Counted from the stretch's first letter, positions 1 through 64,000 are shown. The stretch: 64,000 bases of DNA from Pachysolen tannophilus NRRL Y-2460 (GCA_001661245.1 KV454012.1:2127063-2191062), one strand, 5' to 3'. Notes: a model not told the origin generated them from the sequence alone. Numbers and translations: made by a program.

Positions 1-374
1 AAAAAAAAAAAAAAGAAAAGAAAAAGAAAAAACGAGAAAATAAGTTTAAAAAAAAAAAAGAAGAAAAAGGTCAATTGATGATTGAATTTTTTTCAATATT
101 TAATCAATTTTCACGTTCAAATTAATTTTAATAATAATATTAATAATAATACTGTAAGCAATAAATAACAATAGATTTTTTTTTTAACCTTGATTTCAAC
201 TATTTTGTATCAAATTGTAAAAATTGAAATTAAAAGTTGAAAAACAGTGTGAGATTTTTTAAAAAATTAAAAATACTTTTAGTGGGAGTTCCACGACCAA
301 TATATTATAAAAGAAATAATCAACTACGTACTACTAATACTACTAACTAGGTAACTCTAACTATATATTATTAT

Positions 375-661
375 TCATTTCTTGCCACTTTTCTTGATAC
401 CACCACTAACTAATGGACCTTTACCCTTTGCCTTTTCAGCTAACGCTTTTCTAGCAGCAGCATCTGCTTTTTGCTTTTCTTTAAAAGCTAAATCATCTTC
501 ATCAAAATCTTGTTGTTTTTTCTTTGGATTTTTCAAAGCTAATAAAGAGAATAAATAAGTTAGTAAAGAAAAAACAAAATGAAAAAGAATATATATGGGA
601 AAAATTATAAATTCTAGTTTCTATACTTACGTTTGGCCTTTCCACCTTGACGCCCTGACAT
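375..661 (-). CDS. TMA7: Translation machinery-associated protein 7; 2 exons (661-631, 538-375); absent from the ORF track
   Basis: Spliced product [64 protein letters not shown]; intron 630-539 has GTAAGT, TACTAAC and TAG. Confidence 0.95.
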
Positions 662-1065
662 TTTTTTTTAAAAAAAGATTTTAATCTATAATATACTATT
701 ATTAAACGGCGGTTAATTAATAAATACTCATTTACTTTATTACTCCACTCTTAATTCACTATTTTTAAAAGCCCAAAAAAAAAAATTTAACTTTTGTTTT
801 TGTTTCACGGGTTTTTCTGCCAAATACGTTTTCTCTTAAGGAGCAAGGTAGTGCACTATAACACAAAATGTCTCTTTTTGGGACGTTTACAATTGTACAT
901 ATAAACTAATTTATATTTCATATTTATATTTCATAAATAATAATTAATGTAACGGCGGTTAAGCCATTTTTTATATATATATATATGTATATATATATAT
1001 TTAATATTTTATACAATTGTACAATTACAATTCAGCGGTATTAAAATTTTTTCTCTAGTGAATCG

Positions 1066-3048
1066 ATGGGGGTTCTTACTACCGCGGATAAGGAGAAGAT
1101 TAAAAGAGTCATTCCGAAAACAGCAAATAAGATAATAGATGCTACTGTTGCAAGGTTATATATTGCTGATCCAAATCCAGATGAATGGACTTATACAGGA
1201 TTGGTTGGTGCTATTGTATTAGTTGATGATTTAGTTGGACATACTTTTTGGTTAAAACTTGTTGATATATTGGGTGGTAGGGGTGTGGTGTGGGATCAAG
1301 AATTATATGTAAATTTTGAATATAATCAAGATCGAACTTTTTTCCATTCTTTTGAATTAGAAAAATTTTATGCTGGTTTATTATTTGAAGATACAAGTGA
1401 TGCAACTCATTTCTATAAAAGAGTCACCGGTAGAGCAAAACATGGGTCCAAGAAAACTGTTAATAATAAACAAGCAATTGCATTAAAAGAACAAATTGTT
1501 GATTCACCAAAAATTCCTGGTCCAAGAGGTGATTCTATGATTAATTCATCAGATCTTGCTTCAAATCCTCAAAGAGCAAGAAGAACAAGAGGTCCATTGT
1601 TTTATGATGATCAGCCGCCTCTAGAATGGAGATCCTTATATAAAGAATTAGAAGCTGCAGGAATCACCGAAGATATGATTGCAGATAATAGAGATTTCAT
1701 TAAAGATTATATTAAACAACAAGGTGGTCCATTGGTGGGCTTGGAACCACCAATTCCACGTAAGTATCTGCATCACGCGTCTCCATCAGCATCAGCATCA
1801 GCAACTGCAACTGCATCAGCATCACAATCACAATCACAATCACAATCACCTTTAAGAACTTTGTCTTCAAGATTGGGCAAGAAAGCTCCTCCACCACCTC
1901 CACCAACAACTGGAAGTTCGTCACCTTCTTCAAATTCAAGAAATAATTTATCTTCAGCAGCACATAGTATTAACGAAGATTATGAAAATGATTCCGACCT
2001 GAATGATGATTCCTCATCAAACGCTTTTGACTCTCGTGAAAGGTCAGTTCCTCCACCAGTACCCGGGAAAGATGATCGCTTTAATTCTAGCGATAACAAT
2101 AAAAATTCAACACCTTCTACAACACCTCATCCAGTTCATTCTGCACCTCCACCAATGGCATTTATCGGAACGCACGTGCAACAAGATCAAAGATTTGTAC
2201 CTTCTCGTCAACAACAAAATAGGCCCACTCCATCATTACCTCCAGCTCCTCCTGCTAGGAATTCAGTTCCTCCTCCATTACCACCTTCAAGAAACCAGTA
2301 CGCACCACCGCAGCAACAATTTGGCAATAGAGGCCCTCCTCCTCCTCCACCACCAAGAAGAGGAGGTGCACCACCACCACCGCCTTCTAGAAACACTGGA
2401 ACACCACAGATGCTGAGGACTGTACCGCAATTACCTCAAAGAATGGTTCCTAATCCACCACCTGCATTTCCTCAGCAGCAGCAGCCACAACAGCTACAGC
2501 CACAACAACCACAGCAGCCGTTACAACAACAACAACAACCGTTTTCTTATATGCCCTCACCAACTGCACCAATTACACCAGCAGCTCCACGTGCTGCTAT
2601 GCCCCCACCAACTGCACCATCTGCACCAGCGGCTCCTCCTCCACCACCATTGCCCCCAACAAACTACAATTCAGTGTCTACTCCCGCAGCACCAGCACCT
2701 CCGCCTCCTCCAATGCCTGATATGGGATCTGCAAATGGTTCGTCGTCCCCTGCTCCAATGCCGCTGATGACAGGTGATTCAAATAGAGATGCATTATTGA
2801 ATTCTATTCAACAAGCGGGTATTGGATCATTGCGTAAAGTAGATAAATCGCAGTTGGATAAACCTTCAGTAATATTACAAGAGGGGAAAGGTGAATCTGT
2901 AAGTTTGAATAATAACACAAATGGTGGAGGAGGTACTACAGGTTCTCCAGCTCAACAAGGAAACCTAGCAGATGCTATATCTGCTGCTTTAGCCAAGAGA
3001 AAGAATAAAGTAAGTAATAGTGACGCTGAAGATAATGATGATTGGTAA
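1066..3048 (+). CDS. LAS17: WASP-family actin nucleation-promoting factor (Las17/Wal1)
   Basis: N-terminal WH1 domain (ARLY..P..W, VWDQELY..FEYNQDRTFFH), polyproline tracts, WH2 (RDALLNSIQ..LRKV), acidic tail ending DDW. Confidence 0.95.
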   Translation: MGVLTTADKEKIKRVIPKTANKIIDATVARLYIADPNPDEWTYTGLVGAIVLVDDLVGHTFWLKLVDILGGRGVVWDQELYVNFEYNQDRTFFHSFELEKFYAGLLFEDTSDATHFYKRVTGRAKHGSKKTVNNKQAIALKEQIVDSPKIPGPRGDSMINSSDLASNPQRARRTRGPLFYDDQPPLEWRSLYKELEAAGITEDMIADNRDFIKDYIKQQGGPLVGLEPPIPRKYLHHASPSASASATATASASQSQSQSQSPLRTLSSRLGKKAPPPPPPTTGSSSPSSNSRNNLSSAAHSINEDYENDSDLNDDSSSNAFDSRERSVPPPVPGKDDRFNSSDNNKNSTPSTTPHPVHSAPPPMAFIGTHVQQDQRFVPSRQQQNRPTPSLPPAPPARNSVPPPLPPSRNQYAPPQQQFGNRGPPPPPPPRRGGAPPPPPSRNTGTPQMLRTVPQLPQRMVPNPPPAFPQQQQPQQLQPQQPQQPLQQQQQPFSYMPSPTAPITPAAPRAAMPPPTAPSAPAAPPPPPLPPTNYNSVSTPAAPAPPPPPMPDMGSANGSSSPAPMPLMTGDSNRDALLNSIQQAGIGSLRKVDKSQLDKPSVILQEGKGESVSLNNNTNGGGGTTGSPAQQGNLADAISAALAKRKNKVSNSDAEDNDDW

Positions 3049-3226
3049 ATAAAAAGAATATTCAATTTTTAAATTTATGATTTTTTTTTTTTTTTTTACA
3101 AATTTTATTTATGATTTTTTTTTAAAAAAAATATAATAATTCATTTCATTCTGTTAATCTATTCAACCAAAAAAGTACATACAGTTTTTTCTTTTAATTT
3201 CTATAAAAATTTTATCAAAAAAAAAT

Positions 3227-5209
3227 CTAATCAACAACAAAGACAATGGTTGCAGTTAATATAAGTAATATCATTGCGGTATTTGCGTTAAATCCCATAA
3301 ATTTTTTTGAAGATAGAGCACCACTTCTCTTGGAGGTGCTACTACCACTACTAGTACTACTACCACTGCTGTTACTATTACTAGTATCTTCAGAGCTATT
3401 GGTCATACCAGTGTCAGTATAATTAACAGGAAGATCATCAGAGGAATCAATTGAACCATCCCAGCAATACTCTTCAAAGCAACTTTGGCATTGTTCTGAT
3501 TGAGAGATGTTATTACGTTCTTGTGATCTTCTAATAATTGCACAACCAACACATGCTCTCCATTCATCATCCAAGGTTAAATTTAATCTTGTTGCAACTT
3601 CGAATCCATTTTGTATAACACCTAATTTTTCATCTTGATCGTAAGACATTTTATAAGTTGAAGTATTTGACCAATATGTAAATGGTCTATTTGCAATATA
3701 AACTACCAATGGAGGGATAACACCTGAATCTGATAATGAAGTTAAATTTGATGAGTTACAACCGAAAAAAGTTGGTTTTGCAGTTAAATTCAAATTTACA
3801 AAAGAATTTGTATCTGGAACGTAAGGGAAAGTAGTACCATTTCCCTGAGTACTAAATTGTCTATTATAAGTATGAACTAAAGAACTACCATCTGGCCAAT
3901 TTTCATCAGTATCAGCTGAATTATCAAATGCAAAAATAATATCAACTTCTCTTTCTGGTTTCAACAATGGGGCTAAAGGAATATTTTGATCATCTTCACC
4001 ACCATCTACTAAAAATAAAGATTCTGAATCTGCAATTGAACTTTCAGATCCATAAATGGAATCATAAAAAGGATTTGGAGAATAAATTGCAATATCATCA
4101 TAATCTGAACTTAAATCTGATAAAAAATCATCAATTAAATCGTACAAGACACCAGTAATACCTGTAGTATTTAATTGTAAAAGAAATTCATTAAACAATG
4201 TTGAAGAAGTACCTATAATGAATCCAGCATTATCAAATCCATTAATACATTGATCAGATCCATCTGGCATTCCATCTGAAACATTAGTACCAAGGTATTT
4301 AATATCTGTAAAAGCATATAATGAAGGATCCCAAGAACCTAATTCAAATGGATTAACTTCAAAAATTGTTGAATTAATATCAATAATTGTTGTTCCTGGG
4401 GCTCTTCCATCAGTGACATGAATTGGAAATGGCATTTTAAAATCTTTGAAAACATCAACATCTCTTAATGAAGAAACTGTTAAAGTTATACCATCTCCAG
4501 TTGTATTGGGGAAAAATTGATGTGATAATGCTCTACCCCAAGGATCAGTTAATGAAATATTAAAACCTGCATCTTTTTTTTTCTCAATATCATCACTAAT
4601 ATCATTCCAATAATCAATAGTTTTAAAAATATCTAAACCACCAGGAGCAAAAATTGAATCTTCTAAATTCCAAATTATATCATTTTCAATAATTTCTTGT
4701 ACTGAAGTCCAATTATTATATACAACAGTTCCCATCATCCAATTCCCGCCAGAAAGACCTGAAAAATATGTAGTTGATTCTAATAAACCACCTAAACCAT
4801 TTTCATAAGCACCTATAGTTCTATTATCTAACAGTGATAATTGTCCTGCACCATTTAACATAGCTCTATAACCACCCCCTGAAAATGCAATTCCAATACT
4901 TATTGATTTATTTAAAGATTCTATAAAATCTTGAGCATCAAAATCTGTCATATTTGCATGATCTAAAAAATCAATTAAATTTAAATCAGTAATTTCATGT
5001 CTACCTTCAATCCATTCTTTTTCATTTTCAGAAATTGAAATTGCTTCTCTTATAAAACCCTTTTGAGTTGAATTATCTTGTAAAGATGGACAATCAACAT
5101 CATAAGGTGCATATGAATCATCTAATGAAGATACAAATAAAAAATTAAATGCAATTGTCCATAAACTTATATTCCATAATAATGGGAAATTCATTTCTTC
5201 TAGTATCAT
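3227..5209 (-). CDS. PLB: Lysophospholipase / phospholipase B, secreted and probably GPI-anchored (alternative ATG at 5194)
   Basis: SGGGYRAML, GLSGG nucleophile motif, VDGGED, signal peptide, Ser-rich region followed by a hydrophobic C-terminus. Confidence 0.93.
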   Translation of the reverse strand: MILEEMNFPLLWNISLWTIAFNFLFVSSLDDSYAPYDVDCPSLQDNSTQKGFIREAISISENEKEWIEGRHEITDLNLIDFLDHANMTDFDAQDFIESLNKSISIGIAFSGGGYRAMLNGAGQLSLLDNRTIGAYENGLGGLLESTTYFSGLSGGNWMMGTVVYNNWTSVQEIIENDIIWNLEDSIFAPGGLDIFKTIDYWNDISDDIEKKKDAGFNISLTDPWGRALSHQFFPNTTGDGITLTVSSLRDVDVFKDFKMPFPIHVTDGRAPGTTIIDINSTIFEVNPFELGSWDPSLYAFTDIKYLGTNVSDGMPDGSDQCINGFDNAGFIIGTSSTLFNEFLLQLNTTGITGVLYDLIDDFLSDLSSDYDDIAIYSPNPFYDSIYGSESSIADSESLFLVDGGEDDQNIPLAPLLKPEREVDIIFAFDNSADTDENWPDGSSLVHTYNRQFSTQGNGTTFPYVPDTNSFVNLNLTAKPTFFGCNSSNLTSLSDSGVIPPLVVYIANRPFTYWSNTSTYKMSYDQDEKLGVIQNGFEVATRLNLTLDDEWRACVGCAIIRRSQERNNISQSEQCQSCFEEYCWDGSIDSSDDLPVNYTDTGMTNSSEDTSNSNSSGSSTSSGSSTSKRSGALSSKKFMGFNANTAMILLILTATIVFVVD

Positions 5210-6190
5210 TTAAACAAAGAAAAGATACAAATAAAAAAGAGTAAGAGTATTTATTTTATATTATATTATATTAATTTTTAAACGAGAAATTACAATACTT
5301 ATTACTTTTCCGAATACGACATGATAGGAACAAGTCCGAATAGATTTAATTTTCATAATTGAAAAATTATGCTTTCCTTTGCATACCAGGATGAATATTT
5401 TTAAATTTACCGAATTACCGAATTAGCGTTAGTGGTTCGGGTACTACGGTTCATTTCATTTTGCCGACATTTTAATCAATTATTTTAATTTTAATTTTTT
5501 CAATTTCTTCTATTATTAATACTATTACTATTATTGTGCGGCTAAAAATATAAAATTATATATAATAAGAAAAAAAAAAAAAAATAAAAAAAAAAAAAAA
5601 AAATGTATTTAACTCATGTGTTACATATATTTATATTTATATTTATATGTAATGTGTAATAAATTAATAAATTGATTTTTTAGTACATAAATATAGAAAT
5701 TTCAAAAAAATTTTTGTTTACTTTTAAAAAATTTAAAACAATATGCAGGACAAAGGTTCATTATTTGAACCCCTTTTCAAAAAGGGAAAAGTAGTTATCT
5801 AAATATCAAAAAAAAAAAAAAAAAAAGAAAAAAGAAAAAAAAATAGATATCTATTTGTATTTATGTGCACGACTTGTAAACCTTTTTCAGAATTGGGGTC
5901 TTTAATGAACTACTATTGTGATAATTTATCAATTTGTACTGTGTGCACGACTGTTTGGTTTTTTTTTAAAATTGAGTCTCAAGTTCACTACCAATTTGAT
6001 TTATCAATTAATTAATTTGGTGATGATTTAAGTTATAGTAGTGTCTTTTTTTTTTAGGTTGTATTTGTAACAATAGTACCAATGATTTTGACTTACTTTT
6101 CAGTACTTAAATTATCAAGTTAGATAGATTACAAGAAAAAGAGTTGAAATTTTTTTTTTTTTTTTGGATTTTTTGTGTAATGACAGACCG

Positions 6191-8245
6191 ATGTTTGAAG
6201 AACCATTGGTGACTGATCATACCAGTAGTAAAGATGATAAAACTAAAAAATTAGAAAAACTTTTAAATAATCATATTAATGGGTTGAAAAAAAAATTTAA
6301 ATATTCATTTGAAAGTAATAATGATAATCCAAGTTCAAATTTAAGACAAGAAGATACTTTTGAAGTATGGCATTTGGAGAAAAACTTGAATGAGGATAAG
6401 AATAGGGAAAGAAATTCTTCAAAAAGGAGAAGGAAGAAAGGTGAATTTGAAGAAGTTAATGATAGTAGAGGTGTTAAGAAGTATAAACCTGAAAATATTG
6501 AAAATACTGAAAATAGTGAAGAAGAAGAAGAAGAAGAGGAAGAGGAAGAGGATAGTGGTAGCAATAGCGGTACTGATGAGAAACTTGTGTTTAATAGTTG
6601 GGCCCAGGCAAACTTTGTTATTCTTTCCTCTGGTTATGAATTGTTGCCTCAACAGCCTACAATATCGAATTTGAATAGTGATCTGATGTATCCATCTTCA
6701 TTATCAAATTTATTAAATGAACATGTTTCATTCACAAGATATCATATAAATTTGATCAAGACTATTATGCATCTTTCTATATTACATCAAAATTGGGAAA
6801 GAGCATATAAATGTTTTAGCATATTGATAAGGTTTAAAAAAATTGATATTAGATCAATATGGCCTATAGGTTTAGAAATTTTGAAAAGATTAGAAGAAGA
6901 TTTTTTTAAAAAAATTTTCATAAATTCACTTTCATTTAAAATTAATGATTATCAATTAAGATTTTTAACTTTTATTAAAACAAAACCAATTTTAAATTCA
7001 TCATTAGATATTTTAAATCAAGATTTAATTGATCAATTAATTGAAAAAAATAATAAATCAACTTCAACAGATTTAAGATTTTTAATTTGGTTAAAAAATT
7101 TTTTCTCAGTATCTAATAAAAATAAAAATTTATTTTCACAATCCCATTATAAAAAATCATATTCAGCTCCAATTTGGAGATCAGGATCAAAAACTCATAC
7201 TCCATTATACGTTCAAACACTAATTTGGAATATTATTTTAAAATTAGATTTTAAAGCTTCTAACGATATATTATCCGAATTACTATTAGAACCTCCTTAT
7301 AATAATGATGGAACATTTTATTATCTGCAAGGTTTGGTTAAACATATGGAAGCTTATCATTTATCACAAGAAATTATTTTAAACAAGAACAAAGATGTTG
7401 AAAAATTTTTAGAAATTAAAAAATTGGTTTTAAAATCTTTTGAAAATTATGAAAAATCAAAAAAATTCGATTTTGAAATTCCAGAGAGGTTAATCAAAAA
7501 TGATTTATTAGCTATATTATATAAAATAGGGTTAATAATAGATGAAGATGAAGAAATTAAACAACTGTTTGGAATAATGGAAGCAGTAGCACCAAGTGAA
7601 TCACTAAACTCTGAAAGTGAAGATGATAACAACAACAACTCTTTGATAAATGAAGAAAATACAACTAAAGTGCCAAACCTGTTGTATACATCAGATTCCG
7701 ATTCCTCAGTTTCAACAGTAGTACCAATACTTCATGATAACGTCATACTGAAAACGTCCCCTAATCGTCTTAACTTAACATCTATGCTTGATAACAACAA
7801 GAGCAATGATGAAGATGATGCTATTGACAGCGATCTGGAAGATTATAACTTGGGAGATAATAATTATGAAACAGGTAAAGTTTCCATAATCAAGAATTTA
7901 ACTTCATTAGATATATCCAATGACGGTGATAACGAAGAAGATAAAAATTATGAAAGGAATGTTAACCGTCGATATACAGATTCATCTTTAAGTTCAGCAT
8001 CATTTCATGGTAATAATCATGAGACAGTTCAAGGAACAACAATGAATTTTTTGGATGAGTTTTCCGATAACGATATTGATGATTTTTTTGCTAATATGCG
8101 AAATACAAATAACGAACAAAGAAAGAAAAAAACTAGACACAGAGTAAGAACTCATATTACTGAAGTTGATAATGAAGATCTTGATCGGTATAATAACAAA
8201 AACAATAGCCAATTAAGTTTTGAAGACGATGAATCTACTGATTAG
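6191..8245 (+). CDS. RRN11: RNA polymerase I core factor subunit Rrn11-like
   Basis: MFEEP start; HLSILHQNWERAYKCFSILIR..IDIRSIWPIGLEIL and LLEPPY..DG motifs; acidic low-complexity tails. Confidence 0.75.
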   Translation: MFEEPLVTDHTSSKDDKTKKLEKLLNNHINGLKKKFKYSFESNNDNPSSNLRQEDTFEVWHLEKNLNEDKNRERNSSKRRRKKGEFEEVNDSRGVKKYKPENIENTENSEEEEEEEEEEEDSGSNSGTDEKLVFNSWAQANFVILSSGYELLPQQPTISNLNSDLMYPSSLSNLLNEHVSFTRYHINLIKTIMHLSILHQNWERAYKCFSILIRFKKIDIRSIWPIGLEILKRLEEDFFKKIFINSLSFKINDYQLRFLTFIKTKPILNSSLDILNQDLIDQLIEKNNKSTSTDLRFLIWLKNFFSVSNKNKNLFSQSHYKKSYSAPIWRSGSKTHTPLYVQTLIWNIILKLDFKASNDILSELLLEPPYNNDGTFYYLQGLVKHMEAYHLSQEIILNKNKDVEKFLEIKKLVLKSFENYEKSKKFDFEIPERLIKNDLLAILYKIGLIIDEDEEIKQLFGIMEAVAPSESLNSESEDDNNNNSLINEENTTKVPNLLYTSDSDSSVSTVVPILHDNVILKTSPNRLNLTSMLDNNKSNDEDDAIDSDLEDYNLGDNNYETGKVSIIKNLTSLDISNDGDNEEDKNYERNVNRRYTDSSLSSASFHGNNHETVQGTTMNFLDEFSDNDIDDFFANMRNTNNEQRKKKTRHRVRTHITEVDNEDLDRYNNKNNSQLSFEDDESTD

Positions 8246-8364
8246 ACCAAGATACGTTGTATATGAATTTTTTATATTGAGATAATATCTAATTATTTAT
8301 ATAAAGTATATATATGTACATGAATAAGAAATTGAAATTGAAATTGTCATTTGAGATTTAAATT

Positions 8365-9243
8365 TTAGGATTTTTCATTAATTTGTTGTTTACTATTATT
8401 GGTATCCAACTTCTTTGCCAGCAGTTCAGAACCAGTTCCATTTGTTTCTAATTTATCAATTTTTTCAATTTTCAAAAATAAATTATAACTATCTTTATAT
8501 GCTTTATCTTTAACAATTTCTAAATCTTTTACCCTAATATTAGAAGTTGACTGAAACAACTCTGCATCTTTTTCATTTAATTTACTAATTACTAAATTTA
8601 TAGGTTGTGCAACATATTTAATATCTGTTTCAATAGCTGCCAGTGACATATTATCCTGTTTCTGTAATTCCATCTCATTTACTTTAACATTTCCATCTTT
8701 TTCATCAATTTTCAAAATTAAAGGATGATATTCTTTTGAAAGTTTACAATTCTTATTATTAACATGTAAATTTTTTTTCAAAAATTCAATTTCATCTTGT
8801 AAAACTGCAATATCATCCAGAACCAGTTCTCTTCTATTCAATTCTTTCATTCTCAGTCTAAAACTTTCATATATTATCAAGGAACCAGCCACTGTAAAGA
8901 TAAAAGCTTCGGATAAGAATGACGCCCCTTGTTCTATAGCTTTATTTTCATTTAAAGGCCTTATCTTAATATTCTTTTGTCCCAAAAGTCTTATTTTCAA
9001 ATTCGAATCAAGCTGATGTAATCTCTGAGCCAATGTAACACAAACATGTTTGAACTTCAGATGCTCTTTTGCTTGAGACCTAATTGCATTCTATAAAATT
9101 CGATTTCAATTTGTTAGTTAAAAAAAATTGAATGATAATATAGAAACAAACAAAAACAAAAAAGAAAATTTTATACTTACCCCCATTGGCTTTGCAATAG
9201 TTCTCACAGCCAATGATGTTAACTTCAAGGCTATAGAGCTCAT
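8365..9243 (-). CDS. OPA3: OPA3-like mitochondrial protein; 2 exons (9243-9181, 9090-8365)
   Basis: Spliced N-terminus MSSIALKLTSLAVRTIAKPMG/NAIRSQAKEH; RPLNENKAIEQGASFLSEAFIF motif; intron 9180-9091 GTAAGT..ACTAAC..TAG. Confidence 0.9.
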
Positions 9244-9496
9244 CAGTGTGATAAATTTCTAATCAATACAATATCTATTTATCGGTATTATTGAATTTAT
9301 GGTATTATTGTAGAAAGATCACCTTTTGATCTGGGGCTACTATTATTACGTGGTTTAAATTTTTTTTTGGTTTTAGTTTTTATTTAGCAGGAAATACGTA
9401 ATTTTTAATTGATTATTAAAAGTATTTTAATTATTATTATTATTATCTTATCTGTTGAAATTAGGATCAAATCAAGAAATCGATTGAGGACGGATT

Positions 9497-11686
9497 ATGA
9501 ATGCTTTGAGTACTAGGCAAAACTTTGTGATATATTCAGCAGTTAGCGCAGTGTTAACTAGTATATCTGTTTATAATGTTTTTTCAAAAAGGCCTAATTT
9601 TTATTCGTCATTTATAGCTTTAAGTGATGGTATTCATGTATTAGTCTTAGGGAATTTTGTAATAGTTACAACAATTTTTATAAGTCAATTTTTAATTCAT
9701 CTTTTGTTTGGAGAGTTGAGAATTATTGAAAGGAAGCATATTTATGAAAGGTCATGGATAACAATAACGAATTTGTTGGTTGCATTAGCTGTTTTCAAAA
9801 ATGAGAATAATTTACTTATTGGATCATTAATATTAGGATTATTATTTATGAAAGTTTTCCATTGGATTTTAATTGATAGGATTGATTATATTTTCCAAAC
9901 TATGTCTTCTATAAGACAAATACTTTTTTCAAAATGTAGTTTCAATTTATTTCTATTTTTAATAATTGATTTTAATATTGTTTCATCATTAATTGATCAT
10001 TCATTTCAAAGTTCACCAGATGTATTTGTTATATTTGGTTTTGATTTTACATTATTATTTTTTGATTTATTTGAACAATTTGGAAAATCAACTTTAAATA
10101 TTTTAGAGTTACAATATTTAAATCATCATCCAGATGAAGAATTATGGGAACAAAAGACAATATATTTAAAAATTTTTGAAATAATTATGGCTTTCTTAAG
10201 AGTTGCCATATTCTTATTCTTATTTGCATTTTTAATTGGACCATATAGAATGCCAGTTACATTTATGAGAGATGCATATTTATCAATTTCTAAATTGATA
10301 ATTCAAATAAAAGATTTATTGAGATATTTAAAAGCATCAAAAGAATTAGATTCAAGATTAGTAGATGCAACAGAGGCTGATTTAGAACACGATAACTTGT
10401 GTATTATTTGCCGTGAAGATATGTCTACTCTTGGTGTCTTGAAAGGATCTAGACATTTTCCAAAGAAATTACTTTGTGGACATGTGATACATATGGGTTG
10501 CTTGAAAAGTTGGCTAGAAAGATCTCAAAGTTGCCCAATGTGTAGATCACCAGTATTTAATGATGCACTTAATGCTCCACACATGGCAACCGAAGGAAAC
10601 CAAGATCAAAACAGAAACCAAAATAATAACAATAATAATAATAATGAAATTAATGATAATAATGACGATAATAATGATGGTAACAACAATCATATTAATC
10701 ATGACAATGCCAATAGTAATAATAATAATACTAATAATAATCTGCAGCAGCAGCAGCAGCAGCAAGGACTTCCTTTTGTTAGGAACTTTTTCAGGAATCG
10801 GAGAGCCAATGTAACTAATGTCCCAAATCGTTCAGATAGTCTCAATAATGATAACAGTGATAGCCGGATTAACACCAGTAGAGTATTAGATCAAATTCCA
10901 CAAAATGTATTTCATACAACTAACAATTTTTTGTCACTGGGAAATTCTAATTCACAAGCGGTAAACTATGGACTGCCATCTATATCTTTACCATCCAACT
11001 CTATCATATTGCCACCAGATTGGTCTCTTTTACCATTACAACCAATCCATAATATTGATGGTGGTTCAGAACCAGAAGAGTATCTGTTGAATTTAAACTC
11101 TTCAACAACTGCAAAATTGAGAATTGTGAATAACATTAATTCCACATTCAGCAATGAAGGTAGACAAATTGAATTCATAAGAAAGCCAGAATCAACATCT
11201 GCTGGGGAAGAGATGAATATTAACAATGATAATAATGTTGTTGTTATGGACAATGAAGATGAAGGCTCCTCGTCAAGGTCTACTGGTAATAGATTCCCAT
11301 CATCATCACCTGCATCTCCTTCATCATCATCTTCAAGATTTAGGAATTTTGTATCTAAAGTTGTCAAGAACAACACTAATGCTACGATATCATCCCAGCA
11401 ACGTAAAAAAAACAATAACGTTGTTGAAGATGAATTTGAAGAAGATTCATCAGAGAAACAGATTAAGAGGAAAGCAGAAGAAGAAGTTATTCTATTGAAA
11501 AATGAAAATAATGAATTGTTAGAAAATTATAAAAAATTAAAATTAGATTTGAAATATGTGCAGACTGAATTAGAAGAATTGAAGAAAATTTTTGATTCTC
11601 ATTTGGTTGGACTTACAAATAATTCAATAGAAGGAAATGAAACTGAAAATAATAATAATAATCAAGAGAATCAGAACAATATTTAG
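9497..11686 (+). CDS. HRD1: ERAD RING-H2 E3 ubiquitin ligase
   Basis: Multiple N-terminal TM segments (LFGELRIIE, KVFHW), RING-H2 CIICRED..CGHVIH..CL..W...CPMCR; neighbour of HTZ1 as in S. cerevisiae. Confidence 0.93.
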   Translation: MNALSTRQNFVIYSAVSAVLTSISVYNVFSKRPNFYSSFIALSDGIHVLVLGNFVIVTTIFISQFLIHLLFGELRIIERKHIYERSWITITNLLVALAVFKNENNLLIGSLILGLLFMKVFHWILIDRIDYIFQTMSSIRQILFSKCSFNLFLFLIIDFNIVSSLIDHSFQSSPDVFVIFGFDFTLLFFDLFEQFGKSTLNILELQYLNHHPDEELWEQKTIYLKIFEIIMAFLRVAIFLFLFAFLIGPYRMPVTFMRDAYLSISKLIIQIKDLLRYLKASKELDSRLVDATEADLEHDNLCIICREDMSTLGVLKGSRHFPKKLLCGHVIHMGCLKSWLERSQSCPMCRSPVFNDALNAPHMATEGNQDQNRNQNNNNNNNNEINDNNDDNNDGNNNHINHDNANSNNNNTNNNLQQQQQQQGLPFVRNFFRNRRANVTNVPNRSDSLNNDNSDSRINTSRVLDQIPQNVFHTTNNFLSLGNSNSQAVNYGLPSISLPSNSIILPPDWSLLPLQPIHNIDGGSEPEEYLLNLNSSTTAKLRIVNNINSTFSNEGRQIEFIRKPESTSAGEEMNINNDNNVVVMDNEDEGSSSRSTGNRFPSSSPASPSSSSSRFRNFVSKVVKNNTNATISSQQRKKNNNVVEDEFEEDSSEKQIKRKAEEEVILLKNENNELLENYKKLKLDLKYVQTELEELKKIFDSHLVGLTNNSIEGNETENNNNNQENQNNI

Positions 11687-11905
11687 TTTTTTTTTTTTTT
11701 TTATTTATTTATTTATGTATGAGATATCAAATATAGTAAAAGATTAAATGATAATATACACTTTTTGCTTTATTAAGCTTTGGTACTTATATACTCATAA
11801 AGGTTTTCAGCAAGAAGAATAATAGTTAAAATACAAAATAATAATAATAAAAAAAAAAAAAAAAAAAGAATGAAAAAAAAAGCAGCTAGAAAAAAAATCT
11901 TTGAA

Positions 11906-12239
11906 NNNNNNNNNNNNNNNNNNNNNNNNNNNNNNNNNNNNNNNNNNNNNNNNNNNNNNNNNNNNNNNNNNNNNNNNNNNNNNNNNNNNNNNNNNNNNNN
12001 NNNNNNNNNNNNNNNNNNNNNNNNNNNNNNNNNNNNNNNNNNNNNNNNNNNNNNNNNNNNNNNNNNNNNNNNNNNNNNNNNNNNNNNNNNNNNNNNNNNN
12101 NNNNNNNNNNNNNNNNNNNNNNNNNNNNNNNNNNNNNNNNNNNNNNNNNNNNNNNNNNNNNNNNNNNNNNNNNNNNNNNNNNNNNNNNNNNNNNNNNNNN
12201 NNNNNNNNNNNNNNNNNNNNNNNNNNNNNNNNNNNNNNN
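11906..12239. other. Assembly gap (N run)
   Basis: Run of N. Confidence 1.
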
Positions 12240-12407
12240 AAAAGAAGTAAATAAAAAAAAAAAAAAAAAAATAAGTAATAAAAAGTAGGGATTAATTTAA
12301 AATAAAAATACAACACAACCAACTAAGGGATAAAACTATACTACACTCACAACCCATATCGACACATCACACATTCTTCTTTTTTTTTCATTTATTTATT
12401 TAATTAA

Positions 12408-12898
12408 TTATTTATTTTTTTTCTTTTCAACTTTTAATAATAAAGCCTTATTAATATGAGGCAAGACACCACCAAATGCAATTGTTGCCTTAATTAAAGT
12501 ATCCAATTCTTCATCTCCTCTAATTGCCAATTGCAAGTGTCTTGGTGTGATTCTTTTCAACTTCAAATCTTTTGCAGCATTACCAGCCAATTCTAAAACT
12601 TCTGCTGTTAAATATTCCAAGACTGCTGCTAAATAAACAGCGGCTAAAAATTATAAAAAAATAAAATAAAAAGTTAGTAAAAAAAACAATTCAATCAATA
12701 TACAATATAATTTCACATTATTTAAATTCACTTACACTTTGAACCAACCCTAATTTTATTTTGAGCATTTCTTTTCAAAAATCTCTTAATTCTACCAACT
12801 GGAAATTGTAAACCAGCTTTAGCTGAAGTAGATTGTGATCTAATACCACCATCTTTGGCACCAGATTTACCTTTACCTCCGTGAACTTTTCCAGACAT
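12408..12898 (-). CDS. HTZ1: Histone H2A.Z; 2 exons (12898-12736, 12643-12408)
   Basis: [75 protein letters not shown]; intron 12735-12644 GTAAGT..TACTAAC..TAG. Confidence 0.97.
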
Positions 12899-13207
12899 TA
12901 TTACTATAGCGGAGCAAAAAAAAAATCAGATTTGATTAAAAATCTAATATGAATAATTAACCAATTAACCAATTAACCAATTAATTAATTAATTATAAAC
13001 AAATAATAGAGAAAACAAAAATGTAAACAAATCTTCATTTAAAAGACTCCAAAAAAAAAACAAAGAAAAACAGAAAAAAAGTCGTGTGATGTCTCCCAAA
13101 CGATACAATAGCTTTAAAACAGGGTAAATGAAGAGAATATTGGTATTAATTAATTAGATATTGAATTGGTATTATTGATAAGAATTAGGTATTGTTGATC
13201 ATTGGTC

Positions 13208-15214
13208 ATGGAGGAAGATGGTAAGTCTTTGTTGATGGGTAAATTTTTTTTTTTTTTCTTTTTTTTTCATGATGTCGATGAGTTTTGCTAACGTGATTTT
13301 TAAATTGTAATTTATTATTTAGGATTTGTACCTATAGTGGCTATTTTTTATTCGGTTTTCCATCCAACAGAAGGTACAAAAGTTGTTCATCAAGTACCTT
13401 CAGGTTCTATTGTTCAACTGAGTTCGGAGTTGGACTCTTCTGCCTTGGAGGAACCATTGTTTGATTTTGATTCTGTAAAGAATTATGTTATTCCAAAGCC
13501 TCAAATTTGTAATAGGTTAGTTACTTTTAAAATTGGATCATATAGAGTACTTGGATATCCAGTAAATATTTATGGAACTCATTATGCTAGAAATTCATTT
13601 AATTTTAATTTTTGCTTTGTATTTCCTTATAATAGTGATACAACGCTGTATGAGAATCATATAAAGAGAATAGGTAAAATGTTTAGAACTTTAGAAGAAC
13701 AATCAAATATTTTATCTAAAAAGACTTTTAAAGATTGTTCAATTTTTTTTAAACAAAGTTCTCATCAACATGATAAGAGAAGTGAGAGTGTTGGCAATGC
13801 TAATATCAGCAGTGCTAATATCAGCAGTGCTAATGTTAGCAATGGCAATAATAGCAATGGCAATAATAGCAATGCTAATAATAGTCGTGGTGGCAGTTTG
13901 AGTGGGAATAGTAATATTATAACACCAATAACTTCAACATCTTTAGTTAATGATCAAATTAATTTTGATGAAAAATATTTTAAAACAGTTATTGATTCAG
14001 ATGGGAATAATCCAAAAGCTACTGTTGATAAGGCAAATAATAATTATATAACTCCGGGGCAACAATCCAAAAATTCTCAACCAAATTTATCATCAATTGA
14101 AAGTTTAATTCAACAAATTTATCAAGATTTAAATAATTATTCTGAATGTTTAATACCTATTGATGCTTCAAATTCAGTAGATGTAAAATTGTTTCCTATT
14201 TTCCCTCCTCCACCAGATATAAATGCTTGGGATGTGCCCATTCAAACGGTAAAGTTGCGTGCATTAGTTGATGTTAATTGGGATCCTACAATGTTAAAAA
14301 TTTTACCTTTTATTAATGGTATTAATTCAATAAAAAAAATTTCAAATTTAGCAGATGCTGATTATTTATTAACAAAACAATGTATTCAACATCTAATGCA
14401 TTATAAATGCATAGTAATATTGGATTTATTTTTATTTTCCAATATATATGCACCAACATCTAAAATTGGGTTATTTCTTTATGACCCAGATTTAGCTTCT
14501 GAATGTCAAGCATATGTCGTTGCTCCAACACCTTTTGATAATTTACCATTACATCACTCAGCTATCAACTCTGATAGTAAAAATAACAGCACTGATAACA
14601 ATGCTTCAACAAATAATGCTGCTAGAAACACCATTAATAACAATAATGATAATCTGAGCAAAGATGAATTATATCACTCACTGAATTTCCATTCTTCATC
14701 TTCAAGATCTTTAGACAATAATCTTGAATTAAAAAAATTGATTATTCCATCAAAGACTAAATTATTTCAATTATATAGATCTTTGAACCATGGTCAAACA
14801 GTTAGAGATTGGTACGTTGAACATCAACAAGAACTAAAATATATCGACATTAGAAGATTTTTATCATTTGGTGTCTTGAGAGGTTTAATTTATAGAATAT
14901 ACTCTTATCCAGTGGCAAATGATAACATCAGAAATAACGCAAAACTTGGGAACACTCCGAATGATAATGATAATGATGATAGAACTCTGGATATAGATGA
15001 TACTTTGGCGTTACAACAAGAAAATGAAGACAAATTCGATAATAAAGATGAGATAATTACCAAACATATACAAAGAAATCAACAGCTATGCTTGATGAAA
15101 TTGTTGAAAAAAAGGCTAAACATGGATGCAATATGCACAGATATGGATACCAGCAGAAAAGAAGTGGAAGAAATGTTGAATTCCCTATCTGATTGGAGCA
15201 TCATCAACCGTTAA
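13208..15214 (+). CDS. NPR2: SEACIT/GATOR1 subunit Npr2; 2 exons (13208-13220, 13323-15214)
   Basis: Spliced start MEEDGFVPIVAIFYSVFHPTEG; VKNYVIPKPQ, WDPTM, IDIRRFLSFG motifs; intron GTAAGT..GCTAAC..TAG. Confidence 0.93.
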
Positions 15215-15300
15215 TAGATCAAATAACCACACCAAAAGTGTGAAGACATTTCTTTTCCTCGAAATAGTAGTGTATATAATATCAATGCAAATAATTGGAA

Positions 15301-15342
15301 TGTAAACAAAAACCAGAAGCAAAAAAGATAGAAATGTAAACA
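15301..15342 (+). promoter_or_regulatory. Two forkhead-type sites (TGTAAACA) upstream of the kinesin-5 gene
   Basis: TGTAAACAA at 15301 and TGTAAACA at 15335; another at 13022 in the HTZ1/NPR2 promoter. Confidence 0.45.
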
Positions 15343-15506
15343 CATCTAAGAATTCACTATCTAAACTAGAGATTGAATTGTTTTCACCTTTGGCGGTTAC
15401 TTTTAAATTGTGTTGGAAGATTTGGATTTGATCTTATTGGATTAAGGTTAGTTTAATCTTTTTATTTTGGAGTATTTTGAGCTTGCTTTGGAAAAAAAGG
15501 ATAGAA

Positions 15507-18503
15507 ATGGGTAGTCCTCCTACATCTGCATTATCTGATTTTAGTACAGAAGCGATTAATGTTGTTGTAAGATGCCGTGGAAGAAATGATAAGGAAATTC
15601 TGCTGAAAAGTTCAGTGGTTGTTGATGTTCCCAATAAAACTGGGACTAAAGAAGTTAATTTAAATACATCTGATGATACGAGTGTGGTGGGGAAAATATC
15701 TTCAACGAAAACTTTTTTAGTTGATCAAGTTTTTGGACCTGGTGCAGATCAAGATTTAATATTTGAAGGAGTAGCATCTCCATTATTTGATGAATTTTTA
15801 AAAGGTTTTAATTGTACTGTATTTGCGTATGGACAGACAGGAACGGGGAAAACGTATACAATGTGTGGTGATGATAAATTGGTTAATGGAAGTTATTCAC
15901 CCAATGCAGGTATTATTCCTAGAGTTCTTTTCAATCTTTTCGAAAAATTGGAAAATGATACTTCATTAAAAAATGATTTTATCGTTAAATGTTCTCTTGT
16001 GGAAATTTACAATGAAAGTTTAAAAGATTTATTAAATCCAAGAAATAATAGAAAAGAATTAAAAATATATGAAGAATGTATTAAGACATTACTGGGGAAA
16101 CCTGATAAAACTCTGGTTTATATAAAAGATTTAGAAGAATATTGCGTAAAAAATGCGCGTGATGGTTTACAACTTTTAAATAGGGGCTTAAATGATAGGA
16201 AGACTTCTTCTACAAATATGAATAAGACTTCAAGTAGATCACATACAATTTTCAGTTTGAGCTTATTTAAAAAAGAAGGTGATACAGAATATAGACATTC
16301 AAAGATGAATTTAGTCGATTTAGCAGGTTCAGAAAATATAAGTAGATCAGGTGCTACCGAGCAACAGGCAAAGGAAGCTGGATCAATTAATAGAAGTTTA
16401 TTATCTTTGGGGAAAGTTATTAATGCTTTAGTGGACAATAAATTACCACCTTATAGGGATTCAAAATTAACTAGATTATTAAAAGATTCATTAGGAGGAG
16501 AAACCAAAACCGTTTTAATTGCTAATATATCTCCTTCTAAAATGGATTGTGATGAAACAGCAAAGACTTTAGAATACGCCAGTAAGGCCAAAAATGTAAT
16601 GAACACTCCTCAAGTAGGTAATTTGATTTTGAAAAATATAGTGGTAAAAGATTTGGTAGATGAGGTTTCACGATTGAGGAAAGATTTAATAGCCAGTTGG
16701 TCAAAAGATGGCGTAACTATAGATAAAGAAAACTATGATCAACTTAAAAAAGATTTACAACATTATAAAAATCAAGTAACGGAAAGTAATAGAAAAATAG
16801 ATTTTACGATAAATCAGAACAAGACTTTGAATCTGAACTTGAATCACAAGATACAAGAGCATAAAGATCTGGAGAATAGCATCAAAGAACTTCGTTTGAA
16901 AAATACATCATTAAGTAATAAATTACAAGTTTACCAAGAAAACGAGAAAAAATTGATTCAATCAACGGAAAATTATAAAGATTTAATTGATGTCTTTAAC
17001 TCAGGTTTAGCAGATATCATGAAATTTCATACCGATCAGAGATTATTCTTACAGCAACAAGTCCATGAAAAATTACAAGTCCAGACTAGTCACCTAACTA
17101 GCATTCTTGAAAACGCCTTAAATGAATCTTCAAATGCTGATATTACAGAAAATTCCAAAAAAATTAAAGATATATATAAGAAGAGTATAGAGAATTTTGA
17201 AAAGATGTCATTAGAAATTTGTGGGAATATAACAAAGTCTTTGAATTCAAGATTACCCGAATTTTTTGAAAATATAAAGGCTTCGATTAAAAATTCCAAT
17301 TTAATTTCTCATGAAGAATTCAAAAAGATTGAAAACAATTTTGTTTCTTTGTCGAACCACAATACTAACTTTGATAAATTTTTGTCAAATGAATTGATCA
17401 CTAGGCAAGATACAATTTTAAGCAACTATGTGCAAGCAGCTACTGTGAAAAACGAGATAATGAAGAAACAATTCATGAATAATATGGTAAAGATGTTTGA
17501 GGATTACTATTCGAAAACTACAAGTGCGTTACCGAATGAGATCGACACTCTTCGAAAACAAATTGAGCAGGAAAGAAACCAGCTAACTTCAAAGAAGACT
17601 GAATGGTTAAGTAAAAGCAATTGGATGATGAAAACAAATTCGGACATAATTTCTTCATTGTCAGTTAAAATTGAAAAAAATGAGAAGGCTGTTCTTGACG
17701 AAATTGCGAAATTAAGTGATTTGACAACTAAAGATAGTGGAATTCTTAATAGCGAAATCACTGAAATTTGCAAGACATCTAGAAAACTGCACCATTTTGA
17801 AGGGATCGAAGAACAGCTATCACAAATCACTGATAAATTTACTTCTGCTCGTTCAATGAAGGATCAAACCATGAATGATTTGTTGACAATAGGTGAAAAT
17901 TTAACTGGCTGTTCTGAAGTAATATCTGCAAATATTGAAAAAGACAATATTTTTAAAGACAGTAAATCAAGAATTGATAATTATCAAAAAATGGTTAACC
18001 AGCGTATTGAGTTGCCTGAGAGGTTATCAATGACAAAATCTCCGGTGAGGCAAGTTACCAATAATCGAAACTCTCCTGCTAGAAGAAATCAACAAGATTT
18101 GCCATTTTCTCGTTCAGCTACAAATTCTCCACTGAAATCTGGAGTTATATCAAGAATCTCGTCAAGAAGTAATTCTAGGCAAAGTTCTCCATCTCGACAA
18201 AACAGAAATGTAATAGAATCAAGCCAGAAATTAGAATATGCAAATAAACCCGACTTAACTCCACCGGAAGATGTCATTGAAAAAAATAGTGTTAATGGCG
18301 AACCAACTCCTGATACTGGCTGCACTGAAAAGATATTTCCAACTGAAAGGTTACTGATATCGGATAAGGAAAACATAAATATGAACGGAAAGAAAAGATC
18401 ACTTTCTTCAACAGAATCATTATCAAGTAATAGTGCAACAGATAATAAGCGAATACGTTCACAATCACAAAAAAGTAGGATTCCAAGAAAACCCTTCCGC
18501 TGA
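15507..18503 (+). CDS. CIN8: Kinesin-5 (BimC family) spindle motor
   Basis: P-loop GQTGTGKT, SSRSH, LVDLAGSE, PYRDSKLTRLL; coiled-coil stalk; adjacent to NPR2 as CIN8 is in S. cerevisiae. Confidence 0.88.
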   Translation: MGSPPTSALSDFSTEAINVVVRCRGRNDKEILLKSSVVVDVPNKTGTKEVNLNTSDDTSVVGKISSTKTFLVDQVFGPGADQDLIFEGVASPLFDEFLKGFNCTVFAYGQTGTGKTYTMCGDDKLVNGSYSPNAGIIPRVLFNLFEKLENDTSLKNDFIVKCSLVEIYNESLKDLLNPRNNRKELKIYEECIKTLLGKPDKTLVYIKDLEEYCVKNARDGLQLLNRGLNDRKTSSTNMNKTSSRSHTIFSLSLFKKEGDTEYRHSKMNLVDLAGSENISRSGATEQQAKEAGSINRSLLSLGKVINALVDNKLPPYRDSKLTRLLKDSLGGETKTVLIANISPSKMDCDETAKTLEYASKAKNVMNTPQVGNLILKNIVVKDLVDEVSRLRKDLIASWSKDGVTIDKENYDQLKKDLQHYKNQVTESNRKIDFTINQNKTLNLNLNHKIQEHKDLENSIKELRLKNTSLSNKLQVYQENEKKLIQSTENYKDLIDVFNSGLADIMKFHTDQRLFLQQQVHEKLQVQTSHLTSILENALNESSNADITENSKKIKDIYKKSIENFEKMSLEICGNITKSLNSRLPEFFENIKASIKNSNLISHEEFKKIENNFVSLSNHNTNFDKFLSNELITRQDTILSNYVQAATVKNEIMKKQFMNNMVKMFEDYYSKTTSALPNEIDTLRKQIEQERNQLTSKKTEWLSKSNWMMKTNSDIISSLSVKIEKNEKAVLDEIAKLSDLTTKDSGILNSEITEICKTSRKLHHFEGIEEQLSQITDKFTSARSMKDQTMNDLLTIGENLTGCSEVISANIEKDNIFKDSKSRIDNYQKMVNQRIELPERLSMTKSPVRQVTNNRNSPARRNQQDLPFSRSATNSPLKSGVISRISSRSNSRQSSPSRQNRNVIESSQKLEYANKPDLTPPEDVIEKNSVNGEPTPDTGCTEKIFPTERLLISDKENINMNGKKRSLSSTESLSSNSATDNKRIRSQSQKSRIPRKPFR

Positions 18504-19260
18504 TTATCAAAACAAAAAAGTTTTACTGTATTAAAATAGCTTATTCAAATAATGATGTAGATAATTTTTAAAAGTTTAGAGGCTACTTTATAATTTGTTT
18601 TTTATTTTTAATTTTTTTTTTTCTATTTTCTTTCGTTTATTGTATTCATAATTTTATTTTATTTTTCTACATCACTAGTCAAAATTTAAACTTGGATAGA
18701 TATTGTTTAATTTACTTTACTTACTCTTGCTTCTCTTTAAATAAAAATTAAAATGATATTAATAAATATATGATTTTCATTTCTGATTGTTAATCAACAA
18801 TTTTCAAGAATAAAAATTATTTTTTATCATATGGATCAAATTGTGATTGTTAAATTTAAATTTTAACCTGAGACACAGTGAATATTTCGAAATAAACTGT
18901 AAAACAAAATAAAGATAAACAGGAGAGAGAAAAAAAAAATAAAAAGCAATTTACAAAATCAATCAATATTACCATAACAGTAATAAGAAAACCAAACAAC
19001 TAAAATGTTAATAAATAAATAAAAAAATTAAGATCGACTGAAAATTATTTTGAAAAAAAAAAAAATAAACAAAAAAACAAAAAAAAAACAAAATTAATAA
19101 AAATGCTTTCCCCCAAAACTTAAGATAAAAAAAAAAATTACTCTTTTTGAAATATTTTGCAAAGAGTTATCACAGGTTGTGAGACTGTAGAAGACATAAA
19201 ATATCTAATAAATAAAAAGAAGTAAAAATAACAAAAATAAGGAAAGGATTTTTTTTTTGG

Positions 19261-20958
19261 TTATCTGAACTCCAATGGATTACTATTAGTACTAGCTGGT
19301 GATGGATGCCCACTAAAACTTTTCCTGATTTGTTCACCAATGCTTCCTGCATTTGAAGCACTAGACGATCTATGTCTCTGACGTCTTGCTAATTCAGGAT
19401 CGGTTTGCTTTCCCAATTTTTTGGCAAACAACGATAATATATCTGTTAAACTAACAACACCTATTAATTTACCAGGTCTGCCTGATTCTTTCTCCAAGAT
19501 ATAGCTTGGTAAAGGTGTTCCTGAAGATGAAGTTGATGAGCCACTTACCGGTGTCTTTTGAGTGTTTGGTTTTAAATATTCTTCAGATCCTGCAGCTGGA
19601 GCTCCATAAGGTTTAACAATCCATAATCTATGTGATTGAGTAGCAACCAATTTAGCAATAGTTCTACCTAAAGATGAATATGGAGTAACATGGAAAATAG
19701 GGAAAGAATCTTTACCATTTTCCAATCCTCTTGAATTCAATATGACTGATATAAAATGTAAACAACTTTTATATAATAAATCAGATTTTGAAGAATTACT
19801 AACATGTTTAACATCTGTAACTGATATATTACCCAATAAATTATAACTTCTATCAACAACTGCTAATGAAGAAATTTTTAATTCATGCATAGTTATTAAA
19901 GCATCGATTAATAATTGATCTCCAAAAATGGATATAACATTTGATTGTCCAATTTGGAGTTCACCTATAGAAGATGTTAATAATGGTTCTAAAGAAGGAA
20001 ATCTTCTTGCATTATCCCATAAGAATTTTATCAATCTTCTTTGAGATAATATACCTGTTATATGATCATTGCTTGTAATTGCTACTCTATGAACACCACT
20101 ACCCAAGATTTCAACCACTGTAGATAATGTATCAGTTTCTGATAATTTTATAAATTGATTTTTAGTTGTTAATCTTATAACGAAATCAACAGGTACTTGT
20201 TCACCTCTTTGTGCTTTTTGAATTAATTGAGGAATTTCTTCTTTTGGAGTATAATTAATATTTGAAACATCTATTATTTTCAATTTATTCAATACCAATA
20301 ATAAATATGAATTTAAATCTGTATAATCAAAAGTTAAACAATTTAAATCATTTGGGTATTGTTCTACAGGTACTGAAGTTAAATTATTTTTAATTAAAGT
20401 TTCAAAAGCTTTTTCCACAGAAACTTTACTATCAATGAAAATTAATTTATTTTTTTCAACCAATTCAGCTAATGGGATATCTTGCCAATCGATTAATGGA
20501 TAAGAAAAAGATCCTTGTGTCAGGGAACTAGCTTGTGAAGAAGATGAAGGGTTTCTTGATAAACTATTATTATTTGAATTATAATTTAATGATGATGGGG
20601 TATTACCAGTATTACCAGCAGAAGCAGCAGAAGCAGCAGAAGCAGCAGTACTAGCAGTATTACCAGCACTAGCACCACTAGCGCCAGCGGCAAGCGGAGC
20701 ACCAGCTGCCGCAAACCCAGCTGGTACTTGGGATTCGCCGCTATTGTGATTATGATTATGATGCAAGGAGCTCAACGATGACATAGAAGGCAGACGTTGA
20801 CTTGGAGCACCATCATTATTCAATTGGAAACTCGAAACATCTAAATTATTTTCCAATGGTGGTGGGGTTGAGAGCATCTCAACAATCGATGTTTGTCTAG
20901 ACCTCAACGACGGAGACGTTGGAGATCTGAATGGTGATCCTGGATACTTATTTGTCAT
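19261..20958 (-). CDS. SDS23: CBS-domain protein Sds23/Sds24
   Basis: SIVEMLSTPPPL; CBS repeats (FDYTDLNSYLLL, GVHRVA, GILSQRRLI, KLVATQSHRLWIV); divergent from OLE1 as in S. cerevisiae. Confidence 0.9.
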   Translation of the reverse strand: MTNKYPGSPFRSPTSPSLRSRQTSIVEMLSTPPPLENNLDVSSFQLNNDGAPSQRLPSMSSLSSLHHNHNHNSGESQVPAGFAAAGAPLAAGASGASAGNTASTAASAASAASAGNTGNTPSSLNYNSNNNSLSRNPSSSSQASSLTQGSFSYPLIDWQDIPLAELVEKNKLIFIDSKVSVEKAFETLIKNNLTSVPVEQYPNDLNCLTFDYTDLNSYLLLVLNKLKIIDVSNINYTPKEEIPQLIQKAQRGEQVPVDFVIRLTTKNQFIKLSETDTLSTVVEILGSGVHRVAITSNDHITGILSQRRLIKFLWDNARRFPSLEPLLTSSIGELQIGQSNVISIFGDQLLIDALITMHELKISSLAVVDRSYNLLGNISVTDVKHVSNSSKSDLLYKSCLHFISVILNSRGLENGKDSFPIFHVTPYSSLGRTIAKLVATQSHRLWIVKPYGAPAAGSEEYLKPNTQKTPVSGSSTSSSGTPLPSYILEKESGRPGKLIGVVSLTDILSLFAKKLGKQTDPELARRQRHRSSSASNAGSIGEQIRKSFSGHPSPASTNSNPLEFR

Positions 20959-22177
20959 TTTAATAAAAAATAAATAGCTTTGGTTAAATAACTGCAGCGG
21001 GAGGAGAAAAAAAAAAAATTAAAAGAAAAAAGCAACAATAGTAACAACAGCTGCAAATAAATTATAAATTATAAATTTTTTTTTTTTTTTTGAAAATAAA
21101 ATAAAAAAAAATTAATTCTTTAAATTGAATTGAATCCAACACTTGCCTATAATGAAAATATTTCAGGCAACTTAACCAAAAGCAAAGCTCTGATTTATTA
21201 AACTAATTTTTTATTTTTTTGTTTTTTTTTTTAGTTTTCAATTTATATAGTATATAATAAATTAATTATATATATATAAAATATAATATAATATAATTTA
21301 ATATAGGGGGAAATGAAAAAAAAAAAAAAAGAAGAAAAAGAAAAATTACACGCCACGTTTTGCTTCTTTTGTGTTTTTTCTTATTTTTTTAAAGGTAGAG
21401 CTCCGAATTGGGTAATTTACAAGCCATACAAACGTGTTTCTACGAAAAAGGAAGTTTCGAGAACCCAAACAGTGGCTAGTGGAAAAAAACCAAAAAGAAA
21501 AAAAAAAAAAAAAAAATTTTTTTTAACAGGAAGTGCACTTAAAACTCAAATCTCCAAATCGAGTAATTTTTTTAAATTTTGGTTTTTCTTCGATCTCAAA
21601 ATTTAAGTCGTGTAAGCGCGTACTAATTTTATTTTGCTAATTGCTTGCAGCTATTTTTTTACCCAACAAAAAAAAAATTGAAATCAACCAAAAAAAAAAT
21701 CCAAAAAAAAAAACCCAAACAGAAAAGAAGCACATTATAGTAAGATAATATCAGTTTTTAATAGTTTTTAATAGTTTTTATTTAATGATTTAATTAATTA
21801 ATTAAATTAATTAATTAATAAAAAGTATAGTTGGGTGTGAGGTGATCTTTTTTTTTTTTTCAATTTTTTTTTTTATATTATATTATATTATATTATATCA
21901 ACATTAATATTATTCCTTTGAATTATTCGTTGTGTGTTCATCATCCAACTCATAAATAATAAATTAGTTTTTCTTTGCTTAAGTTTAGCTATAAATTGGT
22001 TGTTAAATTCCCAATATTTATACAATACAATTATAATTTTTTAATTTGAGTTTTAATTTGATTTAAAATTATTAAGAAATTTTAAAGCGCTCAAATTACA
22101 AGATAAAAAAACGAAAGAAAAAAAAAAAAAATAATTTAGAGAAAGATACTTTTNTTTTTTTTTTATTGGTTTCAAAT

Positions 22178-23656
22178 ATGTCTTCAATTGATGATGTTGA
22201 TGTTACTTCTGCCAATGCTTTAGCAGCTGGTACGAACAAATTGAATAAAAGAATTGTTGCAGCAGGTTTAGCTGGAAGATTGATGGGTACTAAAGGTATG
22301 GTTGATGTTACCGCGGAACAAATTGCTCAAGATTCAATGAGAAGTTTATTGGATAGAGATAGGCTGGAAAAGAAAAAATATGAAAAAGTAAGGCATATTA
22401 GTGAACAACCTTGGACTTTTCTGAATTGGCATAGTCATGTAAATTGGTTAAATTTTATATTGGTGGTAATGATACCTGTTTCTGGAATAATTTCTGCATT
22501 TTTCATTGATTTACAATTAAAAACTGCAATTTTAACTTTTTTCTTGTATGCTATGAGTGGTATTTCAATAACTGCTGGTTATCATAGATTATGGTCTCAT
22601 AGAGCTTATCAAGCTAGACTTCCTTTAAAAATAACATTTGCTCTTTTTGGAGCTGGAGCTGTAGAAGGTTCAATTAAATGGTGGGGTCATTCTCATAGAA
22701 TACATCATAGATATACTGATACAGCAAGGGATCCATATGATGCAAGAAGAGGTTTTTGGTATTCTCATATTGGTTGGATGTTAACAAAACCAAACCCAAG
22801 ATATAGAGCAAGAGCAGATATTTCAGATTTAACTGATGATTGGATTGTTAGAGTTCAACATAGACATTATTTACTTATAATGATATTTATGTCTTTAATT
22901 TTCCCAACTTTAATTGCTGGTTTATGTTGGGGAGATTATCTTGGAGGATTTATTTATGCAGGAATTATTAAAATTTTTGTTATTCAACAAGCAACTTTTT
23001 GTGTTAATTCTTTGGCTCATTGGATTGGTGCTCAACCTTTTGATGATAGAAGAACTCCAAGAGATCATTTCTTGACTGCTTTAGTAACTTTTGGTGAAGG
23101 TTATCATAATTTCCATCATGAATTCCCAACAGATTATAGAAATGCATTAAAATGGTATCAATATGATCCAACAAAAGTTATAATTTATCTTTCTTCTAAA
23201 ATTGGATTATCTTATAATTTGAAAACTTTTTCACAAAATGCTATAGAACAAGGTTTAGTTCAACAACAACAAAAGAAAATTGATGCATTAAGATCTAAAT
23301 TAAATTGGGGTACTCCATTATCACAATTACCTGTATGGAATAAAAGTGATTTTTTTGAAAAAGCCAAAACTGAAAAAGGTTTGGTTATTATTTCTGGTAT
23401 AGTACATAATGTTTCAGGATTTATGACTGAACATCCTGGTGGACAAAATTTGATTAAAACTTCTATTGGTAAAGATGCAACCAATGCTTTTAACGGTGGT
23501 GTTTATGCTCATTCTAATGCAGCACATAATATGTTGGCCACAATGAGAGTTGCTGTTATCAGAGACTCTGGTGCAACAAACAATACCTTTGCCGTCCAAC
23601 AAGAGCTTTTGGAACAAAAACAATCAAAAATGATTGCAAACGGTGAAAGAATTTAG
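22178..23656 (+). CDS. OLE1: Delta-9 acyl-CoA desaturase with fused cytochrome b5
   Basis: His boxes HRLWSH, HRIHH, HNFHH; C-terminal HPGG b5 domain. Confidence 0.96.
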
Positions 23657-23915
23657 AAAAAACTTTTGATTAATTTAAAATGAATTGAAACAAAGGAAAA
23701 CTTTTTTGAGATCTCTTAAAAAACAAAAAAAAAAAAAAAAGAAACAGAAAGTTGGTTATGTTTCTAAGGAGTTGAGAACTTTGCCTCCTTCGTTTATGGC
23801 CATATGAGCTTTTAGCTTTTAGTCCCTTTTTTTTTATTATTATCATTATTATTAATGTCTTTTATTCTACTTTTTTTTTGTGGTTCGTAGTGTATAAATT
23901 TGAATTTGGTTATTA

Positions 23916-24357
23916 NNNNNNNNNNNNNNNNNNNNNNNNNNNNNNNNNNNNNNNNNNNNNNNNNNNNNNNNNNNNNNNNNNNNNNNNNNNNNNNNNNNNN
24001 NNNNNNNNNNNNNNNNNNNNNNNNNNNNNNNNNNNNNNNNNNNNNNNNNNNNNNNNNNNNNNNNNNNNNNNNNNNNNNNNNNNNNNNNNNNNNNNNNNNN
24101 NNNNNNNNNNNNNNNNNNNNNNNNNNNNNNNNNNNNNNNNNNNNNNNNNNNNNNNNNNNNNNNNNNNNNNNNNNNNNNNNNNNNNNNNNNNNNNNNNNNN
24201 NNNNNNNNNNNNNNNNNNNNNNNNNNNNNNNNNNNNNNNNNNNNNNNNNNNNNNNNNNNNNNNNNNNNNNNNNNNNNNNNNNNNNNNNNNNNNNNNNNNN
24301 NNNNNNNNNNNNNNNNNNNNNNNNNNNNNNNNNNNNNNNNNNNNNNNNNNNNNNNNN
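23916..24357. other. Assembly gap (N run)
   Basis: Run of N followed by a long poly-T. Confidence 1.
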
Positions 24358-24409
<52 letters not shown>

Positions 24410-24517
24410 CTTTTAATTTTAGTGAGCATTTGAATATAAAGAAATTATGGTCCACTAAATGATAATAATAATTATACGGTAAATAATTTAATTAATTAAT
24501 TAATTAATTAATTAGTA

Positions 24518-25393
24518 ATGGGGAAGGACAATTTTAAATCTTCACAGAAGAATAAGGATGAAGGGAATTCACTTATGCTTTTACCAACAGATCGTGGTTC
24601 GTTAAAGTTAAATGATAAATATGTTAAGACAATTTTGTTACCTAATACAAATACTTTAAAATCATCTGTACCTTTACTTTCTAATAAGGAAGTTAAAGAG
24701 ATAATAAATAACAAAGATTATGAACAAAAATTGACTAGAGCAATAAATAGAGAGTTTTTTCCACAGTTGAATGATGACGGTCAAGATGATGAAGGTCAAG
24801 GTATTGAAAGTGAACTTATAAATGGTGTAGTGGAATAATATATTTCTAAAGATCATCGTTCTTTTAAAAAAATTTTAATTGATGAGAGTAATGAAAAGAG
24901 AAGAAAAGTAAAATGGATCTATGAAAAGAATGATGCTGAAAGAGAAAAAAATAATGAAATATTAACAAGACCAAAAGGATGGCAAGAATCAAGTTCTTTA
25001 ATTAAGATAGATCCTAGACAAACAATTACTTATCAAAATGGAAGAGTTGCAGAAACATACAACATGAATAGCTCAAATGATAGAGGAATAATAATACCTG
25101 AAAATACAAGACTATCATCTGATGTATTATATAGGAATAATAATCAGACTCAAGACTATACTGGATTATTCACTTTCAATACTAGGGAACAAAATGGGAA
25201 AAATTTTGATGGGTACAGTTTTATAGCAAAATCGGATATAGAAGGAGAAAGAAATGATACCAATAATATTATTAATAACTCATCATCATCTTCTAAAATT
25301 TCGAAAAAATTCAAAACTTATGGTAATACTGGAAGAAGGCGGATTAATTCAGAAGCAGCAAAAAGGCTTTTGGAAAAATTGAATAAAAATTAG
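24518..25393 (+). pseudogene. ESS2/DGCR14 (Es2)-like splicing factor with one in-frame TAA at 24836-24838
   Basis: ORFs 24518-24838 and 25064-25393 are in the same frame and the sequence between them is open; motifs INREFFPQL, *YISKDHRSFKKIL..NEKRRKVKWIY, IIPENTR, GYSFI, SEAAKRL. Confidence 0.65.
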
Positions 25394-25484
25394 CATTATT
25401 ATTAAATTTATTAGGAATATGGGGAAAGAAAGGAAAAAAAAAACGATTTCTATTAGAATACTAATTTCCATATTATACATTTAT

Positions 25485-27416
25485 CTACACAATCACATTA
25501 TTTATATTTCTGTTTCGAGACTCATTTACTCTTCCGTCTATTACATCGTCCCTTAATAAGCTATTGTCTTCTTCGAAACTAGTTTGCATAAAAGAAGAAG
25601 ATGTGTTTCTTCTATTACCACCAAAGATGTTCATAAGGTTAGGCACAATTCTTGAAAACCAACTAGAAATTCCATTATATGCTTCGAAATTATTATCCTC
25701 TTCCAAATCCACTCCATTATGGGCTTGTATGTTCAAAGATCTCAATTCATTATTATTGGCCAATTCTCTACTAATGATATTTTTGGCCTCTTGAACTAAT
25801 GCATTATTTCTTGCTATATTATTACCAGCAGTATTATTGTTATTTTCATCTTCGAATTCCAAATCGTCAAGATATTCGTAGTAATCTTCAAAAAATTCAA
25901 ATTTATTCAAAACCCATGTCTTAACAATATCGTATATGTTTAAAGATGATAACAAAATTGGAATAAAAATCAATCTTGGTAACCAATCATTTAAAATCTG
26001 ACCAATTTTGATTAAGTTTAAAGATTTCCCTAAAAATTGCTTGAACATTGTATGAGCATTGGTGTTATTTCCCAACAACATTATGAAATTATAAGATAAA
26101 GGTATTGTTAACCTTGCTGCATAAGTTATGAAAAAAGTTAAAGAGACTGGATCTGAGGATTGATGTTGTGAAATATGATATATATTGAAAATTTTGATGT
26201 TTGATAAAGAATTCATTGCACTTAATAACATATAGGTTAATACAACTATAAGTGTCAAGAAACTTTTAAGAAATCTCAAGTTATCAATCGAGACAAAAAG
26301 TCTGATTATTGAAAATTTTGTTGAATGCAAAATTTCTGATTCTATTATCACAATGGAAAGTGAAAATAATAATAATGCAAAAAATTTATCGTACAGTGGT
26401 CTAATCAAGACATAAAGATAATAATTGAACTTTGGTGACTTCTTGCTGGTTAAGCGTCTTCTAAATACCAATTCTTTTGTATGTTTTGAATTAATTATAT
26501 CTTCCAAATCCAATATTTCATTAATAGAACTCATATATTTAGCTCTGATAGAATTGAATTTGTATAAGTCATCATTAAATTTTTTGGTTAATTTGGACAT
26601 GAACTCATTGCTTAATTGTTCCTCAGTAATAATATAATCTTCGTTTCCTCTATATATTCTTGCAGAACTTTCATATTCTGGTGGGACTTTTTCTAATAAA
26701 GATATCATCCAATCTCTAAATTCTAAATTTGAATCTTTCAAATTATTTAAAGATAAAACTTTAATAGATATTTCTTTTAAATTGAATTTTGCATCTTGAT
26801 AAGCTTCACTAATTTTCGGTAATTGAACATATTTACCAAATAAGTTTTTTGAATTCTTGAAAGAGTTTGAAAAAAGTAATTTTGGAATTGATATCAAACT
26901 ATGTGACATTAACCATAATGCTAATACTAAAGCATAAATATGAGATATAGTAATAATTAAAGATTTGATTGAATATATGGTAAAGCCAACATTCATGATT
27001 AAATAAAACAACCCAATCAGACAAACTGCAAGCATTATAAGTTGAAACTTAAGCAATTGTTTAAAACTATCTTTAACTTTTGATTTAAAATTGAATTGAC
27101 CGTTATTATAGAAATTTTGTAAAAAAGGTAAAACCAACCAAGTTAATATAAAAGTGGCCCAATAATTACATTTCCAAAGTATTAATACCAACGAAGGCTT
27201 GACATAAAAAAAATTACCATTTCCATCATTAGGATCTATATTTGAAGATAATAAATCAATAGGTAATAAATATATAATTGATAATGGTAAGAAAATTGAT
27301 ATTATTAAAATCGAGTTAAATGCAATTGGATAGTTTCTCAAATTGATGAAAATATTGATCAATACTACCGATAATAAAAATGTAAGAATTGAAAACAACA
27401 ATATCACAAACCACAT
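25485..27416 (-). CDS. LMBR1-family (LMBRD2-like) multi-pass membrane protein
   Basis: LLPIDL, LWK..YW.TF.LTW..LPFLQ, RLTIPLSYNF motifs; about 9 TM segments. Confidence 0.85.
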   Translation of the reverse strand: MWFVILLFSILTFLLSVVLINIFINLRNYPIAFNSILIISIFLPLSIIYLLPIDLLSSNIDPNDGNGNFFYVKPSLVLILWKCNYWATFILTWLVLPFLQNFYNNGQFNFKSKVKDSFKQLLKFQLIMLAVCLIGLFYLIMNVGFTIYSIKSLIITISHIYALVLALWLMSHSLISIPKLLFSNSFKNSKNLFGKYVQLPKISEAYQDAKFNLKEISIKVLSLNNLKDSNLEFRDWMISLLEKVPPEYESSARIYRGNEDYIITEEQLSNEFMSKLTKKFNDDLYKFNSIRAKYMSSINEILDLEDIINSKHTKELVFRRRLTSKKSPKFNYYLYVLIRPLYDKFFALLLFSLSIVIIESEILHSTKFSIIRLFVSIDNLRFLKSFLTLIVVLTYMLLSAMNSLSNIKIFNIYHISQHQSSDPVSLTFFITYAARLTIPLSYNFIMLLGNNTNAHTMFKQFLGKSLNLIKIGQILNDWLPRLIFIPILLSSLNIYDIVKTWVLNKFEFFEDYYEYLDDLEFEDENNNNTAGNNIARNNALVQEAKNIISRELANNNELRSLNIQAHNGVDLEEDNNFEAYNGISSWFSRIVPNLMNIFGGNRRNTSSSFMQTSFEEDNSLLRDDVIDGRVNESRNRNINNVIV

Positions 27417-27600
27417 CTCTTTCAATACTATCTTATCGAACTTTTCTATTACTTTGAATATAATATATAATATATAAATATAATTTATATTATCTATTTA
27501 TTGAATTGATCGTGTAACATATCAGAAACACACCTATTTACGGGAAACAACTTTAAGAGAAATAGGTTAAAAGATACGTTAAAACTAGAGTTAACTAGAA

Positions 27601-27985
27601 GATGATAACAATGATGATAATAATAATGATAATGATAATGATGATAATAATATAATAATAATAATAATAATAATAAAAGAAAAAATGATGCTAATTAACA
27701 CCTCATGAAATCAAAAAGAAATAAAAAATAAAAAAAAAAAAAAAAAAATAAAATAAAATAAAATAAAATAAAATAAAATAAAATAAAATAAAAATAAGAA
27801 GGAATGGAACAACAACAACAACAACAACAAAAATAATAATAATTAAAAAGGTGAACTGGTTAAAAAAAAACAATTATCATAAAAAATAGAGCTAAAGTAA
27901 AAGAATAGAAATAAAAGAAGAAGAACAAAAAAAAAAAAAAAAAGAATTATTAAAATAATAAAATAAAATAAGATAAAAATAAATT
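27601..27985. repeat. Simple-repeat tract: (GAT/AAT)n, (AAAAT)n, (AAC)n, poly-A
   Basis: Directly visible microsatellites. Confidence 0.9.
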
Positions 27986-27990
27986 ACTTT

Positions 27991-29052
27991 CTATTGCTTC
28001 TTTTCGACTAAAAATTTGTATTCTCTCTTTTTCACATCCACATCATATAAGGCAGCATCATCAACAAACCAAATAACTCTTCCAGCAGCACCTTCATTAA
28101 CAATACTACTAGGTAAGCCCTTTTCTGGTCTTTCCATAATAGTTTTAACTACTGGAGCTTTTGTTGAACCTTCTACAACAAAAGTAACTCTATGAGAATG
28201 GCTAATTACTGGAATTGTCAAAGTTATTCTTTGAGAAGGTCCACTTGGAGCATTTTCGACAGGTACAACCCAAGCATGATTTTCTCTTAATGTAGATTGA
28301 TTGGGGAAAAGTGATGCAATATGACCATCTGGGGCACATCCTAATAATAAAAGATCAAACATTGGTATTTTAACAGAATCTTTTGCAGCAAAACCTTTTA
28401 TTAAAGATTTTTCATAACTATCAGCACATTCTTGAGGATCATTAATTAAAGTTTCATCAATATGATATATCTTTGGTTTCCCCTTTTCTTCAGGAATTAA
28501 ATCAAATAAATTTCTCTTTGCTAATCCATAATTTGAATCTGGGGAATCAAATGGAACTAATCTTTCATCTGCAAAATATACATCCCACCTACTCCATTCA
28601 ATTTCATCTGATCTAGGTAATAATCCTTCATTTAATACACTTATTAAAGAACCTCCACTTATAGCAATTTTAAATCTTTTATTCAGTAAATCTCTTTCCT
28701 TTTTCATAGCCATTTTAGCAGCTTTTTTAATATTACTTGAAGAAGATGAAGATTGTTGTTGTTGTTCTTGATGTGATGTATTTGAAGATTTTGATTGTAT
28801 TCTTGAAATATTTGTAGAACTACTACTATTAATGTCCTTATCGATATTATTATTATTATTATTATTTTGTATAATATCATCATTATTTTGGTTATTAATT
28901 TCATTTGTATTATTATTTTGTAGTGTTGGTGTTTTCTTATTGACATCTTCATATAATGTGGAATTTTGAGCAGCTATTACATGATCCGCAACAGCATCAG
29001 CGACTCCCGAAAATTCATGAAATGAGTAAATCAATGGAACAGTTGTAGTCAT
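27991..29052 (-). CDS. SOL1: 6-phosphogluconolactonase-like protein (Sol1/Sol2 type) with an N/Q/S-rich insert
   Basis: AISGGSL, YFADERLVP..DSNYG, LLGCAPDGHIASLFP, RITLT. Confidence 0.88.
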   Translation of the reverse strand: MTTTVPLIYSFHEFSGVADAVADHVIAAQNSTLYEDVNKKTPTLQNNNTNEINNQNNDDIIQNNNNNNNIDKDINSSSSTNISRIQSKSSNTSHQEQQQQSSSSSSNIKKAAKMAMKKERDLLNKRFKIAISGGSLISVLNEGLLPRSDEIEWSRWDVYFADERLVPFDSPDSNYGLAKRNLFDLIPEEKGKPKIYHIDETLINDPQECADSYEKSLIKGFAAKDSVKIPMFDLLLLGCAPDGHIASLFPNQSTLRENHAWVVPVENAPSGPSQRITLTIPVISHSHRVTFVVEGSTKAPVVKTIMERPEKGLPSSIVNEGAAGRVIWFVDDAALYDVDVKKREYKFLVEKKQ

Positions 29053-30120
29053 CACCTTTAAATTTAACCTTATATTCTTTTTTTTATAATTTCTTTATCA
29101 ATTCCTTATCTATTTTATTCCACAGGAACAAGAAAAAAAAAAAAAAAATATTTTAGTTAATTTGATATAACAACCTAATAATAAAAACACAAGTATTAAA
29201 ACTTATTATGTGATAATAAACAAAAAAAAATAAAAAAAATTAAATTAAATTTACAGAGAGAGAGAGACAAAGATAAAAAAACAAAAAAACAAAAAACAAA
29301 AAAAAAAAACAAAAAAAAAAAATATTTATATATATATAAATATATATAAATAAAACTATTGAAAAGAAAATAAAACAATCAAAATGATTACTTCAATTAT
29401 GATTGACTTATTCCTCCCTTATAATGTGTTTTTTTTTTTTTTTTTTTTTTTTAAATTATTTGATTTAATAATAAAATATACAACTGATCTATCTATATCA
29501 AGTACATCAACTGGTTTTAAGCGCCAACGATTTAATCTTCTAGAATTTCTAGAACATTGCACACGACTGAATGTTTTTTCTTTTTCCTTTTCCATTGATT
29601 TGGCTTAAAAATACACTACTTAAGTAAGTGTATCAAATAGTAGTGCATCTATTTTACAAAAAAAAAATAAAAAACGGTTTTTTTTTTTTTTTGTAAAATA
29701 TACACACTACTTGTTTGTTCGAGGTAAAGATTTAATTTTCAATTTTGTTTAGCCTCTTCTACTTTTTTTGAACAAGTTTTCAAGCCACTTAGTTGTTTAT
29801 TTTTTTTTTTTTTTTTTTTTGCCCCTGATTAGCCACGTCCAAGTTTGTTTTCTTTTTTGTTTTTAAAGAAAAATCTTTAAATAATTCGGGAAAGTCTCGG
29901 TGTGCAATGCAATCTCTTCTCCAAGAATGGAATTCCTTTTTGCTTATTTTCTTTAAACTTTAGTTCTTTTAATATTATAATCATACCCATCCATATCCAG
30001 ATACATACCTTATTAATAAAGATAAATTGATAAATCAAAATATATGTTATTTTTATTTTAAATTTTAATTTGAATTTAGAGATTTTTTTTAAAAAAAAAA
30101 ATCTTAAATTAAATTCTCTA

Positions 30121-32322
30121 ATGTATGATAAATTTAAGAATTTTTTAGAAAATAATTGGTATTGTTTGACTCAGCATCAAAGGAATAAAATTTTTTTATA
30201 TACGGTTGTAATTTCTACAACAATTTATATTTTATTACCTTCAATTATACCATCATCTAGTGATAAGTTAAAAATGCTTTCATCTTCAAGACCGGATAAA
30301 TATACTACAGGAATGATCAATATGACAGTTGATTGTTTTGCAAATTCTACTTTACAATCATTAGCTTCTTTACCAGGTTTAAATATATATTTAAATAAAT
30401 TAAATGAAATTTATTTAAAATTAATTATTATTAAAAATGAACAAGAAAAATTACCGCCTTTACCAATTTTATATTTACATGAAGCATTAGTTGAAATATT
30501 ATCAAATTTACAACAAGTTGTAACATCATCAAAAGCAATGAGTGTATGGGATTTTTTAAGTGTATTAGAAAAAGTTTTTAATGCTAAAATTTCAAGAAAA
30601 CAACATGATGCTCATGAATTATTACAATTAATTTTAGAAACATTAGATAAAGAAAATTTTAATTTAACAAAATTTGTTGCTAAAAATTCTATTGAATTAA
30701 TTGTACCAGAATTTCCATTTAAAAGTTTATATTCAGATCAATTACAATGTCTTTCATGTGGTAGAGAATCAAATTTAAATTATGATCCAATGATGATTTT
30801 AACTTTACCAGTACCACAAACAAATACTATTGAATTAACAGAATTAATTCGTAAAAATGAAAGTGAATATATAGAAGGTTATTCATGTTTAAAATGTAAA
30901 ATTAAAGCAATAGTAACATTAGAAGAAAAAAATCAAACACTTAAAGATGATATTTTTGAAACTTTGAAAAGTTTAAATAATGATGATAATTTATTAATTA
31001 ATGATGATATACCAAAAAATTTGGAAAATATAATAAATAATTATAAATTAAATACAGGATTTGATATTAAAAATGTTAAAAGTACAATAAATAAAAAAAA
31101 TTTGGTTATTAGACCTCCACAAATTTTACCAATTCATTTATCAAGATCAATTTTTTTAGGAACTCAAGAAATTAGAAATTCTTGTCAAGTATTATTTTCT
31201 GATCATTTAACTTTAGAAATTGATGAAAATTTAAAAAATAAAGTTGAAGAATTGGAAAAATTGAAACATAATTCAAGAATTGAAAAGGAAAAAATGGATG
31301 ATGATCAAGAAGAAATAAATTCTTTACAAAGTTTAAAACCTTCAATTTTAAATGATATTGATGAAAAAGCAGAAGATGAATTTTATGAAGATGTTGGTCA
31401 ATCTTCAGACGTTGATAGTGATAATGGTTCAATTGCAGAAGAAGATGAAACTGGACAGGATGTTGCAATTAATAATTCAGATACTGAAAGTGGAACATCT
31501 GCTTCCACTACATCTGATAAATCTTCATCTTCTTCATCAGAAAAACATAAAAAAAAATTGAATAACCTCACACCTCCAACAACTTATTCTTCTAATCAAT
31601 CAACAGCAGTTTCTCAATTTGAAGAACCACAAGTTATTGAGGCAGATCCAGCAAATATAAAATCGTATAAATATAGATTGAAAGCAGTTATAAGGCATCA
31701 AGGTACTCATTCAACAGGTCATTATGAATGTTATAGGCATAAACCAGAATTTATTAAAGATTCCAAATCTGGAGAATATGTTGCTAATTTCCCATTTTTA
31801 GAAAATAAAAAACAACATTCAGATGATACATCAATGAAGCCTCAAGGAACAGAATCTGAAACAAATGTTACTAATACTACTGAAAATGAAACTGCTGTCA
31901 GTGATTCTGCAAATACACATTTATCGGATGATTTGAAACCACGTTCAAGATCCTCTTCTGTTCGATCACCATCTTTTTCGCGACCATTTTTATCTTCTGA
32001 TGCTGGGCCTTCTATAACAGATAACGATGAAGGTCATGGATCATCATTATCGCGATCTGGATCTAGAAGATCGAGATTCAGATCACGATTATCATCATTA
32101 GTTGGTGATAGGAGACCATCAATTAGTCAGGATTTAAATAATGATATGAAGACGTTGAATTTGAAAGAAGGAAAACCAAAGAAAATTAAAAAATTGACAA
32201 GTTATGTTAAATACCCTTACTGGAGAATAAGTGATACTAAGATAACAGAGTATAAGAAAGAGGATGTTCTAAATGATTCAAAGGCTGTATACATGTTGTT
32301 TTACGAAAGAGTCCAAGAATGA
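30121..32322 (+). CDS. UBP16: Ubiquitin-specific protease with N-terminal TM anchor
   Basis: TM segment then DKYTTGMIN..DCFANS Cys box, QHDAHE, HQGTHSTGHY His box, WRISD, YMLFYE. Confidence 0.8.
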   Translation: MYDKFKNFLENNWYCLTQHQRNKIFLYTVVISTTIYILLPSIIPSSSDKLKMLSSSRPDKYTTGMINMTVDCFANSTLQSLASLPGLNIYLNKLNEIYLKLIIIKNEQEKLPPLPILYLHEALVEILSNLQQVVTSSKAMSVWDFLSVLEKVFNAKISRKQHDAHELLQLILETLDKENFNLTKFVAKNSIELIVPEFPFKSLYSDQLQCLSCGRESNLNYDPMMILTLPVPQTNTIELTELIRKNESEYIEGYSCLKCKIKAIVTLEEKNQTLKDDIFETLKSLNNDDNLLINDDIPKNLENIINNYKLNTGFDIKNVKSTINKKNLVIRPPQILPIHLSRSIFLGTQEIRNSCQVLFSDHLTLEIDENLKNKVEELEKLKHNSRIEKEKMDDDQEEINSLQSLKPSILNDIDEKAEDEFYEDVGQSSDVDSDNGSIAEEDETGQDVAINNSDTESGTSASTTSDKSSSSSSEKHKKKLNNLTPPTTYSSNQSTAVSQFEEPQVIEADPANIKSYKYRLKAVIRHQGTHSTGHYECYRHKPEFIKDSKSGEYVANFPFLENKKQHSDDTSMKPQGTESETNVTNTTENETAVSDSANTHLSDDLKPRSRSSSVRSPSFSRPFLSSDAGPSITDNDEGHGSSLSRSGSRRSRFRSRLSSLVGDRRPSISQDLNNDMKTLNLKEGKPKKIKKLTSYVKYPYWRISDTKITEYKKEDVLNDSKAVYMLFYERVQE

Positions 32323-33023
32323 TGTAATACCACCATGTGTTTCTAAAGTTTTTTATTTATTTATTTATTTATTTCAGTGGATCATGATTTTTTTTTTACT
32401 AGTTTATGTAAACTTTAGCTTTTATTATTGCTAATTTTCAAATGATGAACCTCGAGCTTTCCATCTTTTTTTTTTTTTTTTTTTTTTCCAATATTCAATT
32501 ATATTCGATACAGTTTTTTATACGGCTATGAGAAATTATATAATATATACAGTACTAATCACCATTATTTTCATATTAATAACTTAATATTTGGGGATTT
32601 CTTAGAATGGCTTATTTAAGCTATCTTAATCAGCAAAAAAAAAAAAAAAAAAACAATTTGTCTAACCTTAGAACTCAATTAAAACTTACCTATACCCTCA
32701 TACCTTGAATCAATTCTACTTTACTGGTCAACCTTAACAATATAGCTTTAAATCTTCTTTGCGGTACTATTTATTATTTGGTTCAATGTATGTTTATGTC
32801 CCCTGCGAGGCAGATCTGCATAACGATAAAAGAATTTTCTCCTTCGATGAGAAGTGTGGAGAAGTTTTTTCAAATGTTTCCGGAGAATATTTATGTTTCC
32901 GGAGAAGATTGTTTTTTTAATTTCTTCCTCTTTTTTCCATAGAAGTCAAAGCCCATAATAGAAAAAGCTCTAGAAGGAAAGTTTCAATTAGAATTATTCA
33001 AGAGTAGCTACGGATTCCGAGAA

Positions 33024-35120
33024 ATGAAGTGGATAGGAAGTGTGATAGTAGTTGTAATCACGTTGATAAGTGGTATCAGGTGTGATGATCTAAGTCATGT
33101 ATTGGATAGAGTTTTGCTGATTGATAAATCTTTTATTGAGAAAGGGCCGGTATTATCTGTTCTTCAAGATTATAATTCCATATTATTAGAGTGTAATAAG
33201 ATTTCATTGAATGATGCTCTCAAATCTCAAATATTACCAAACATTTATTATAAGAAAGGGTTAATAGAATATTCTTATGATAAGGATAATTTGGCTATTG
33301 AAGATTTTGAAACTTGTTTAAGTTTTGGTGGATCGTTAATTAAACCATGTAAGGAAAAATTGGTTGATTTATTGTTGAAGCATGGTAGATTGGATAGATT
33401 ATCAACTTTAGTATCACAGGATGAAAATGAAGAGCTTCATGAGAAGATATTGTTGTTGAGGCAGATGATAGAGAGGACTGAAAGTTTAATTAAGAATGGC
33501 GACTACAAGACTTGTGTAGAGGAAGCATCAAATGCCATTGAATTATCATCATCTTTTAATGATCTTCGAAATATTAGAATTGAATGCTTGGTTAAAACAA
33601 ATGAGATTGATTACGATTTGAAGTTGAAATATTTAATTGAAGATTATTCTGAATTGATTAAAAATGGTAGATACTCACAAAGATTGCTTTTAGAAACAGA
33701 AAATAAAAATATTTTTCAAAAAATTTTTGAATATAAAAATGATATTAATTTAAAAGAAGAATCAAAGTCATTACAAAATTTTATAAAATTATTTAAGTTG
33801 TTATTATTCGGTGATAAGAATTTCTTACAAGCTCAAAAGACTTTACAGAAATGTCTAAGAATTGATAATGATTATGTTGAATGCCAACAATATTCAAAAA
33901 TTTTTGTAAAATTCAACAAGTTTTGGGATTTATTTGAAAAAATATCAGTTTATTATTCTCACTTATATTTTGAGCGAGAAGATGATCAACAAGAAAGTGC
34001 TGACTCGTTTGATCCTGCTGAATATGATATTTCTGAAAAAGAATGGAAAGAAGTTCATAAATTTTTATTTTCTCAAGACAAGAAGATAAAATTAAATCCA
34101 AGACAAATTGAAATATTAAATATTCAACCTTTTGAAAATAACTACAAATTTTTGATAAATGAACTTTTTTTATTTGCAAAAGAGTTCAATTTCATTGAAG
34201 GTACAAGTAAATCATTCGAAAAAGATAAGGATTCTCAATTTTATTCAAAAAATAAATTTATGGTAGAATTACAGGAACTTTTTGTTGAAAGTTTTGTACA
34301 TTCAGATAAGAATGATAAAATAATAAAGGAAATATGCGAAAATGAATTGAGTCATCAAAAGAAAAAATTTTTCCCATGTTCAGTTATCAAAATAGATGAA
34401 TTGATATCATCAAGAAAGAAAAAAGATCATCAAAAGGCTTTAAAGATTTTGAATGGTTTCGATATGAGAACTCAAAAGACAAAATTATGGGAATCTAGAT
34501 TTAAGAAAATTAATCCTACCTTGAGGCAAGAATCTTCTAATGGTAATAAATGGCAACAACAACAACAACAACAGGGACAAAAATTTCAGCAAAAATTCAG
34601 TTATCGTGATTCAAATCAGCACCAGCAGTATTTCAATTCACGTAATCAGAACCAACAACATCAGCGTGCATCACCTCCTCAGAATCCTAAAACCGATTAC
34701 TATAAAGTTTTAGGATTATCACCAAAAGCTGATGAATCCGAAATTAAGAAAGCTTATCGTGAAAAAGTCAAGCTTTATCATCCAGACAAGAATTCGAGTT
34801 CAGACAAAACAAAAGAAGAATTAGAAGAGAAAATGAGCGAGATAAATAACGCTTACGAAGTCTTATCAGATCAAACAAAGAGAAGACAGTATGATATGGA
34901 ATCCAACCAACAAGGTCAGCTGCATAATCATAGACATAATTCTGGATCGAGATCAAATCATATGTATTTTCAAGGGGCCGGAGGATCTGGTCAACATCAA
35001 GGACTGAACAGTTTTTTCAATCAAATGTTCAATCAACAGTTCCATGGCAAACAGCAATTTGGAAAAAGTGGAACAGAAAAAAAATCATCCAATCAAAAGG
35101 CTAAAGGATTCAACTTTTAG
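33024..35120 (+). CDS. JEM1: ER-lumenal DnaJ co-chaperone (Jem1/DNAJC3-like)
   Basis: Signal peptide, helical/TPR-like repeats, C-terminal J domain DYYKVLG..YHPDK..AYEVLSD. Confidence 0.85.
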   Translation: MKWIGSVIVVVITLISGIRCDDLSHVLDRVLLIDKSFIEKGPVLSVLQDYNSILLECNKISLNDALKSQILPNIYYKKGLIEYSYDKDNLAIEDFETCLSFGGSLIKPCKEKLVDLLLKHGRLDRLSTLVSQDENEELHEKILLLRQMIERTESLIKNGDYKTCVEEASNAIELSSSFNDLRNIRIECLVKTNEIDYDLKLKYLIEDYSELIKNGRYSQRLLLETENKNIFQKIFEYKNDINLKEESKSLQNFIKLFKLLLFGDKNFLQAQKTLQKCLRIDNDYVECQQYSKIFVKFNKFWDLFEKISVYYSHLYFEREDDQQESADSFDPAEYDISEKEWKEVHKFLFSQDKKIKLNPRQIEILNIQPFENNYKFLINELFLFAKEFNFIEGTSKSFEKDKDSQFYSKNKFMVELQELFVESFVHSDKNDKIIKEICENELSHQKKKFFPCSVIKIDELISSRKKKDHQKALKILNGFDMRTQKTKLWESRFKKINPTLRQESSNGNKWQQQQQQQGQKFQQKFSYRDSNQHQQYFNSRNQNQQHQRASPPQNPKTDYYKVLGLSPKADESEIKKAYREKVKLYHPDKNSSSDKTKEELEEKMSEINNAYEVLSDQTKRRQYDMESNQQGQLHNHRHNSGSRSNHMYFQGAGGSGQHQGLNSFFNQMFNQQFHGKQQFGKSGTEKKSSNQKAKGFNF

Positions 35121-35416
35121 AAAATGTTGAAAAAAATTAAATAGATATATATATATAAAAAGGTAAAAGTTTAACAAAGAGTATTGATTACATGAATATA
35201 TAATAACTCTTGAAAAATTCAAGATCATAAGTCAAAAATGAAACAAATTTAATTATGCATTACATTTATGCATTACATGAAAGGTCCTATGGACTTTCTA
35301 TCTTTCTTGAAGGAAGGAACGTAAGACAAATGTTTTTTTTTGAAAAAAAGCAAAAAAAAAAAAAAAGAAAAAATAAAAAGATTAAGAGATTTTAAAAATT
35401 TCAAAATTTAAAAGTC

Positions 35417-37000
35417 TTAAATAATCAAATGTGGACCATGGTACTTGAATACAGGTGCTTTGAAGTTATTAGTACCAATATCTTTATGACTATATGGAGA
35501 TGGGAATCCTTCAAAGGAAGTAGCATATGTTGCGACGGAATGTGCAATCAATTTGGTGTTGACTAACCAAGCATCATAGTTAGGATTGCTTAAATCATCA
35601 CACAACTGATGGTAACACGGATCGAACCATTCACCTGAAGTACCTCCAAATAACAGTTGTTCTTCTTTTGTCTTGATACCTTCAGCTCCAGTGGCAATAC
35701 CACCTCCTGGAATACCACTTTTAATAAAAGCATCGTAATCAGATCTACCGTCAAATGGAATCAATGTATAGTTTAAGCCTTGGTCAAGGTACCAATCAAT
35801 ATAAAGATATTTCAATTCTTCCGATCCAACTGGATTATCAACGTTATTAGCATCATAAACTTGATAAGCATAATTTGGGGAAGCCATCATATCATAGTCC
35901 ATGAATAATCTAATCTTGGATTTTTCCTCTGGAGTTAAAACGGAAACATAATGATCTGAACCTAGTAAACCTTCTTCCTCAGCTGCCCACCAAGCAAATC
36001 TTACAGTATTATTAACAGAGAATTTAGATAACTGTAAAGCCACTTCTAGTAATGAAATAGTACCAGAACCATCATCATTAATACCTGGACCTTCCGAAAC
36101 TGAATCGGAATGTGCTCCCAACATAACAACATTTTCCTTGTCACCTAATTTTGTTTCTGCAATAACATTTGTTGTCTTAATTTTACCAACGTAGGAATCG
36201 ACATAGACTGTAGTTTCTAAAGTTTCACCTTGAGATAACAATTTTAAATAATGTTCTCCTTCATCTTGGTCTAATCCCAAAGTTGCAATTTCTTTACCAG
36301 TTGGTTCACCTAAAGTACCTTTAACAGATCCGGGTTCATTATTATAAATGATAGCAGCTAATGCACCAGCTTCTCCAGCCAATTGAGACTTGTTACCAAA
36401 TGCACATGTACCTCTTTTAATCAATGCAATAGCTCCGGAAACAGATTCTGGATAATCCGACAGATAACAACCTTCACCATCAACCAGAACTAAAGGCCCA
36501 TTAACGGGATTCTTATTCAAAGTTGGAGGTGTTAATGCCATAGCAACAACAGATTTAGGTTGAACCCCATCAATGAGTAAAGAAAATGAAGAAACTCTAC
36601 CATCAACTGCTTCAAAATCTTGCGTTGAAACATCATAATAATCTTTCAATTTATGAAGTTCCTTCTTAATATATCCAATTGTACTCCAATGACCAGGAGA
36701 GCCAATAACTCTTGTAGGACGGCCATATTCCTTGGTAGAACGTTCAGCAAGTTCATACAATTTTTGAGCTCTTTCTTCTAAAGCATCCTTATTAATTAAA
36801 GATTGCAACTCAACAGTATCAACGGGTGATGATTTTACAAATTCAGATTGAAAATTCCCCAAATCATTATATTTGTTCTCACCAATCTCCAATGGAGTTT
36901 GCTCAAGAATTTTTTGCAATTCTAATAAAGGAAAGGCTAAAACATATGAAGTAAATAATATAGTTTTAACAGATAAAAGAAGTGAAGATGAAAACTTCAT
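35417..37000 (-). CDS. APE3: Vacuolar aminopeptidase Y (M28 family, PA domain)
   Basis: Signal peptide, PTRVIGSPGH, GAHSDSV..GPGINDDGSG, AEEEGLLGS, DYDMMASPN, PCYH. Confidence 0.93.
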   Translation of the reverse strand: MKFSSSLLLSVKTILFTSYVLAFPLLELQKILEQTPLEIGENKYNDLGNFQSEFVKSSPVDTVELQSLINKDALEERAQKLYELAERSTKEYGRPTRVIGSPGHWSTIGYIKKELHKLKDYYDVSTQDFEAVDGRVSSFSLLIDGVQPKSVVAMALTPPTLNKNPVNGPLVLVDGEGCYLSDYPESVSGAIALIKRGTCAFGNKSQLAGEAGALAAIIYNNEPGSVKGTLGEPTGKEIATLGLDQDEGEHYLKLLSQGETLETTVYVDSYVGKIKTTNVIAETKLGDKENVVMLGAHSDSVSEGPGINDDGSGTISLLEVALQLSKFSVNNTVRFAWWAAEEEGLLGSDHYVSVLTPEEKSKIRLFMDYDMMASPNYAYQVYDANNVDNPVGSEELKYLYIDWYLDQGLNYTLIPFDGRSDYDAFIKSGIPGGGIATGAEGIKTKEEQLLFGGTSGEWFDPCYHQLCDDLSNPNYDAWLVNTKLIAHSVATYATSFEGFPSPYSHKDIGTNNFKAPVFKYHGPHLII

Positions 37001-37558
37001 TTTTCTTCTACTGACGGGGAAAAATGACAAATGCTATTGATTAAAAAACAAGTGAGTTTCAATTCAACACAATGAATGATTAAACTCGACTCTTGTGTTG
37101 TTGAATATTAGGAATTAAATGAAACTGTGGTATAAAATGATTCATTTTGCCTAAATTCTTGAACTCGCCTGTTTTTGCTTTTTGTGGCCAAAATTTTTCA
37201 CCTAATTTTTTAGGTGGAAAAACCCCACCGCCTAAAACTCCCGCCTAAAAATGGGCGGGATTCGCGGGTGGAAAGCCGGGAAAAGAAAAAAAAAGAGAGG
37301 AAGAAGGAAATATCAAGAGATTTATCAACTATATATTCACAAAAGATATATCTATATATAGATAGATATATAGTAGCGGAGCTTCTTGCAGAAGGTATCT
37401 CTAGTGTTGAAAGGTAATTTGTTATATTGCTCTGTTTTCAACTTTGGGAGTTTATACTGTTAAAGTTTTAAATAAATGTCTCCGCTATAATACTTTATAA
37501 GACTAGAATGTAGTATATGTTGAACTATGATTTCCATTGTTGTGTAAATTGTGAATCT

Positions 37559-37924
37559 TCAATCCAGTTTCTGCTGTTCTTTCCCCTGTCCAACCGTATC
37601 AATTTCTATCAAAGATTTGATATCTTTAAATATTTTATCCTGTAGCTCTTTTTTAGTATCATTGTTTACTCTGGTTAGCTTATTGATCTCCAAAGAATAA
37701 CTATTTATAAATTCACCTTGAATCAAAGCAGCCATTTGTCCCTTATTCTTAAATAAAATTTCTGGGTTTTCTTTAACTTTTCTAGTGACAAATTCTTTTA
37801 AATCTTCTACTAATTTGTTGTAGTTTGATGATGATTTGAAATTATCCAACAATTGTTTCCGTTCATTATCAAAATATCCCTTCTTCTTATAAACATTAAG
37901 AAGCTGTTTAGGATCTTGCTCCAT
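37559..37924 (-). CDS. SHG1: COMPASS subunit Shg1-like
   Basis: DPKQLLNVYKKKGYFD..RKQLL; KNKGQMAALIQG. Confidence 0.8.
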   Translation of the reverse strand: MEQDPKQLLNVYKKKGYFDNERKQLLDNFKSSSNYNKLVEDLKEFVTRKVKENPEILFKNKGQMAALIQGEFINSYSLEINKLTRVNNDTKKELQDKIFKDIKSLIEIDTVGQGKEQQKLD

Positions 37925-38101
37925 CTCAAAAGACTATTCTTCTATAGATAAATAGTAAACTGAAAACTCTTCAATTCTTATTAAATTTTATCTCTTTTCA
38001 TTTAAAATTTGTTTTTTTATTTTTTTTTTCAACTTATATTTTTATTATCAATAATCTAATAATAATAATAATATTAACAATATTAACAATAGTTTATAAA
38101 G

Positions 38102-40519
38102 ATGTCGTTAAACGATATTCTTGCCAAATTTCCTGCTAATGATTCTCTCTCAGGTATTGTTGGGTCATTATGTAGCGGGAACGATAAGAAACAAAGTAAT
38201 TTGAGATCGATTTTAGATAATTCATCAAATTCAATTTTGGAAAATAGCACTAAGAGACATAAGATTTCTTCTGTATCAAAAGAAGAGAAAACAGTTGAAT
38301 TTAAAAAGGCATTAGATGAGATTGAGAATATCATTGAGCAGGCCTTAAATGATAAGTCTATAATATATGAGGTACACTATCAACAGGTGGAATTGATTTG
38401 TAAAGAGGGCCAGAATTTAAAGTTATATCAATTATTAACAAAGAAATTAGATTTATTTTTCACCAATGAATTCTTACCAAAAGTTCAACATTCTATACTT
38501 GAGAATCCTTCTTTAGCAGTGGAGAATTTTGTGAAATATTGGAATTTATGGTCTTCAAAATTATCCAATTTAAAACTAATTTTTTTATATTTGGATAGTA
38601 ATTATTTACTTTATTCAACTTCAAGACTTCAAATTTATGAATATGGAATGAATTTATTTACTGATAATTTGGTTAAATGTCATGAGGGTAATCCAGGATT
38701 AAACCTATATGAACCAAATGAATTAAAAACACGATATGTCATTTTTGAAAATTTTATCAATCTTCTTAAAGATGCTTTGTTAAATAATAATGAAGAAATG
38801 GAAACTGAAATGTTAGATAGCTCATATAACTTGCTATTTGAATTTGTTAAGATAATTAAATTATTGGATTCAGATAAAAAAGTTAAGTTTTCTTCACTCT
38901 TCACAGATTTAATTTCAAGAACTTTTAGTGTTTTACAAGATAGATGGTTGTACATTGAAGATGGAGAATTAAATTTAAATTATATATCTGAAGCAGTTAT
39001 AAAATTTCAATTCATTTTCAGAATATTAAAATTTTACTATTATGATCAATTGCATTCTTCGTATTTCGATTCAATTCAATTTAAAATCATAAAGATGTTA
39101 ATATTTGATAATCTTGATTTTATATATGATAAATTATTACCCAAACTTCTTGAGAATCAGAAAAATTTAGAAATTAAAATATTGTTTGATCAGTTTAAAA
39201 AGTGGCATCAAGATTATACTCTTTTTGCAGATGTTTATTCCAAAATATTTTTATCCAAAGTTTCAAAACTGTTAAATAAAAATTCATCAGATCCAGGAAT
39301 AATTAATGATTTATTGAATATTCAGGAAACTTGTAAAATAGATTTGAAACTGAGTTTTGGAGATGATGTCAGATTTGATCTCAAGGCAAGAGATGCTTTC
39401 ACTACAGCTGTTAATAGCAATGAAAAGCTTTTAGTTGAAGCATTAGTCAAATATATAGATGATAATGTGAGATCCAAAAATGAAGATAATTTATCTAAAA
39501 TCACATCAATTTTCAAAGTTTTCAAAGATAAAGATTATTTTCAGGAAATTTATTCTAGAGAATTGACTAGGCGATTAGCATTTAAGAGAAATGTAAATAT
39601 AGAATTGGAAAGATATGTTTTCCGATTGTTGTCAGAAATTGCTGGTCCTCTTTATACAACAGGCTTTGAGAAAATGCTTGAAGATATTATCAATTCAAAA
39701 TTTATCACTGAATCATTTAACGAAAAGGCAGAAAAAATATATAGTTTTAAATTTGAGCTATTATTATTACATTCATTATATTGGATTTATTTGAAAAAAA
39801 GTCAAGATAAGATAAAAGTTGATTTCACTCTTCCTGACCAAATAAATAATTTGTTGAATGATATTGAAAAATCATATAAGGAGTCGAATGAAAGTAAAAA
39901 ATTATCGTGGTGTTATAATTTAAATCAAATAACTTTACTGAGAAGCTTTAAAAATGGTAAGAAAAAAGAGTTATCCTTATCATTGCTTCAAGGTTCTATA
40001 TTGTTATTGTTTGATGAGGGTGACGAATTAACTTTTGAGTACATATTACAAAAATTAAACATCAAGGATAAATATTTATTAGCTGCCAACATAGCGTCTT
40101 TATGTAATGGTAAACATCAAATATTGATATGTTCATCAAAGACCAATAAGTATAAGCCCAAAGATACTTTTAAAATCAATGAAAATTTTACATCTAACTC
40201 TCTGTCTATTAATATCAAACCACCATCATCATCGAAATTTTCTTCTAAAGGAAGTCTTCCTGAGTTAGCATCAACGTCGTCGCCGTCATCATCTTCAACA
40301 GGAGCTTCAGTATTTGAAATAGATGAGAAGCTAAGTTGTACAGTCGTCAGAGTAATGAAGTTTAATAAAGTCTTGAACCATCATGATTTAGTTAAGAAAG
40401 TTCATAAAGAAGTTAACAATGATCATACCATAATTGATATAAAAAAAGTTGTAGAGGATTTGATTAACAGGGAATTCATCAAAAGGGTTGAAAAGGATAA
40501 ATACGAATACATTCCATAG
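38102..40519 (+). CDS. Divergent cullin (Cul4/Rtt101-like)
   Basis: IFLYLD..Y, KDYFQEIY...L.RRL, KMLEDI, KKLSW, KELSLSLLQ..ILLLF; neddylation motif VVRVMK..LINREFIKR. Confidence 0.8.
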   Translation: MSLNDILAKFPANDSLSGIVGSLCSGNDKKQSNLRSILDNSSNSILENSTKRHKISSVSKEEKTVEFKKALDEIENIIEQALNDKSIIYEVHYQQVELICKEGQNLKLYQLLTKKLDLFFTNEFLPKVQHSILENPSLAVENFVKYWNLWSSKLSNLKLIFLYLDSNYLLYSTSRLQIYEYGMNLFTDNLVKCHEGNPGLNLYEPNELKTRYVIFENFINLLKDALLNNNEEMETEMLDSSYNLLFEFVKIIKLLDSDKKVKFSSLFTDLISRTFSVLQDRWLYIEDGELNLNYISEAVIKFQFIFRILKFYYYDQLHSSYFDSIQFKIIKMLIFDNLDFIYDKLLPKLLENQKNLEIKILFDQFKKWHQDYTLFADVYSKIFLSKVSKLLNKNSSDPGIINDLLNIQETCKIDLKLSFGDDVRFDLKARDAFTTAVNSNEKLLVEALVKYIDDNVRSKNEDNLSKITSIFKVFKDKDYFQEIYSRELTRRLAFKRNVNIELERYVFRLLSEIAGPLYTTGFEKMLEDIINSKFITESFNEKAEKIYSFKFELLLLHSLYWIYLKKSQDKIKVDFTLPDQINNLLNDIEKSYKESNESKKLSWCYNLNQITLLRSFKNGKKKELSLSLLQGSILLLFDEGDELTFEYILQKLNIKDKYLLAANIASLCNGKHQILICSSKTNKYKPKDTFKINENFTSNSLSINIKPPSSSKFSSKGSLPELASTSSPSSSSTGASVFEIDEKLSCTVVRVMKFNKVLNHHDLVKKVHKEVNNDHTIIDIKKVVEDLINREFIKRVEKDKYEYIP

Positions 40520-40823
40520 TTAGATTATAGGTTTTTTCAGGGTTTTTTTATTTCCAGTGAATATATAACAAGCTGGATGTCTAGGTTTTATAAATTTTTT
40601 GTAGTTTTACTACTGTATTCATCAGTAATTTTTTTGAATTGTATTAAAATTTAATCTTTCTGAAACGTACAAAACTAATCAAATCATGGAAACTATAAAA
40701 TATTTAAAAATACTATCTAGTCAAGTAGCATCTTCCTCACACCGTTAACCTTGTCCTTTCAAATCTTATTCTTGTATTTAAAGTCATGATTTTCAACTGC
40801 AATCAGTATAACTTCAAGGATAA

Positions 40824-40946
40824 TCATTTTTTAATTTCTTCAGAAGCTTTGAAATTTTCCGATACAAAATGGTAAACTAAGATCAAACTCATTGATATAA
40901 GTCCAAACGATATGGCCATTGTATTTAACTGTGTATCTGTTATCAT
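40824..40946 (-). CDS. OST4: Oligosaccharyltransferase small subunit Ost4 (40 aa); absent from the ORF track
   Basis: MITDTQLNTMAISFGLISMSLILVYHFVSENFKASEEIKK matches the Ost4 pattern MI(S/T)D.QL..LA..FG...M.LI..YH. Confidence 0.92.
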   Translation of the reverse strand: MITDTQLNTMAISFGLISMSLILVYHFVSENFKASEEIKK

Positions 40947-41131
40947 CTTTGTCGATTTTAATTATAATTCATATAATATTAAAAGTTTACAAATTTGATA
41001 CCTGTTCAATATATAGAAAATTGAAAAATAAATAAAAACGGAAAAGTTGACAAAATATTTATATGTCTTCAAATCAGATTTGCTTTTCAACTATAAAACA
41101 AGATACATGAAATACTTTGAAAGTTTAAAGA

Positions 41132-41442
41132 ATGCCTCCACGGAATATTGAAGAGTTTCTATATGATAAGGTAAGTTTATATTACTGGAGAATTAAACTT
41201 GAAACTGTACTAACTTTATAAAATAGTTGATGAAAAGCGCAACTTTTCATAAATTTGTGAGAACAATTCATGCAAAAATTAATGGATTACCACCTCCTCA
41301 TATTCAAGATAGACAAAAGATTAGATATAACAGTTCAAATCAGTATGATTATTTATTCAGACCTACTAGATTGCAAAAACTGAATGCTTTTAGGTTATTA
41401 TTTCTCGATGAATTGAAAAAGAGCTTTTTTCTTAAGAAATGA
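41132..41442 (+). CDS. MRX7: MIOREX component Mrx7; 2 exons (41132-41170, 41227-41442)
   Basis: Spliced MPPRNIEEFLYDK/LMKSATFHKFVRTIHAKING; intron GTAAGT..TACTAAC..TAG; syntenic with VID27. Confidence 0.88.
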
Positions 41443-41673
41443 AATAGTCTTTTTTTAAAGACATGCTGGAGTTAATTTATAGAGTATAACGCAAATGAGG
41501 TTTTAAATGGAGTTTGGATTTGTTTTTATTTATTGTGTATTATAGAACCTGAATTGAATTGAAATTAATATTATTATTATTATTATTACTAACAGAACTC
41601 CTACATAAAATAAAATATCTTGTTCTTAGAATGAACTAACAAAAAGAGAAAATCGAATAAAAATGAAAAAAAA

Positions 41674-44022
41674 TCAGTAGTAGCCTTTAACAATACTATT
41701 TTTTTTATATCCCAATGACTCTCTGGTTGGCTTTCTAAAGCTTCCTTTGTTTACCATAGCAACATCATCTTGTAATGCAATGATGATATTTTTGTCCGAA
41801 CCAAATTTGAAATTATCATTCATGACATCGCTGTTATATCTTTTGATCAAATAAGTATTGTCCTTGTCACCTTGTAAAATTTTCTTCAACGACCAAGTGA
41901 CAACGTACGGTCCTGTTGATGTAACAATAGTCTGCTCTTTTGCATCAATACCAGCATTAAAATGAGCTTTTGTAAAAGATAATGGATTTCCTGAAGTTGT
42001 AGACATAAAAGCAGCATGTTCTGGTGAAACCGTTATTCTTCTTGGTCTTGGTTTTGAATCTTTACCAAAAGATTTTTTAAATCCAAGTTCTCCAGAATTT
42101 TTACCAGTTTTTATCTTATTATCAATAAGCAATAAATAGGTTTTACATGTTGCTAATAACCATCTACCATCTCTTGATACATCTAAACCAACAATTGGAT
42201 CACCCAAAGCTGGTAATTGTGTCTTAGCATTGATACCTAGTCTATCGTACAATCTTATATCACCTTTATTTGAAGCAACTGCAATATAACCATTTTCTGT
42301 AGTAGCCATGGTACTAAAATCATTTTTTGATGCATATTGCTTGAATTCTGATTCCACAAGTTTATCTCCCGATACTCTTGGATCAATTTTAAATAAACCA
42401 TTTGAAGATATACCCAAGAAAGTTTGTTCTGAACCTAATTGAGCAAACTTATTTAAAGGATTAAAATCAACAACTTTCAAATCATCTTTAACTTTATATT
42501 CTTCTACAATTTTACCATATTCCAAATCCATCTTATACAAATTTGATTTATCATTTGGGTCTTGTAAGATCATAGCACGATCTTCCATATGAAGCATCAT
42601 TTTTGATGGATTAACAATATTTTTAGTAGTAGGATTTTTGATATTGATTGTTGTATTAAATTTCAATTCATCATCTTCATTTGTAACAAAAACTCCCAAT
42701 TTATCTCCTCTTGAAACATAAGTTCTATTATTCTTGTAACCAACTTTCAATTGACTATTCTTGGTATCTTTAGTAGTTGCCAAGTATTTACGTTGGGCCA
42801 GTTCATCTTCATCTTCATCTTCATCATCTTCCAGTTCTTGTTTAGTAACTCCTGATCTGATATTACTGACTCTGCTTTCAATTTCTTCTTGTTCTGATTC
42901 TTCCTCTTCTTCTTCATTAGCATTATCATTTTTAGTTGAGTCTTCAAGTTCATCTTCAAGTACCAAGTTATTGAAAGCATCAAGAACATAATCTCTTTCA
43001 TCGTCCTTAACTTTAATCCATTTGATTTTATTCATTGATTCCCATAAAGATCTTGTTAAACCTTCTTGGAAAGAAGAAAGTTTTTCAAATGAATCAAATC
43101 TTAATAACCAGGATAAAGCTGTATTATCGTGGAAATAATTAAAAATAAAACATAAATTATCAAAATTGAAAACAGGATTCATTTGAGAATTAACACTTGT
43201 ACCTAATATGGCTTTACCATTATCTGAATCTTCTACTGATAACCAATATTCCCAATTATTCAATTCCAAGACTTTTACTGTAGCTTTTTCTATATACAAT
43301 TTAAAGCTAGCTGTTTCTGGATCAAAAAGACGTAATTCAGCAATTTCTTCAACAACTAATGTCCCTTGTATTAATTTTTTTTCTAAATCTTTATCATCTT
43401 TACCATCAGTAGCATCTTCAAAAAAATCATGTTCTTCATCTGATGAATCCACATCATTATTTTGATCTGTATAATTTTCAAATTCATTAATCAATTGTTT
43501 ATAAGTACAATCATCTGAAGATTTATTATATTTTCTTTCATATTCACATCTGTATAAAATTTCAATAAACAGATCAATAGTGGCAGCTTTAACCAATTTT
43601 TTATCAATAATTAATTGAAATTTATCACCCAAATCACCGTTAACATCTTTCCAAGAAATATAAATCAAATTTTTATCTACATCTGTTTCTTGCAGAAAAT
43701 TTAAAGAACAATCAATTAAAAAATTCCATTCATCTTTTAAATCGTCATCAAATGAATTACTATCATCTTCACCATCATATTCATCATTTTCAGATTCACC
43801 TTCTTGACAAGATTTTTGAATCACCAACTGATAATTAAACAGCACAGAAGTCCTTCTAATAGAAGCAACACAATCATTATAAATACATTCAAGTTCACCT
43901 TTTGGAGATTGAGGAAGGCGTCTTAAAAAAAGTTGCGCCGTTGGAATAGTAATTAACTCATCTAAATCTTTCGATCCTGCTGATGACGAAGAAGAATCTA
44001 ATAACTTTTTAATTATATTCAT
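41674..44022 (-). CDS. VID27: Vacuolar import and degradation protein 27
   Basis: QLFLRR.PQSPKG..ECIYND; C-terminal beta-propeller (MDLEYGKIVEE, GDIRLYDRLG..AKT.LPALG). Confidence 0.93.
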   Translation of the reverse strand: MNIIKKLLDSSSSSAGSKDLDELITIPTAQLFLRRLPQSPKGELECIYNDCVASIRRTSVLFNYQLVIQKSCQEGESENDEYDGEDDSNSFDDDLKDEWNFLIDCSLNFLQETDVDKNLIYISWKDVNGDLGDKFQLIIDKKLVKAATIDLFIEILYRCEYERKYNKSSDDCTYKQLINEFENYTDQNNDVDSSDEEHDFFEDATDGKDDKDLEKKLIQGTLVVEEIAELRLFDPETASFKLYIEKATVKVLELNNWEYWLSVEDSDNGKAILGTSVNSQMNPVFNFDNLCFIFNYFHDNTALSWLLRFDSFEKLSSFQEGLTRSLWESMNKIKWIKVKDDERDYVLDAFNNLVLEDELEDSTKNDNANEEEEEESEQEEIESRVSNIRSGVTKQELEDDEDEDEDELAQRKYLATTKDTKNSQLKVGYKNNRTYVSRGDKLGVFVTNEDDELKFNTTINIKNPTTKNIVNPSKMMLHMEDRAMILQDPNDKSNLYKMDLEYGKIVEEYKVKDDLKVVDFNPLNKFAQLGSEQTFLGISSNGLFKIDPRVSGDKLVESEFKQYASKNDFSTMATTENGYIAVASNKGDIRLYDRLGINAKTQLPALGDPIVGLDVSRDGRWLLATCKTYLLLIDNKIKTGKNSGELGFKKSFGKDSKPRPRRITVSPEHAAFMSTTSGNPLSFTKAHFNAGIDAKEQTIVTSTGPYVVTWSLKKILQGDKDNTYLIKRYNSDVMNDNFKFGSDKNIIIALQDDVAMVNKGSFRKPTRESLGYKKNSIVKGYY

Positions 44023-44415
44023 TCTCAAAAAAGAAAAAAAAAAAAACCGACCAAAAATACCTTAATTATACATAAAATAGATTTATATATCTGATCAGCT
44101 CTTAATCCTAATCAAAAAAATCCCAAACCGATTTATTAAAAAAAAAAAACAATATAAATTCAACTTCAACTTCAACTTCAACTTCATCATTTTAAATGTT
44201 TTGATTTTGCTATTTAAAGACTTTTTATTTATTTACCTAATTAAAACTTTTGTGTTGACTTTACACGACCAGTTTTCTTTGCTGTTTTCTCCGAAAATTT
44301 TTCAGTTTTTAATAAGAGATGGATGATGATGATGATGATGATGATGAGATGAGATTAGAGAAATATTGAAGTTAAGTTTATTTTCTTTTTTTTTGGAAGT
44401 AAACGGTTATTGATA

Positions 44416-45150
44416 ATGTTAAGGATGAATAGGAATAATTTGGTTAGTTGGTGTAGAGTTTGTTGTTGTGAATTTAGGTTTTTAAGAGCTGGGAGGAGTT
44501 TCCATACGAATGTTATTGCCAAATCACAAGAAGAATTTTTAGAAGATTTTTGTGATGATGAGTTGATTAAATCGAAGAAAAGGGTAAAGAATAGTTGGGT
44601 GCTTCCTAAGATAGTTGAAGATAATGAAGATCAAGTTAAGGGGAAGCAAGTGAATGGTAAATTTTCAGTGATAAATCATGGTACTTCAGTACCTAAAAAT
44701 TGGAGATCAATAGAATCATTACCTAGTTGGAAAAGACAAAAATTTGCATTAAAGGAGAAATTTGGTTCAGAAAGATGGAATCCACAAAAAAAATTATCAA
44801 GAGAAGCACAAAATATGATAAGATCACTAAATAAAAATTATCCTAATTTAAAAGTTGAATATTTTGCTGAAAAATTTCAAATGTCACCAGAAGCTATTAG
44901 AAGAATATTAAAATCTAAATGGCAACCAACAGAAATAGAAGAAAATAGTATATTAATGAGATGGCAAAAAAGAGGAGAATTACAATTAAAATCAAAATTA
45001 GTTGATAAGATTACAAAAGATTATATTTCAGAAAAGGAAAAAAATTTACAACAATTAACAAATGAACAAAATGATGATGGTGTAAAAGTAGTATTGGATA
45101 TTAATGAAGAAAAAATAAAGAAAAAATTTTTAAAAAATATTAAAAGATAA
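44416..45150 (+). CDS. RRG9: Neugrin-like mitochondrial protein
   Basis: W..QK.ALKEKF..ERWNP.KKLSR; F.MSPEAIRRILKSKWQP. Confidence 0.9.
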   Translation: MLRMNRNNLVSWCRVCCCEFRFLRAGRSFHTNVIAKSQEEFLEDFCDDELIKSKKRVKNSWVLPKIVEDNEDQVKGKQVNGKFSVINHGTSVPKNWRSIESLPSWKRQKFALKEKFGSERWNPQKKLSREAQNMIRSLNKNYPNLKVEYFAEKFQMSPEAIRRILKSKWQPTEIEENSILMRWQKRGELQLKSKLVDKITKDYISEKEKNLQQLTNEQNDDGVKVVLDINEEKIKKKFLKNIKR

Positions 45151-45193
45151 TTCTATAATTTTAAAATGAAATAAAATGAAATAATTTGTTTTG

Positions 45194-45270
45194 TTAATTA
45201 AGATAATTTTTCATAATTTCTTTTCTTATATTTTTCAATTCTTTTTTCAATTCAACAACTACATTACTTG

Positions 45271-45304
<34 letters not shown>

Positions 45305-45949
45305 TTGTCTGTTGTTGTTGCTGGACACAATATTGGGATTTTTTTTGAAAAAAGAATATCCTTTTGAAGAATTGCGTGAGATTATATCATCGCTAATTAG
45401 ATCTAAATAGTTATATAATTGTTTTAATTGGAAAAATAATGGACTTATTTCACTAGGTGTATATGAAATAATTTCACTTTTCCCCACATAATTACTATTA
45501 TTTTCATTTCTATCAGTTTTATAATCCATTATATTTATTTTTAACAAGACATTTCGTAATTTTATTAATTTATCATCCAATTTTTCAGTATCTCCATTAT
45601 TATCAATTACAGTTCTATCTCTTGTCTTTTCTGTTTGAATATTGGCATCTGAATATAACTTATTACCATATTTTACACCAATTGTTGGTACTTCTCCTTT
45701 TAAAATACCAGTAATCTTAAAATATATCATATTTCTTAAATTATCAAAAATATGACTAATTAAATTTAATCTCCTATCATATTGTAATGTCAATAATGGT
45801 TGAACAATAAATAATATTATTAAATAAAATGATGTAAGTAAAATACCAGAAGAATATAGAAGCTTTATAACAAAAATTAAAGTTTTCGGTTTTAATCTTC
45901 TAATATCTGAATCTTCTGGAAATGGTATAATCAGCCTATCCAATGACAT
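45194..45949 (-). CDS. PEX17: Peroxin Pex17-like membrane protein
   Basis: Single N-proximal TM followed by QPLL..QY.RR; C-terminal coiled coil; sits after MRX7-VID27-RRG9 as in S. cerevisiae. Confidence 0.65.
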
Positions 45950-46285
45950 CTTTCTGAAATATAATAAGTCAATGAACAATCTTATTAATAATTTTATTCT
46001 CAACTATTTTTTTATTATCATTATTTATTATATAATGATAAAATCAACCTTACACTTCCAGCGCTATATTTTACACTACTAAACAAGAATCAACTTTTAC
46101 AATTGATTACAATTAATTACATTATTATTTTCTAAACGTAAGTTCTTTTTATTCATCATCTAGTGAGTGAAAAAAATATATGTATCTAATTATATATTCA
46201 AAATCATTGAGAACTATGACCAGTGATTAGGTGAAGCTTGAAAAAGAAAAAGAAAAAAAAAATTCTAATGATTCTATGTATACTT

Positions 46286-48073
46286 TCAAGACTTTGGTGT
46301 TGTATCTTCACCTTTTCTACCTCGCGAACCATTAGAAGAAGTATCACTGCCATTACTATGACTCAACTTTCGTCTCTTGGTTAATGTAGAACGTGAAATA
46401 TCTAGTTTCGGTGTCTTTTGATTTAATTGGTCACTACTTAGGTTTTTGGAAGTTAGTTGAGATTTTAATGTTCTCTTGGATGAATTAATAACTGGAGTTG
46501 CTATTTTATCTTTTCCAGTTCCTGTTATTCCCTTTGATGGCTCAACCTTCACAAGGGTCTTTGGAGAAGGTGAATTTGTTGAATTAATAGATTTATCTGT
46601 CTTTATCTGAATATTATTAGCAAAATGAAGAGGAGAATTTTCATCTTTCACAGTTTGTTGTTGGTCTGGACGATGCAACAGCAGCAGCTGTTGTTGTTGT
46701 TGTTGTTGTTGCTGAATATTTATTATTGATTGGTTTCCATTTATAGCATGTGATTTCACAAAATGTTCCAAGGCGCTTAATGGACCAGAACATTCGTGTC
46801 CAACTGAATATATCATCAAAGTTTTTAGATGGGCCATTACATCACTTACTTGAACAACTCTCATAACACTTTCTTGTAAACCAAAGTTTGACATTGATTG
46901 GAAAACTTTAAAATTTTTCTTTAAATCATCTATATTCTTTAAACTCAGTAAATCATTATCAGGCATTGAAAGAAAAGATTCTAAAGCAGGCCAATCTAAA
47001 CCGGGGGTAAAATGATGTGTTTGAAAATCAAACCAATCAATTTTTAATTCTTGATTAAACATGGCCCTTACGGTACCATAAATGGTAACATATGAATCAT
47101 CACTGTACCAATGTTTTATTGATGACCTTGAACTCTCCAAGTAAGCTGCACCATTAGGTAAAACTTGTATCCTTATATTGTTTGGAACAAACTCGAACCT
47201 AGTAACACCGCTTTTGAAAATTGAATTGAAGAATCTTGGAATTAAAGGAACTGAAAATTCAAAATTTCTAACATCATTATTATTTCTGACACTATATCTA
47301 AACAATCCATTTTCAGTGAAATAATCTGAAGTTATCTTTTGCCAATAAGATAATTCTTTTTCTGCTTTTATACCAACTAATTCACAAAATTCTAAAAATC
47401 TCATTGTTGCAAAATTAGATATTTGTTTCCTCAAATTTAAAACTGGATTCATTATAGGTGCACTTCCAGCAACTGAAGGAGAATAAGTATGATGATGTAT
47501 ATGTTTTGAACCTGTAGAAGAATTTTGCATCGGCGGTACAGTAGAATTCAGATTAACTCCTCCAGTTTGTAACTCACGATGATTTGGAATCGTTGAATTA
47601 TTGTTCGCGTTCAAAGTTACAGGTCTTGTTGTATTCTCTGTGAAATTCTTATTCATATTTGCTTCTAAATGTAACTGCTGCTGATTAAACTGTTGCTTCT
47701 GCTGTTGTTGTTGCTGAAAGGAAAACATTTGTTGAGGAAGTGGAACGGTCTGTCTCAATTGCTGTTGTGGTTGCAGCTGCTGTGGCTGTATTTGTGCCTG
47801 TAGTTGTTGTTGTGGTTGTTGTGGTTGTTGTTGTTGTTGTTGCTGCTGTTGTGGTTGTGCTTGTGGTTGTTGTGATTGTTGCGGTTGGGCTTGTTGCTGA
47901 AGAGATATGTTGGGCGTCCTATTTATCATCAAATTTTGTGCTGCTATGCTTCCGTTAGTATTGGCAGCATTACCGTTCAAATTCATATTTAGTGGATGAC
48001 TTATATTATTATTAACATCATCTATACTTCCTATACTATAGTTCGAAATACGTCTATTACCATTAGAATTCAT
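46286..48073 (-). CDS. MFG1: LIM-domain-binding transcriptional regulator (Mfg1/Adn1 type), Q-rich
   Basis: LIM_bind-like YWQK...YF, FEF..PLIPRFF, FGLQE.VMR..QVSDVM..L..L; polyQ; close to OST4 as in S. cerevisiae. Confidence 0.75.
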   Translation of the reverse strand: MNSNGNRRISNYSIGSIDDVNNNISHPLNMNLNGNAANTNGSIAAQNLMINRTPNISLQQQAQPQQSQQPQAQPQQQQQQQQQPQQPQQQLQAQIQPQQLQPQQQLRQTVPLPQQMFSFQQQQQQKQQFNQQQLHLEANMNKNFTENTTRPVTLNANNNSTIPNHRELQTGGVNLNSTVPPMQNSSTGSKHIHHHTYSPSVAGSAPIMNPVLNLRKQISNFATMRFLEFCELVGIKAEKELSYWQKITSDYFTENGLFRYSVRNNNDVRNFEFSVPLIPRFFNSIFKSGVTRFEFVPNNIRIQVLPNGAAYLESSRSSIKHWYSDDSYVTIYGTVRAMFNQELKIDWFDFQTHHFTPGLDWPALESFLSMPDNDLLSLKNIDDLKKNFKVFQSMSNFGLQESVMRVVQVSDVMAHLKTLMIYSVGHECSGPLSALEHFVKSHAINGNQSIINIQQQQQQQQQLLLLHRPDQQQTVKDENSPLHFANNIQIKTDKSINSTNSPSPKTLVKVEPSKGITGTGKDKIATPVINSSKRTLKSQLTSKNLSSDQLNQKTPKLDISRSTLTKRRKLSHSNGSDTSSNGSRGRKGEDTTPKS

Positions 48074-48424
48074 AACAGTAGTAAAATAATGATAAGATTT
48101 ATGGGTAATACCATTAATTGTAAAGTATCGCAACTAAAGGTGATAGTTGATACAGTTTTACTAGTATTTTGCTTAATTAGCTGGCGGAACTTTACTCGCG
48201 GAAAAGATAGCTACTTTGGGGAATTTTCAGTTGCACGTAGAATATCACTACGAAATGTTCATAAGCCTATTTATTGTTGTTGTACAAATAATCTATATTT
48301 CATTTAATGAATTAAGAAGAAGAAACTCAAGGGTAAAATGAGACAACTATTGAATATATGAATGAATCTAATGTAATCTGATCTATAAAAAATAAAAGAT
48401 AAAAGAAAAAAAAAAAAAGAATAT

Positions 48425-49363
48425 CTATTTGGGAGTCGGCACTTTTCCAGGACATTCTAAATCACGGTAATATTGATAACCAGCATGGGGACCAAAATCA
48501 GAGTATCTTATGGAATAACCCAAATTTGAAAGGGCTTTAAAATCTTCATCCTCTAGTTCTAATTCATCGCCGATCAAATTTTCTTCAATTCTTGAAGGAG
48601 TAACTGATTTGGCAAGAACTGAAGTATTTCTTTTCAAACCCCAAGCAATTAGAATTTGAGCTGGAGTTTTTGAAATTTTTTTGGAAATTTCCATAACAAT
48701 TGGATGTTCTAAACATTTTGGTTCATTTTCCAACAGATAACATTCATTTTGATTACCAAATGGAGAGTATGCAGTAACGTGGATGTTATTATCTGTATGG
48801 ATTTTCAAGAACTCATCTTGTTTTAAATACGGATGCATTTCTAATTGGTGAACCAGAGGTTTCACTTTACAATTAGCTAATAATCTTTCAAGTTCTGAAT
48901 TACAGAAATTACTTATTCCTATAGATCTAACCTTGCCAGTTTCTAACAATTTTTCCATTGCAGCCCATGTTTCTAGGTAATCAATATCAGAAAAAATAGT
49001 TTCACCTTTTTCAAAAGTTTCCTTATCACTAGCAGCTGGATAATGCATTAGATACAAGTCAACGTAATCTAAACCCAATTTTTGTAAACTTTTTTCAAGA
49101 CCAACTGGAACATCTTCAGCTTTATGCATAGAGTTCCATAATTTCGTGGTAACAAAAATATCTTCTCTTTTAACATTACTTTTTCTAATACCTTCACCTA
49201 CTTGGTCTTCATTACCATAAATAGTCGCAGTATCAATATGTTTATACCCTTTCTTTAAAGCATACTCAACAGCTTTGGCAGCATCATTATTATGTGATTG
49301 CCAGGTTCCAAGACCGAAAAGTGGCATTTCAACACCATTGTTAAGAATCGTGGTTTTTACCAT
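48425..49363 (-). CDS. NADPH-dependent aldo-keto reductase (Gcy1/Ypr1-like)
   Basis: GLGTW, HIDTA..Y, VTTKLW, DLYLMHYP (tetrad intact), SIGISNF, AKSVTPSRI..N. Confidence 0.92.
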   Translation of the reverse strand: MVKTTILNNGVEMPLFGLGTWQSHNNDAAKAVEYALKKGYKHIDTATIYGNEDQVGEGIRKSNVKREDIFVTTKLWNSMHKAEDVPVGLEKSLQKLGLDYVDLYLMHYPAASDKETFEKGETIFSDIDYLETWAAMEKLLETGKVRSIGISNFCNSELERLLANCKVKPLVHQLEMHPYLKQDEFLKIHTDNNIHVTAYSPFGNQNECYLLENEPKCLEHPIVMEISKKISKTPAQILIAWGLKRNTSVLAKSVTPSRIEENLIGDELELEDEDFKALSNLGYSIRYSDFGPHAGYQYYRDLECPGKVPTPK

Positions 49364-49589
49364 TTTCTTATAAACACTAAAGAGAAGGAAAAAAATGGAG
49401 TGGTGGGTGGGGGGTTAGGATGAAAAAATATATAAAAAAAAAAAAAAAAAAAGATAAAAGAAATTACTTTTATCAATTTAAATAATGAGGACCTTCCAAA
49501 CTCCTAGTAGATTTTCACATTTTTGAATATTCTCTTTGAATTGAAATGATTCGTTTGAATATTTAATCTCTTCGTTATGCTTGGTTAGC

Positions 49590-49657
49590 CTTATCTGTGG
49601 TGGAGAATTGATAAGAAAGGTGGGCACTTTCCCGATTTAGAATGATTATGCCCACCT
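49590..49657. promoter_or_regulatory. AKR promoter: GATA sites plus GGTGG(G/A) motifs
   Basis: CTTATC 49590, TGGTGGAG 49598, GATAAGAAAGGTGGGCAC 49610-49627, inverted ATGCCCACCT 49648. Confidence 0.6.
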
Positions 49658-50118
49658 CTTCAACTGCTCGAAATGGGTAGTATTTATCTTAACATTACGG
49701 AGATATCTACTAAAGACAGATTCTAATTAAAAAATCAATAGCTTCTTTCTTCATGTATCATCTATAGATTGTAGGCTATATTAGATGTCGAAAGGATAAA
49801 GTTAACAAAATCTTAAAGGGGATTTGAAAGGATGCATATAAAATCTTTGAACGAATTAGATCTATTTCTATGTTGAATCTAAAAAAATGTTTAGTACCAC
49901 TAAATAAATATCTCAATACATTAAGCAAAATACTCTGATTGCAGAAGTTAATCAAAAAAAAAGAAAGATATATATAAAAAAAGCCAATGAAATATTTGAA
50001 TTAAAAAACGCCACCAAGTAAAAATCCAAAATAATAAAAAGTGTTTAATAACTACCCTAATAAAAGTAACAAAATTTTCCAAGGAATATCTAAAAATAAA
50101 TATAATAGGATTTTAAAA

Positions 50119-51807
50119 TTATTTCTTACTGTCAATAGTAATAGAAATCTTCTCAACAGACCCGCTACCCTCAATGTCGTCACTTAAGCCTGTATCACTG
50201 TCTAATTTGCTTATGGCAACACCGTCTTCCGTGTAAACTTCATCAACTTTAGTATCTGGCTGAATAGTAAAACCAGGGAAAATTAATTCCAACACTATTA
50301 AAGTTGTAGCACTAACAATAATACCCCAAGGATAAGACATTTTAAAGATTTTGTTCCATGCACCCCAATCCTTACCATCTGCTTCGGCGACTAAACCTGG
50401 CAAAGTGAAAGCAGTACCCATAATCCAAGCAACAGCTGCTCTCCAATCAAATCCGTGCCAGAACCAATAGATTGAAGAAGAATTACCAACGTATAAGTCT
50501 TGTAATAAAATTTTTCTTTTGTAAATGAAAAAATATTTAGCAATAATAATACCTGTTAAACCAGAACAGAAGCAGCCCCAACCATTACCAAGAATGATAA
50601 CAGCTGTAGCGTTTGCTTGTAATTTCCAAGGCCAACAAAGTAAACCAACAACGGCAACAATTAATGAAGCTCTCCTCATATTTAAATATTTTGGACATAA
50701 ACCAGCCAAATCCATACCTGTGGAAACAGAATTTAACAAAAGGTTAATAGCCAATTGCTGGCCAACAAATGCTAAACCACCAAAAAATACACCAGCTCTA
50801 GCAGCTTTTGAATTATTTTCGTAAGACTGAATAGCAGACAATACATTTAAAGGATTCCATACGGTTTCTCCAACAATATCGTTAACTGCAGAAGTAACTA
50901 AACAACCAATTAAAGAAGAATAAACAACAGCAATTGGAGCACCAATAAACTGAGCAGGAGCTGGGCCTCTCTTCGTTGTAGAATATCTTGCCCAATCAGA
51001 TTGTCCCAAGATACCAGTTCCAGCTGTACCAACGACACTAAAAATTGACATAACAACAGCCCATGCAACTTCAGCTTTTGTAGTCAACGTCGATGAATGT
51101 TCTGTTAACATAGCTCCAGCACCGCCTGCGGTCTTGATAGCCCATCCAAGAATTCCAAACATGGCACCAAATACTAGTACAAATGTAATTCTGAAAAAAG
51201 TTTGAATTTTTTCTGGAGGTATCATAATACATGGAATAAATAAAATCATATAGATCATTAATCCAACGAAATCAGCCGAAGTTATACCATTTTTATCATC
51301 AAAAGTATCCCATGTAGCATAACTTGGATTCATTGCAGCAATTACAACTCTCACTGCTTGTCCTCCATAATAAGCTTGAACACCAACCCAGACAATACCG
51401 GTACATAATCTTATGATAACTGGGAAATAAAAAGCAGGAAACTTACCTTTAAATCCACCTACACCCCAACAAAATCTTGAAATAACGGTAAACCCAATAT
51501 GATGATGAGAACCTATCCAACCCATAATAACTGCCATAAACCCATATATAATACCTGCAGCCACTGTGCAACCCAAGGCCTGTCTAACAGAAAGTCCGTA
51601 AGCAACGATAGTAGATCCAGTAGTCCAACCAGATATAGAGACACCTTCCACAATCCAGTAACTGAAATAACCCAAAGGAGTCCAAGTTCTACGTTCTGGT
51701 GGAATAGGAATCAAATCTCTATTGGTAAGCTTATCATTATCATAGAAAGACTGTTCATCTTTTGGAACTTCAAGTTTCTTTTTAAGTAATTCCCAAGAGA
51801 TCGTCAT
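50119..51807 (-). CDS. NCS1 nucleobase/allantoin/thiamine-type permease
   Basis: NRDLIPIPPERRTW...YFSYW, HIGF.V.SR..WG, SDWARY, P.Y.N.RR, PWKL; about 12 TM segments. Confidence 0.9.
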   Translation of the reverse strand: MTISWELLKKKLEVPKDEQSFYDNDKLTNRDLIPIPPERRTWTPLGYFSYWIVEGVSISGWTTGSTIVAYGLSVRQALGCTVAAGIIYGFMAVIMGWIGSHHHIGFTVISRFCWGVGGFKGKFPAFYFPVIIRLCTGIVWVGVQAYYGGQAVRVVIAAMNPSYATWDTFDDKNGITSADFVGLMIYMILFIPCIMIPPEKIQTFFRITFVLVFGAMFGILGWAIKTAGGAGAMLTEHSSTLTTKAEVAWAVVMSIFSVVGTAGTGILGQSDWARYSTTKRGPAPAQFIGAPIAVVYSSLIGCLVTSAVNDIVGETVWNPLNVLSAIQSYENNSKAARAGVFFGGLAFVGQQLAINLLLNSVSTGMDLAGLCPKYLNMRRASLIVAVVGLLCWPWKLQANATAVIILGNGWGCFCSGLTGIIIAKYFFIYKRKILLQDLYVGNSSSIYWFWHGFDWRAAVAWIMGTAFTLPGLVAEADGKDWGAWNKIFKMSYPWGIIVSATTLIVLELIFPGFTIQPDTKVDEVYTEDGVAISKLDSDTGLSDDIEGSGSVEKISITIDSKK

Positions 51808-52451
51808 ATTTATTTCCTTTTTTTGCGATTTCTTTTTTGAAGACCTCAACTTAAAATCTCAAACGATTTTAATTTTGATTGTGATTTTGATTCCAAATTT
51901 GACACTCGAAACATATGCTATAAGGCTAGATATATATATATATATATATAAGAAAATCTAATCTTTGATAATAACTTTGAATATGCTTGTAGTGTTTTTC
52001 ATTTCCGGAGTCTGCAGTATCTTATGCCCACAACTATTTTTTACTTGTTATAAGCTTAGAGATTTAGTATGTTTTCCTTTTGAAAAATCAACGGTGGAGA
52101 ACTTTTCAGTGAAAAATTATGATTTTTGGTGGGCTATCGAGCCGTTATCAAAAAAAAAATTATTATGTCCAAGATATACTGCTGTAATGTTGCTGATGAT
52201 AATAAAAGAAGGAAAATACCCCAGTTTCTCAACATTTTCACTTTTCATACAGTTGTTCATTTGATTATTTTCAATTCAAGATATTTGTAATTGAAGGATC
52301 TAAACAGGGATTAATATTAAAATTATGCTATAGATTAAGTACCGTATATTGAGTATTTAGTTATCGTAAAAATGTAAAATTGTAAAAATTTTGGAAGGGA
52401 CAAAAAGAGGACAAAAAGAAGAAAAAGAAAAAAAAATTTTTTTTGAGTCCC

Positions 52452-53483
52452 TTAATATGTTGCGTTTAATCTCATACTAAGATATTCTAAAGCGTTAATT
52501 GGCTCATATTTCTTTGGGTTTTCTTCAGAGTATGTTCCAGGTAAACAATCAATTGTCTTTGTTCTATCAGCGCTGATAAAGAATGGAATTGAGTATCTAA
52601 CTTTTGAGTATCCAGTTTCCGATATAATAGGTGGGGCTCTAACTCTATGTAAGGTAGATTTTAACAGGTTATTTGACCATCTCATAAGAAAATCACCAGT
52701 ATTTACTACGAGTGCACCGGGGACATAAGGAGCTGGAATGAAAACTCCTTTATGATATGGGTCTTCAACTTCTAAGCCTCCGCAACTATCTTGAAGTAAT
52801 AAAGTCATTGTACCGAAGTCTGTATGAGCAGCAATTCTTTCAGTAGAACCATTTCTTAAATCTTGTTCTTTTGTAGGTGGATAATGTAATAATCTAAGTT
52901 GATTTTCACTATCAATATGATAATTTAAGAAAAAATCTTCATTTAAGTCCATTCCAAGAGCAAGTGCTCTTAAAAAATATTTAGAAGTTAAAGTGGCTTT
53001 ATTATAATAATTTTGGCAACCCAGTTTAAAACCAGGAATATCTGTATCTTCTGGCCAAAAATTACAATAATATCCATCTTCTTTACCAACATCAAAAGAT
53101 TCTTTAACATCTGGATGTTTCCTCAAATTGGAAATCTCTTTTTCATCAAAAACCATTTGAACCACTTTTTCTTTACCAAGAGCTGACCAACCTCTATGAT
53201 GTGCACCATTTGGAGGATGAGGGCATTTAGATTTTTGTTCATCGGATAATTCAAAAAATTTCTTGGACCATTCAAAAATATCATCAATTTCTTTTTGCTC
53301 AATACCGTGATTAATAATATACATGAATCCAACTTCACGTAATACTTTTACCATTTGCTTACCAGTTTCTAATTTTTCTTCAGGTTTACCCGAAAAAAAA
53401 GGCGAAAAATCAATAATTGGGAGAGAAGAAGTCGGAGAAGTTGTTGTATCAACAACTTCAACTGTAGTGGTAACAGAGGACAT
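52452..53483 (-). CDS. 2-oxoglutarate/Fe(II) dioxygenase (IPNS / thymine-7-hydroxylase-like fold)
   Basis: LPIIDF, GFMYIINHGI, LRLLHYPP, HTD..H (STLHRV), RYS 2OG-binding motif. Confidence 0.92.
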   Translation of the reverse strand: MSSVTTTVEVVDTTTSPTSSLPIIDFSPFFSGKPEEKLETGKQMVKVLREVGFMYIINHGIEQKEIDDIFEWSKKFFELSDEQKSKCPHPPNGAHHRGWSALGKEKVVQMVFDEKEISNLRKHPDVKESFDVGKEDGYYCNFWPEDTDIPGFKLGCQNYYNKATLTSKYFLRALALGMDLNEDFFLNYHIDSENQLRLLHYPPTKEQDLRNGSTERIAAHTDFGTMTLLLQDSCGGLEVEDPYHKGVFIPAPYVPGALVVNTGDFLMRWSNNLLKSTLHRVRAPPIISETGYSKVRYSIPFFISADRTKTIDCLPGTYSEENPKKYEPINALEYLSMRLNATY

Positions 53484-53583
53484 ATTGGAAAACTACTTTA
53501 TTTGGAATATTACTCTACCTAGTAAGCTAACTTTTTCTTCTCTTCTGTTTTTGTTCTTTTTTGTTTTTGGGACTTCTGTAGAG

Positions 53584-53686
53584 CTTATCCGACTATATAT
53601 ATATATTTATGTTGAAGATCATCTTTACCCAAGCGTAGATAAGAAAAGGTGGGCACCTCTATTTTCTTGGTGGAGGATGTTTATCT
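53584..53686. promoter_or_regulatory. Dioxygenase promoter: GATA sites plus GGTGG(G/A) motifs
   Basis: CTTATC 53584, GATAAGAAAAGGTGGGCAC 53638-53656, TGGTGGAG 53668, TTATCT 53681. Confidence 0.6.
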
Positions 53687-53835
53687 TGCATATATTGTAT
53701 GCATGGTTATAAACGTTTGATTTCTTGACTATATTTAAAATCTGATCAAAATGATTAGAGTTATCATGTGATTTCATAAAATGTATGGGAATCAGTTTCT
53801 AAAAATTGAATTAAGGAACATGACATAGAATTTGC

Positions 53836-54705
53836 AGTTTAAGAAGATTATTACAACCTTATAAAGAAACACATAAAGAGTACCAGATGAATTGTTTCTC
53901 CCAGTATTCTAGATTTATTTCTTTACATGGGTTATTAAATATTTGCTATGATTTGAAATATAGAGGATTATTTGATTTAGGTATTTTAACCAAGAAAAGA
54001 TTATTTGACTTGGTTATTAGATTACAGCATGCATTTTTAAGTTGGAAAGATTATTTTGATAGGCATATCTCGATTACAAATAGATCTGAATGTGATGAAG
54101 TTTTAAACGACTATTCTGCATCTCCTATATTCTGGTCAAATTTAACAATTTTTAAAATTGCGTTAATTTCGTTGTATGTTGATACTTCTACAATATTGAA
54201 ATATTCATCAAATTTAAATGATCATAAACTTATCACAAAAATTCAAAATTGGACAAAATCGTCTGAGGGAGAATCATGCGTAATTGAAAGTTGTCGCTTT
54301 CTTATAATAGTCATAAATAATGTCGAAATAATCCATTCCGTTCCTCATGTTGCATATTGTACTTTTTTGGTATGTCTCATTCTTTGGTCTTTTGAAACAA
54401 ACAGGCAAATATCAGCTTTTAATTCTACAAATATGCTTACCCCATTAACACCAAGAAAATATTTTGATGCAGACAATAACTTATTAATTGAAACTGTAGG
54501 AAATGATGCAACAAATTACCTTTCTGGAATATTAGAAAACAACAATATCAATGTTGAAAATTTTGAAGAATACTGTACAAGACAACAGCAAGTGATTGCT
54601 TTAATCACTTATATTATTGGGATATTAAAAGAAAATTGTAGTTGGGAAAATATTGGTCCACGAATCGAAGTTTTAGAAAAGGTACTAAAAACTTATGATG
54701 AGTAA
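53836..54705 (+). pseudogene. C-terminal half of the C2H2/fungal-specific transcription factor, inverted relative to its N-half (first in-frame ATG 53887)
   Basis: Frame reads SLRRLLQPYK..CFSQYSRFISLHGLL..AF..WK..FD..PH.AYC.F...LILW, typical of the C-terminal part of such factors; no DNA-binding domain; stop-free from 53824. Confidence 0.65.
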
Positions 54706-54866
54706 ATATTTACAGTAGAGTATATATGTTTTCGTTTTTTCGTTTCTATTAAATTAACTAGTTTGATCTTATACAAGGTGGTAATATCACTATTTGTAGA
54801 ACCTTTGAAAAAAAAAAAAAAATTTTAAATCACTGTATCATTCCAAAGTCTCTATATCCTTTTTGC

Positions 54867-56553
54867 CTAATGAAAAATAAAAAAAGAAAAGAAAAAAAAA
54901 GAAAACCATAATTTAAGAAATAAAAAATTTGGCCATCTAGTTTCTATTTTGATACTAGATAATAATGGAGTATTTGAATTTGCATCATTTAGTTCAATAG
55001 ATGGTTTTTTTCTTGGATTTAAATTCTTAGGTTGTAAATCGTACTGTTCAAAAAACTCATTTAAATCACTTGCATTCCATACGTTATCTGTACAAGGTAG
55101 TTCCAAATTAATTTCAAAAATTGAAAGATGTTGATCAAGATTAAACAAAGCAGCATGCTGTGAATCACAAATATATGCAAAAAAAGCAGTTCTTTTACTT
55201 GTTTCATAAAGAATCCAGTCATTCCATGAACTTTTGTCGCTCACCAGAGGTTCAACCAAACCTTCTAAAAAACGTAAACTTTTCAATAAATTTATGTTTA
55301 AGCCATGGAAAAGTATGGATTTCTTTAATTGTAGGTCTGTTCCACAATATTTTCCAAAATAATTATTAAGTAACAAAGCTTGGAAAATACTTAATTCTAA
55401 ATTATCTTCAAAATTATTCACTTCATAAAGTAACAATTTTCTCAATGAATCATGAACTAATAATGAAATTTTATAATGACATGTATATTTACTGTATGCC
55501 ATTCCAATATTCAACATACTTACTAAAAGATAAATATTTGTCTTACTTGGGTCAAACGTTGGGAAATGGATAATTGGATAAATTGAATTGAATTCATTCC
55601 AATATAATTTTAAAAAATCGTCAAAGTCTTCAATTAATAAGGAATTTAAATCATCCAAGTTTAAAAGTTGTAATATTTGAAATCTAGTCTCTTCGCTTAA
55701 TAAGTTAAAATTATTCAAATTTGCTTGTTCTCGATTCATAGTAGATAATACTGGTGATAGACTTTCAAAAAATAATTTGTCAGGTTCAAATTCAAGGTTA
55801 TTTAAATTACCAAATAACCAACCATAATTATCGCGATATTCACTAAATGCATTGGGTGGGGTAGCTTTTTGATGAATACCAGAAGACTCAGTATCTATCC
55901 CTTGATTAAATAAATGATTTTGATTTTTCTCTTCCATCTTTGAATGTGATATATTTTCAAGTCCTAAAGTATCTGAGGCATTTTGCATTGGGTTAAATAT
56001 ATTCCGTAATGATAGATTTTTGGATGATGTATTAAGTGAACTATCTGTACCATAATCAAAAGATGAAGTTTCTTTAAATTCTTTTGACACAACTTTATTA
56101 CCAATTGATGAATTCAGTTCCAAATCATTCGTAATTTGGTCATTATATTTACATGGTATATCGGCTTTTCTCTTTTGATGAGATTTTGATTTGAAATGCC
56201 TAGAAAGGGAAGAAATGATACATTTATTCTTAGTAAATAATTCTCATTATTATAATCCAATAAATTGGAAAAATATAAATACTAACTTTATTAACAAATC
56301 TTTCCTTGCAAAACCCAGCTGACATTGACGGCAATTGAATGGTTTCACTTCGCTATCTAATATAAAAAGTTAGTAATTAAATTTCATCTAATCCATACAA
56401 AAATTTAAAATAAAATAAAATTGCATACGATTCCCTTTATGTCTCAATAAATAATCAACTCTAGCAAAAGATTTGTCGCAACCTGGATGTGAACATTTGA
56501 ATTTTTTCTCCTTTATCGAATTCTTCTTGATTAGATTATCTATTGAGTTGGAC

Positions 56554-56555
<2 letters not shown>
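54867..56555 (-). CDS. C2H2 zinc-finger plus Fungal_trans transcription factor, N-half; exons 56555-56429, 56356-56287, 56199-54867; truncated after WPNFLF
   Basis: Spliced fingers FKCSHPGCDKSFARVDYLLRHKGNH and FNCRQCQxGFARKDLLIKHFKSKSH; YW..F...YPIIH.PTF, W..YE..KRTAFFAYICDSQH, LPC...W; ends in an Phe-rich tail read from T-tracts. Confidence 0.8.
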
Positions 56556-56585
<30 letters not shown>

Positions 56586-57041
56586 CTAATTATGTTTAAT
56601 TTGATAGTATAATCTATAAGAGAAGGATCGCTATCTGAAAATTGTCAAATTTAGGCGAAATTTTTTTTCAATTAAAAAAAATAAATAAATACAAAAAAAA
56701 AACGGATTGAAGTCTTTCGTTCCTTAGTTATTTAATATTTAATATTAGTCCAGATAAAATTTCCTCTCTGAGGTTTTTTATTTAAAGTAAAATATTTATC
56801 ATACAGTACTGAAACACTGGCCTTCTGTTTACAAGCTGTACAGATTCCCGAATCGAAGAAATAAAAGAAGAATATAAAAAGTAGAAAAAGTATAAAGATA
56901 AAAAAGATAGATAAAATAAAATAAAGTAAAATAAAATAAAAAATTAAGAAAAAAAAGAAGAGAAAAGAAAAGACAAGAAATAGGGACAAACCAAATTGTA
57001 AGATTATCCTTGAAACGAATATTATTTAAAGATTTTAAAAA

Positions 57042-58592
57042 TTAGTAGGAATATTTAAACTCCAAATTCTCCATATCTGTTAAGTCAGCAAATTCGGAAT
57101 TTGGAATTTTTTGATAACTGTCACCTAATTCCAGTATTTTCTTAGCCTTCTTTTTATTTCTTAATGAAATGATGGTCAACATCAAAGAAGGAGCAATTAA
57201 ACACAATGTGAAAGTAGATACCATAACTTTCTTTGCTGTTGGATAATTATCTTCACTTTCTGAACCTAAGAAAGTTTGTGGTCCAATCATATTACCAGCA
57301 CAGAATCCAATTAAAAATACAGAGTTTAACGTAATTTTTTTAGTATAACCAGCAACATTTGTTGAAATACAAGAAGCCATAGTTGCATAACTAGCAGTAG
57401 AAAAATAAGACAAATAGTAACCAACCATTTGAGCTCCTTTAGGAGAACTGAAAGCCAATAAACAAAGTCCTGTGAACATACAAGAATTTATGAAAAGACA
57501 CATTGCAAGTCTACTAGGAACAAATTTTTGTTGAATAAATGCAAACAATAATGGGAAAACAATATCAATTCCACTTCCAACCATGTTCATCAAAAGAGCA
57601 TTTCCAGTAGAGAATCCAAAATTATCTTTCAATAAGATTGATCCGAAATTACCAATACCTCCATTTGGTATACCATAACCAATCATATAGAAAAGGAAAA
57701 GATATGTATTAGGATCCATTAATGCTTCTTTAAATTGATACATCTTGAAATAATGATTTCCAAAACCTTGATTATTAATTCTGATTCTTTCAACAACATA
57801 AACTTTTTCCTTTTCATTCAAAAACCAAGCTTTAACTGGAACATCAGGAATATGCAAATATGAAACAACAGCAAAGAAAATAGTAATCACACCTGTAATT
57901 ATATATAAAAGTCTCCAAGATGCAATCGCATTACTACCTCCATGTTTATACAAGCCATAAGCAATTCCTGAACCTAACATTGTACCAAAACCTTCGAATC
58001 CCAACCAAACACCACATCTAACATATTGTTCAGATTTTTTGTACCATTGAGAAGTTAAAAGAATATAAGCTGGAGTCATAAAACTTTCAAATATCCCAAG
58101 CAATGTACGACAAGCAAGAAATGATGCTGCTGAATGACAGGCACCGTGACAACAAATAACAACTCCCCAAGCAAGAATAGCCAGAGCTAAAGTTTTCGAT
58201 AAGGGAAACCTTTGCAACAGCATGTTTGCCGGAAATTCAAAAATTAAAAAACCAAGATAGAAAGAACTCGCAACCCATGAATATTCGCTACTACTCATGT
58301 TCAAATCCGTTTGTAAACCCATAATAGAAGCATATGAATTAGTCGACTTATCCATAAGTTGAATAGACATCAATATCGACATAATTGGCATAATGTAGCA
58401 ATCAATTTTACGAACAAGTTTTCTTTCAAACTCTTCATCGATTTCGATTTCCGGATCCTCGACAGCATACTTGTAAGCTAAATCAGCTTTTTTTTCATTA
58501 AATTCAACAGTCGTTAAAGATACAACATTTGTAACTGCTGCATGCTTTTCTAAATCAATAGCGCTACTTCTGGAAACAGCAGATTCAACCAT
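57042..58592 (-). CDS. MFS anion:cation symporter (Dal5 allantoate permease family)
   Basis: LVRKID..IMP, DK....A, EFP.N..LQRFP, R..LG.FE, WY...EQ..R, SWR, NVAGYTKK, GN.IGPQ.F, DLTD.EN..F.Y. Confidence 0.92.
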   Translation of the reverse strand: MVESAVSRSSAIDLEKHAAVTNVVSLTTVEFNEKKADLAYKYAVEDPEIEIDEEFERKLVRKIDCYIMPIMSILMSIQLMDKSTNSYASIMGLQTDLNMSSSEYSWVASSFYLGFLIFEFPANMLLQRFPLSKTLALAILAWGVVICCHGACHSAASFLACRTLLGIFESFMTPAYILLTSQWYKKSEQYVRCGVWLGFEGFGTMLGSGIAYGLYKHGGSNAIASWRLLYIITGVITIFFAVVSYLHIPDVPVKAWFLNEKEKVYVVERIRINNQGFGNHYFKMYQFKEALMDPNTYLFLFYMIGYGIPNGGIGNFGSILLKDNFGFSTGNALLMNMVGSGIDIVFPLLFAFIQQKFVPSRLAMCLFINSCMFTGLCLLAFSSPKGAQMVGYYLSYFSTASYATMASCISTNVAGYTKKITLNSVFLIGFCAGNMIGPQTFLGSESEDNYPTAKKVMVSTFTLCLIAPSLMLTIISLRNKKKAKKILELGDSYQKIPNSEFADLTDMENLEFKYSY

Positions 58593-59167
58593 CCTAATAT
58601 TGCTTCAACTACTAGGTACTCTTGGAGTAGTGATGTTTTTTGATGTCGATCTTATTTTGAAAGTCATAAGCTTTATATACGTTTATGAAAACATATATCA
58701 ATAGATATGAGTATCTGTTTATCTATCTTTCTATCCGACGTAAAAAATAATCGTAGAGATTCCTCGATTTGGATCAAGAGAAAGCCAAGAAACTGTGGTG
58801 ATGTAAAATGTAAAGTGTAACCTAAATTCATATCGATAAAGTTTCCTTTTTGGGACCTATCAGCAATATTTTTGGCCGATAAATCTTTTTGACTCTGAAA
58901 AATTTTTTAGTGATAGCGATGCGTCGTATCAGTTTCCTCTTTGGAGCTACAATGCATAATATTGCATATTTTGTTGATGATGTTGATTCATTTGAAAAAT
59001 TGAACCCTACAATAACTACAATAACATATGGTTCGACTTGAAAAATGGCCTATATGACTAACGTTCTAAGCAAATATATAACCTTTCCATTTATTCTCAG
59101 AACTTCTTTTTTTTTTTTCTCTTTTTTTCTTTCTTTTTGCTTTACCAAAAAAAAAAAAAAAGCAATT

Positions 59168-60883
59168 ATGTTGAGATTGATATTGAATGCAAGCGGAGCA
59201 AAATCGCTAGGCAAATCTAAAGTTTCCAAGTTTCTAGAAATTGGTTTTCAAGGATCTAGGAATACTATGAGAAAATATCATTCTGATAGTAACTATAATT
59301 TGAGATTGATATCAGAGAATAAGTCGAAATACTCTAGAATCTTGTACTATTTTCTGGCAGCAGCGTTAGCTCTCGGAACAAACCAGTATTTTGAAAATTC
59401 ACATGTTTCTTGTGAAAATGAAAAAAGCATCAATGTATCTGAGCTTGTAAAGCACAACACAAAAGACAATTTATGGGTTGCAGTGAATGGAAAAGTTTAT
59501 GATTTAACCGAATTCCTGCAGAAACATCCTGGTGGATCAGCTGCCATTTTGGAATTTGCAGGTAGAGATGCATCGAATGCATTTAATCAAATACATAGAA
59601 AAGATTTGATCCCGTTTGTGTTGCTGGAGGAAAAATTTTTGGGACACTTGGTAGGCAAGTTACCTGAAGAGGAAGTTGAACTCTCAGAAGAAGAGATTTT
59701 AAGACTTAAAAACATTAGAAACAAACCACCGCTTCATAAAATATTCAGTATTACAGATATGGAATATGTTGCTAAACATGTGTTACCTAAAAGTACTTAC
59801 AATTATTTTGCAACGGGTTCAGAAGATGAATTTACTTTGAGAGAAGGCCATTACGCTTACTCAAGAGTTTATTTTCGTCCAAGAATTTTATGCGATGTCC
59901 GTGAAGTTGATTTATCAACAACAATGTTAGGAACAAAAGTAGCTATACCAATTTATTTTTCTGCTACCGGTGGACAAGGAAGAGCACACCCGGAAGCAGA
60001 AAAAATAATCACTCGTGTTGCTAAGAAACATGGAATGGTACAAATGATCCCCTTTCTTTCGAAATGGCCAGTAGAAGAAATCGTGGCAGAAGCTGATCCT
60101 AATCAGGATCAATGGTTTCAACTTCATTTTAATTCTCTTGAAACGTTTAAAAAGGCACCAGAAATAATTAAAAAAATAAATTCTTTACCAAATATTAAAG
60201 CATTAATGCTTAATGTTGATTGTCCATGTTCTCCTATTAGGGAGAAAGATATCAGAACAAGAGCGGAAGCTACAGGTGCCGATGTAGAGCAGTTAGCGTC
60301 AATATCTGACCCAAACAACGTTTATGCAACATTAACGTGGGAAGACATAGCAAACTTCAGAAAAATGACTGATTTGCCAATTGTTTTGAAAGGAGTCCAG
60401 AGAACTGAAGATGTTTTAAAAGCAGCAGAGCTAGGATATAACGGTGTTATTCTTTCCAATACAGGTGGTAGACTGTTGGATTTTTCACAACCTACTTTAG
60501 AAGTCTTAGCTGAGACGATGCCAGAATTGAGAAAGCAACCATATTACAATAAGGATAAGTTTCAAGTTTACATTGACGGAGGTATTAGAAGATCAACAGA
60601 CGTTGTAAAAGCACTATGTTTAGGTGCTACAGGAGTTGGAATTGGAAGGCCGTTTTTGTATTCTATGTCTTCTTATGGTGAAGATGGTGTTAACAAATTA
60701 ATTGAGATTTTAAAAGTTGGCTTATCAAAGGACATGAAGCTCTTAGGTGCAAAAAATGTCGATGAATTAGACGAGAGTTTTTTGAATTTGAAGGATCTCT
60801 ATAATAGAGGAAAAGCTCAGGATAAATTATACGATGCACTATATGATTCCCTTCCTTTCCCAAAATTTGAAGAAGATACCTAA
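59168..60883 (+). CDS. Flavocytochrome b2-like alpha-hydroxy acid dehydrogenase paralogue with altered catalytic residues
   Basis: Bipartite mitochondrial presequence, b5 domain (HPGG, second His kept), FMN domain FRPRIL, KGVQ, DGGIRR.TDV.KAL.LGA..VG.GRPFLY; SNHGGR is SNTGGR. Confidence 0.88.
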   Translation: MLRLILNASGAKSLGKSKVSKFLEIGFQGSRNTMRKYHSDSNYNLRLISENKSKYSRILYYFLAAALALGTNQYFENSHVSCENEKSINVSELVKHNTKDNLWVAVNGKVYDLTEFLQKHPGGSAAILEFAGRDASNAFNQIHRKDLIPFVLLEEKFLGHLVGKLPEEEVELSEEEILRLKNIRNKPPLHKIFSITDMEYVAKHVLPKSTYNYFATGSEDEFTLREGHYAYSRVYFRPRILCDVREVDLSTTMLGTKVAIPIYFSATGGQGRAHPEAEKIITRVAKKHGMVQMIPFLSKWPVEEIVAEADPNQDQWFQLHFNSLETFKKAPEIIKKINSLPNIKALMLNVDCPCSPIREKDIRTRAEATGADVEQLASISDPNNVYATLTWEDIANFRKMTDLPIVLKGVQRTEDVLKAAELGYNGVILSNTGGRLLDFSQPTLEVLAETMPELRKQPYYNKDKFQVYIDGGIRRSTDVVKALCLGATGVGIGRPFLYSMSSYGEDGVNKLIEILKVGLSKDMKLLGAKNVDELDESFLNLKDLYNRGKAQDKLYDALYDSLPFPKFEEDT

Positions 60884-61083
60884 ACTTTGTTGTCAGAAAA
60901 TCTAGATTAGACTAAACTAAAAGATCCAAAAAGGATAATCAAAAATTGTTATTTTTGTTTGTTTTCTTAAAACCGTTGCTATTTGCTATTTATTAATTTT
61001 TTTTTGTTTTTCAATAGAGTGAGCGCTAAGTAAGTGCTTTCAGATAATCTTAGTTTATTTAACTTAATATAACTTAATATAAC

Positions 61084-63272
61084 TTATACATATGCAGGTA
61101 ATACTAGTCCATCGGCTTCTGCAATTTCGCACCAATTAACATATGTCATGCCATTTTGGTTTAATGTCCAAACTTTTTGTGTCAACTTAATGATAGTCAA
61201 AAATTTTTCACTTTTTCTAATTTCATATATGTCGTAAAGATTTTCAACAAACCATTTCCTGTAATTATCACCAATCAAATCACATCCAAAAACAAATATT
61301 GGCAAAATCAAGTAAAAATTAAAATCTTCATTCTGTTCGTCGAGATAACTTTTGAATATTTCAGTTAGAATTGGTAACGATCGCCTTACCAGTAGTATCG
61401 TCGCCGTTGATGACGAATTATTATTGTAAATTAACTGAGATATAAAGAGATAACATACTTCTTTTGAGAATAAAAACAAATTCTCAATAGGTGTGAAGCT
61501 CAGTTCTGTATCAGATTCAGCTGACTCTGTTGAAATAGTAACTAAATCTAGCTGCTGCTCAAGATCCTTAGCTTCTGATAAAACTCTCAGAAGACTGTCC
61601 TCATGCATTACACCGTAGTCATTAATGTTGGACGATATTTCACTGCCATTTCCACATTTTGCTACTCGTAGCAAATTAGATAAATGTGATATTCTGCCAT
61701 AAATTTTGAATAGTCTTTTCCAGTTTTTGTAAGCTAAACTATCATGTTCCTGCACTGATATTTCGTATATATATTTGAATTCATCTGCAGTTAAAAAATA
61801 CCGATCATTTACCAACGAAGTACTATAATTAAAATTTGACAAGTAATAATAGCTGAAAACTCGAGAAAAAAAGGATCCCGTAGAAGTCTTTGTTAAATTC
61901 TCTACACCTCCTCTTAATGATATCATTTTTCCCATTAAGTTTACGAGTCCAAACCAATATTTAGCAGTATTTTCAGCTTTGAGGTTTTCAATATATAACA
62001 ATAGCAAAACAATAGACATGGTATGATCACAGCAAACAGCAGACCTAAAGCTCAATCTGTGATTTAATTCAACTATTATTTCATTATATAAATTCTCAAT
62101 TATGTTGGATGCGTCCTTTAGCTTGCTTTCAGAAGATTTGCTGCTGTGCAAATTCCAAGCAGACCATAATAATAAAGTTTTGAAAACAGTAACATTACTG
62201 AAAGCTAACGGAAGATAAACGGTCAAGATCAATGTTGTTTTCTGTTTTGCAAGGAAACTATTTGAGCACGACGAAAAATACAATTTATTGGTTTCATTGG
62301 GGAAATTTTCACAAAAATTGAAAAATAACAACTCAATGATATCTGAAGTTAAGTATGGGGGTAGATTCCCTAATTCCAATAAAAATTGGCGTTCGTTTTC
62401 ATTTTTTGTTGGAAGAGAATCATTGAAATTAATGAAGGAAGGAGCTTCAAGGTATAAAATATTTTTTAATGATTCAGCATTTACTTCAACAAGCTGAAGA
62501 TTTTTATCATTAGTAGCATCTTTTGGTTTCTTCTTGCGACTAATGACTGACCCTCCATTATATTGTAAAAGATAAAAGTAATGGTTATCATCCAAATCAT
62601 TTCCAGGAACTTCATCTCCTTCAAAGCAGTTTAACAACATTTTTTTCAGCACTTCTTTCAGCTTTACTTTATCATAGCCATATATGATTTTACTATTCTC
62701 GTCAATCAATGTGTCCTCATTTATTATTGGTATTTCTTGCATAGTTTCATATAAAATATTTTTCTGATCTGCATTGACCACAATTTGCTTTTTTTCATAT
62801 AATTTAGTTAATCCAACAGAACCTATGGTTGATGTATACGTAGATCCAGCACCTGAGCTTTGATGGTTACATTTAAAATAAGTTTTAACAACTTCAGCAG
62901 CGATGACTAAGCTCTGATTACTGGTAAGATATCTAATTTCAATCGATAATCCACCAGTGACTGTTTTAAGAAACGGTTCTTCAAAAGCATCTTTTTTTCC
63001 AGGGAGCTTTCTGGTCTTCTTTTGATCCAGTCCATCAAAGTGAATAATTTTAATATCCGGTATCTCACAGGGAATATTCTTTTTTGAACAATATGAACAG
63101 CTGGTGGAGCCTCTGGTAATATCACATTTTTTACTGTAAAGATGAATTTTCATTTTAAGATTAGTACACCTATCATTGAAACCCGTATGAACTTGATCTA
63201 TACATACTTTCGAGACTTGCACAGCAAACATCCGCGTCGCTGAATACTTCCTTTTCTGATCCTCTTCAACAT
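61084..63272 (-). CDS. Zn(II)2Cys6 transcription factor; 2 exons (63272-63208, 63133-61084)
   Basis: Spliced cluster GCL(CTG)CKSRN/KKCD....SCSYC..KNIPC; intron GTATGT..TACTAAT..CAG; Fungal_trans_2-like C-terminus (LPIFVFGC, R.W, VW, W). The ORF-track start lies in the wrong frame and reads through the intron. Confidence 0.85.
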
Positions 63273-63529
63273 CCTATGGCATTAAAGTGTATTTCTTGTT
63301 TTCTGATAATACCAACCAACCATCTTGGATTAATCTGCATTATTTTTATATTTTGCCTTCATCGGCAAAGGAAAATCACAATGTCCCAAATAGGCAACTT
63401 TTAAGATAAAGAAAAGATATCATGAATTCTTACAATCGTTGAGAGTATAAAAGAGTTTACTAGGAATATGATTAACTTTTACTCATAATATTCCATCTAA
63501 AAATAATTAGAAACTAGGGAAGTAAAGTT

Positions 63530-64000
63530 ATGACTCAGAAAGTAGAAAAAAACACAAAAATTATCATTGTTGGTGCAGGTGCCTTTGGAATTTCCTCTGC
63601 TTACCATCTTGCTAAAAACGGGTATAACGATGTCACCGTTTTTGATAAACAGCCATATGATGTTAACTATTACGAGTCGGTAACAGACGTTGCAGATGCG
63701 GCATCTAGTGATTTGAATAAAATTGTTAGATGCTCTCACTATGATGATGATTATCAACAATTGGCTTTAAAGTCTATTTTAGAATGGGAACAATGGAATG
63801 ATTTGATTGCAAAAGCCAAAGATTTACCGCTGGGCCTAACGAATGATTTCCCAGTTTACGTGAAATCAGGGTATACCAGATACTATACTGAAGACATGTC
63901 AAAAAATCAAAAAGAAATATCGAGTAATGATTCCTTTTCGAGATTAGGATTAAGTGCAACACAATTTGAACTTGAAGATTCTAAAGACCTGTTTAGAGCA
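63530..64000 (+). CDS. FAD-dependent amine oxidase (sarcosine / pipecolate / fructosyl-amino acid oxidase family), runs off the window end
   Basis: MTQKVEKNTKIIIVGAGAFGISSAYHLAKNGY.DVTVFD..AASSDLNKIVR; open to the window end; absent from the ORF track. Confidence 0.85.
   Translation, partial: MTQKVEKNTKIIIVGAGAFGISSAYHLAKNGYNDVTVFDKQPYDVNYYESVTDVADAASSDLNKIVRCSHYDDDYQQLALKSILEWEQWNDLIAKAKDLPLGLTNDFPVYVKSGYTRYYTEDMSKNQKEISSNDSFSRLGLSATQFELEDSKDLFRA

What the first reader, a model, noticed from the sequence alone, without database searches (positions are those of the whole stretch)
53824..56555. Cluster transcription factor split into two convergent, stop-free halves by an apparent ~1.1 kb inversion
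Seen: the minus-strand C2H2/Fungal_trans gene stops making sense right after ...IETRWPNFLF (about 54918) and runs into a T-tract tail. A plus-strand frame starting at about 53836 (SLRRLLQPYK...CFSQYSRFISLHGLL...) supplies the missing C-terminal ~290 aa. Flipping about 53834-54918 would give a continuous ...WPNFL(F/C)SLRRLLQPY... protein. Both breakpoint regions carry TTTAAGAA (53838 and 54912) with a palindromic TTAA core, although an exact exchange at TTAA would shift the frame. Inference: this is a recent regulator-inactivating inversion, a reversible DNA switch controlling the cluster, a split factor whose C-half (ATG 53887) is driven divergently from the dioxygenase promoter, or a misassembly. 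That homologues read contiguously across this junction is my recollection of the family, not a search result.
Basis: partly seen in the sequence, partly recalled or inferred. Interest (0 to 1): 0.8.

Follow-up and report, generated by a model that had tools for sequence, protein, structure and literature searches.

The report
Assembly-only inversion splitting a yeast regulator
A transcription-factor gene of the yeast Pachysolen tannophilus looks cut in two by a 1.1-kb inversion, but contigs built from the sequencing reads show it in one piece, so the split is most likely an error in the deposited genome.

Summary
The minus-strand C2H2/Fungal_trans gene loses homology after ...WPNFLF. The plus-strand frame from 53836 supplies the next 289 residues. 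In full-length relatives the two halves abut with no gap or overlap, for example P0002 residues 440|441 and P0003 448|449.

The window is Pachysolen tannophilus NRRL Y-2460, which reads CUG as Ala. The public annotation carries the split as two proteins of 489 aa and 272 aa.

Contigs built from reads in 4 of 4 laid runs place 53835-54918 in the opposite orientation. Three runs are from one sample and one is from an independent 2023 study. In these contigs 53835 joins directly to 54919, and the reverse complement of 54918 follows 53834. No contig supports the window's junctions.

Flipping that segment gives one intact gene of 782 aa. No inverted repeats flank the segment, and the shared TTTAAGAA is at chance level.

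Verdict: the inversion belongs to the deposited assembly, not to the bulk genome, so it is most likely an assembly or finishing artefact. A regulator-inactivating inversion, a DNA switch and a split factor are not supported. Contigs cannot exclude a rare inverted subpopulation. Interest is low and lies mainly in curation.

The parts
53835..54918 (.). Segment of 1,084 bp that lies in the opposite orientation in the window (deposited assembly) compared with read-derived contigs.
   Evidence: X3 record 3 (7,152 nt) lays 53000-53834 (+), then 125 nt, then 54797-53835 (-), then directly 54919-56000 (+). X1, X4 and X5 contigs show the same 53835|54919 joint. Their loose ends after 53834 read as the reverse complement of 54918 downward.
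53836..54705 (+). C-terminal 289 codons plus stop of the transcription factor, as placed in the window. The base at 53835 completes the preceding Phe codon.
   Evidence: It aligns to residues ~440 to the end of full-length relatives (E 2e-45 to 9e-55). There is no Pfam hit.
54919..56199 (-). Exon 3, N-terminal part: linker plus the Fungal_trans (PF04082) domain, ending ...WPNFL(F).
   Evidence: (PF04082, E 6.8e-27), and the mapping of P0001.
56287..56356 (-). Exon 2, carrying the second C2H2 finger. Borders were read by eye from the sequence around the P0001 mapping.
56429..56555 (-). Exon 1 with the ATG at 56555 and the first C2H2 finger.
54841..54864 (-). Spurious last exon (KKDIETLE, with the stop after it) of the public 489-aa model PACTADRAFT_2034. 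It lies inside the inverted segment.
   Evidence: It shows that the public annotation was made on the inverted arrangement.
53887..54705 (+). Deposited stand-alone 272-aa protein model, which is the C-half read from an internal Met.
   Evidence: an exact-sequence look-up finds it in NCBI/UniRef on the same 2,193,613-bp record as P0001.
54798..54918 (.). A-rich low-complexity tract, which is the true gene's 3' flank. Its length differs between the window and the contigs.
   Evidence: The window has 121 nt and the contigs 125 nt. One run is T10 in the loose ends of X1, X4 and X5 but 9 in the window.
52452..53483 (-). Neighbouring 2OG-Fe(II) dioxygenase, thymine-dioxygenase-like.
   Evidence: PF14226 and PF03171. 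(best solved relative is thymine dioxygenase 5c3p, E 3.2e-68).
57042..58604 (-). Neighbouring MFS transporter.
   Evidence: PF07690, E 6.5e-38.
50119..51858 (-). Neighbouring NCS1-type permease.
   Evidence: (PF02133, E 1.5e-76).

Best explanation
The window comes from the deposited reference assembly of Pachysolen tannophilus NRRL Y-2460. In that assembly the 1,084-bp segment 53835-54918 is written in the wrong orientation. In the DNA that was actually sequenced the segment lies the other way. The locus is then one intact, three-exon, minus-strand gene of 782 codons. It encodes a transcription factor with two N-terminal C2H2 fingers, a Fungal_trans domain and a conserved C-terminal region.

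The split into two convergent halves, and the two public gene models derived from it, are artefacts of assembly or finishing. They are not a biological inversion.

Shown: the halves abut in homologues, the contigs carry the contiguous orientation, and no repeats flank the segment. Inferred: the cause is an assembly or finishing error, perhaps linked to the homopolymer-rich tract at one end of the segment. Also inferred: the factor regulates the neighbouring permease, dioxygenase and MFS genes.
For: Organism and assembly:
- P0001 (PACTADRAFT_2034, P. tannophilus NRRL Y-2460) is 99% identical to the N-half under table 1.
- the differences are CUG=Ala sites, and P0001 maps exactly under table 26. 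Its last exon lies on the minus strand inside the inverted segment, so the public annotation was made on this same arrangement.
- the C-half is deposited as a separate 272-aa protein on the same record.

Homologues:
- the halves match adjacent, non-overlapping parts of P0002 (440|441) and P0003 (448|449).
- the profile search lists 23 relatives, of which 11 are 732-826 aa long, among them proteins of Priceomyces carsonii, Kuraishia capsulata and Brettanomyces nanus.
- in an alignment of 10 relatives chosen, the junction lies inside the most conserved motif.

Reads:
- contigs of 4 of 4 laid runs show 53835 joined directly to 54919 in opposite orientation. X1, X3 and X4 are one sample and X5 is another study from 2023. 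They match with 0 other letters over the parts laid.
- the sequence after 53834 is the reverse complement of 54918 downward. X3 has a single 7,152-nt contig through the whole locus. No piece is colinear with either window junction.
- all 5 holders share the same 0.92 of sampled words. This is compatible with the junction words being absent from all of them, but it is only a weak hint.

Sequence:
- flipping the segment gives an uninterrupted frame, and the CDS is 2,349 nt (782 aa).
- no inverted repeat has arms at the two breakpoints.
- both halves are free of stops, as expected if nothing is broken in the organism.
- the window also differs from all contigs in homopolymer lengths within 54798-54918. 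This points to reference errors at this spot.
Against: - The evidence comes from contigs, not raw reads. Contigs drop rare variants, so a minor population with the window's orientation cannot be excluded (caveat).
- The stretch 54798-54918 was skipped as repetitive. The right-hand window junction was therefore judged from the direct 53835|54919 joint, not from reads laid across it.
- I could not establish that X1-X4 are the reads the assembly was built from.
- The breakpoints are flush, with no N gap. The nearest N runs start at 11906, 22154 and 23916. I can name no specific assembler failure that produces this.
- No contiguous Pachysolen protein was found among longer proteins in the collection (1 hit, from another organism).
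- No RNA run was available.
Confidence: 0.85

Rival explanations
1. The inversion is real but unrepresentative. It arose in the particular culture, DNA preparation or cloned fragment that decided the reference consensus at this spot. It would be a recent regulator-truncating mutation present in a minority of cells or in one clone.
For: The deposited assembly has clean, flush junctions without N. Both halves are stop-free, which fits a very recent event. Contigs cannot show rare variants (caveat).
Against: In 3 of 3 laid runs of the sample that best holds the window, and in 1 of 1 independent run, the contigs pass straight through the contiguous junctions. The only contig breaks lie inside the homopolymer tract. 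The same spot also has homopolymer-length discrepancies typical of reference error.
Confidence: 0.1
2. The segment is a reversible DNA switch. It flips between an ON state (full-length factor) and an OFF state (truncated factor plus a separate C-half) to control the neighbouring catabolic genes.
For: P. tannophilus has one known invertible region, the MAT locus. It is induced to invert by nitrogen depletion (passages of PMC6692504). Two orientations of this segment exist in public data: the assembly and the contigs.
Against: The MAT system uses 2-kb inverted repeats. Here no inverted repeat has arms at the breakpoints. The shared TTTAAGAA is in direct orientation and at chance frequency. Only one orientation is seen in the contigs of 4 of 4 runs, with no branch at the junctions. 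The breakpoint cuts a codon inside an invariant motif.
Confidence: 0.03
3. This is a naturally split factor. The N-half and C-half are separate, convergently arranged genes, and the C-half is expressed from ATG 53887 using the dioxygenase-side promoter.
For: Both are deposited as separate gene models. Both frames are open.
Against: The contigs show that the DNA is contiguous. The 11 relatives of 732-826 aa are single chains covering both halves. The 489-aa model needs a spurious 8-codon exon. The split falls inside an invariant motif.
Confidence: 0.02

Closest known systems
Small-scale misorientation or misjoin errors in draft and improved-draft genome assemblies
   Same: A segment is inverted in the deposited sequence and its junctions are not supported by read-derived contigs. 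It co-occurs with homopolymer-length discrepancies. It produced truncated and split gene models.
   Different: The junctions are flush to the base, and there is no N gap or flanking repeat that would explain the error. The cause remains unknown.
HxnR of Aspergillus nidulans, the nicotinate-catabolism regulator with two C2H2 fingers plus PF04082, and its paralogues Klf1 and AN6733 (PMC5746545, passages)
   Same: The architecture is the same: two N-terminal C2H2 fingers and then a PF04082 domain. The neighbours have the same Pfam types as hxnY (PF14226 and PF03171) and hxnP (PF07690). Bokor et al. 2021 state that P. tannophilus has an hxn cluster and that the clusters of Saccharomycotina always include hxnR (PMC8478523, passages).
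   Different: Orthology was not tested because no HxnR sequence was at hand. No gene of hxnT, hxnV, hxnX, hxnW or hxnM type lies in the window. Strong relatives occur in Lipomyces arxii and Dipodascopsis tothii, whereas the paper says Lipomyces has no hxn genes other than hxnM and hxnN. The paper's supplementary figures S5B and S6, which would show the Pachysolen cluster, could not be read.
Flip/flop mating-type inversion of P. tannophilus: an 8-kb MAT region between 2-kb inverted repeats (PMC6692504, passages)
   Same: It is in the same organism, and it is a DNA segment found in two orientations.
   Different: No flanking inverted repeats, only 1.1 kb long, a breakpoint inside a codon, and one orientation only in read contigs.

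Membership tests
Assembly artefact (misoriented segment) | The junctions of the deposited arrangement are not supported by the reads, while the alternative junctions are. | tested here: met
   In 4 of 4 runs the contigs join 53835 to 54919, and 53834 to the reverse complement of 54918. No contig piece is colinear across either window junction. This is contig-level evidence only.
Assembly artefact (misoriented segment) | Correcting the arrangement restores a gene colinear with its homologues. | tested here: met
   The result is a 782-aa product, the halves abut at P0002 440|441, and the junction lies inside an invariant motif.
Assembly artefact (misoriented segment) | An identifiable technical cause, such as a gap, a repeat or a scaffold join at the breakpoints. 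| tested here: not met
   There is no N run and no repeat at 53835 or 54918. The only nearby feature is a homopolymer-rich tract, whose first run begins 17 nt inside the right end.
Invertible DNA switch (repeat-mediated or site-specific) | Inverted repeats or recombinase sites flanking the invertible segment. | tested here: not met
   none of the 25 longest inverted pairs has arms at the two breakpoints. TTTAAGAA is in direct orientation, with 13 copies observed against 18.5 expected.
Invertible DNA switch (repeat-mediated or site-specific) | Both orientations coexist in the DNA of one strain. | tested here: inconclusive
   only one orientation appears in the contigs of 4 runs, but contigs drop rare variants. 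Raw reads were not available.
C2H2 + Fungal_trans (PF04082) fungal transcription factors | A PF04082 domain. | tested here: met
   E 6.8e-27, 94.6 bits against a cutoff of 23.
C2H2 + Fungal_trans (PF04082) fungal transcription factors | N-terminal C2H2 zinc fingers. | tested here: met
   P0001 residues ~19-72 carry two Cys2His2 patterns, read by eye. PF00096 is precomputed for relatives; profile positions 4-61 match Zif268, WT1 and KLF fingers (E down to 4.5e-24). P0001 itself was not scanned for PF00096.
HxnR orthologues (nicotinate regulon) | More than 30% identity to A. nidulans HxnR outside the finger domain. This is the criterion in the S6 legend of the preprint 10.1101/2021.04.19.440407. 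| not tested
HxnR orthologues (nicotinate regulon) | Clustered with hxn enzyme genes (hxnT, hxnV, hxnX, hxnW, hxnM). | tested here: not met
   Within the 64-kb window only a dioxygenase of hxnY type and an MFS gene of hxnP type are adjacent. No Oxidored_FMN, FAD-monooxygenase, SDR or imide-hydrolase gene was found among the 28 frames of 150 or more codons that were scanned, out of 38 listed. The 10 left out overlap longer frames or N runs.

The most novel reading that the evidence does not exclude
The window's orientation exists as real DNA in a small fraction of P. tannophilus cells. It would be a repeat-independent, low-frequency inversion that truncates a cluster regulator. It would have been caught by chance in the reference, and it might respond to growth conditions as the species' MAT flip/flop does.
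Probability: 0.05. Interest if true: 0.6.

Novelty: not a real feature. Interest (0 to 1): 0.12.

Why it matters
The value is mainly in curation. The reference genome of P. tannophilus NRRL Y-2460, the model for CUG=Ala decoding, carries a 1,084-bp misoriented segment. That error turns one 782-aa transcription factor into two deposited proteins of 489 aa and 272 aa. One of them ends in an invented exon.

Anyone using these models inherits the error, whether for orthology, for domain statistics or for studies of catabolic clusters such as the nicotinate (hxn) regulon reported for this species. The case also shows that a gene split by an inversion in a single assembly should be checked against reads before any biological reading. 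If the inversion were real it would be a recent regulator knockout or a switch, but the read-derived contigs argue against that.

Tried and rejected
- Whole-genome search: no genome is held for this window.
- Earlier notes of the scan: none exist for this genome.
- RNA evidence: no RNA holder was listed among the 7 runs, so nothing can be said on expression.
Two scans of metagenome contigs then found no relative (with alignment A2, with P0026). Whether relatives sit beside a dioxygenase or an MFS gene is untested.
- Search for an already deposited contiguous Pachysolen protein among longer proteins: 1 hit, from another organism at 34% identity. This is weak evidence, since the tool warns that long proteins crowd out relatives.
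- Protein Atlas on the C-half: it returned only unnamed ascomycete clusters, plus one cluster with PF04082 in 53% of members. All structural rows were below TM 0.5. Nothing useful came of it.
- Literature: the search for 'Pachysolen tannophilus' with 'misassembly' gave 5 papers, 4 listed. I read passages of one (PMC6692504), and its mentions of misassembly concern other species. I found no report of this error. The search for 'Pachysolen tannophilus' with 'gapResolution' gave 0 papers. The genome paper was not held under the DOI I recalled, so the assembly method is unknown to me. The supplements of PMC8478523 could not be read.
- TTTAAGAA or TTAA as a recombination signature: rejected, because the motif is at chance frequency and in direct orientation.
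- The poly-T and poly-A inverted pairs I1, I2, I4 and I7 (53532-53568 against 54869-54905): rejected as the cause. The left arm lies about 270 bp outside the left breakpoint, and the sequence is low-complexity.

Full report
**Where the window comes from**

The N-terminal half of the flagged gene is 99% identical under the standard code to the NCBI protein PACTADRAFT_2034 of Pachysolen tannophilus NRRL Y-2460 (P0001, 489 aa). Under table 26 (CUG = Ala) P0001 maps exactly onto the window. The window has 28.6% G+C. It contains 777 N in runs that start at 11906, 22154 and 23916, so it is a gapped scaffold.

**Check of the observation**

The minus-strand stop-free frame 54867-56243 carries a Fungal_trans domain (PF04082, E 6.8e-27). 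A search of the protein collection found two full-length relatives from unnamed assemblies, P0002 (746 aa) and P0003 (770 aa).

- The N-half aligns to P0002 residues 137-440 and to P0003 up to residue 448. Both alignments end at WPSFLF or WPSFLW.
- The plus-strand frame 53824-54705 has no Pfam hit. From its Ser codon at 53836 it aligns to P0002 from residue 441 onward (E 2e-45) and to P0003 residues 449-770, the end of that protein (E 9e-55).
- In a joint alignment the N-half ends at column 568 and the C-half starts at column 569.
- A profile search listed 23 relatives. Of these, 11 are single chains of 732-826 aa, including proteins from Priceomyces carsonii, Kuraishia capsulata and Brettanomyces nanus.
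- I aligned 10 relatives, picked for being full length or nearly so. In that alignment the junction sits inside the most conserved stretch of the family. W443, P444 and L447 on one side are invariant, and so are R451, R452, L453, M454 and Q455 on the other.

The shared TTTAAGAA (53838 and 54912) is present but not meaningful. There are 13 copies in the window against 18.5 expected, and the two copies are in direct orientation. No inverted repeat has its arms at the two breakpoints. The only long inverted pairs near the segment are poly-T and poly-A low-complexity tracts, and the left arm lies about 270 bp outside the left breakpoint.

**What the reads say**

Five public runs hold the stretch, each with 0.92 of the sampled words. 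Four of them are from one sample (X1-X4, 2010-2016). One is from another study (X5, 2023). I laid the contigs of X1, X3, X4 and X5 on 53000-56000.

- All four show the same picture, with no other letters in the parts laid.
- In X3 a single 7,152-nt contig runs 53000-53834 forward. It then has 125 letters that the tool skipped as repetitive, then 54797 down to 53835 in reverse, then directly 54919-56000 forward.
- In X1, X4 and X5 a contig of about 2,666 nt joins 53835 to 54919 in the same way.
- In those three runs the contig covering 53000-53834 continues with letters that I read as the reverse complement of 54918 downward, by comparison.
- No piece is colinear with the window across 53834|53835.
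- The contig breaks in X1, X4 and X5 fall inside the homopolymer tract around 54804-54837, not at the inversion junctions.

The sequenced DNA therefore carries the segment 53835-54918 in the orientation opposite to the window. In that orientation the gene is continuous.

The 31-letter words that span such a joint can only come from reads. No repeat at the junction could create the joint in a de Bruijn graph. The same joint appears in two independent studies.

**The corrected gene**

Flipping 53835-54918 in a script gives a 731-codon stop-free frame. It reads ...WPNFLF followed directly by SLRRLLQPYK.... I combined this with the first two exons mapped from P0001 and read the splice borders by eye.

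| Part | Window coordinates |
|---|---|
| Exon 1 | 56555-56429 |
| Exon 2 | 56356-56287 |
| Exon 3, first part | 56199-54919 |
| Exon 3, second part | 53835-54705 |

The CDS is 2,349 nt, or 782 aa. This is in the range of its relatives. In the corrected arrangement four consecutive genes all lie on the minus strand: the NCS1 permease, the dioxygenase, the factor and the MFS transporter. The factor's stop codon lies 564 bp from the dioxygenase ATG.

**How the error reached the databases**

P0001 ends with eight residues (KKDIETLE) encoded at 54864-54841 on the minus strand. That is inside the inverted segment, and the model reaches it through a short invented intron. The exon can follow the N-half only in the window's arrangement, so the public annotation was made on the inverted sequence. 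The C-half, read from the internal ATG at 53887, is also a deposited protein of 272 aa on the same 2,193,613-bp record. One gene is therefore represented by two wrong models.

**Why I call it an artefact, and what remains open**

Four results favour an error in the reference:
- The contiguous form is the only one seen in 4 of 4 laid runs.
- Both halves are free of stops.
- No repeats flank the segment.
- The same spot shows further reference-versus-read discrepancies. The contigs have 125 nt where the window has 121 nt. One T run is 10 long in X1, X4 and X5 but 9 in the window.

Four points count against full certainty:
- Contigs drop rare variants.
- The junctions are flush and without N, so I cannot name the technical cause.

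My estimates are as follows.

| Explanation | Probability |
|---|---|
| The inversion is not a feature of the bulk genome | 0.85 |
| A real but unrepresentative molecule or subclone | 0.10 |
| A reversible switch | 0.03 |
| A natural split gene | 0.02 |

The species does have a genuine invertible region at MAT. That system uses 2-kb inverted repeats (PMC6692504, passages), and nothing comparable is present here.

**What the gene is**

It encodes a fungal transcription factor with three parts:
- Two N-terminal C2H2 fingers (read by eye in P0001; PF00096 is precomputed in relatives; the profile matches Zif268 and WT1 fingers).
- A PF04082 domain.
- A conserved C-terminal region of about 290 aa without a Pfam family.

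This is the architecture of A. nidulans HxnR and its paralogues Klf1 and AN6733 (PMC5746545, passages). The neighbours are:
- A 2OG-Fe(II) dioxygenase, whose best solved relative is thymine dioxygenase 5c3p (E 3.2e-68 over nearly its full length).
- An MFS transporter.
- An NCS1 permease.

Bokor et al. 2021 report an hxn (nicotinate) cluster in P. tannophilus. They say such yeast clusters always include hxnR (PMC8478523, passages). HxnY and HxnP have the same Pfam types as the neighbours here.

However, the window holds no gene of hxnT, V, X, W or M type. Strong relatives of the factor occur in Lipomycetaceae, where the paper finds no hxnR. I also had no HxnR sequence to compare. Whether this is the hxnR of that paper, or a paralogue controlling a pyrimidine- or nicotinate-like catabolic mini-cluster, stays open. 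The paper's supplementary figures, which could settle it, were not readable. That the factor regulates its neighbours is an inference from adjacency only.

**Verdict**

This is an orientation error in a public reference assembly that splits an intact regulator gene. It is worth a correction to the record, but it is not a new biological feature.

Noticed in passing
window 52452-53483 (-), with 50119-51858 (-) and 57042-58604 (-): The dioxygenase next to the factor is closest, among solved structures, to fungal thymine dioxygenase (5c3p, E 3.2e-68). An NCS1 permease and an MFS transporter flank the dioxygenase-factor pair. With the corrected factor gene, four tandem minus-strand genes form a possible pyrimidine- or nicotinate-type catabolic mini-cluster.
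   Followed up: partly
window 54798-54918: Read-derived contigs have 125 nt where the window has 121 nt. One homopolymer is 10 long in the contigs of X1, X4 and X5 but 9 in the window. These are probably homopolymer-length errors in the reference, right beside the misoriented junction.
   Followed up: partly
window 53887-54705 (+) and 54841-56555 (-): The public annotation holds two protein models for this one gene. One is a 489-aa protein that ends in an invented 8-codon exon. The other is a 272-aa protein starting at an internal Met.
   Followed up: yes
window 11906, 22154, 23916: Three runs of N, 777 N in all, mark scaffold gaps. The six-frame pile of ORFs at 23776-24491 is probably caused by one of them.
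   Followed up: no
window 54919-56199 (-): The CTG codons in the N-half are read as Ala in the deposited protein. This accounts for the 99% identity under the standard code and fits the CUG=Ala code of this species. The C-half has no CTG codon, since its translations under tables 1 and 26 are the same.
   Followed up: partly
window 59042-60883 (+) and 61084-63273 (-): A cytochrome b2-type FMN dehydrogenase (Cyt-b5 plus FMN_dh) and a Fungal_trans_2 factor (PF11951) lie just beyond the MFS gene. Whether they belong to the same regulon is unknown.
   Followed up: no
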